From Macrostomum lignano (Eukaryota): a DNA stretch of 64,000 nt. The DNA is taken from NCBI GenBank assembly GCA_002269645.1, contig NIVC01001033.1, positions 1 through 64,000 of the forward strand, given 5' to 3'. This document shows positions 1-64,000 of this stretch, piece after piece. Position 1 is the first letter of the stretch, and the number at the start of each line of letters is the position of its first letter. The notes beneath the pieces are model-generated. The model had not been told where the DNA came from, made no database searches, and saw only the letters and a list, made by a program, of their open reading frames with translations. The position numbers were made by a program, and so were the translations under genes.

Positions 1-2872
1 GTCGAGTCGCGCCTCAACGTGTTTGCCCACCTGTAGTAAAGCCTGAGATGGCGAGTCAAGTGAAAAACGCACTACACCTTCTGCAGTCGATTTGAAACTT
101 CTTCAACATCGCGTTCAACGCGGCTATCAACCTTGGTGCAACTTGACGAAGTAAGTCTTTCGGTTGAAATTGAATAAGAATCAAGGCGGGCTTCGACGGC
201 TCTACTGACGACAGTAACTGGATTAATATCGAAGTCCGAAGTGGTTTCAGTTTCTTTATCGACACAAACGGGCTTCAATGGTTCAATGCGGATTTCAATT
301 CCTTTGTCGACACAATCCGGTTTTGGAATTTTAAGACAAGTTCCGACTTTTTGCTTACACAAATTGGCTTAGGTAGTTCAAAAGATTCTCCGACATTTTT
401 GTCGATGCAAACAGGCTTAGGCGAATCAATACAGGCGTCGACCTCTTGGTCGGAACAAAGTGGCTTTGGCGCATCAATACAGGCTTCAACCTCTTTGTCG
501 GCACAAATTGGCTTTGGCGGATCAAAACAGACTTCGAGTTCTTTGTCGAGGCAAACTGGTTTAGGAGAAGTAATATTAACACCGACTTTTTTGTTAACAC
601 AAATCGGTTTAGGCAAGAGGATGCAAGCGTTAATTTGTTTGTCAAGGCAAACAGGCTTAGGCGGTTCAATGCAGCAGGCCTCAACTGAGCGATCAATAGT
701 GACGGGATTCAAGTTAGCTGAAATGCCAACATCTGAGCAGCTAGGACCTCTTACTCCACACCGACACAGATAAAGTTCTTGTTGCAACTCGGTTAATTGT
801 TTATTGTTGATCTTTTCTCTCTGATCAGCCAATTGTAGCAGCTGTGTAGCCTCGTTTAACTGCGCATTTAGAGAGTCAACATCGGCCTAAAAGTGAACGA
901 TAAACATTTTAACTGTATAATTGCGGCCTATGAGATAGTTATGGAAAGTTAACGGTGGCCCAGCAACTGGATCTGTGAGGGTAGCCACGGCCTAGCAACT
1001 GAGGATCTGGGAGGCTGGTGGCCCAGCAACTGAGGATCTGGGAGGCTGGTGGCCCAGCAACTGAGGATCTGGGAGGCTGGTGGCCAGCAACTGAGGATCT
1101 GGGAGGCTGGTGGCCCAGCAACTGAGGATCTGGGAGGCTGGTGGCCCAGCAACTGAGGATCTGGGAGGCTGGTGACCAGCAATTGAGGATCTGGGAGGCT
1201 GGCCCAGCAACTGAGGATCTGGGAGGCTGGTGACCAGCAACTGAGGATCTGGGAGGCTGGTCCAGCAACTGAGGATCTGGGAGGCTGGCCCAGCAACTGA
1301 GGATCTGGGAGGCTGGCCCAGCAACTGAGGATCTGGGAGGCTGGCCCAGCAACTGAGGATCTGGGAGGCTGGCCCAGCAACTGAGGATCTGGGAGACCGC
1401 TCCCCTACATGGAGCTTAGATCCCAACCTGAAGCCGATCAGCCTTTTCCACTGCTTCCGCCAGCCGCGCCTGACTCTCGACAGCCTCTGTCTGGCCGCGA
1501 TGCCGCAGTTTCGCGGCAGCCGACTCGGCCGCGCGATTAGCTTCAGCGACTCGACGTCGAGATCGTTTGGCGTCGCGTTAGAGCGTCCTCGAGCGCCGCG
1601 CGAAGCTCGTCGGCCACGTCAGCGGAGCGAGCGCATTGGCATTCCAACTCGGCTACGCGAGCCTCCAGCCTGCAGCGTGTCAGCTCGCTGGTGCGCAGGC
1701 GAACTTCGAGCCAGTAGGCCGCAGTCTCAGGATCCCGACCGTCGGTTGTGGTAGCGGAACTATCAAGAATTTCGACAGTTGCCACCGGCTTTGGCTGTAA
1801 ATAAAATACAGAAAACAAGGGATAAATCTGCATCATTTCTTAAATGCAGACAAGCGATTCTCATAGGAGTCTAGAGGGCGATTCTTATAGAAGTCTAGAG
1901 GGCGATTCTTATAGAAGTCTAGAGGGCGATTCTCATAGGAGTCTAGAGGGCGATTCTTATAGGAGTCTAGAGGGCGATTCTCATAGGAGTCTAGAGGGCG
2001 ATTTTCATAGGAGTCTAGAGGGCGATTCTTATAGGAGTCTAGAGGGCGATTCTCATAGGAGTCTAGAGGGCGATTCTCATAGGAGTCTAGAGGCGATTGT
2101 CAAGGGAGCCAGAGAGCAATTCTAAGAAGAAGCTTAGAGTACAATTCTCAAAGGAGAATTTCGAAAACAATGAGAATAACCTTGGCGGCTGAGTTCAAGT
2201 CGGCGGCCGTGTCAGCAGCAGCAGCGGCAACAGGCTTGGCCGGCTTCAGAAGACAGTGGAACAGATCGCAGGTCAAATTCGTGCCTTCCGTCAGGCTGAG
2301 CAGCGGCCGAAGCGAGGCCACCGCCCGCGGCTGCAGCTCGTCGGGCAGAGCGTCGGCAGCCGCGGCGGCAACCTCGAGGGTGCGCGGCTGACGAAGCCAA
2401 GCGGCCAGCAGCAGCACGCAGGCTTTCAACAGTTCCCAGTCGCGTCGACGACAAGAGGCATCGTCGTCAACAGAATCGACAGACTCCACAGCGACTATTC
2501 GATCCCAGTCTAATACTCGAACAGAGCCGTACGGAGTTCGAAAAGCTTTATCGAGATATTCTTCTAGGCAGGCGAATCTAGGCAGAGCCGTTTCTAACGG
2601 CCCGTGACAATCGCCTGCGCTCCAGTCGGGGTCAACTCGGGTCACCAGTTCCAACAGAACGGATCCGTCTACTAAATCGGCAAAATTTAAGCTTGCATTA
2701 TTTGATTCGTCAGACTGACCAGCAGCGATAGCCATTGCAGGATGCACTTCTGAGCGTCCGGGTCTGCTTCTACATAATTAGCATTGGTCGAGCAAATACT
2801 ACAGACTGAAGCTGATGTAGCGGCCTCTGTCGCAACACTGCCGTTACTGTTCGATGATGCTTGAGTTGCCAT
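1..2872 (-). CDS. HOOK/CCDC88/NuMA-type calponin-homology domain + coiled-coil protein with internal 16-aa repeats (3' partial, 3 apparent frameshifts)
   Basis: Exons 2872-2181, 1794-1428, 886-78 and 30-<1, all joined in phase 0 by GT-AG introns. N-terminus CILQWL...LNFADLVDGSVLLELVTRVDPDW...WELLKACVLLLA resembles the HOOK-domain pattern (L.DG..L......IDP.W); a heptad-rich segment follows, then 9 copies of xxxPKPxCxDKxVxxx. The frame needs single-base corrections near 2725, 1578 and 350, all in homopolymer runs. Confidence 0.6.
962..1392. repeat. 27/31-bp minisatellite (CCCAGCAACTGAGGATCTGGGAGGCTGG[TGG]) filling an intron of the HOOK-like gene
   Basis: About 15 tandem units read directly; the same unit occurs inverted at 24360-24610. 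Confidence 0.95.
1852..2096. repeat. 24-bp intronic minisatellite (GATTCTCATAGGAGTCTAGAGGGC)
   Basis: About 10 tandem units inside intron 2180-1795. Confidence 0.95.
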
Positions 2873-3055
2873 GCGGAAGTAAAATCCAAGACTGAAATTT
2901 TCAAAGCGGATTAAGTAATGACAAAAATTCATATCTTTTGTCGCCTAAAAATATATACCGTAAAAGTAAGGAAGGTTAAAAAGGGTCCTAAGAATTGTAT
3001 TTGAATTTGCTTCAAGATTGGAAGAGGAAGCGGTTGATAAATATCATATCAATAT

Positions 3056-3680
3056 GAGATGAGTGTCGGACAGTGTCAGATGAGTGTCGGGTGAGTGTCA
3101 GATGAGTGTCGGGTGAGTGTCAGATGAGTGTCGGGTGAGTGTCCGGTGAGTGTCAGATGAGTGTCAGATGAAGGTAAGATGAGTGTCGGGTGAGTGTCAG
3201 ATGAGTGTCGGGTGAGTGTCAGATGAGTGTCGGGTGAGTGTCCGGTGAGTGTCAGATGAGTGTCAGATGAAGGTCAGATGAGTGTCGGGTGAGTGTCAGA
3301 TGAGTGTCGGACAGTGTCGGACAAAAATTCGACACATCGGACAGTGTCAGATGAGTGTCCGGTGAGTGTGAGATGAGTGTCGGGAGAGTGTCAGATAAGT
3401 GTCCGGTGAGTGTCAGATGAGTGTCGGGTGAGTGTCGGGTGAGTATCCGGTGAGTGTCAGGTGAGTGTCAGATGAAGGTCAGATGAGTGTCGGGTGAGTG
3501 TCAGATGAGTGTCGGGTGAGTGTCGGGTGAGTATCCGGTGAGTGTCAGGTGAGTGTCAGATGAAGGTCAGATGAGTGTCGGGTGAGTGTCAGATGAGTGT
3601 CGGACAGTGTCAGATGAGTTTTAGATGAGTGTCGGACAGTGTCAGATAAGTGTCGGACAGGTCAGATAAGTGTCGGGCAG
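3056..3680. repeat. 11-bp minisatellite (GATGAGTGTCA / GGTGAGTGTCG)
   Basis: Tandem variant units read directly. Confidence 0.9.
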
Positions 3681-4185
3681 TGTCATTTGAAGTCGGACAG
3701 TGTTAATCATGAGTCCTATGAGATTTAAATCAACCTCAATATTAGAAATACACAAGGCAAAATAAACAAAATACAAGACACAAATTATAATAACGTGCGT
3801 TATGCAAAAAGATGTTCAATTTTGGAGGGAATTTCCTAAACGCCATTCTTTTATTGTAAATCAACTTTAATCAGATGGATAAAAAGTGGAAAAAGTTTCT
3901 TTATAAGTTCTTATCAAGTTTTTGTAGCGTCCAATAGAATAATAACAAATAAACAAGCAGCAAAAGTTATAACCGGAATTATGAATTGCTTTATTATTAA
4001 AAATGAATAAATTACCGTCACCGTAGATGTTAAAATATGATTTTTGTATAAAGAATCGAAGCTGAAACTAATGGAGATTCAATCGATACAGACATTGATT
4101 GGTTAAAATTGAAAAATTGAAACACACGTTTAACCTACAATAAACTATTGATATAAAGGAATTACTTTAGATCAGAGAACACATT

Positions 4186-4346
4186 GGGCCGTATGCGGAA
4201 AGCCTAGTCCAGACTAGCTATTCCGGACTTGGGTAGTTCAGTCTATAGTAGACTGGTCTAACTTTGTGTTTCTGCATACCAAATCCAAGTCTAGACTAGA
4301 TTTTCAAGACCGGACTACCCTAGACAGAGCTTTCTGCATACGGCCC
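4186..4346. mobile_element. 161-bp MITE, PIF/Harbinger-like termini
   Basis: GGGCCGTATGCGGAAAGC ... GCTTTCTGCATACGGCCC, 17/18 inverted match; AT-rich flanks without a clean TSD. Confidence 0.6.
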
Positions 4347-4403
4347 ATAAAGTTCTAGCCACTAGCCACTTTTAAAACAACACTCCGTTGGGGAGGGGGT
4401 TTA

Positions 4404-4543
4404 GGCCATAGACAAAAGCTCGGAACTAATTAGAGAGCTGATGTACAATTTAAAATCCCATAGAAACAACCATAGTTTGGGCCACAGACAACACTGAGCA
4501 AATTCTCTGATCAAGCTCGGATGTCAAAAGTTTGTCTATGGCC
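4404..4543. mobile_element. 140-bp MITE
   Basis: Perfect 13-bp TIR GGCCATAGACAAA / TTTGTCTATGGCC; flanks TTA and AAA (imperfect 3-bp TSD). Confidence 0.55.
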
Positions 4544-4621
4544 AAACCTATCCTAATTCTGTAGGCTCTCAACTTTGCACGACAAAAGCAATACCAACAG
4601 GGTCACACTATCCAGCTAAAT

Positions 4622-7600
4622 TCACTGACTCTTGTTAACCGACTCTTGCAGCCGTTCGTCGTCGCGCAGGACTCGAACCCAGGCGGTCAGCTGAGCAGCT
4701 CGCAGTCTAGCCCAAACAGAGTGCTCAGTAACGCCTGTAGCCAAGATCTGCGCAGCAGCCAGGGCGGCAGCATTAGCGCCAAGCACTGTGACGCAGCCAA
4801 GGCCGGATGGCATTCGCAGAGACGAGCCCAGATCCCAGCCAGCCCAGTCTGCGCTAACTGGTGGAGCGTTAATCACCGGAGCGCACAGGTTGCCGCTGAG
4901 CACGGGGCCAAGGCCGTTGGATCGGCCAGCCACGGCTATGACAGCTGTTGGGCCTCTAGCCGGGTCCGAGGCCAGGGCGCCAACCTCCAGAGCAAATCGG
5001 GTAGCTTTGTGAGCTGAGCAGACTCGAATGTCCACCTGTCATGATGTTTGAGGGGGCATTGTGTTGATTAATGAGTTGGGTGAATGGGACACCAGGACCT
5101 GAAGGAACCAGAGACAATGGACATCAGCATCTGAAGTAACCCCAAGACAAAGAATATCAGCACCTGAAGGGACCCAAGACAATGGACATCAGCACCCGAA
5201 GGAACCCCAAGACAATAGACATCGGCACCTGAAAGAACCCCAACACAATGGACATCAGCACCTGAAGGAAACTCAAGACAATAGACATCAGCACCTGAAG
5301 GAACCCTAAGACAATAGACATCAGCACCTGAAGGAACCCTAAGACAATAGACATCAGCACCTGAAGGCCCCTAAGACAATAGACATCAGCACCTGAAGGA
5401 ACCCCAAGACAAAGGATATCAGCACCTGAAGGACCCAAGACAATGGACATCAGCACCTGAAGGAACCCAACCGACATAAGCACGGTAGCTACAAACCTGC
5501 TCCACTCCCAGTTTGCGCAGCTCGGCAGCAATGCTCTTGCAATAGTCAGCATCAGTGGCCGATCCCATAGCAATAATGACGCGACCCTTTGGCGAACTCA
5601 ATACGGCTGGCAATTTGTCGGCAACCCATTGGAAATTGCGCAGCACAGCGCGGAGTCCGTCGTCGGTGACTTCGGCCATGTCACGGTAGACCTGCTTGTC
5701 AACCATTAGGCGCTTGTCGCCGCCAGGCCAGAGTCGCCAAGAGTCGCTGTCAATCACGTCAGCGAGTAGTATTTCGCCTGTTTCGGCATCAACGCCGTAT
5801 TCAACCTGCGAATTAAGGGGGGATGGAGGCGTCAGACTCTCGCGCTAGGACCCCTGATTTGAGTCTGTGCGCGGCCTCACCCAAAAATACAGGCAGTACT
5901 AATTAGATGACGAGGCATTTAGCCCTAATATTACAGTTAAAGTTACTCCTGCCGTTTACCTAAAGTCTGCAGATTCTATTTGTTGCTTGCAAAACCTAGA
6001 CAGTGTGCTCAGAAGGAAGGCAGCATCACGGGACGGGTCTTCATACAGTATTTTTAATCACTGTCAGAAGAGGGAGCCCGTGTTTTGTCATCATTGCCAC
6101 AAATAGCTATATTAATATAATCGCCGTGATTTGTAGAAATAAAAGAATTTTTAGCACCATTTTTTTCGCTCAGAAGGAAGGCAGCATCACGGGACGGGTC
6201 TTCATGCAGTTTTTGTTAAAACTGTCAGAAGAGGGAGCCCGTGTCTTGTCATCACCGCAATTACTGGTGCTTAAAATATTCACGACGCATAAAGTGTCAG
6301 TTTGCTGGGTAATGCTGCACAGTCACTTATTTATCTAGACATTGCACAGCGACCATTGCAAACATTACTGCATTGTAAGCTGATGCAGAAACATAGCATA
6401 ACTGAACCCGTCATCATTTGGATACAGACAGAGCTCAGCTTCACCAATAACAGCCAAGAACATAACGATGCTTTGCTCAAATCGACAGGCGATGAGATTC
6501 TCGAAAAATATTAGGCCATAACACAAATAATTCAAACTACGATTTACGCATAGTTAAGCTGCAAATTTTTAAATCAACACCTGATTCGCTCAGAAGGAAG
6601 GCAGCATCACGGGACGGGTCTTCATACAGTTTTTTATAACTGTCAGAAGAGGGAGCCCGTGTCTTGTCATCACCGCAAGCAAGGTGTTAAGATTGTTTTA
6701 TGCCAGCAATGACGTCAAGTAAACACATTTCCTCTCAGCAGCCGTAAGTTAAGCAGATTCGGCGATGGTTAGTATGCATTTTAACTAAATTAATCTGTCA
6801 TATTAACAAGAACTCTGGATATTTTAAGACTGCTTTGTCATAATAAACACCTTATTTATGCTCAGAAGGAAGGCAGCATCACGGGACAGGTCTTCATGCA
6901 GTTTTTGTTAAAACTGTCCGAAGAGGGAGCCCGTGTCTTGTCATCACCGCAAATAATGGTGCTTAAAAGATTTATGAAGTGTCAGTTTGCTGGGTAATGC
7001 TGCACAGTCACCTATTCATCTAGACATTGCACAGCGACCATTGCAAACATAAAGCTACATTTATTGTAGGCTGATGCAAATTTATTGCCTAACTGAACCT
7101 GTCAATATTAAAAGTAAATACAGATTTCAGCTTCACCAATACAGCCAAATAAATAGAACAATATTTGATTTTAGTTATTGGCATTAAAGCGGTTAAAATA
7201 CAATTGTAGCAATACCTTTTTTGCTCAGAAGCAAGGCAGCATCACGGGACGGGTCTTCATACAGTTTTTTATAACTGTCAGAAGAGGGAGACCGGGTTTT
7301 GTCATCACCGCAAAGCAGACCCGTTGGAAAAGTTATGCACCTGCAGAGGCATAAAAGGTGAGCGAGGTGCACAAAAGAGGCACCTTAGTGGCCTATTTCG
7401 TGCATGTTTTGGAAATGCACCTGAGTGCACCTTTTAGGCCTAAATGTCACCAATATTTTTTGAAAAGAGGCATGAAAGGTGTAAAATCGGTGAAGTGGTC
7501 AGGCAGTAGGTGAATTCTCAATTTTGATTGGTTGCGGCGGTAGGGGCAGTAAAGGTGCGTAAGGGGCACTGGAGGTGCGCAAAAGGTGAACAGCAGGCTC

Positions 7601-10600
7601 ACAAGTGAGGCACAGCAGGTGTAGGAAAGGTGCTGAAGGGGCGCAGAAAGTGCACGAAAGGTGAATTAGAGGTGCATAAGGTGTACATGTGCGGCGTAAA
7701 TATGTATACAGGTGCATTTCCAAAACACGCTCGAAATATACCCCTAAAGTGCCTCTTCTGTGCACCTCGCTCACGTTTTATGCCTATGCACGAATTAACG
7801 CATTAAGAATTCGTAACAAAAAATTAACTGAGAGTTACATACTCGTACATTGCACGCACAGATCGAACATAGAAAAGCTTTATTTACACCTATACTAATC
7901 GCTGCTATCCCCTTCCTGATCCTGACAAACCACGAAACTAAACATTTCCTATACTGATAAGTTTTAATAAATTTCAACTCAGGAAAAGTTCCGAAAAGTG
8001 ATGAAAAGGTTTGCATTAGTGAGGAAAAATTTCGAATAGTGAGAAAAGGTAGCAAAGAACTTCGCCATTTACAACTTTAACGCCCCTTGCATTGCCTCTA
8101 CGCCTAAAGTGCCCACTGTGCACCTTTTATTCACCTTTCGTGCCTCCAGTGCACACTGTACACTTTTTATGCACCTCTACCGCAGCGCACTTTTTTTCAC
8201 CTTTCACTCCACCAATGCCCCCAATTCCTACTTTGTTCACCTTTTGTGCCTCAACGCACACTGTGCACCTTTAATGCACCTAAATCCCCTACGACACCTG
8301 TGCCCCTACCGCCTATTTCGTGCCTTAAATTCACCTTCTGACCCTGCAGAGGCACTCAGGTGAACAAAAGGTGCACAAGTGGCACAAAATAGGCATAAGA
8401 GAGGCGAAAGTCAGGCAGAAGGTGCAAAACTCTTCACCTTTCATGCCTACTTTAAAAACTCAAAATCCAACGGGAGATGCTAAAGTTGTTGAGCACCTGT
8501 TTGACAATAATTAGTCAAATTTGACATTCGATATTAAATAGGTTAACACCTTTATGCTCAGAAGGAAGGCAGCATCACGGGACGGGTCTTCATACAGTTT
8601 TAGATTAGAACTGTCAGAAGAGGGAGCCCGTGTCTTGTCATCACTGCTTAATGTGTTATAAAAGCGTTTCTTTTGAATTCGCAGTTTATCAATCTGTCAG
8701 TTTGCTGGGTAATGCTACACAGTCACATATTTAGACACCTGCACAGCGACCATTGCAAACGTAAGTAACATCTATTGTAGGCTGATGCAAATTTATTGCC
8801 TAACTGAATTTGTCATAAATTAGTTAAAAGACAGAGTTCAGCTTCACCAATACAGCCAAATAAAGTTTCTTTTAGGTTTTCAATCTTGCGCTTATATTAG
8901 ATCGGACCAGATATGCTTGACAAAGAATAACAAACACCCATATTTGCTCAGAAGGAAGGCAGCATCACGGGACAGGTCTTCATGCAGTTTTTGTTAAAAC
9001 TGTCCGAAGAGGGAGCCCGTGTCTTGTCATCACCGCAAATAATGGTGCTTAAAAGATTTATGAAGTGTCAGTTTGCTGGGTAATGCTGCACAGTCACCTA
9101 TTCATCTAGACATTGCACAGCGACCATTGCAAACATAAAGCTACATTTATTGTAGGCTGATGCAAATTTATTGCCTAACTGAACCTGTCAATATTAAAAG
9201 TAAATACAGAGTTCAGCTTCACCAATACAGCCAAATAACTAGAACAATATATGATATTAGTTTTTTTGGCATTAAAGCGGTTAAAATACAATTGTAGCAA
9301 TACCTTTTTTGCTCAGAAGGAAGGCAGCATCACGGGACGGGTCTTCATGCAGTTTTAGATTATAACTGTCAGAAGAGGGAGCCCGTGTTTTGTCATCACC
9401 GCAAATAAAGGTGCTTAAAGATCTAGATAGATAAAATGTCTGTTTGCTGGGTAATGCTGCACAGTTACTCAATATTCAGACATTGCACAACGACCATTGC
9501 AAACACAAGTGATTAATGTAAGGCTGGTGCAGAATTATTGCATAACTAAACCTGTCATAATTTAATAAAAGACACAGTTCAGCTTCACCAATACAGCCAG
9601 GATGCCAGCTAGCACCAGTGAAAAAGTATAAAAAAGTACACAACATCGCTACTTTAAATATTAGCTTACAGAAGTTGCAACACTCTGCAAAGACTCTCAT
9701 GTTTATAGAATCTTAAGCATAAGAAAGCAGGGTTGTAATCTTTGTGGTTAGAGCGTCGGGCTCGCGACTGGAAGGTTGGGGGTTCGATTCTCGACCCACT
9801 CGGAACAATTTGTGTCCCAGAACAAGACACTTAATTCTGCATTGCTTCACTTCACCCCCCAGCCAGTCCTTGGACTGAACAGCCGTACGCAGCCTTCAGA
9901 TGCGCCGCGCAATAGCTTCGGATGAGCTGTCAGTTGCACACCTGGCCATTATGGCAGGTGCAATACATTATTATAAGAAAATGAGAATAAGCATTATTCC
10001 TTACCTTCATATCAATGAGCGCGCAGTCCAACGAATGCCAAGCTCGCTCGAGAATTTCAAACACAGCCGCGGTGGTGCCCTGCAAAATGTCCACATCGTT
10101 GCCAGTAATCTTGCGACTGCCGCAATTCAGGCCCATAGCAACAATTTGCTCTTTGGACACCTGCGGATCGTCGTTAGCGTCGTCTTTAAAGAAGGTCTCG
10201 GATTTAACTGGCACAAACCGGTGGCCCTCGGGCACGCCGGGGTGGCGCTTCAGAAACGAGCCGGTGGCGACGCGGCGGCACACGAATTCGATTGGGATCA
10301 TGTGACAGCGGCGGGACAGCAGGCAAATGTCGTCAAGGATTCGTTCGAATGCGCACCTGAATTAGATAAAGATTCAAGATAGATAAAGAAAGCGGTCCAG
10401 TGCAACCAACCCCCAAGACACAGTGAAGTGTACATGCCTAACGATAATTAAAGTTAAGGCCACTGTAAACTCCCGCGTGAGTGTGTGCCTGTGTATGTAT
10501 CCGCGCGCTTGTGTGCCTGCTCAGGGGAGTCGACGGATCCCTCTCGCCGGTTGTGCGACAATGTCGCTTAGAGTGCGTGCCTGGGCGCACACAACCTCTG

Positions 10601-10958
10601 CATCTCATAGAAAGATTTACACATCCATAATGAAACTTTTTTATGGGCTTACACTGCACTCACGACCAAGACCAAATTTGAGTCACTAGATCAATGTGAA
10701 AACTTACTTAGCTTAAATTTAATCATTATGATAATTAAAAAAAGCTTACCTAATACCTGCTCGTTTTAGGTACTCAAACACCAGAGCTGTAGTTTTGTTG
10801 CTAACAGCAGCTTTGCCAGCCAATTCGTTCACTTTAGCAGCATTGTTAGCCGTGATTCGCTCCTTGGCATGCATCACGCATAGGCCTGGCTGACCTTTCA
10901 CAGAATAGATTATCTTAGTCTTGCCCTCCGATAGCTTCTCATCTTTGTTGATTTCCAT
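4622..10958 (-). CDS. PAICS: Bifunctional SAICAR synthetase / AIR carboxylase (PAICS, Ade2-type), 427 aa
   Basis: Exons 10958-10750, 10356-10005, 5805-5497 and 5035-4622 (1284 nt, canonical GT-AG, phases consistent). Motifs EGKTK, [85 protein letters not shown]. Confidence 0.97.
5090..5470. repeat. 33-bp minisatellite filling PAICS intron 3
   Basis: GACAATAGACATCAGCACCTGAAGGAACCCTAA, about 11 variant units. Confidence 0.92.
5899..5960 (-). other. Degenerate 28S rRNA-like segment (R2 / I-CeuI / I-PpoI target region) in PAICS intron 2
   Basis: Minus strand GGTAAACGGCAGGAGTAACTTTAACTGTAATATTAGGGCTAAATGCCTCGTCATCTAATTAG matches the conserved 28S GGTAAACGGCGGGAGTAACTATGACTCTCTTAAGGTAGCCAAATGCCTCGTCATCTAATTAG at 50/62 ungapped (28S consensus recalled from memory). 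Confidence 0.8.
6007..6097 (-). ncRNA. Box C/D snoRNA copy 1 (double guide; predicted 18S Gm436 and Am468 equivalents)
   Basis: ATGATGA box C, GGCTCCCTCTT-CTGA (D'), TATGAAG (C'), TGCTGCCTTCCTT-CTGA (D). Confidence 0.85.
6168..6258 (-). ncRNA. Box C/D snoRNA copy 2
   Basis: GTGATGA ... CTGA with both 18S guides intact; external stem AGCACCA/TGGTGCT. Confidence 0.9.
6292..6455 (-). ncRNA. Box H/ACA snoRNA copy 1 (H box degenerate, ACAATG)
   Basis: Two-hairpin fold homologous to the other copies; ACA three nt from the 3' end (ctgACActt). Confidence 0.65.
6588..6676 (-). ncRNA. Box C/D snoRNA copy 3
   Basis: Boxes C, D', C', D and both guides intact; external stem AACACCT/AGGTGTT. Confidence 0.9.
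6860..6950 (-). ncRNA. Box C/D snoRNA copy 4 (D' box variant CGGA)
   Basis: Same sequence family; D guide intact. Confidence 0.87.
6977..7146 (-). ncRNA. Box H/ACA snoRNA copy 2
   Basis: Hairpin GGCTG...CAGCC, H box ACAATA, hairpin GTTTGC...GCAAAC, ACA box. Confidence 0.78.
7223..7311 (-). ncRNA. Box C/D snoRNA copy 5 (both guides mutated; possible pseudogene)
   Basis: Boxes intact, but the D guide has a mismatch at -4 and the D' guide is altered; the 5' flank is interrupted by a transposon at 7320. Confidence 0.75.
7320..8474. mobile_element. 1.15-kb non-autonomous DNA transposon, CMC/EnSpm(CACTA)-like
   Basis: TIR CCCGTTGGA / TCCAACGGG, 3-bp TSD AGA (7317-7319 and 8475-8477), and many subterminal AGGTGCAC-type motifs in opposite orientation at the two ends. 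Confidence 0.75.
8556..8647 (-). ncRNA. Box C/D snoRNA copy 6
   Basis: GTGATGA ... CTGA, guides intact; external stem TAACAC/GTGTTA. Confidence 0.9.
8692..8857 (-). ncRNA. Box H/ACA snoRNA copy 3
   Basis: H box ACAATA, ACA box (ctgACAgat), both hairpins conserved. Confidence 0.78.
8946..9036 (-). ncRNA. Box C/D snoRNA copy 7 (D' box variant CGGA)
   Basis: Near-identical to copy 4. Confidence 0.87.
9063..9232 (-). ncRNA. Box H/ACA snoRNA copy 4
   Basis: Near-identical to copy 2; H box ACAATA, ACA box. Confidence 0.78.
9311..9402 (-). ncRNA. Box C/D snoRNA copy 8
   Basis: All boxes and both guides intact. Confidence 0.9.
9434..9598 (-). ncRNA. Box H/ACA snoRNA copy 5
   Basis: H box ACATTA, ACA box (cagACAttt); 5' pocket TTGGTG / TTCTGC. 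Confidence 0.78.
9730..9975 (+). mobile_element. tRNA-derived SINE, family B
   Basis: tRNA-like head (TGGTTAGAGC...GGTTCGATTC), body TGTGTCCCAGAACAAGACACTTAA, and a tail shared with the minus-strand copy at 30912-31116. Confidence 0.75.
10400..10606 (+). mobile_element. 5'-truncated SINE, family A, in PAICS intron 1
   Basis: Homologous to the 3' two-thirds of the full copies at 14728, 42213 and 59679. Confidence 0.8.
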
Positions 10959-12174
10959 TATTTGCTGTTTTATGATTGTAAAACTGAACTTTCAAATATT
11001 AATAATGAGCTTATAAAGCATGAATAGATTAATAAGGTATGCCATTACTGTTGAATCTTCCTACTACACAGTAAATAGGAATTATCATAACAAAAAACAA
11101 AAATTAGACTTTATATATGTCCTGCTTAGCTTTGACTGAAAACTCAATTGGAATAAGTTTCAAAAATCCTATGCATGCACAACATAGATGCAAAAAGTAG
11201 CCTAAATTTGCAACACAAGACAAAAAAAGAAAAAATGCAACATGACACAAAAAATAACAATTTGAAAAACAATAAAACATGACAGAAATGCCAGATAACA
11301 ACTAATACAAAAACCTAGAAAATAAAGTGAACATTCTGAAACTCTATACTCAAATTCTCAACCAACACCTGTATATTATTATTCTTGAAGTGTTATACAT
11401 GTGCCATGGCTTTGGCACTACTACCTATCAACTATGACATGCCGCAACAGTGGAAATATGAAAGATTGCTATGCTTTTTAACTCTGCCATGCACTACAGG
11501 AAAAGCATTGCAGACAAACCTTGATAGGCTATTTGCTTGCAGGCAAATCTTGGTTGGAAAAGCTGAGTGGTCAAATCTTGAGAGGCAAATTTGCTGCGGG
11601 CAATTGTTATCAACCCAAAAATAACACTGGCAATATTTACATATGGTACCATGCAAATAATGAGTGTCAACTAATTGTCTAGAAACCTTTTTCCTAACAT
11701 ATACTAATAGCATTCTCACTTAGTTCTGGTAGCATTATGTATAATTTTGGCCTGAGCAATATATAACTAACTATTATTACTACTGATATATATGATATAT
11801 GTATTTTTTCTAGTCCTTGTATTGCCAAGATTAGAGGATCATGGCATCAATATTTTATAAGTAGTGCCAAAGATCTCCTTCATTTTCTCTCTTATATGGT
11901 CTACTTAACAATAGTATATACTATATGCATTTCCCTCTACTTTGTTGCAAAAAATGAATGAACTCAAAAAACACTTTCTGAAATATTTCTTTGGAACTCA
12001 TTATTAACATTTTTCAATTACTTGATAAATTGCTTTCAGGCTCAATACAAGTCAAGTTGCCTCCTCTTGCTCCAAAAATGTGTCTATTTTAGTATTTATA
12101 TTTTTCTTGACTATTTAAAACATTAAATTGGGAAAATTTGGAAAATATGAGTAGTTTTTCTACAAAAAGTTTTC

Positions 12175-13630
12175 TTATCTGATTGTCAGGAAAGTTCTTT
12201 TATATTCTGGAACATTCAATGTAATGTGCATATAAATAGTAGTGTAGTGTGCATAAAAAACTACAATAGATAAAACACATTCTTTGCTTGACTTGATCTG
12301 AAATGGTAAAAGATACTCTATTCTCAAAAGACCTGCTAGCATATGCTGCTTCTCATGATTATCACTCTGGCAAGAATGCAAGCCAATTGGCCACTGAAAT
12401 CAATGCTATATTTGGTGCAGGAACCCTCACCTATCAGACTGCCAACAATTGGTTCAGGCGATTCAAAGATGGAGATAAGGGCCTCAAAGACAAGCCCTGC
12501 AGTGGCTGGCCAACAGAGCTCAACAACGATGCACTTGAGCAACTGCTTTAGTGGGACACCTGGCAGACTATGCATGAGCTGGCCATGCAGCTGGGTGTAT
12601 ATCACTCCACTGTTGCTGACCACCTTTACCATCTGAACAAAAAGCCAAAGCTGGGATATTGGGTGCCCCACCAGCTGACTGCCACTGACATGGACTGGCA
12701 CATTGAGGCTGGCCTCACCATGCTCTCCCAATCCTGCCATCCAGATTGGCTAGATGATGTAGTAAATGGTGCCTCTATGTCAACTACTGATGCAAGTGAC
12801 AATGGGTTGATTCTGATGCAAAGCCAGAGTGAGAGGCCAAGGCTGAACTGTACCCCAAAAAGGTCATGCTTTTAGTCTTCTGGGACATGAAAGGAACAGT
12901 GTTGCCACTTGGTATTGACTTTAAAGTTTCCTCCACAAGAAAAAAACTTTCCTCCAAAATTTCTCGCTTTGAAATGGATGTTTTGGTGCTTTTTTATTAG
13001 CTGAGCAGTCTATTTTGGCAGTCTTTGCCTGACTGTTTCTAGATTTTTTCCTAAAAAGTTCTAATTCACTTAAGAAAAAAGTTGCATTTTTTGCTAGGCA
13101 CTTGCACCTAATTTTACTTAAAGCCATTTTGGTAGGACTATATATTACATTTATAAATTATGTTTCAATGATAGATCCCCAAAATGCAAATGAATACAGT
13201 TAAGGTTTTTGAACCTCAGACTATTTTAGTACAGCCTAAAAAAGAGGTAAGTACATACAATTACAATATTGACTGAATAGAATAGCAAGCCTAATTGAAA
13301 CATTAAAAAAGTACAATGATAAATTTTATTACAAGATTTTGCAGAAGATTGAAAATTTTAACAAGAGCAGACAAGAAACTTACGATTTCCTCTGAAATTC
13401 ATAAAATTCTTTGAAGGAAATTCACACTTGATAAAATTTCTTCCAGCCCTCAAATTTTCCCCAATTTCCTTGTAGAGGAAATTTCCTCTGAAGTGGCAAC
13501 ACTGGAAAGGAATCATAATGTGGGAGCTTCTGCCAAAGAACAAGAGCATCAATGCTGCTTTCTACTAGGAGCAGCTTGAGCACCTGCAGCAAAAGCTGGC
13601 TGAGGTACACCCTGAACATTTTGAGAGACA
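12175..13630 (+). mobile_element. Degenerate mariner (Tc1/mariner) transposase remnant, split by a hAT MITE
   Basis: NWFRRFKDGDKGLKDKPCSGWPT, ELAMQLGVYHSTV, KLGYWVPHQLT, HPKKVML..FWDMKG | IIMWELLPKNKSINAAFY*EQLEHLQQKL; stops and frameshifts. Confidence 0.9.
12897..13504. mobile_element. 608-bp hAT-type MITE inserted in the mariner transposase
   Basis: 12-bp TIR CAGTGTTGCCAC / GTGGCAACACTG and perfect 8-bp TSD GAAAGGAA (12889-12896 and 13505-13512); removing it restores WDMKGII. Confidence 0.9.
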
Positions 13631-13631
13631 T

Positions 13632-15180
13632 TTTGTGGTACAATTTGAAATGCACAGCTTCAGCTATCAAGTCAAGTGGCGCATTTATTAGCAATAAGAA
13701 CGAGCACACATGTCGCCCAGTTGGGCAACCATTGATATGGCAACTGATTGTTCAGGAAGCCTGCGATCAAGCTTAGCAGGAACTTTTTAGGCCTGCCACT
13801 TAAATTGCCAAACAATTTCTGCTATAGAATGAAGGCAGCTTAAGATGTCTGCCTCAGTTGCCAACAGTGGACCAGCTGGAAAAAGCTACAAATCGAGCAC
13901 GAGTAGCACAACACCCACAGGAACCAAGAGATCTGGAATTTCAACTTCAAGAAGATGCGCTGCCAGATGACCTCCTTCAAAGAGATGTCTACATTAAAGA
14001 GAATAGTAGGCGCCACTTCATATTTGCAAGCCAATGTCAACTGCAGCTGCTGGGACATTGCAAGGAGTGGTTAGGCGATGGAACCTTTTTTTGTTGTGAA
14101 GGAGCCCTTTCTACAGCTCTACATCTTCCATGGCAATGTACGCAAGAATGAGTCAGTCAAACAGATACCACTGGTCTACATTTTGATGTCCGGAAAGAGC
14201 AAGCAAGACTATCGACATACACTGCAAGCTCTCAAGGATATGTTTCCCAAGTGCCAACTGTCAAGCATTGTGCTTGATTATAAAGCTGGAATATGGAGAG
14301 CTGCTAAGTCTGTCTTTCTGGCAGGTATGAAACTGCTTGGGTGCAGTTTTCACTATTCCCAGGCAATTTGGTGACATATCCAGTCAATGGGCCTGCAGCT
14401 AGCCTATGCAAACAAGACTATATGAGCCTTTTGCCACAAATTGATGGCATTGTCGTTTTTGCCAGGCAATTGTATGCATGCTGCATTCACTGAGCTGCAG
14501 CAGACAATCCAGAACCAACAATTGCGCAAGCTCTGCAAGTATGTTGCCAACACATAGCTCAATAGCACAGTCTGGCAGTTGGACAAGATCAGCATCTTCC
14601 ACAGGAACATCAGAACAGCAATGGGCCTGAAGGCTACCATCATTGCCTTAACCAAAGGGCACGGGATGGCAACATGGGCTTCTGCAAGCTTGCCTTGCTC
14701 CTTTACGATGAAGCAAGGGTAGCCACTAGAGGGGCTGTAGCCCAGCAGTAGCGTAGCTGCTTTGGTGTGCCAGCAACCCAGGCTTGATTCCAAGTACAGT
14801 CACATTAATTTGGTGCTAAATTGGAATCAGCTTGGCTCTGCTTGTGTAATTAATGGCCTTGAGAGCCAACCCCCCAAGGCGCAGTGAAGTGTACATGCCT
14901 AACAATAAAATAAAGTTAGGGCTGCTGTACACTCTTGTGTGAGTGTATGCCTGCGCACGTATCCGCCCACTTGTATGCCTGCTCAGGGGAGTCGGCGGAA
15001 TGGGCAATAATGCCTTTTGCCAGTTGTGTGCCCATGTTGCTTAAAGTGCGCCAGGGTGCACACAACCCTCCTGCCTCTAATAAATAAGGGTAGCCACTCT
15101 CCACACTAAGCTGGTACCTTAGGAGCAGCTTAGCCGCTACTAGAGGCTTGCCCAGTGCACTAAGGAGGCCAAGTTGATGC
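13632..15180 (+). mobile_element. Degenerate MULE (Mutator-like) transposase remnant, interrupted by a SINE
   Basis: FLYWCH-like ...NEHTCRP, then KEWLGDGTFFVVKEPFLQLYIFHG, QIPLVYILMSGKSKQDY, IVLDYKAGIWRAAKSVF, LLGCSFHYSQAIW; frameshifts and stops. Confidence 0.85.
14728..15085 (+). mobile_element. Full-length tRNA-derived SINE, family A
   Basis: Head GGGGCTGTAGCCCAGCAGTAGCG...GGCTTGATTCC, tail CCTCTAATAAAT; 13-bp TSD AAGGGTAGCCACT (14715-14727 and 15086-15098). Confidence 0.9.
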
Positions 15181-18100
15181 ATTATTGGTCTAAGTACTAA
15201 GTAGGTACCAAAACAACAGCTCAATTACTAAGTGCTGCGGCCAAGTATAAAGTTACCAAGTGACTAATTGCTTTTGTGAGCATCGTGTAACTATGAACAA
15301 AGCATGAATATTTACATTTTTACAGTGCTATAGTATATTATCATCACCGCTACACATAGAGAGAGTTGGCTCCTCTTCCGCATCTAGGTCAACATTCCAT
15401 AGTCCATTGAACCGATCATAGTGACTTGAACTGTTACTGGCTTTGTCTCTACTTGTCTCTATTAGGTACAGCATTATCTGATTAAAAAAAACTATTTTGG
15501 CCATCGAGCTTGAATTTCAATCAAGTCTAATAATTGCTCCCTTAGTTATTGTTATCAAAATATTTGACACTTCATTATATGTGTAAATTGTTGTTGATTG
15601 TGGGCTTCTCTGCTTAGTCAATGCCCCTTAAGCTCTATTGTTCTGTTTGTAGTTAAAAATTTTGTATTGACAGAGTTATACTGTATAATTGTTTGTATTT
15701 GAATGAGCTATAACTTTTAAGTATATGTACTTGTTTTTGCTTCAATATATTATACTTTGTTTTTTAAAAACAATTATTATACATACTTTACAAGCGATAC
15801 TTGCATTTTAGTGTAGCTATATTGTTAAATAGCTATTTGCAGAACATATCTTAATATATGTTCTGCAAATTGCTTTTGTTTTTAAATCAATTTAGACAAG
15901 CTCCATATATCACAAAAATCCACAAGTTACTCAAGTTACAAGTTACTAACTTCTAAAAAAAATTATGCATTAATAAAAAAATCCATCATTATTTTATAAA
16001 AACTTGGCAATACATATGGTCATCTTTTGGCATTACCAAAATGTCCTGGAAAATGTTACCAAACTGTCTTAAAAATGTTACCGAACTGTCTTTGCTATTA
16101 CCAAACCGTCTGTTACTAAATTGTCTGTTACTAAACTATCCTATATTCAGTAGTATCAGTACATATACAAAACTAAACACAAACAAATGCACACTCCTAG
16201 CTAGGGCCTATGGGGATAAGCTGAAAATTAATGACATGGATCTGTATGGATAAAATTGGAATTATTGACACGAATAAATAGACTTGAATGGTGGCAGCTA
16301 GTTCAATAAGCTGCCGTGGGGATAAGCTGGAAAGTAGGCCCTATTGACAATTGACATAGATCCATGTAGATAAAATTGGAATTATTGGCATGGGACCATG
16401 GGGATAAGCACTTCCATGTAAAAAAAGTAATTAAGAGCAATGGATTCGATCTACTACTAGGCCTAGCTAGGATGATTTTTTGTAGGCCTATCAAAGATGT
16501 GCAGGCACAGCCTACCCTTACAGGCTAGGCCTAGCCTAAGCCCTTAGCCCTAAGGGCTGGTTGACAGTCGTTTCGTCTGCCACCAGTTCGTCTGCCACCC
16601 TTTCGTCTGCAAGAATACGATACAGTCGTTTCGTCTGCCAACGAATAGTAAAGTTTTAATAAGTGTAAGTATGTCAGTTATTGTCATTAATTTGAGATTT
16701 GAGATATTTGAGATAACAGTGATTAAGATATCGGGAACATTTCTTAGTAGTAATGACTTAAACGAGTAATTTCTGAAAATTTTTGTTTATATTTAATAAA
16801 CTACGCAATTGAACGAATTCAATGCATTTTTGTCATGATATGGCATGACGCCATACTATCTCTTAACCGTCTCAAAGCTTCAAAGCTCAAAAGCAATTAG
16901 TCGAGTTAGAATTATTTTACTTATCAGAATTTGTTTACTTTGTATTGGACAATACCGAAGATTCAGTGTATTTAAATGCACAAAGTGTATAGCGGCAGTA
17001 AGAATGTATACATGTTACTGTATAAAAGAATAATATGAATATTATGAACAACATGATAGCAAACGACGCAGTTGTCCATAAAAATTTGATTGAAATACGA
17101 AGTAAATGGTTGAATTATTTGACTTCCGGTTAGACGCGCACAAATTATAAATCCCATTCGCAGCTCACTACGTAGATTCAATTAAAGCTTATACGGATAA
17201 TTGTATTTCTTGGAAACATTGCAATAAGCAAAATAAAAAATACAAATCTAATTCTAAATCTGAAAATAACTTGTAAATTCTAACTATTAAAATATAAACT
17301 AGAAATTATTTCAGCTATTTATAAAACTTATTTTGCTGCTTATTTTAAAAAGTCGTTTCGTCTGCCGGCAGACAGTTTCATTTGTATCGTATTCTATACA
17401 TTTTCCAAGTCCAATAAATAAATAAACACCAAAATTGAAATACTACTACGCATGTGACAGCTACGAACTAAGTACTGTACTGTGAAGTTCACAGAAGACT
17501 CATCACTCATGCCTGCAGTGCATTGCAGGCTGTTACAACTTACAACAATGGACTTACTGAATTATACCAACTCCTTTTCTCTACTTTTTGGATAGGCTAT
17601 CTGAGAGTTGACGAGTTGATTGGCGGCAGCTACGGCAGTAGAGCGTGCGCAGTTTAAAAATATTTACTGATTATAATTAGTGAAACAAAAAATCACTAAA
17701 ACTGTAAAACCTTAGGCAGAAATCAAATTGAATTTATTTTAAATATAGATTTTATCTACGTATTAGTATACCTAAGTGTATAGGCAATATTATTTTTAAA
17801 AGAAAACGTTTCTTGAACAAGTTTGATTTTTGCGATTCACCGAAACGTTCTAAGTTTAAATATCGATCTTCTAAATGTCTTCTTTAGACGTTCTACGTCT
17901 ACGTTTCTACATGCGTAAAATAGGGTATGCCACAAATGAAAAAAGAGCTCTCCGGAGTAGCAAAAATTTACGATGTCATGTACAGTTAAATTTATTTACC
18001 TGAAATATATAACATGTTTATATACAGGTATAGCAGTAAAGTACTGAGTCTGCTTCTGATTCCCACCATCACGATTCACATCCTTGGTACGGGTTCTTGG

Positions 18101-19650
18101 CGCATTTCTGCAGAAAAGTCTCTATTTCTATAGAACAAAAAAAAATTCTATTTAATGAGCATTAGACCATAAGTCGTTAGATGTCAAAAGTTGCTGATTT
18201 TTTGTCCTTTTTAGGCCTCCAAACAGTATATTTACACGTATACAATTATCGCCAAATATTATAAGCAATCCTTTTACTAAATATTATTTCGTAAAAACTG
18301 CAAAAAAAATCCTATATGCTCTTTCAAATATTATATTTTATACAATTTTGTTATTACCTGATTAATATCTATATAACTTATTTTTATAACCTATAGGCTA
18401 AACTGTTTTGCGCAATATTGCTAAGGCCTAACTACATACATAAATTTCACGCAATAATTTTTAACTCCCTGCTTTTTCTTTCACCTCATTAGTCGTCCAA
18501 AGTTTCGTCAACAAAATTTACGCGTTATTTCAAATACCATATTGCAAAACTGGTACTTTGTAATTGTAATCGTAGTAAATAACTAATGCTAAAATATTGC
18601 CTTCAGAGTTCCGAAAATAATCTTAAAATACACAGAAATATATTGGCCAAACAGGCTTCTTGCCTGAGCCAACTTACTACTAGTACTACTAGGCCTACTT
18701 TCTAAAAAGGAAGTTAGTAGGTCTAAAGTTCTACTGCTGGGCCTCTAACTAAGCTTATTTGTTATTTAATGTTTAAAAGTGTATTAAGCCTACATTGTTG
18801 CATTAGTTTGAGCTTCTAAGCAAAATGTAATTTTTTGGCAACTAAGAATTTTATTTTATTTTAGTCCCTAAGGACCTTATCTCAAATACCAATTAGTATG
18901 ATTAAGTTTAGGAAAAAAATAGTCAGTTGTTATTGTTAGTGTTAGTGACAATAGACAAATACTAAATTTCTTTAAGTTTAGCCCCCCCCCTATGTTGATA
19001 AATTACTTGCAGTTTTGTTAGGAGCATAATTTTGTCTCTATAAAGTTTTTTAATGGTGCTGATTTTATCAACATAAACTTGAAGAAGTCCCAAATATTAT
19101 ATAAAGTAATGTGTATGGACTTGATACAATGTAAATTTCTAGTGGTTCTGTTCTTCTCAATTGTCATTGTTGTACCTTAGTGCCATAGTGGCTAGACCCT
19201 AGCTTCAACTTTACTTAATGATAATGTTGAATGAAATTTCTTCTTATAACTAAAGTAACTAAAGTTTCTTTTTATCTAAAGTAATTACTTAGATAAGCCC
19301 AAATAATAGGCCCTATAAGCATTTTTGCTTAATGTTTTTTTCAATAGTTTTTATTGTTGCTATTATGTCAATAACAAATGCAAGTCTTTTATTTTAATCT
19401 ATTGAACAAATATAATTTTCTAAATAAAAAAGTAAAGACTGGATGTTTTGTCATAATAAATTGGACTATTACTATTAGTAAAGGCTACATTGGGTACTAG
19501 ATAAGTACTTTATTTGGCAAATTGCAAGTTGAGCTAGGCTTATTTATTTTAATTTTTTGCATTTTTTGTAACAAAAACTCAACTTTAAGATAAAATGTAT
19601 TGTCCTAGTTATAATAAGATGTTTTATCATGTTAAATAAGTAAATGAGAA

Positions 19651-19947
19651 CATACATGCGCAACGTCCAAAATTCGGTCGGCCGTGCGACTTAGTTTTAA
19701 CAAAAATGCGATGTAGTTTTTGGCCAAAAATGCGACTTACATGTAAAAAAACCCTAAAGCAAAATTAACGCAACTTTGGATAAACGGCGGGAGTAACTAT
19801 GACTGTCTTATCAGGCAAAAATGCCTCGTCAGCTACTTAGTACTACTGCGTGGGTATTTTTTGGGTGGGCATTTTTGCGACTTCCTTGGTTGGCTGCCAA
19901 ATCAGTCGGCCGGATCGGCCGACTCGGCCGACTGTTGCGCATGTATG
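19651..19947. mobile_element. 297-bp MITE (hAT/P-type, 8-bp TSD) containing a 28S rRNA-like core
   Basis: Perfect 14-bp TIR CATACATGCGCAAC / GTTGCGCATGTATG; TSD AATGAGAA (19643-19650 and 19948-19955); 19778-19840 matches the 28S R2-site region at 51/63 with 24 nt perfect. Confidence 0.85.
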
Positions 19948-21224
19948 AATGAGAATACAATGAATTTTACAGGTATCTATATTAGATATATATAAAATAA
20001 CAAAATAATTTCTCCTATCACATAGTGGCCAAAAAGGGAGAGAAGTCAAGGAGCATATCTCTAGGCCATAGCTTTTAAAGTCACCTCTAGCTAAGGTGCT
20101 AGAATCAGTCAAAGCCTATCAGTATATCTCTTCATTCACCTTTGGTCTTGGCTATGCAGTCTTTGTAGCTTAAACAATAATATTTTATTTAATGGCTCAA
20201 GGTAGCAGGCCTCAAAATGGATAGCATGGCCAGCCAGCCAATAAAATTTGCAACTTATGCAACATGTTAGAAGGCTGTATCAGGCATGCCCCTGTATAGA
20301 ATATGACATTGGTCTCCCTGCCTGGACTGCTATGCTCTCTAAATGCTATATCTAACATCTAGCTGCATCTTTAAAATATCTATCAGGGTCTACTAAGTCT
20401 CAGCATTAAAGAATAAGATAGTCTCAATAACTGCCCAGAATAGCCACATTCTAAGCCTATTATCTAGGACCTTAGAATAGGCCCCTAAAGCACAGAGCAT
20501 ATAAAACACTATTGTTTAACACTATTAAATAAGTTTAACTTAGTTTTAGTTTTCAAATGACTAGGGCCCTAATACTGATAGCCATAGTCAGCTACACTAC
20601 TTACTATTACTACTACTACTAATACTACTACTACTACCACTAGTTTATATATTACTACACAGCTGCCAGTTGATCATGGCATACTCAGACTTACTTGGCC
20701 TTATTCAACTTAACTTGCCAATGTTTAGTATTGTCCTCTCTGACCTCCCTTGCATTTAGGCTTTATATATATATATGAAATATAGAGTTATATTGCATTG
20801 CTACTATTTAGAAAGATACCTTGCTTTTGCCAGTAATATTAGTAAGCCCTTTAATTATCCTAGCTAATACTGATACCCATTTATAGCTAGGTAAAGTAAA
20901 GCAATATAGAGTTAAGTGTCTTGCTTAAATAACACAATCCTATTGGGATTGGAAATTGAACCCCTGACCTTCAAGTTGCAAGTCTAATATTCCAACCACT
21001 AGGCTAAAACCCCCTTCACTAGGTTATTACCCTCTTGGTGTGGCCTTTGTGGTCAAACAAGAATTATATACCTGCATATTTACATATAGAAATGATCTTA
21101 TATAATTGAATCACATTAATAGGAAGAAGGGGCACTTTTTTACATTGCATTGCATTGTTTTTACTATATCAGTTGCTTCTTTTTTACTCTTGCTACAATA
21201 TAAAATATTTCAGAATTGACAAAC

Positions 21225-23791
21225 ATGGACAAGTTAAAGAAAGTTCTATCTGGCAATGATGATGATAACACTGATAGAGAAGGAATTATGGCAGAGGTAA
21301 GTATTCGATTTTAGGAATACATCTTTTTGGTATTTGTGGGCTTAGTGCCATAGACATATATTATTTATTTTTCTTTTCTTTTAATATATTTATTGGCTTG
21401 ATTAAAATCCCTAGGACAATGATGATGATGTGCCACTACTCTGGAGGGTGGGTAGAGGCATTTGCTATAACACGTTAATAAAAAAATTCTGTTGTTAATT
21501 GTTATAACTAAATAACAGTTTCCCAATCAATGTAGATCTCTAGTTCTGGTTTCGTTCGCTCCCAAGAGAAAAATTTTGTGTTGTTTTATGTACTAAGTAT
21601 TATGCACTTTTTTAATTAAAGTTTGTACTGTTAATTGTTATTTATTTTTAGTTTTCTTATTTTTTCAAATATTGTTACATTTACTTGCTAATTGTTTAAC
21701 ATTCATTCTAGAAGCTATATTTTTATACTGTCTTAATTCTCAAAAAATCTATTTGAATTTCACAATTTCAAACAGTTCAGCGACAGAACAACATTCAGTT
21801 GGAGCTCGCGGATTAAAGGATTCATAGCCTGCTTCGTTATTGGCTGGATTTTTTCCCTGCTAGTAAGTTGCAATTGTATCTGTGCCTTGCTGCTTTTCTA
21901 AGTAAATACCTGTTGGATAGAATTACCATCAACTAGCATGCACTCACCTTAGTACTGAATGGAAAGTTGAGACTTTTTTAGCAAACAAATGTGTTTCAAG
22001 TTGCTTTCATTGACACAATAGCCACAATAGCATCCTGACCTTGATTTTGACATCCTGACCTTGATTTTAGCATCCTGACCTTGATTTAGGCATCCTGACC
22101 TTGATTTTAGTATCCTGATCTTGATTTAGGCATCCTGACCTTGATTTTAGCATCCTGACCTTGATTTTGGCATCCTGACTGATTTTGCCATCCTGACCTT
22201 GATTTTGACATCCTGACCTTGATTTAGGCATCCTGACTTTGATTTAGGCATCCTGACCTTGATTTAGGCATCCTGACTTTGATTTAGGCATCCTGACCTT
22301 GATTTTAGCATCCTGACCTTGATTTTGCCATCCTGACTTTGATTTAGGCATCCTGACCTTGATTTAGGCATCCTGACCTTGATTTTAGCATCCTGACCTT
22401 GATTTTGGCATCCTGACTGATTTTGCCATCCTGACCTTGATTTTGACATCCTGACCTTGATTTAGGCATCCTGACTTTGATTTAGGCATCCTGACCTTGA
22501 TTTAGGCATCCTGACTTTGATTTAGGCATCCTGACCTTGATTTTAGCATCCTGACCTTGATTTTGCCATCCTGACTTTGATTTAGGCATCCTGACCTTGA
22601 TTTAGGCATCCTGACCTTGATTTGGGCATCCTGACCTTGATTTTGACATCCTGATCTTGATTTAGGCATCCTGACCTTGATTTAGGCATCCTGACCTTGA
22701 TTTAGGCATCCTGACCTTGATTTTGACATCCTGATCTTGATTTAGGCATCCTGACCTTGATTTTAGCATCCTGACCTTGATTTTGGCATCCTGACTGATT
22801 TTGCCATCCTGACCTTGATTTTGACATCCTGACCTTGATTTTGGCATCCTGACCTTGATTTTGGCATCCTGGCATTGGTTTTGCCATCCTGACCTTGATT
22901 TTGGCATCCTGACCTTGATTTTGACATCCTGACCTTGATTTTGGCATCCTGGCATTGGTTTTGCCATCCTGACTTTGATTTTGCCATCCTGAACTTGATT
23001 TTGGCATCCTGGCATTGGTTTTGCCATCCTGACTTTGATTTTGGCATCCTGACCTTGATTTTGACATCCTGACCTTGATTTTGGCATCCTGGCATTGGTT
23101 TTGCCATCCTGACTTTGATTTTGGCATCCTGAACTTGATTTTGACATCCTGACCTTGATTTTGGCTTTGATTTTGATATTCTGACTTTGATTTTGATACT
23201 GTGACTTTGATTTTGGCATTCTGACTTTGATTTTGATACTCTGACTTTGATTTTGATACTATGACTTTGATTTTGATACTCTGACTTTAAGTTTGGCATT
23301 CTGACTTTGATTTTGACATCCTGAAACTTTTATCTTGGCATTTTTTGATCGCACCGTGAGTCCTGACAATAACTACAATGTCCAAGTTATTATATAATAT
23401 CTGCAGTGTACCTGTACACCAAAATGACACCTGTCGCAACCCACACCGTCGCTACTTGCAGGGCAGCGCACTGATCGCATTACCTCACGGATTGGTCATA
23501 TTTGCCACATTTTACACTATTGGCAACGTCCTGTCACTGGCGTCCACCTGTTTCCTCATGGGTCCAATTAATCAGTTAAAGAAGATGTTCGCCCCAACTC
23601 GACTAATTGCCACCCTACTGATGCTGCTGTTTATGGCCCTGACATTGATGGCCGCTATCTGGTGGAAGAAAAGCGTGTTAGCCGTAATCTTCTGCCTGCT
23701 GCAGTTCCTAGCACTGGTCTGGTATTCTATTAGCTACATACCGTACGCTAGAACCGCTATTAAGAATGCATTCTCAGCCTGTATGGGTTGA
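21225..23791 (+). CDS. SFT2D1: SFT2-family (Got1/Sft2) vesicle transport protein, 162 aa
   Basis: Exons 21225-21296, 21776-21862 and 23462-23791, phase 0. MDKLKKVLSG, SWSSRIKGFIACF, FATFYTIGNVLSLASTCFLMGPINQLKKMFAPTRLIAT, WYSISYIPYAR. D1 versus D2 paralog cannot be resolved. Confidence 0.93.
22030..23330. repeat. 20-bp minisatellite (GCATCCTGACCTTGATTTTG) filling SFT2 intron 2
   Basis: About 60 variant units. Confidence 0.95.
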
Positions 23792-24359
23792 TTTCTAACT
23801 TCCTTTGCTATCTATCTCATTGCATGTACTCTGCTCTACTCATAGTAGTCTGCAGTGCAACAACGAATTCGAAATTTGGATCTGAAATCTATAAAAATGA
23901 ATATTGATAAATTTGCTTTTTTAAATGTCCTTCCTTCCTACTATTCGACGTGAACGCTTATAAGTAGTATCTCGAGAGCAATGCATATTAATTTACTAAA
24001 TTATAAATTTTCTGAACTTTTTATACGAGCATACAATAAACAATACCCGTTGATGCTTATAGATTTGTTGTCTGTCACAATGTGTCAATCTCTAATTAAG
24101 AGTTGAGCCAATGGTTTTTTAAACTTTAAGACCTCTATTCTGTTTTACTGTTTTTTGGCATCTCGCTTTATTTCAGCTTGCTGTGTAATCTCTTCTGCGC
24201 ATTGTTTTTTCGTGTTGGAAAACAGAAACTGTATTATTTTTGCTTTGTATAGCTTTGCAGCTTTACTATGAAACAGCTGTTTTTCTGCCTGAATGCGCTC
24301 TGACTAACCTTTGCCTAATTTAAGTCTATTAATTAAAATATTTTTTAGAGTTTACACTG

Positions 24360-24610
24360 CCAGATCCTCAGGTGCTGGGCCAGCCTCCCAGATCCCCAGT
24401 TGCTGGGCCACCAGCCTCCCAGATCCCCAGTTGCTGGGCCACCAGCCTCCCAGATCCTCAGTTGCTGGGCCAGCCTCCCAGATCCTCAGTTGCTGGGCCA
24501 GCCTCCCAGATCCTCAGTTGCTGGGCCAGCCTCCCAGATCCTCAGTTGCTGGGCCAGCCTCCCAGATCCTCAGTTGCTGGGTCACTAGCGTCCCAGATTC
24601 TCAGTTGCTG
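24360..24610. repeat. 27/31-bp minisatellite, reverse complement of the 962-1392 array
   Basis: GCTGGGCC(ACC)AGCCTCCCAGATCCTCAGTT units. Confidence 0.92.
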
Positions 24611-25044
24611 GTCCTGCCTCACTTTAGCTTCTCAAATGGCATTCTCAAATGACTATGCGAGACAAATAAATGTATACAAAATCTGTGTCAATATCCTCAC
24701 AGCGAACCTGTTTTACTCGCAAATAAGTTATTCTGTTCTGTCTGAAAGCCTGTTGTGCCTACATTTAACCCTCGTGTACTTGTGACAAAAAAATAGCATT
24801 GCACCCATCGCTGTTCTGTGTCATTCAAGCCATCAGCTTATAATTGGTTTTTAATGCACATATTGATTGTTGATCGCAATCCAAGTTACTCTTATTTTTG
24901 CTTTGCGAAAGCATAAACAAATATATTGCTGAGCAAAAGCTTTCACTTGTGATTCTTGTTGGTCACCTAAACATAGATTCTTTTGCTTGGACTTTGATTT
25001 TACGGTTAATTTTGTAACTCAGTAATTCTGCAAATTCTCAGTGG

Positions 25045-26930
25045 CATTTTTGTCATCTCTGTTCTCATTCTCTCACCTATATTCTCATTGGCATTCTCTC
25101 ACCTCCTATCTCCTTCTTTCACCTCTATTCTTCTTCTATCACCTCTATTCTCATTCGTTCACCTTTACTCTCATTCTATCACCTCTATTCTCATTCTGTT
25201 ACCTCTATTCTCATTCTGTCACCTCTATTCTTTTTTGTCACCTCTATTCTCATTCTCTCACCTCTATTCTCATTCTGTTACCTCTATTCTCATTCTGTTA
25301 CCTCTATTCTCATTCTCTCACCTCTATTCTCATTCTGTCACCTCTATTCTCATTCTCTCACCTCTATTCTCATTCTGTCACCTCTATTCTCATTCGTTCA
25401 CCTTTACTCTCATTCTATCACCTCTATTCTCATTCTGTTACCTCTATTCTCATTCTGTCACCTCTATTCTCATTCTCTCATCTCTAATCTCATTTTATTA
25501 CCTCTATTCTCATTCTCTCACCTCTATTCTCATTCTGTCACCTCTATTCTCATTCTCTCACCTCTATTCTTCTTCTATCACCTCTATTCTCATTCTGTCA
25601 CCTCTATTCTCATTCGTTCACCTTTACTCTCATTCTATCACCTCTATTCTCATTCTGTTACCTCTATTCTCATTCTGTCACCTCTATTCTTTTTTGTCAC
25701 CTCTATTCTCATTCTCTCACCTCTATTCTCATTCTGTTACCTCTATTCTCATTCTGTTACCTCTATTCTCATTCTATCACCTCTATTCTCATTCTCTTAC
25801 CTCTATTCTCATTCTGTCACCTCTATTCTCATTCTCTCACCTCTATTCTCATTCTGTCACCTCTATTCTCATTCTCTCACCTCTATTCTCATTCTGTCAC
25901 CTCTATTCTCATTCTGTCACCTCTATTCTCATTCTCTCATCTCTATTCTCATTCTCTCACCTTTATTCTCATTCTCACCTCTATTCTCATTCTGTTACCT
26001 CTATTCTCATTCTGTCACCTCTATTCTCATTCTCTCATCTCTATTCTCATTCTCTCACCTTTATTCTCATTCTCACCTCTATTCTCATTCTCTCATCTTT
26101 ATTCTCATTCTCACCTCTATTCTCATTCTGTTACCTCTATTCTCATTCTGTCACCTCTATTCTCATTCGTTCACCTTTACTCTCATTCTATCACCTCTAT
26201 TCTCATTCTGTTACCTCTATTCTCATTCTGTCACCTCTATTCTCATTCTCTCATCTCTAATCTCATTTTATTACCTCTATTCTTATTCTATCACCTTTAT
26301 TCTCATTCTCTCACCTCTATTCTCATTCTCTCACCTCTATTCTCATTCTGTCACCTTTATTCTCATTCTCTCACCTCTATTTTCATTCTCTCACCTATAT
26401 TCTCATTCTCTCACCTTTATTCTCATTCTCTCACCTCTATTCTCATTCTCTCATCTCTAATCTCATTTTATTACCTCTATTCTCATTCTCTCACCTCTAT
26501 TCTCATTCTCTCACCTATATTCTCATTATATCACCTTTATTCTCATTCTCTCACCTCTATTCTCATTCTCTCACCTTTATTCTCATTCTCACCTCTATTC
26601 TCATTCTCACCTCTATTCTCATTCTATCACCTCTATTCTCATTCTCTCACCTCTATTCTCATTCTGTCACCTTTATTCTCATTCTCTCACCTCTATTCTC
26701 ATTCTCTCACCTATATTCTCATTCTCTCACCTTTATTCTCATTCTCTCACCTCTATTCTCATTCTCTCATCTCTAATCTCATTTTATTACCTCTATTCTC
26801 ATTCTCTAACCTCTAATCTCATTTTATTACCTCTATTCTCATTCTCTAACCTCTAATCTCATTTTATTACCTTTATTCTCATTGACATTCGTTCGCCTCT
26901 ATTTTTATTCTCTCACCTCTATTCTCAGTT
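25045..26930. repeat. 20-bp pyrimidine-rich minisatellite (CACCTCTATTCTCATTCTGT)
   Basis: About 90 variant units. Confidence 0.95.
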
Positions 26931-27629
26931 TCTCACATTCATTCTCTACTTTAAAAAATATTAATTCTGTCTTCAATTTCTACCTGCCCCTCTCTCTTGT
27001 CAAGTGAAGTAGACAAGACACTCAGATCTAATTTAGCAGGCTATAGCGAGTTTCAGGTGATTCACCAATTGAGCACGTTTCTGCTTTTGTGTTGTTTTTA
27101 GTTTCTTAGCGTCTTCGAGCTGCGGCATGTTATTCTATATGATATGCTCCAATTATCCAGCTGCCAGACACTCATCAGTCATCACTCCTTACTTTATCAG
27201 GTGTCGAGTTTTGGTACCTGGGCTGTTTTTCTACTATAGCTTACTTTCGGGGCATTCATTATTTCTTAGTTATAAATTAAAGCTTAAACGTAGTGGTTAC
27301 GTTTTCCAGGGGGTTTTCCTATTTGTTTACACAGCGCAAAATATAGTACTGAGAGCTCAGTGTGTTTGTTCTAAAAGTAAGGCATGCTTGGTTGGCAAAT
27401 GCTCAAACAAAGCGACTATAGTAAGTAAACATTCGAGCATAAAGATCGCCAAGGAGATCTGGAAAGAGAATTTGGAGCGGGCACTCATTCATCTATGGAT
27501 AATTTATGTGAATGCGTTTGATCCAGTTTATGGATTTAGAGTTCAGGAAAATGGTAATTGAAGACTGTCAAAACGAACACATCAATTGGTGCTTTAAATC
27601 TTTAATGAGGAAGGGAACAGTTCATAGAA

Positions 27630-27915
27630 TATAGACCGTAAGGCCATTGACTATAGACCGTAAGGCCATAAACTATAAACCATAGACTATAGACCGTAGA
27701 CCATAGACTTTAAACTATTGACTAATCTATTGACCGTAGATCATAGACTATTGACCGTAGGCCATAGACTATTGACTGTAGGCCATAGAAAATAGACCGT
27801 AAGGCCATTGACTAAAGACCGTAGGTCATAGACTATGAACAATAGACTATAGACCGTAGGCCATAGACTCTTAGCCATAGACGATATATATTCCATCGAC
27901 CATCATAGACCATAG
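27630..27915. repeat. Degenerate approx. 21-bp minisatellite (GACTATAGACCGTAGGCCATA)
   Basis: Repeated units read directly. Confidence 0.75.
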
Positions 27916-28779
27916 ACCATATTATAACTCGCAGTTGCCTATGCCTAACTCAATAACTCAATATAACTCAATTGTTGTGTACCGTCACTCGGTCAAGTTA
28001 GTTTTCCATAGACTAAATGCGTAAACTGCATATATCTAGCGACGTTAAAGTCACATTCAATCGTGCTAATGATTTATTTTTTCTTGTCCGGCTTTTCTTT
28101 CGTCCCAAAATTGTCTGCGACAAAATCCTATTTATTTCTGTGCATCTTGTTTAGAGCCGACACAATAGGTACAATGATTAAATTCAAAAAACTTTTAGAC
28201 CAACACTGTCAGTTGTGACGAATGGAAAAAAATCTAAAAATTAAGCACTCCAAATTCTCTGTTGAAGGCCTCCTTGGCAGGGAGCGCCAGCTAAGCTCAA
28301 GGAAAACAGACCAGTCGCTCCGGAGCTGAACTGGAAGAGGAGAGAGAATGGCAAAGCTGTATAGTACTCATAAGAGGAGAGAGAATGGCAAAGCTGTATA
28401 GTACTCATAAGCATGTGCAGGGGCGTCTGCGGTAGGAAAAATTCCTAGTGTCAATCTTTGCCTGGGAGAGGCCCTCCGAGGCCAGCCTATAATACACTTG
28501 TGTCTTGCTATACCGTCTCCATGGCAACTTTCTACTGTAATTTTCACCCCTCTACCCTCACAGTCCTCGCTCGCTCCCCCAGTCTCAAGTCCTGCTTCTC
28601 TCACACCTGGCCAATCAATGGGGTAGCATTGTATTATACAGACCTAAAGCTATTAAAATTCTAACCAGGTATATACTGTATATACCCAGACTCAGAGCTT
28701 TTCAAACTTAATATTCTTCTATTTGTAACTTTATTTGGCATTAATTATTATTGTTGAATAATAATAATAACGATCAACG

Positions 28780-40634
<11,855 letters not shown>

Positions 40635-41348
40635 ATAAATGCGCACCGACCAATCAGAGAGCGTCTAGAGCGATGACGTCATACAGCGGAGTGAGGTGGT
40701 TGACTGCCAGAACCAATGAGCGTTGACTTATTTGTGAATCGTGATATTTAACATTATTAACATCGATTTTCATTACCAAATTATCCTACTTAGACCATAA
40801 GCAAGCACTGTTTTTATTTAAACATGGAAAAATCAATACACTTTTTTTCATGCTTCTACTGTGTCCAAAACCAAGGCAACAAATTATTAATATTAATTTT
40901 TATCGCTAGCTAATTCAAATCAATACTGTTTTTTTTCGCGTTTGCTGACTGTGTCAAGAACTAACTACTATAAATATTATCCCTATAGTTATCAAATATT
41001 TATCTTGTAGCTGAAAATAATTTTTTTTCTTTTTTCCCATCGACAGCATGTTAGCTACTATCGTTTTTATTAGTTATTGAGATTTTTTACTTTTTAGAGG
41101 ATAAAAATCGCCTCAATTTTTGCTTTCTCCTTAAAATTTTTATGAATCCATACCATATTAATATACAGAAAAATATATATTATATAATTTACTACAATAG
41201 TATATTAATGAAAATATGATGTTAATTCGTTATTATACAAATCTAAATATACTAAAAATATTAATAGCAATAGATTTGTTTGTTTATTTTATACCTCAAA
41301 AAAGCACCACCTCTTTTATGAGCTTTGATACAGCTCGCAGTTTAAAAA

Positions 41349-41382
<34 letters not shown>

Positions 41383-42212
41383 TAACTTTCGGCCCTTTAA
41401 CTTTCTAATCGTCAGGGATGGTACTATTTACCAACATATAATGCAAACGAGACGTAAAAGCATGGCAAAACTGGATTTTGTTAACCAAATACGTCTATCA
41501 GTTATCCATATAGACATAAGTCAACAGGTTTTTTTTTGTCCTGGAAAATTTGGAATTATCCATTTACGGGATGTTAAGCTACATCTTCATGTACATGGAT
41601 TTCTCAATAAAGGAGTCTGAAAAGGAAGCGAAGCTGTGTAATTAAGACAAATTTACGTCACTTTCGATGGATGAAAATTCATAATTTACAATGGTAGACT
41701 GTGTTGTATTGCGCTCGATTTTTAACATTTACATTTCACCCAGAAACAATGGCAATCGCTTGGTTGGGCCATTATTCCTCAGTCACTTACCGATGTACAT
41801 TTACCCTATCCCTATGTACAAATGTCATCACTTAACTGCTTACTTATTTTTCTTATCGATCCACCCGTCCTCAATCTTTAAATTGGCGTGAAAAGGAGTT
41901 AGGAATAGTTACGAGCTACAATACAATTTACCGGCCAATGAGCAATGGCCGGATTGCCATCCTTTCAAACCTATTTTATCCTAATGCAAATAAAAAGAGC
42001 GGTGGATCGATAATAAAAGTTGGAAAGCAGTGTCACGTGATGAAAATTGTACATAGGTTAATGTACATCTGGGTGCAACTAATGGCCAAAACTAGTCACC
42101 ATTTTGTTTGGTTGAAATTATACGTACAACATGGAAAAGAGGGTTTATGAGAATTTCCCGTGAGATTTGCCCGCAATGCTTTTTTTCTTGCAGCGCATTT
42201 GGCAGCTAGATT

Positions 42213-42582
42213 ATTTATTTATTTTTATTAGAGGCAGGGGGGTTTGTGTGCACCCTGGCGCACTTTAAGCGACATCAACACACAACCGGCGAGAGGCATT
42301 ACTGCCCATTCCGCCGATTCCCCTGAGCAGGCATACAAGCGCGCGGATACGTACGCAGGCACACACTCACACAGGAGTGCACAGCGGCCCTAACTTTATA
42401 TTATCGTTAGGCATGTACACTTCACTGCGCCTTGGGGGGTTGGCTCTCAAGGCCGTTAATTGCACGAGAAGAGCCAAGCCGAGATTCCAATTCAGCCCCA
42501 AATTAATGTGACTGCATTTGGAATCGAGCCTGGGTCGCAGGCACACCAGAGCAGCTGCGCTACCGCTGGGCTACGGCCCCCC
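42213..42582 (-). mobile_element. Full-length SINE, family A
   Basis: tRNA-like head on the minus strand; 14-bp TSD TTGGCAGCTAGATT (42199-42212 and 42583-42596). Confidence 0.9.
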
Positions 42583-43075
42583 TTGGCAGCTAGATTCTGT
42601 CTGCATTGCCCCCCCGCCCCCCAAAAAAAGCATTTGATATGCAGTTACTATTAAACCGTGTTGATCATGTAGATCTCTCTATTAAGATTTAATTACTAAG
42701 CATTGGGGAGGCAATGCGCTGCAGAAAAAATGCATTGCGGGCAAAATTAAAATTATTACTTTTCGCTCCAGGTGCACACTTTATAGGACTCCATGGTAGG
42801 ACAGCTCTCTGGCATCGCAATCAGCTGCTTGGAGAAGCTTTGGAGAATATTTGAGAATGCATTAAGCAGGTGTTAAGCCAAATACGACAGAACTCGTGTT
42901 GACTTAATTCCGTATTAACGTATTAACACGGTTCTGATCACAGAATAAACAGCCAAAAACCAGCTATATTGCCTGCTGAGAAAGCTAATTACACAGACTA
43001 TATAAAGCTGTGAAAAATCTTTGTTATAGAAAACGATTCGAAAACTAAATGCAAAATCAACCGGTTGAATCGCTA

Positions 43076-43818
43076 ATGGATTTCAGAATTCAAAAAATTT
43101 TAACATTGACCAGTCTGCTCAGCAGTCTGCTGACAGTGTGGGCTCAGCCGTGCCCAGCTCCGTTCAGCCTCGAGGCCGGCAGATGCTTGTTCGTGAGCAC
43201 AGCTCAGAGCCACAGCTGGTGCTCAGCAAATCGTCAGTGTGCATCAATGGGAGGCGAGCTGCTCAACTCGTACAGCTCACTGCAGCTGCTGGGCAGCATT
43301 CTGAGACTGAACTGCCACTGCAACATCTGGCTGGGAGTGGCTGACCTGGCCGATGAGAGAAACACAAGCAAGTCGGGCTGGCAGCTGGTCAACGGCAAAA
43401 GCCTGCTGCCTGACAATGACTCGCTATGGTATGGCGGTGATCCAAACGGTAATAGAAAAGAAAACTGCATTGCTCAGTATAGCGCCCACTATGGAAAGCT
43501 TGTTGACATTGACTGCTCCGTTCTGGCTGGATTCGTCTGCGAGTTCGTAGCAGATGCAGCTCCGCCTCAGCCTCGTGGAAGCGAACTCCGTTCAAGCGCA
43601 CCAGCTCCAACCCCAGCACGGATTACTGCCGCACTGACCTGCTGCAGGTGGCCAACTCACTCGAGTGCATGGCGGCTGCTATGAACTCCAGAAGTTACTG
43701 CCGACATGTGCTGTACAACAGCAGGCTGAAAACCTGCCGCCTGCTGCTGTTCACCGACGCTCAGGTGGAGGCGGAGATCAAGACGAGCGCCGACTGGGTC
43801 AAGTTCAGCGTGTACTGA
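43076..43818 (+). CDS. Secreted C-type lectin with a probable C-terminal PAN/apple-like domain (one frameshift)
   Basis: Signal peptide MDFRIQKILTLTSLLSSLLTVWA; CTLD CPAPF...SWCSANRQC...WLG...W..GDPNG..ENC...DIDC....FVCE. A 1-nt frame correction in 43545-43590 extends it to ...ECMAAAM...CRHVLYNSRLKTCRL...WVKFSVY*. Confidence 0.8.
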
Positions 43819-44669
43819 GCCGTTTTAGAATTTTCTTTGCTTTTGACATTTCCTTTCATTTGCTTCCTTCTCTTACTTCTTCCCTCGTCTCTCTTCTCTT
43901 TCCTCTTCTATCCCCTCTTCACTCTCCTCTCTTCTCTATCCTCTTCTCTCCTCTCTCTCTCCTCTCTTTCCTCTCCTCTGTCCCCTTTCTTCTCTGCACT
44001 CTCCTCTTTCCACTCTCCTTTCCTATCTATATTCTCTCTCTCCTCTCCCCTCCCCTCTCTCCCCTCTCTCCTCTCTCCACTCTCCTCTCTTTTTTTCTCT
44101 CCTCTCCCTCTCCACTCACCCCTTTTCTCTCATCTTCTATCTCCTCTCTCATAACTCATCTATTCACTCTGCTTTCCACTCTCATCTTACCCACCACTGG
44201 CGTAGAGAAAGGAAATGTGTTCGAAGTCATAGCTTCGCTACTTTAAGTAGTAACTGTCGATTAGGTCTACGAGCTATTTATTTCTATTTATTTGTATCTA
44301 TACTTTCCTTTAAAGTTTTTTCTATGAAATCTAAATGCTATTTAACCAGATCTATACGATTAACAAACTTGAGTTATCTTCCTCGTATACTTTGTTTCAA
44401 ATTGCACTGCTGCTTTTAAACGTCATCAATTTAAAAAAAACAATTTTTTAAGTTGAATTCTACACCGGAGCCTATCTTTGCTATTGAAAGTAGTAACTTA
44501 TCCATCTAAACGGCCTGACTACACGTCAGATATAAATATATACAAATAAAACTTTCCTATTGTATTTTGTTTCCATTATTATTCGGTATTTTTTAGTAAA
44601 CTTGTCTTTCACTAAATTATAAATGCTTTTAAAACATACTTTAATGCACCAGAAGATGTCTATCTAAAC

Positions 44670-45290
44670 CAGGGGTCGGCGAACTGCGGCCCGCGGACCA
44701 CATGCTGCCTCCTGTGATACTTTACAATAGCAATCCGACCCCGCTCAATGTTCATGTCTCTCTTCAGCTCTCTCTTCTCTCCTCCTCTCCTCTCTTCCCT
44801 CTCCTCTCCCCTCTCTCCTCTCCTTTCTCCCTTCTCTCCCGCTCCCCTCTCTCCTCTCCCCTCTCCTTTCTCCCTTCTCTCCCGCTCCCCTCTCATCTCC
44901 CCTCCCCTCTCTCCTCTCTCTCCCGCTCCCCTCTCATCTCCCCTCCCCTCTCTCCTCTCTCTCTCCCCCTCACCTCTCTTCTCCCCCTCTCTCTTCTCCC
45001 CTCTCCTTTCTCCCTTCTCTCCCGCTCCCCTCTCTCCTCTCCCCTCTCCTTTCTCCCTTCTCTCCCGCTCCCCTCTCATCTCCCCCTCCCCTCTCTCCTC
45101 TCTCTCCCCCTCACCTCTCTTCTCCCCTTTCTCCCCTCCCCTCTCTTTTTTCGCCTCTCCTTTCTTCCCTCTTCTCTCCCTTCTCATCTCTCTCCCTCTC
45201 CCCTTTCCTCTTCCACTCCGCTCTCTCCCTTCTCCTTTTTTTCTCTCGTCTCTCCCCTTCTCTCCTCTTATCTTCTCATCTTATTATAAA
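44670..45290 (+). mobile_element. hAT-like one-ended fragment followed by a CT-rich tract
   Basis: CAGGGGTCGGCGAACTGCGGCCCGCGG resembles hAT-Charlie termini; 44721-44780 is homologous in inverted orientation to 32088-32145. No matching right TIR found. Confidence 0.45.
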
Positions 45291-46049
45291 CTGTAAAACG
45301 TAATTTTGACCACAAAAACAGGGTTACCCTTTTAGTCAACAAAAATTTCCTTTCACAAGTTGTCTTTCTACTTTAGATGTCCTTGACTCACACACAGCCC
45401 ACACACAGCCCACACACACACACATGTACATATTATAAATCTGCTTCAATCAGAATTGAGTTCCAAATAGCTTAAAACTCACTGACACCAGCGCACACTG
45501 TACTCACCAAACAAAGTCAACCCTGCTCAGATTCAGCTCAATCTCTGCACATAATTGGCCCTGATTTCTTTTCGGCTCCCAAATTACCAGAATAAATCCC
45601 CCGGGCAATTGCTGAGCAAAGTTTGCTGCCTGAGAGCAATATAATTTGGATAAGGGTTGACTCATGCCTATAGAAAGATAAATCAAAACTTCAAGCTGGA
45701 GGGCTGACTCACATTTGGAATAAGCTTTGCATCGGCTGAGCAAGCTGTTTAAGTCATCCACTTAAGTTGGCTGGGTTGGTCGGCTCTGTATAGTATCCAT
45801 AGAGAATCTTATCTGTACGAATTGATCCCCACGAGCGGAGTGAGGCAAGATCTGAATTGTAATAAATAAATTTGCTAGTTAAACTGCTTATACAGCTCCG
45901 ATGTTTTTGCCTTTCTGACCTCTCTTAACGACTAGCGACAAGGTATGTACGAAGTACCTAAGCTAACGGTAATAGTGAGAAATTCGAATGATATAGATTT
46001 GAAAACAGACGAAGAGATGGGATGGGGATGGGGAAGTGGATATGCAGAG

Positions 46050-48530
46050 ATGGGGACAGTGAGAGGGAGAGGGAGTGAGAGGGAGAGGGAGTGAGAGGGA
46101 GAGGGAGTGAGAGGGAGAGGGAGTGAGAGGGAGAGGGAGTGAGAGGGAGAGGGAGTGAGAGGGAGAGGGAGTGAGAGGGAGAGAGAGTGGGAGGGAGAGA
46201 GAGGGAGAGGGAGAGGGAGTGAGAGGGAGAGGGAGTGAGAGGGAGAGGGAGTGGGAGGGAGAGGGAGGGAGAGGGAGAGGGAGTGAAAGGGATGCAGAGT
46301 GAAGGCGACAGAGTGAGGGAGACAGAGTGAGGGAGAATGAGTGAGGGACACAGAGTGAGGGAGACAAAGTGAGGGAGACAGAGTGAGGGAGAATGAGTGA
46401 GGGAGAATGAGTGAGGGAGAATGAGTGAGGGAGAATGAGTGAGGGAGACAGAGTGAGGGACACAGAGTGAGGGAGACAAAGTGAGGAAGACAGAGTAAGG
46501 GAGACAAAGTGAGGAAGACAGAGTGAGGGAGACAAAGTGAGGAAGACAGAGTGAGGGAGACAGAGTGAGGGAGAATGAGTGACGGAGACAGAGTGAGGGA
46601 GAATGAGTGAGGGAGACAGAGTGAGAGAGAATAAGTGAGGGAGACAAAGTGGGGGAGACAAAGTGAGGGAGACAGAGTGAGGGAGAATGAGTGAGGGAGA
46701 CAGAGTGAGGGAGACAGAGTGACGGAGACAGAGTGACGGAGACAGAGTGAGGGAGACAGAGTGAGGGAGAATGAGTGAGGGAGACAGAGTGAGGGAGACA
46801 GAGTGAGGGAGACAGAGTGAGGGAGAATGAGTGAGGGAGACAGAGTGAGGGAGACAGAGTGACGGAGACAGAGTGACGGAGACAGAGTGAGAGAGAATAA
46901 GTGAGGGAGACAAAGTGAGGGAGACAAAGTGAGGGAGACAAAGTGAGGGAGACAGAGTGAGGGAGAATGAGTGAGGGAGAATGAGTGAGGGAGAATGAGT
47001 GAGGGAGAATGAGTGAGGGAGACAGAGTGAGGGACACAGAGTGAGGGAGACAAAGTGAGGAAGACAGAGTAAGGGAGACAAAGTGAGGAAGACAGAGTGA
47101 GGGAGACAGAGTGAGGGAGAATGAGTGACGGAGACAGAGTGAGGGAGAATGAGTGAGGGAGACAGAGTGAGAGAGAATAAGTGAGGGAGACAAAGTGGGG
47201 GAGACAAAGTGAGGGAGACAGAGTGAGGGAGAATGAGTGAGGGAGACAGAGTGAGGGAGACAGAGTGACGGAGACAGAGTGACGGAGACAGAGTGAGAGA
47301 GAATAAGTGAGGGAGACAAAGTGAGGGAGACAAAGTGAGGGAGACAGAGTGAGGGAGAATGAGTGAGGGAGACAGAGTGAGGGAGACAGAGTGACGGAGA
47401 CAGAGTGACGGAGACAGAGTGAGAGAGAATAAGTGAGGGAGACAAAGTGAGGGAGACAAAGTGAGGGAGACAAAGTGAGGGAGACAGACAGAGACAGACA
47501 GAGACAGACAGAGACAGACAAACAGAGACAGACAGACAGAGGCAGACAGGCAGACAGACAGAGACAGACAGAGACAGACAGAGACAGACAGAGACAGACA
47601 GAGACAGACAGACAGAGACAGACAGAGGCAGACAGAGACAGACAGACAGAGACAGACAGACAGAGACAGACAGACAGACAGAGACAGACAGACAGAGACA
47701 GACAGACAGAGACAGACAGACAGAGACAGACAGACAGAGACAGACAGAGACAGACAGACAGAGACAGACAGACAGACAGAGACAGACTGAGACAGACTGA
47801 GACAGACAGAGACAGACAGAGACAGACAGACAGACAGAGACAGGCAGAGACAGACAGACAGACAGAGACAGGCAGAAACAGACAGACTGAGACAGACTGA
47901 GACAGACAGAGACAGACAGAGACAGACAGACAGAGACAGACAGGCAGACAGACAGAGACAGACAGAGACAGACAGAGACAGACAGAGACAGACAGAGACG
48001 GACAGACAGAGACAGACAGAGGCAGACAGAGACAGACAGAGACAGACAGACAGAGACAGACAGAGACAGACAGAGACAGACAGACAGAGACAGACAGAGA
48101 CAGACAGAGACAGACAGAGACAGACAGAGACAGACAGACAGACAGAGACAGACAGATGCAGACAGAGACAGACAGAGACAGACAGACAGAGACAGACAGA
48201 GGCAGACAGAGACAGACAGAGACAGACAGACAGAGACAGACAGAGGCAGACAGAGACAGACAGAGACAGACAGACAGAGACAGACAGAGACAGACAGAGA
48301 CAGACAGACAGAGACAGACAGAGACAGACAGAGACAGACAGACAGAGACAGACAGAGGCAGACAGAGACAGACAGAGACAGACAGAGACAGACAGACAGA
48401 GACAGACAGAGACAGACAGAGACAGACAGAGACAGACAGACAGAGACAGACAGAGACAGACAGAGACAGACAGACAGAGACAGACAGAGACAGACAGAGA
48501 CAGACAGAGACAGACAGAGGCAGACAGACA
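46050..48530. repeat. Compound purine-rich microsatellite (GAGAGG)n / (GAGACAGAGTGAGG)n / (GACA)n
   Basis: Read directly; source of the spurious 877-902 aa ORFs. Confidence 0.97.
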
Positions 48531-49074
48531 GCAGCCGAGATGACGCGAGATGGCAAGGGGAGCACGAACTGTGGTTGGCGCAGGCTGTGGCAGAAACGGA
48601 GGCTTCACTTTCGTCTTTCGTCCAATCAAGTCTGAGAGTTGTCTGACTCAGCTGTGCTAATTTCAACAGTATTTATGTAGCTACATTGATACCCAACAAA
48701 CAACGCTCCAATTTTGCAGCCCTCCTTTTGACATTTGAAATTTGAAATTTTCGATAGTCAAATACTTAATCCAAAAACTAGGCCAAAAATGCTGAGCCAA
48801 CAACCCGCTAGCCTATCGGCCATAGAAACCATTCCTTCGGACAGTTTCACGGTTGCTATTGGAGCAACTGTCCGGCTGCTCTGCCTAGTAAACATTTCCT
48901 TTGTTCTGCCGGACACTGTCCGTTGGAGACTCGGTGGTATTGACAGGTGACGATTTGTTTATTTTGATCGGTTGCATTCTGTGATTTATGCTAGTTTTCA
49001 TTTGCGCCTTATATAAGGATGACCAAGTTTCAAGGCACAGTGTGTGTATACTGGTTGATTCTAATGTTAAAGGG

Positions 49075-49880
49075 GGAGTGCTGAGACGCCAGCACTTAAA
49101 AGGAGCTGGGACTTCAAGGAGTGCTGAGACTTCAAGGAGTGCTGAGAGTCCAAAAAGTGCTGAGACGTCAAGGAGTGCTGAGACTTCAAGAAGCGCTGAG
49201 ACTCCAAGGAGTGCTGAGACTTCAAGGAGCGCTGAGACTCCAAAAAGTGCTGAGACGTCAAAGAGTGCTGAGACTTCAAGAAGCGCTGAGACTCCAAGGA
49301 GTGCTGAGACTTCAAGGAGTGCTGAGACTTCAAGGAGTGCTGAGACTTCAAGGAGTGCTGAGACTTCAAGGAGTGCTGAGACTTCAAGGAGTGCTGAGAC
49401 TTCAAGAAGCGCTGAGACTCCAAGGAGTGCTGAGACTTCAAGGAGTGCTGAGACTTCAAGGAGTGCTGAGACTTCAAGGAGTGCTGAGACTTCAAGGAGT
49501 GCTGAGACTTCAAGGAGTGCTGAGACTTCACTCTTAAGACTGAGACTTCAAGGAGTGCTGAGATTCCAAGGAGGGCTGAGACTTCAAGGAGTGCTGAGAC
49601 TTCAAGGAGTGCTGAGACTTCAAGGAGTGCTGAGACTTCAAGGAGTGCTGAGACTTCAAGGAGTGCTGAGACTTCAAGGAGTGCTGAGACTTCACTCTTA
49701 AGACTGAGACTTCAAGGAGTGCTGAGATTCCAAGGAGGGCTGAGACTTCAAGGAGTGCTGAGACTTCAAGGAGTGCTGAGACTTCAAGGAGTGCTGAGAC
49801 TTCAAGGAGTGCTGAGACTTCAAGGAGGGCTGAGACTTCAAGGAGTGCTGAAACTTCAAGGAGTGCTGAGACTTCACTCC
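49075..49880. repeat. 18-bp minisatellite (GAGTGCTGAGACTTCAAG)
   Basis: About 44 units. Confidence 0.95.
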
Positions 49881-50749
49881 TAAGACTGAGACTTCAAGGA
49901 GAATACAGTACGCTCAAGATGTGATGATTGTTAGTCGTTGCCTACGAGTTCCTCACAAAAGTAAATAAAGTCGCGTATCAATGGCTCAAGCTGAATATAC
50001 AGATAGCAAAGTTCGATTTTTAGATTAAAAACTCTGACGTGCTAATCTCAAAATCTTCATTCTTAATCCCTTCATTCTCAATTTAAAGTTCTATCACTCC
50101 TCACTGACCCAATTCATAGCCAGTCGAGTCTAAACGCCGTAACCTACATATCGGTGGACCGGCCTGCATATCACGTGACCCGATTAACTATCGATCGAAT
50201 GCCGCCCAGCCTAATCGGTTTGTACACCTGCTAAGGTGCGGCCAGATTAGTCACCTCGTCGGCGGCTAATAAGAAGTTTTCAGCCAGCGTTCGACTTCAA
50301 CTAGAAGCGGATCCTCGCACCGGGTCAACGGACTTAACTCAGCCATGGTGGCGTCTTGGCGGTGTCGGACGAACTTCAATAGTTCTAGCCGCTTCCGTAG
50401 CCGTTCTAGCAATGGCCGGAGTTGTAGTCCTTGCTTTGGCGGCCTCCCGGCTGTTGGCAAGTCGGCAACGACCGCAGGCTGTGGTGCGCCGGCGACGGGC
50501 CAAATGCTTGCCCCCGTCGTACGAAAGTTCCACTGCTCTGCCAGACTGGGGACAACCGCCGCCACGATTCTCCGAGCTGTATCCGGCTGCCGGTGGGACC
50601 CTGGACACCGGAGAGGATGCGTAGCTGACTACACTAACCCGTTGGTGTTGATCTTGGTCATTTCGAATGTTACACGCAGCTGCATGTGAATTTTACAAAT
50701 GAGTTGAGAATACCTAACAACATGCATGTCGTACTTTGGACGAAGTGGA

Positions 50750-51528
50750 CCTCACTCCCTGCACCCATTTGCACCCACCTCACTCCCTGCACCCACCTCA
50801 CTCCCTGAACCCACCTCACTCCCTGCACCCACCTCACTCCCTGCACCCATTTGCACCCACCTCACTCCCTGCACCCACCTCACTCCCTGAACCCACCTCA
50901 CTCCCTGCACCCACCTCACTCCCTGCACCCACCTCATTCCCTGAACCCACCTCACTCCCTGCACCCACCTCACTCCCTGAACCCACCTCACTCCCTGCAC
51001 CCACCTCACTCCCTGCACCCACCTCACTCCCTGAACCCACCTCACTCCCTGCACCCACCTCACTCCCTGAACCCACCTCACTCCCTGCACCCACCTCACT
51101 CCCTGAACCCACCTCACTCCCTGCACCCACCTCACTCCCTGAACCCACCTCACTCCCTGCACCCACCTCACTCCCTGAACCCACCTCACTCCCTGCACCC
51201 ACCCAACTCCCTGCACCCATTTGCACCCACCTCACTCCCTGCATCCACCTCACTCCCTGCACCCACCTCACTCCCTGCACCCACCCCACTCCCTGCACCC
51301 ATTTGCACTCACCTCACTCCCTGCACCCATTTGCACCCACCTCACTCCCTGCACCTACCTCACTCCCTGCACCCACCCCACTCCCTGCACCCACTTCACT
51401 CCCTGCACCCATTTGCACTCACCTCACTCCCTGCACCTACCTCACTCCCTGCACCCACCTCACTCCCTGCACTCACCTCACTCCCTGCACCCACCTCACT
51501 CCCTGCACCCACCTCACTCCTTGTACCC
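50750..51528. repeat. 18-bp minisatellite, C-rich on + strand (CACCCACCTCACTCCCTG)
   Basis: Reverse complement of the 52434-56100 array. Confidence 0.95.
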
Positions 51529-52211
51529 AAACTACCCCTTATCCTTCCTCACTGGAGCGTCAACTCTCTCAATTTTAACTTTTCAACAAGCAATCAATCG
51601 TATGCCTAGCTTACATATTAACCTAAAGCTTTAATTTTAGCATGTAAATGTAGGCAAAGATCCCTATTGCGTCATCTGTTGGATGCATAGAAAAATATTG
51701 ATAATAAAACATCCTTAGAAGATTTACCTCATTTAGCTTTTTCAATGCACAGTGCAGTAAAAATTCAGTTTAAACCGTTTATTTCATTACTTCTGTATAC
51801 TCTCATATGCAGTATTGTATAATATATTAACATTGTTATTAGTTACAATTTGTAATTTCGAAAAAAAAATGATTTATGATAATCTATATTTATCTCGAAT
51901 GCCAGCGCAACTACTAGTATTCCATTTTATCATTAATCAACAACATATACAAGCATATAAAATGTAAGTAGGGATCGCTAGATCTTCTGCTTTACCAGTC
52001 TATGACGATGAAACTAAGTGCTATAACAAAGGGGTCCCCACCCTTAAAGACAGTTAGACATTTAGTATATGTGGATTATATTGCAATGCATACATGTAGC
52101 AATAATAATTTATTGTCTCGTTCAATAATGTTTATCGAAATTGTAATTCTCGTACTGAATAAAAGCAGACGATTTTCTAACGATTCATCTTCGATCCTTA
52201 TACAGCAGGTA

Positions 52212-58830
<6,619 letters not shown>

Positions 58831-59678
58831 GCCTGTGTTTCGAATTCGAATGAAGTGTCCGGCTGAGAAGAGGAGAATTTCAAATGGAAGAAATGTCTAG
58901 GTATTTGTATATATATAAATGTATAAAAACTATTATGAATATATCAGCTTTTCTAGCAAATGTTGCTGTAATACCTTATAAGCTTGCTTACCTTCACCGA
59001 ACTTTCCACACTGATCCAATCGCTTGCACCCTCTTCTCTGCCCTCGCCTCTCTCCCTGTCTCTCCCTCTCCTCTCTCATTTCCCCTCTTACTTGCCACCG
59101 CCCAATGGCACCCCTTGCGACTTTTCCTTCATTTCTCTTGGCCAGAACGCTATAGTTCAGGGGTAGCTATAGCCAACAAAAAATTAGTTAGAAACGTACT
59201 GAAGGGGAAAATTGAATTGGCACAGTCATATACAGCCATGCCCAACAGGTCGGCATTACAGCCATCAATTACTTGCCCAACTGACCCTTAAATCCCGGTA
59301 TCCCAGACTTTTTCAAGCGGATGATCGGTTTGCACCTTGCATCCAAGTGGCTTTTTAAACTGATAAAAGTTGCTATCCAAATCCAGGGGGTTGTTGTGTG
59401 ATTCGCACCCATGAGGGCCAACCACCATAACGCAGAGAGTGCACATGCGTAGCGAATAGAAAGTCAAAGGGTCGCTGTACACCCTGTGTGAGCGTGTGCA
59501 TGAGTGCGTGCCCACTCGCAAATATTTATTTGCAAACGAAATCACTTTTCAGGCAGAGCTATCTTGATCCCTTATTTATTTCCTAGATAATCTAAACGGA
59601 CGCCCCTTGTATCTTAAATTCAGCAAAGCTATAGCTAGCAATCTCTAAAAAATCAATATTACGCTCGTCATGGTAGAT

Positions 59679-60042
59679 TTTTTATTAGTATTAGAGGCAG
59701 AGGGGTTGTGTGCACCCTGGCGCACTTTAAGCGACATGGGCACACAACCGGCGAGAGGCATTACTGCCCATTCCGCCGACTCCCCTGAGCAGGCATACAA
59801 GCGCGCGGATACGTACGCAGGCACACACTCACACAGGAGTGTACAGCGGCCCTAACTTTATTTTATCGTTAGGCATGTACACTTCACTGCGCCTTGGGGG
59901 GTTGGCTTTCAAGGCCGTTAATTGCACGAGCAGAGCCAAGCCGAGATTCCAATTCAGCCCCAAATTAATGTGACTGCACTTGGAATCGAGCCTGGGTCGC
60001 TGGCACACCAGAGCAGCTGCGCTACCGCTGGGCTACAGCCCC
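59679..60042 (-). mobile_element. Full-length SINE, family A
   Basis: Near-identical to 42213-42582; degenerate 15-bp TSD CTCGTCATGGTAGAT / CTCGTAATGATAGAT. Confidence 0.88.
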
Positions 60043-60342
60043 CCTCGTAATGATAGATACCCCGTCAGTAACATGCGAGGATTATAACAAAATATTCATA
60101 TAAGCCTTCAGTCAGGCTAAGTTGGCACGCAAAGCAGGGACAAATCGACTAATGCTTGCCGTATGGCGAACTGCGCTCGAGACTAAATCAATCAATAGAG
60201 AGGACTGCCATTCCAGCGTACTTTGTAGTTTCCGCCAGTCAACGGTTGGTCGCTTTGACTATAAAGCAGTGACCTTGACGTGATTAAACTCAATTGTTTC
60301 ACCGCCATTTCGCGCCTGCTGCGCAAATATTCTCTGTTGCTG

Positions 60343-60383
<41 letters not shown>

Positions 60384-61299
60384 CCGCCAGTGTAGTGGAT
60401 TAGGCTTAGGCATGCACAAGTAACCTGCCGTCTGGCTGCGTCTACTGCAGACGCCACTTTGACAGCGATGACAGCAAATAGTACGCTCGTAATATTTGCT
60501 GTCATTCTATCAATCAATTTACCAGACTATCAGTACATCCTGAGCACATCCAAGCGCTGCATGCTACCCAAATTACACTCACAATGGGAATAGCAAATGC
60601 CAATCCAATAATGTATGCTTTATTTAAAATTCACAATTGCTAGACATGATGTTAGACAAAAAGACAAGACCATACGATTTTACGAAGAAAGTATGCAATT
60701 ATTGTTGAGATTTCGGTGTACTGAACACGGGCCCTTAAAAGAGTACTGAGTGTAAAAGTTTTTTCCAGCCGTTTGACTCAAGTCAGCCAACCGCAACAAG
60801 AGAAAAGTGAGGTTGCCACACAAATGAATGGAAACATGATAGTTGGAGAGAATAGAAGAAGATCTTGAAAGGCAAAGAAGATCTAGATTCCATCGATCTA
60901 AACTGCTTCTATTTTGCGTTTCCTGAGCTGCATTTCATTTTTTGCTCTTTTCTGTTCAAAGCTAACTAGAAACATTGCTTCATCTCCATTCCTGCATTAC
61001 TCATTCATGCTCTTACAAGAGTTGAAGGCACAAGTTTTTAACGTGCTTTGCACAAGCGAAGTGAAAAAAACTAAGTCACATAGTTTTCAACGAGTCTACA
61101 CGGCACGATAGAACATAATTATAGTTGATTAATTCTGTAATATATGCACTTAGTTTCTGCACTACTGTTAGTAGTCTTTGCTTGAAAAAAAAAACATTAG
61201 TGCTTCGGTTGGATAAGAAGTTCGTGCGATTGTATTCACAGGTATGGAAATTAGGGCAAAACCAGCAAAATGGTTACTATCTCAAACTTGGACAGGACA

Positions 61300-61740
61300 G
61301 GACCCTACCATGACTCGTTGCATTTCTTGGGGTTGGGGTCACTCTTGACAAGGATCTTAACTTTAGACAACACATATCGAGAACAGCAGGAATCACCATC
61401 GCCAAGCTTGATTTCCCAACTGTCGCTCCGGCTCTTGTACAGGTCGTACATCGAGGGTCCTATGACCTACTGGGCGCCTGTACACATCAACGCTCCGGAT
61501 GCTCTCTTGCAGAAGCTTCAGCTTCTCCAAAATCAGGCTCTCAAAATCGTTCTTGGTGCACCTAGATAAAAGAAAATGTGCTATTTACATGATGCCACCA
61601 AGATTCCCAGGTTCAAGGAGAAAATCTGGAACCTGGGCTTAAGGTGGTACAAGAAAGTAGTTCTCACAGGGTTCACAACCTTGACCTGGACCTAAAAGAC
61701 TGGAGCAGACCGGGATACAGAGAACCAGTTATGAGAAAAC
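61300..61740 (+). mobile_element. Degenerate LINE fragment (RT thumb / C-terminal region)
   Basis: GVTLDKDLNFRQHI, LYRSYIEGPMTYWAPV, LQKLQLLQNQALKIVLGAP, LHDATKIP with stops and frameshifts. Confidence 0.75.
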
Positions 61741-62183
61741 TGATAACTGAGTTTTAATTGCTTAATTCACATTACGTACCTGATTATTTATGATTTTTTA
61801 ATTTCTTCCTCTAATATTCTCGTCTAAAAATCGGAATATTATAAAGTATTTTATTTTACTCCAAAATCGAACTAAAAAAAAACTTTATTAGCGTATGAGC
61901 CCAGTTAGGGCTGAGGCGCTAGAACTAAGCAAAGAAATAAAGAAGAAAAACCAGCAAAATGGCTACTATTACATAGTTCTAAGTATAAAAAACTAAGTAT
62001 TTATTAAGTATGACATGTCCAAAGTTTAGCAATTGTCGTAAGGTCCAGGTCACTATTAGCAACACAGACTGTTAAGAACCTCAACTATTACATCGATTCC
62101 ATTGAAAGATCGTCCGTCTCTTTAAACTTATCATACATGCAGCTCTCGTTTCTGTGACGCATCGCCTTAGCAAGTGCGGTTAT

Positions 62184-64000
62184 TCAAGCCTCAATCATTT
62201 CCGAATCGATTGTTGCCTGCGAGCCAGCAGAATCGCCGCGTGCTTTGTACCGGATAATACGAAATGAGCAGCACCGACGCCTGACCACGATTATTACTAT
62301 TACTAGCAGGACTAGCACTAGGAAGACCCCACAAGAGAGCGAGACTATTAATATCAAACTTAACTGATGGCTTTCTGGAGCAGAGTATGACGTGGTGACG
62401 CTGACGGTTGAATCTGATTGGCTGGAAGGGTATGAAACTGAACTTGTAACGATGCTTGAAGCTGATTGGCTGGAAGGGTACGAAATTGAACTTGTAACGA
62501 TGCTTGAAGCTGATTGGCTGGTTGGCTGAATGGAAGACGCAGTGGCAGCGCTAGATCCACTGCAATTCTCTGGCAGAGTAAAGTTGAACACAGACTGTCC
62601 GGCAAGTTGCGGCGGTCCGGCGCAGAGCCATCTGGTCAAATCGGGAATTCGCTCTCTCACCCCGCTGTTGTGCAGAGCCAGTCTAAGCCAGGCGAGCTCG
62701 CAGTCGCATCTGAACGGATTCCCGGCCGCTTTCAGCCATTCGAAACTGCTGCCGTTAAATTGGAGCAACATTGGCAACGGATTGACCGAGGCTCCGTCCG
62801 TTCCACCGATGGTAGTCAGGCGCGACGAGGACACGTCCAGCTGGACTAGCTTAGCTGGCATCGGGCCAGCCCAGCCCGTCAGTGGCGTCGCAGCCATAGA
62901 CAGTCGGCGGAGTTTGTCCAATCCGGCCAACGTTTGAGGTGACAGGTGCGAAATCGACGAACCATCTAAGATCAGGTCGGTCAAGTAGCCGCCGACTCCA
63001 GCCAGAGCGCCGTCTTCGATGTGCAGCAAGCCCGGACAGTTGGCCAAGTCTAGGAGACTCAACCTGGGAAGACGACCCGCCGGTAGCAGGTCCGCTGACA
63101 GGCGAGTCAGACCGGCTGATGCTCGCAGGAACAGCGAGATGAAACGGTTAGAAAACTTTGTGGACTGAAATAAATAAGGATTAGGTTGGGATGTTTTTGT
63201 GTAGTTACTCTGGAAAGTAAACCGTCACTTGGGGGTTGGGGGTCGCTATGGATTTCATGGTGAAGGGGGACAAGGCCAAGAAATCTACAAAACTAAATTC
63301 CTACATTGTTTTCAGAATCGGTGTCGTTAGCACTCATTTTGGCGCCGCAGGCACTCATTTTGGCGCTGCAGACACTCATTTGGCGCCGCAGGCACTCATT
63401 TTGGCGCCGCAGGCATTCATTTTGGCGCCGCAGGCACTCCTTTTGGCGCCGCAGGCACTCATTTTGGCGCCGCAGGCACTCATTTTGGCGCCGCAGGCAT
63501 TCATTTTGGCGCCGCAGGCACTCATTTTGGCGCCGCAGGCACTCATTTTGGCGCCGCAGGCACTCATTTTGGCGCCGCAGGCACTCAGACATTGGCATGC
63601 CCCGCCCTTAGTTTCTAGGGGGGGGGGGCATGGGGGATCTTGATGGGGGATTAGAAATGCAGTATTATCTCAAAGCTAAAGACTTTACCTGAAACAGTTC
63701 GATCAGATTTTCTCCTGTAACTGAGTTGTCGCTTAGGTCCAGGCTCCTCAAAGTTTGCGCCAGATCTGTCAGTGTTCTGTTCTCAATGCACTGCAGACTC
63801 ACTGAGCTCATCTTTAGACTAGACAGATCTTTGCTGTTCTTCAAATTTGCGAACACCTTCCGAGATAGGGTCGGCCACTGATTGCCGCTCAATGAGACGA
63901 CTGTGAGCTCGGCGCAGTGCAGGTAGGAGTCCGGAAAGACCTCATTATTGATTTGATTATCGTCCAAAATCAGTCGCTGCAATTTTGGCGCAAACTGGCA
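62184..64000 (-). CDS. Type I transmembrane leucine-rich repeat protein (LRR + LRRCT + S/T stalk + TM), 5' partial
   Basis: Exons >64000-63689 and 63164-62184, phase 0. LxxLxLxxN repeats, GNPFRCDCELAWL...CAGP (LRRCT), Ser-rich repeats, TM LILIVSLSCGVFLVLVLLVIVIIVV followed by RRRCC. Confidence 0.88.
63335..63585. repeat. 21-bp minisatellite (GGCGCCGCAGGCACTCATTTT) in the LRR gene intron
   Basis: About 12 units. Confidence 0.93.

What the first reader, a model, noticed from the sequence alone, without database searches (positions are those of the whole stretch)
5806..10004. Polycistronic snoRNA array (8 box C/D + 5 box H/ACA) inside one PAICS intron
Seen: a 90-nt unit with boxes C, D', C' and D occurs 8 times and a 165-nt two-hairpin H/ACA unit 5 times, mostly alternating, all on the PAICS sense strand and separated by divergent AT-rich spacers. 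Established: vertebrate intronic snoRNAs are almost always one per intron and released by debranching and trimming; several per intron needs endonucleolytic cleavage, as in plant and yeast polycistrons and some Drosophila H/ACA clusters. Inference: a mixed C/D-H/ACA intronic polycistron amplified by tandem duplication, coupling rRNA modification to a de novo purine synthesis gene. I do not recall PAICS as a snoRNA host.
Basis: partly seen in the sequence, partly recalled or inferred. Interest (0 to 1): 0.85.

Follow-up and report, generated by a model that had tools for sequence, protein, structure and literature searches.

The report
Flatworm intronic snoRNA gene array
One intron of the purine-synthesis gene PAICS in the flatworm Macrostomum lignano carries a tandem array of eight copies of a methylation-guide small nucleolar RNA and five copies of a probable pseudouridine-guide RNA; it is real and unannotated, but this kind of gene arrangement is already known from flies, rice and other organisms.

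Summary
The window is Macrostomum lignano contig NIVC01001033.1. Its PAICS gene lies on the minus strand, and its third intron (5806-10004) holds 8 copies of a ~90-nt box C/D unit and 5 copies of a ~167-nt two-hairpin H/ACA-like unit, all in the sense orientation.

The C/D unit is convincing. It has boxes C, D', C' and D and two 13-bp antisense elements. In 11 of 11 eukaryotic rDNAs these place the methylated nucleotide on 18S G and A residues 32 nt apart, which matches human Gm436 (the SNORD100 site) and Am468.

Each C/D copy is also bracketed by copy-specific inverted repeats.

The H/ACA unit has hairpin-hinge-hairpin-tail form, an ANANNA box in 4 of 5 copies, a conserved ACA, and a 3' pocket 16 nt from the ACA. 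It has no Rfam relative, no compensatory pairs, and no secure target.

Unit cores are 83-91% alike between copies, while spacers are at random level (about 57%).

Two paralogous PAICS loci carry the same array, one of them with 9 C/D copies.

Expression and processing were not tested. Intronic snoRNA clusters and mixed clusters are already known in Drosophila, rice, plants in general and trypanosomatids, so this is a new member of a known kind.

The parts
5806..10004 (-). PAICS intron that hosts the array. It lies between the codons for ...LIDMK and VEYGVD...
   Evidence: GT at 10004 and AG at 5806 on the minus strand. The spliced protein is 100% identical over 100% of its length to M. lignano PAICS P0001. 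The window is locus L003, contig NIVC01001033.1.
10005..10385 (-). Upstream PAICS exon (SAICAR synthetase part). The 5' limit is approximate.
   Evidence: Translation; Pfam PF01259 and PF00731 on the whole protein.
5494..5805 (-). Downstream PAICS exon. The 3' limit is approximate.
   Evidence: Translation; protein match.
9432..9598 (-). H/ACA-like unit HA_E (first in the transcript). Hinge box ACAUUA.
9309..9404 (-). C/D unit CD8. All boxes and both guides are canonical.
   Evidence: External stem z = -2.8.
9061..9232 (-). H/ACA-like unit HA_D. Hinge box ACAAUA. It is 99% identical to HA_B.
8944..9038 (-). C/D unit CD7. D' box is CGGA; both guides are intact.
   Evidence: External stem -21.2 kcal/mol, z = -5.4.
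8690..8857 (-). H/ACA-like unit HA_C. Hinge box ACAAUA.
8554..8649 (-). C/D unit CD6. Canonical.
   Evidence: External stem z = -2.4; it is clearer in the L001 copy.
7321..8474 (.). Foldback, MITE-like insertion that splits the array. Ends are CCCGTTGGA...TCCAACGGG, with internal inverted and direct sub-repeats. It is not part of the snoRNA units.
   Evidence: Sequence; inverted repeats. Present in all three PAICS loci at 99.4-99.8% identity.
7221..7313 (-). C/D unit CD5. In this contig both guides carry a change (D guide CCUUGCUU, D' guide CCGGUCUCCC), so it is probably impaired. In L001 the D guide is canonical.
6975..7146 (-). H/ACA-like unit HA_B.
6858..6952 (-). C/D unit CD4. D' box is CGGA; both guides are intact.
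   Evidence: External stem z = -4.0.
6586..6678 (-). C/D unit CD3. Canonical.
   Evidence: fold z = -4.6. External stem z = -3.7.
6290..6455 (-). H/ACA-like unit HA_A. The hinge box ACAAUG departs from ANANNA.
6166..6260 (-). C/D unit CD2. Canonical.
   Evidence: External stem z = -4.1.
6005..6099 (-). C/D unit CD1 (box C is AUGAUGA). Boxes and guides are canonical. Its 3' flank is that of the ninth copy present in paralogue L001, so it is a recombinant unit and has lost its external stem.
   Evidence: (z = +0.5).

Best explanation
This is a genuine polycistronic snoRNA gene array inside one intron of the Macrostomum lignano PAICS gene.

The ~90-nt unit is a double-guide box C/D snoRNA.
- Its D' antisense element pairs 13 bp with 18S ...GAGAG*GGAGCCUG.
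- Its D antisense element pairs 13 bp with 18S ...AAGGA*AGGCAGCA.
- It should therefore direct fibrillarin to 2'-O-methylate the counterparts of human 18S G436 and A468.

The ~167-nt unit is most likely a box H/ACA snoRNA. Its 3' hairpin carries the constrained pocket, and its target is unknown.

Inferred steps, not shown:
1. The array is transcribed as part of the PAICS pre-mRNA.
2. On each C/D unit, the flanking copy-specific inverted repeats form an external stem. This brings box C and box D together for snoRNP assembly.
3. The AU-rich spacers are cut endonucleolytically. The external stems are the most likely entry points, for example for an RNase III-type enzyme. A cut there would also release the 3' end of the H/ACA unit that lies about 25 nt upstream.
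4. Exonucleases then trim each piece back to the bound proteins.

The array grew by tandem and segmental duplication of an H/ACA-C/D dimer and of single C/D units. It still changes by unequal crossing-over: the three paralogous loci carry 9, 8 and 8 C/D copies. A few copies are decaying.
For: Host gene and strand.

C/D unit:
- Box C (RUGAUGA) and box D (CUGA) are invariant in 8 of 8 copies, and the conserved block ends sharply at the terminal GC...GC.
- All 8 copies give weak but consistent Rfam matches: snoU83 (RF01179), with the 3' element CUGCCUUCCUUCUGA aligned base for base, and SNORD100.
- In 11 of 11 complete eukaryotic rDNA units the D' guide forms 13 bp (2 G-U) and the D guide 13 Watson-Crick bp with 18S. 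The fifth-nucleotide rule then falls on a G and an A 32 nt apart.
- That spacing equals 468-436. SNORD100 guides human 18S G436 (PMC12288042), and A468 is a mapped human methylation site (PMC6124571).
- The published SNORD100 primer contains the same GGCTCCCTCT core.
- The unit folds better than shuffled sequence: z = -4.6, -2.6 and -2.5 for three copies.

Conservation:
- C/D cores have median identity 0.91 and H/ACA cores 0.83. Flanks score 0.53-0.58, against 0.57 for random sequence.
- Between paralogous loci L001 and L003, mismatches are 0.9% in C/D units and 1.2% in H/ACA units, against 5.3% in spacers. That spacer figure is partly inflated by misalignment near L001's extra C/D copy, and the foldback insertion is equally conserved (0.6%), so this comparison is only modest support.

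External stems:
- Flank duplexes are more stable than shuffles in 6 of 8 window copies (z = -2.4 to -5.4).
- The stem sequences differ between copies (AAGCACC/GGUGCU, AACACC/GGUGUU, UAGCUA/UAGCUA, CAGACAGUG/CACUGUCUG).
- Cognate 5' and 3' flanks pair better than non-cognate ones: -16.6 against -11.0 kcal/mol, reached by 1 of 20,000 permutations.

H/ACA unit:
- The consensus fold is hairpin-hinge-hairpin-tail. ACAAUA or ACAUUA follows hairpin 1 in 4 of 5 copies, and ACA is invariant, with conservation ending about 3 nt after it.
- The stems and pocket of the 3' hairpin are invariant apart from two transitions that keep pairing. Its apical loop and the hinge vary. The pocket lies 16 nt from the ACA.

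No conserved upstream motif precedes the units. All lie on the host's sense strand.
Against: There is no expression data. No RNA ends, no snoRNP association and no modification map of M. lignano rRNA were available.

No Rfam family reaches its gathering score: 20-25 bits against thresholds of 50 and 58.

The rRNA used for target tests came from unidentified eukaryotes in metagenomes, not from M. lignano.

H/ACA unit:
- No Rfam hit, even in a 206-nt search.
- 0 compensatory pairs.
- MFE z = -0.41.
- The 5' hairpin pocket is 23 nt from the H box, and its 3' strand varies between copies.
- Target candidates are weak or non-canonical.

Some copies carry damaging changes: CD5 in both guides, CD4 and CD7 in the D' box, HA_A in the H box.

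The foldback insertion is as conserved between paralogous loci as the snoRNA units. Low divergence between loci is therefore not by itself evidence of selection.
Confidence: 0.75

Rival explanations
1. The 167-nt unit is not an H/ACA snoRNA. It would be a structured, co-amplified part of the repeat, such as a processing or spacer element or another orphan RNA, that happens to have two hairpins and ACA-type motifs. Only the C/D units would then be functional genes.
For: No Rfam match at any threshold. No compensatory base pairs. Folding energy is no better than shuffles. The 5' pocket is non-canonical. No canonical conserved rRNA target of 12 bp or more was found. One copy has a broken H box.
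Against: The units are 83% conserved while the 5' flanks are at random level. The pattern of constraint is what an H/ACA guide predicts: stems, pocket and ACA are invariant, while loops and hinge vary. The H box sits directly after hairpin 1, and the ACA-to-pocket distance is 16 nt.
Confidence: 0.22
2. The array is real but is not made from the PAICS intron. It would be transcribed from its own promoter or promoters inside the intron, as an independent polycistronic snoRNA gene nested in PAICS.
For: About 400 nt of unassigned sequence lies between the 5' splice site and the first unit. Independent and clustered snoRNA genes exist in nematodes, ciliates, plants and trypanosomatids (PMC3273799, PMC2780460). 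Nothing here measures transcription.
Against: No shared upstream element precedes the units. H/ACA-to-C/D spacers are only 22-40 nt. All units are on the host's sense strand. The arrangement is kept in three paralogous PAICS loci.
Confidence: 0.12
3. The array is a decaying, functionless tandem repeat seeded by a snoRNA gene. The functional genes would lie elsewhere in the genome.
For: The window and genome are extremely rich in tandem repeats. Copy number differs between loci. Several copies have box or guide defects.
Against: Cores are conserved while spacers have randomised. Boxes and 13-nt guides are intact in most copies, including the ninth copy in L001. Copy-specific compensatory external stems are hard to explain without selection on the RNA.
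Confidence: 0.08

Closest known systems
Intronic snoRNA gene clusters of Drosophila melanogaster (Huang et al. 2004, 2005) and rice (cited in PMC2780460 and PMC5932544)
   Same: Several snoRNA genes, often isoforms produced by local duplication, sit in a single intron on the host's sense strand. Spacers must therefore be cut to release the snoRNAs.
   Different: The Drosophila clusters are described mainly for H/ACA snoRNAs, and H/ACA genes next to C/D genes are called uncommon there (PMC5932544). Here H/ACA-C/D dimers alternate. The host is a purine-synthesis enzyme gene and the organism is a flatworm.
Mixed, reiterated C/D + H/ACA clusters of trypanosomatids and polycistronic clusters of plants (PMC2780460)
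   Same: Both snoRNA classes are interleaved, repeated in tandem and separated by short AU-rich spacers. Release needs endonucleolytic processing.
   Different: Those clusters are mostly independent transcription units or non-coding hosts, not an intron of a protein-coding gene in an animal.
Human SNORD100 (18S Gm436) and the guide of 18S Am468; Rfam RF00609 and RF01179
   Same: The antisense cores are the same (GGCUCCCUCU and CUGCCUUCCUU), and the predicted target nucleotides are the same.
   Different: In Rfam these two antisense elements belong to separate families. Here one RNA carries both. Scores are far below gathering thresholds, so homology is not established, only equivalence of guide function.
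External-stem-dependent box C/D snoRNAs (mammalian intronic examples, yeast, trypanosomatids, Tetrahymena; PMC3273799, PMC4150776); Rnt1p-dependent release of yeast U18 from its intron (my recollection)
   Same: Sequences outside the mature RNA pair to bring boxes C and D together.
   Different: Here the stems are 8-20 bp, copy-specific and present on nearly every member of a tandem array. Whether they are cleaved was not tested.

Membership tests
Box C/D snoRNA | Box C (RUGAUGA) near the 5' end and box D (CUGA) near the 3' end | tested here: met
   GUGAUGA or AUGAUGA and CUGA are invariant in 8 of 8 copies.
Box C/D snoRNA | Terminal or external stem that brings boxes C and D together | tested here: met
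   A 4-5 bp terminal stem was found in 5 of 8 copies by a simple scan. External stems are significant in 6 of 8 copies and co-vary.
Box C/D snoRNA | Internal D' and C' boxes | tested here: met
   D' is CUGA in 6 of 8 copies and CGGA in 2. C' is AUGAAGA (one departure from UGAUGA). A 5-6 bp stem joins D' and C'.
Box C/D snoRNA | Antisense element of at least 10 nt ending next to D or D', placing a target nucleotide opposite the fifth position | tested here: met
   Two 13-bp duplexes with 18S in 11 of 11 rDNA units. The targets are 32 nt apart, as for human G436 and A468.
Box C/D snoRNA | Stable ~90-nt RNA bound by fibrillarin, Nop56, Nop58 and Snu13; target actually methylated | not testable with these tools
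   No RNA or modification data for M. lignano were available.
Rfam SNORD100 (RF00609) / snoU83 (RF01179) | Score at or above the family's gathering threshold | tested here: not met
   17.5-25.5 bits against thresholds of 58 and 50.
Box H/ACA snoRNA | Hairpin-hinge-hairpin-tail fold | tested here: met
   Both the RNAalifold consensus and the single-sequence MFE give two hairpins. However, energy z = -0.41 and there are no compensatory pairs.
Box H/ACA snoRNA | H box ANANNA in the hinge, and ACA 3 nt from the 3' end | tested here: inconclusive
   ACAAUA or ACAUUA in 4 of 5 copies and ACAAUG in one. ACA is invariant and conservation stops about 3 nt after it. The true 3' end is unknown.
Box H/ACA snoRNA | Pseudouridylation pocket whose top lies 14-16 nt upstream of H or ACA | tested here: inconclusive
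   The 3' hairpin measures 16 nt (met). The 5' hairpin measures 23 nt (not met).
Box H/ACA snoRNA | Bipartite complementarity that positions a U in rRNA or snRNA | tested here: inconclusive
   The best canonical site is 18S yUAGU-UC-yGACCAU (4-5 + 7 bp), present only in metazoan-like 18S and not a known human pseudouridine by my numbering. One 15-bp match has a 7-nt gap, and 4% of shuffled arms do as well.
Intronic snoRNA gene cluster | Two or more snoRNA genes within one intron, on the host's sense strand | tested here: met
   13 units lie in intron 5806-10004, all on the minus strand.
Intronic snoRNA gene cluster | snoRNAs are produced from the host pre-mRNA | not testable with these tools
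   No transcript data.
RNase III (Rnt1p-type) processed polycistronic snoRNA precursor | Double-stranded cleavage signal in the spacers, and dependence on the enzyme | not tested
   Suitable stems of 8-20 bp flank each C/D unit. Cleavage and enzyme dependence are unknown.

The most novel reading that the evidence does not exclude
The copy-specific external stems would be cleavage sites for an RNase III-type endonuclease. That enzyme would dice the PAICS intron into H/ACA and C/D precursors independently of lariat debranching. This is a yeast- or plant-style polycistronic pathway operating on an intron of an animal protein-coding gene. In this reading the H/ACA-C/D dimer, with its ~25-nt linker, is the processing unit.
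Probability: 0.25. Interest if true: 0.6.

Novelty: new member of a known kind. Interest (0 to 1): 0.4.

Why it matters
My literature search found no paper that describes snoRNA genes of Macrostomum lignano. Homology tools do not see these units at normal thresholds.

The locus gives a first view of how a flatworm organises and amplifies snoRNA genes. It provides a testable double guide for two conserved 18S methylations. It also offers a natural series of 8-9 paralogous units whose flanking stems co-vary, which is convenient material for asking how several snoRNAs are released from one intron in an animal.

It does not overturn any rule. Intronic and mixed snoRNA clusters are already documented outside vertebrates.

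Tried and rejected
- **Rfam.** At gathering thresholds, over the whole window, there were no hits. In E-value mode over the whole window there was nothing at E <= 1. On the 4.8-kb region only weak C/D hits appeared. On a single H/ACA unit there were only spurious hits.
- **Orthologous introns in related species.** The next-best PAICS proteins are only about 56% identical, and none of the named ones is a flatworm. Only the three M. lignano paralogous or allelic loci could be compared. They are 99% alike across the array, which is too close for covariation inside the units.
- **H/ACA target search on 11-120 metagenomic rDNA units.**
  - I first thought the canonical hit at GUAGU-U-C matched human pseudouridines 1045/1046, the SNORA57 sites (PMC8763049, PMC6984369).
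  - I re-counted the human 18S numbering against known sites (1031, 1056, 1081, 1136, 1174, 1177, 1232-1248). That places 1045/1046 in GGAGGUUCG, and my hit at about U1073.
  - I therefore dropped that identification.
  - The 15-bp match to 18S UGGGUGGU...GGCCGUU has a 7-nt gap and is matched by 4% of shuffled arms.
  - A one-mismatch search gave 18S CUGGUUAAU-UC-CGAUAACGA, which is also not a known site.
- **Other snoRNAs in the intron.** A scan for further C/D candidates on either strand found none.
- **tRNA-like stretch at about 9730-9830.** Neither ARAGORN nor Rfam confirmed it.
- **Searches not run.** I judged a protein-style search for the array in other species pointless. The protein collection shows no Logan-derived copies even of M. 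lignano PAICS.

Full report
**Observation**

The region 5806-10004 contains two repeat families.
- Eight copies of a ~90-nt unit lie at about 6005-6099, 6166-6260, 6586-6678, 6858-6952, 7221-7313, 8554-8649, 8944-9038 and 9309-9404.
- Five copies of a ~167-nt unit lie at about 6290-6455, 6975-7146, 8690-8857, 9061-9232 and 9432-9598.
- No further copy lies elsewhere in the 64-kb window.
- Tandem Repeats Finder sees the 3' part as a 375-nt period.
- One 300-nt block (C/D plus H/ACA plus spacer) is duplicated at 99% identity.

Unit cores are far better conserved than what surrounds them.
- C/D cores have a median pairwise identity of 0.91 and H/ACA cores 0.83.
- The 60-nt flanks score 0.53-0.58, which equals the 0.57 obtained for random sequence of spacer composition.
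- Spacers are 28% G+C, against 50% for C/D units and 39% for H/ACA units.

**Host and organism**

The flanking minus-strand reading frames are PAICS exons. Joined across GT (10004) and AG (5806), they give a 427-aa protein that matches Macrostomum lignano BOX15_Mlig010991 at 100% identity and 100% coverage, with Pfam SAICAR_synt and AIRC domains.

The window is the reverse complement of contig NIVC01001033.1 of assembly GCA_002269645.1 (locus L003). Two further PAICS loci of the same assembly (L001, L002) carry the same array at 99-99.6% identity. L001 has nine C/D copies instead of eight.

The organism is a free-living flatworm, so the vertebrate "one snoRNA per intron" rule is not the relevant baseline.

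**The C/D unit**

In the alignment of the eight copies the conserved block runs exactly from GC(G/A)(G/A)UGAUGA to CUGAGC. Boxes C and D are invariant. D' is CUGA in six copies and CGGA in CD4 and CD7. A C'-like AUGAAGA follows a 5-6 bp stem that joins D' to C'. The unit folds better than shuffled sequence, with z = -4.6, -2.6 and -2.5 for three copies.

Rfam gives nothing at gathering thresholds. In E-value mode all eight copies match snoU83 (RF01179, 20.6-25.5 bits), with the 3' element CUGCCUUCCUUCUGA aligned base for base. Most also match SNORD100.

I fetched eukaryotic rDNA units from metagenome contigs and tested the guides.
- In 11 of 11 complete units the D' element forms 13 bp (2 G-U) with GAGAG*GGAGCCUG.
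- In the same units the D element forms 13 Watson-Crick bp with AAGGA*AGGCAGCA.
- The fifth-nucleotide rule marks a G and an A exactly 32 nt apart.
- That is the spacing of human 18S G436, the SNORD100 target (PMC12288042), and A468, a mapped methylation site (PMC6124571).
- The published SNORD100 primer contains the same GGCTCCCTCT core.

The unit is thus a double guide for two conserved 18S methylations. In Rfam those two antisense elements belong to separate families.

Five window copies are canonical throughout. CD4 and CD7 have an altered D' box. CD5 has one change in each guide in this contig, although the D guide is canonical in L001.

**External stems (new here)**

The 32 nt upstream of box C and the 32 nt downstream of box D of each copy are complementary to one another.
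- Duplex energies beat shuffles in 6 of 8 copies (z = -2.4 to -5.4).
- The paired sequences differ between copies: AAGCACC/GGUGCU in CD2, AACACC/GGUGUU in CD3 and CD6, G-U intermediates in CD4 and CD7, UAGCUA/UAGCUA in L001's CD1, and CAGACAGUG/CACUGUCUG in L001's ninth copy.
- In L001, cognate flank pairs average -16.6 kcal/mol against -11.0 for non-cognate pairs. Only 1 of 20,000 permutations reaches the cognate mean.
- This covariation argues for selection on the precursor RNA structure.

The one window copy without a stem, CD1, has the 5' flank of L001's CD1 and the 3' flank of L001's ninth copy. The 8-copy loci therefore appear to derive from a 9-copy state by unequal crossing-over between two C/D units.

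External stems are known to support accumulation or processing of C/D snoRNAs that have short terminal stems (PMC3273799, PMC4150776).

**The H/ACA-like unit**

Evidence for an H/ACA identity:
- Both the RNAalifold consensus and the single-sequence fold give two hairpins joined by a hinge.
- The hinge starts with ACAAUA or ACAUUA in four copies and ACAAUG in HA_A.
- An invariant ACA follows, and conservation stops about 3 nt after it.
- In the 3' hairpin, the 6-bp lower stem, the pocket strands (AAUGGUC and AUUACCCA) and the 8-bp upper stem are invariant, apart from two transitions that keep pairing. The apical loop varies.
- The pocket top is 16 nt from the ACA.

Evidence against:
- No compensatory pair.
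- Energy z = -0.41.
- No Rfam match, even in a 206-nt search.
- The 5' pocket is 23 nt from the H box, and its 3' strand varies between copies.

Target searches gave nothing secure.
- The best canonical site is 18S yUAGU-UC-yGACCAU (11-12 bp). It occurs only in metazoan-like 18S variants.
- By my own numbering of human 18S (recalled sequence, checked against a dozen known modified positions) this is about U1073, not the SNORA57 sites 1045/1046 (PMC8763049, PMC6984369). I withdrew that identification.
- A 15-bp two-arm match to 18S UGGGUGGU-7 nt-GGCCGUU is non-canonical, and 4% of shuffled arms do as well.
- I put the probability that the unit is a true H/ACA snoRNA at about 0.75. For now it is an orphan.

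**Architecture and mechanism**

Along the pre-mRNA the order is HA_E-CD8, HA_D-CD7, HA_C-CD6, foldback insertion, CD5, HA_B-CD4, CD3, HA_A-CD2, CD1.
- H/ACA-to-C/D linkers are 22-40 nt and contain the 5' arm of the C/D external stem.
- No shared upstream motif precedes the units.

The most economical model is as follows.
1. The array is co-transcribed with PAICS.
2. snoRNPs assemble on each unit, aided for the C/D units by the external stems.
3. The AU-rich spacers or the stems are cut endonucleolytically.
4. Exonucleases trim the pieces to the snoRNP boundaries.

The anatomy, the guide-target fits and the stem covariation are shown. Transcription from the host promoter, the cuts and the enzyme are inferred.

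**Comparison and novelty**

[quoted passage not shown] Plants and trypanosomatids have polycistronic clusters that mix C/D and H/ACA genes (PMC2780460).
- In Drosophila, H/ACA genes flanking C/D genes are called uncommon (PMC5932544).
- I found no paper on M. lignano snoRNAs.
- The locus is therefore a new, unannotated member of a known kind of gene organisation.
- It has two features of moderate interest: alternating H/ACA-C/D dimers amplified inside an intron of an animal enzyme gene, and co-varying external stems on almost every C/D copy.
- A functional link between purine synthesis and rRNA modification is not supported by anything beyond co-location.

**Limits**

- There are no RNA or modification data.
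- The rRNA used for target tests is from unidentified eukaryotes, not from M. lignano.
- Only near-identical paralogous loci were available for comparison.
- The rest of the M. lignano genome could not be searched for further copies.

Noticed in passing
window 7321-8474: A 1.15-kb foldback, MITE-like element with 9-bp terminal inverted repeats (CCCGTTGGA...TCCAACGGG) and many internal AAAGGTGCAC-type inverted and direct sub-repeats. It is inserted between CD5 and CD6 and is present in all three PAICS loci at 99.4-99.8% identity.
   Followed up: partly
L001 14988-15075, compared with window 6005-6099: Paralogue L001 carries a ninth, fully canonical C/D copy. The window's CD1 looks like the product of unequal crossing-over between L001's CD1 and that ninth copy, and it has lost its external stem.
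   Followed up: yes
window 9730-9830 (+): A stretch that looks tRNA-like by eye (GGTTCGATTCTCG, a B-box-like motif), antisense to PAICS and inside the same intron. It may be a SINE remnant. ARAGORN and Rfam do not recognise it.
   Followed up: partly
window 5087-5468: A 33-nt minisatellite (about 11.7 copies) fills the next PAICS intron and creates a spurious repetitive open reading frame.
   Followed up: no
window 12303-12551 (+): An open reading frame with a Mos1-type HTH_48 transposase domain (E = 4.9e-12). It is a mariner-like transposon remnant upstream of PAICS.
   Followed up: partly
window 50770-51529 and 52437-56103; also 954-1395 and 24360-24620: The window is packed with minisatellites (40 rows at score 200 or more). 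Two pairs of arrays have units that are reverse complements of each other: TGCACCCACCTCACTCCC against GGGAGTGAAGTGGGTGCA (the latter with 204 copies), and the 28-31-nt GGTGGCCCAGCAACTGAGGATCTGGGAGGCT unit against its complement. These are inverted satellite arrays.
   Followed up: no
window C/D units, e.g. 6584-6682 (-): Within each C/D unit, the parts of the two guide regions that do not pair with 18S (CACGGG and CCCGUG) are complementary to each other. This gives a rod-like fold with z down to -4.6. Whether it matters for assembly or guide presentation is unknown.
   Followed up: no
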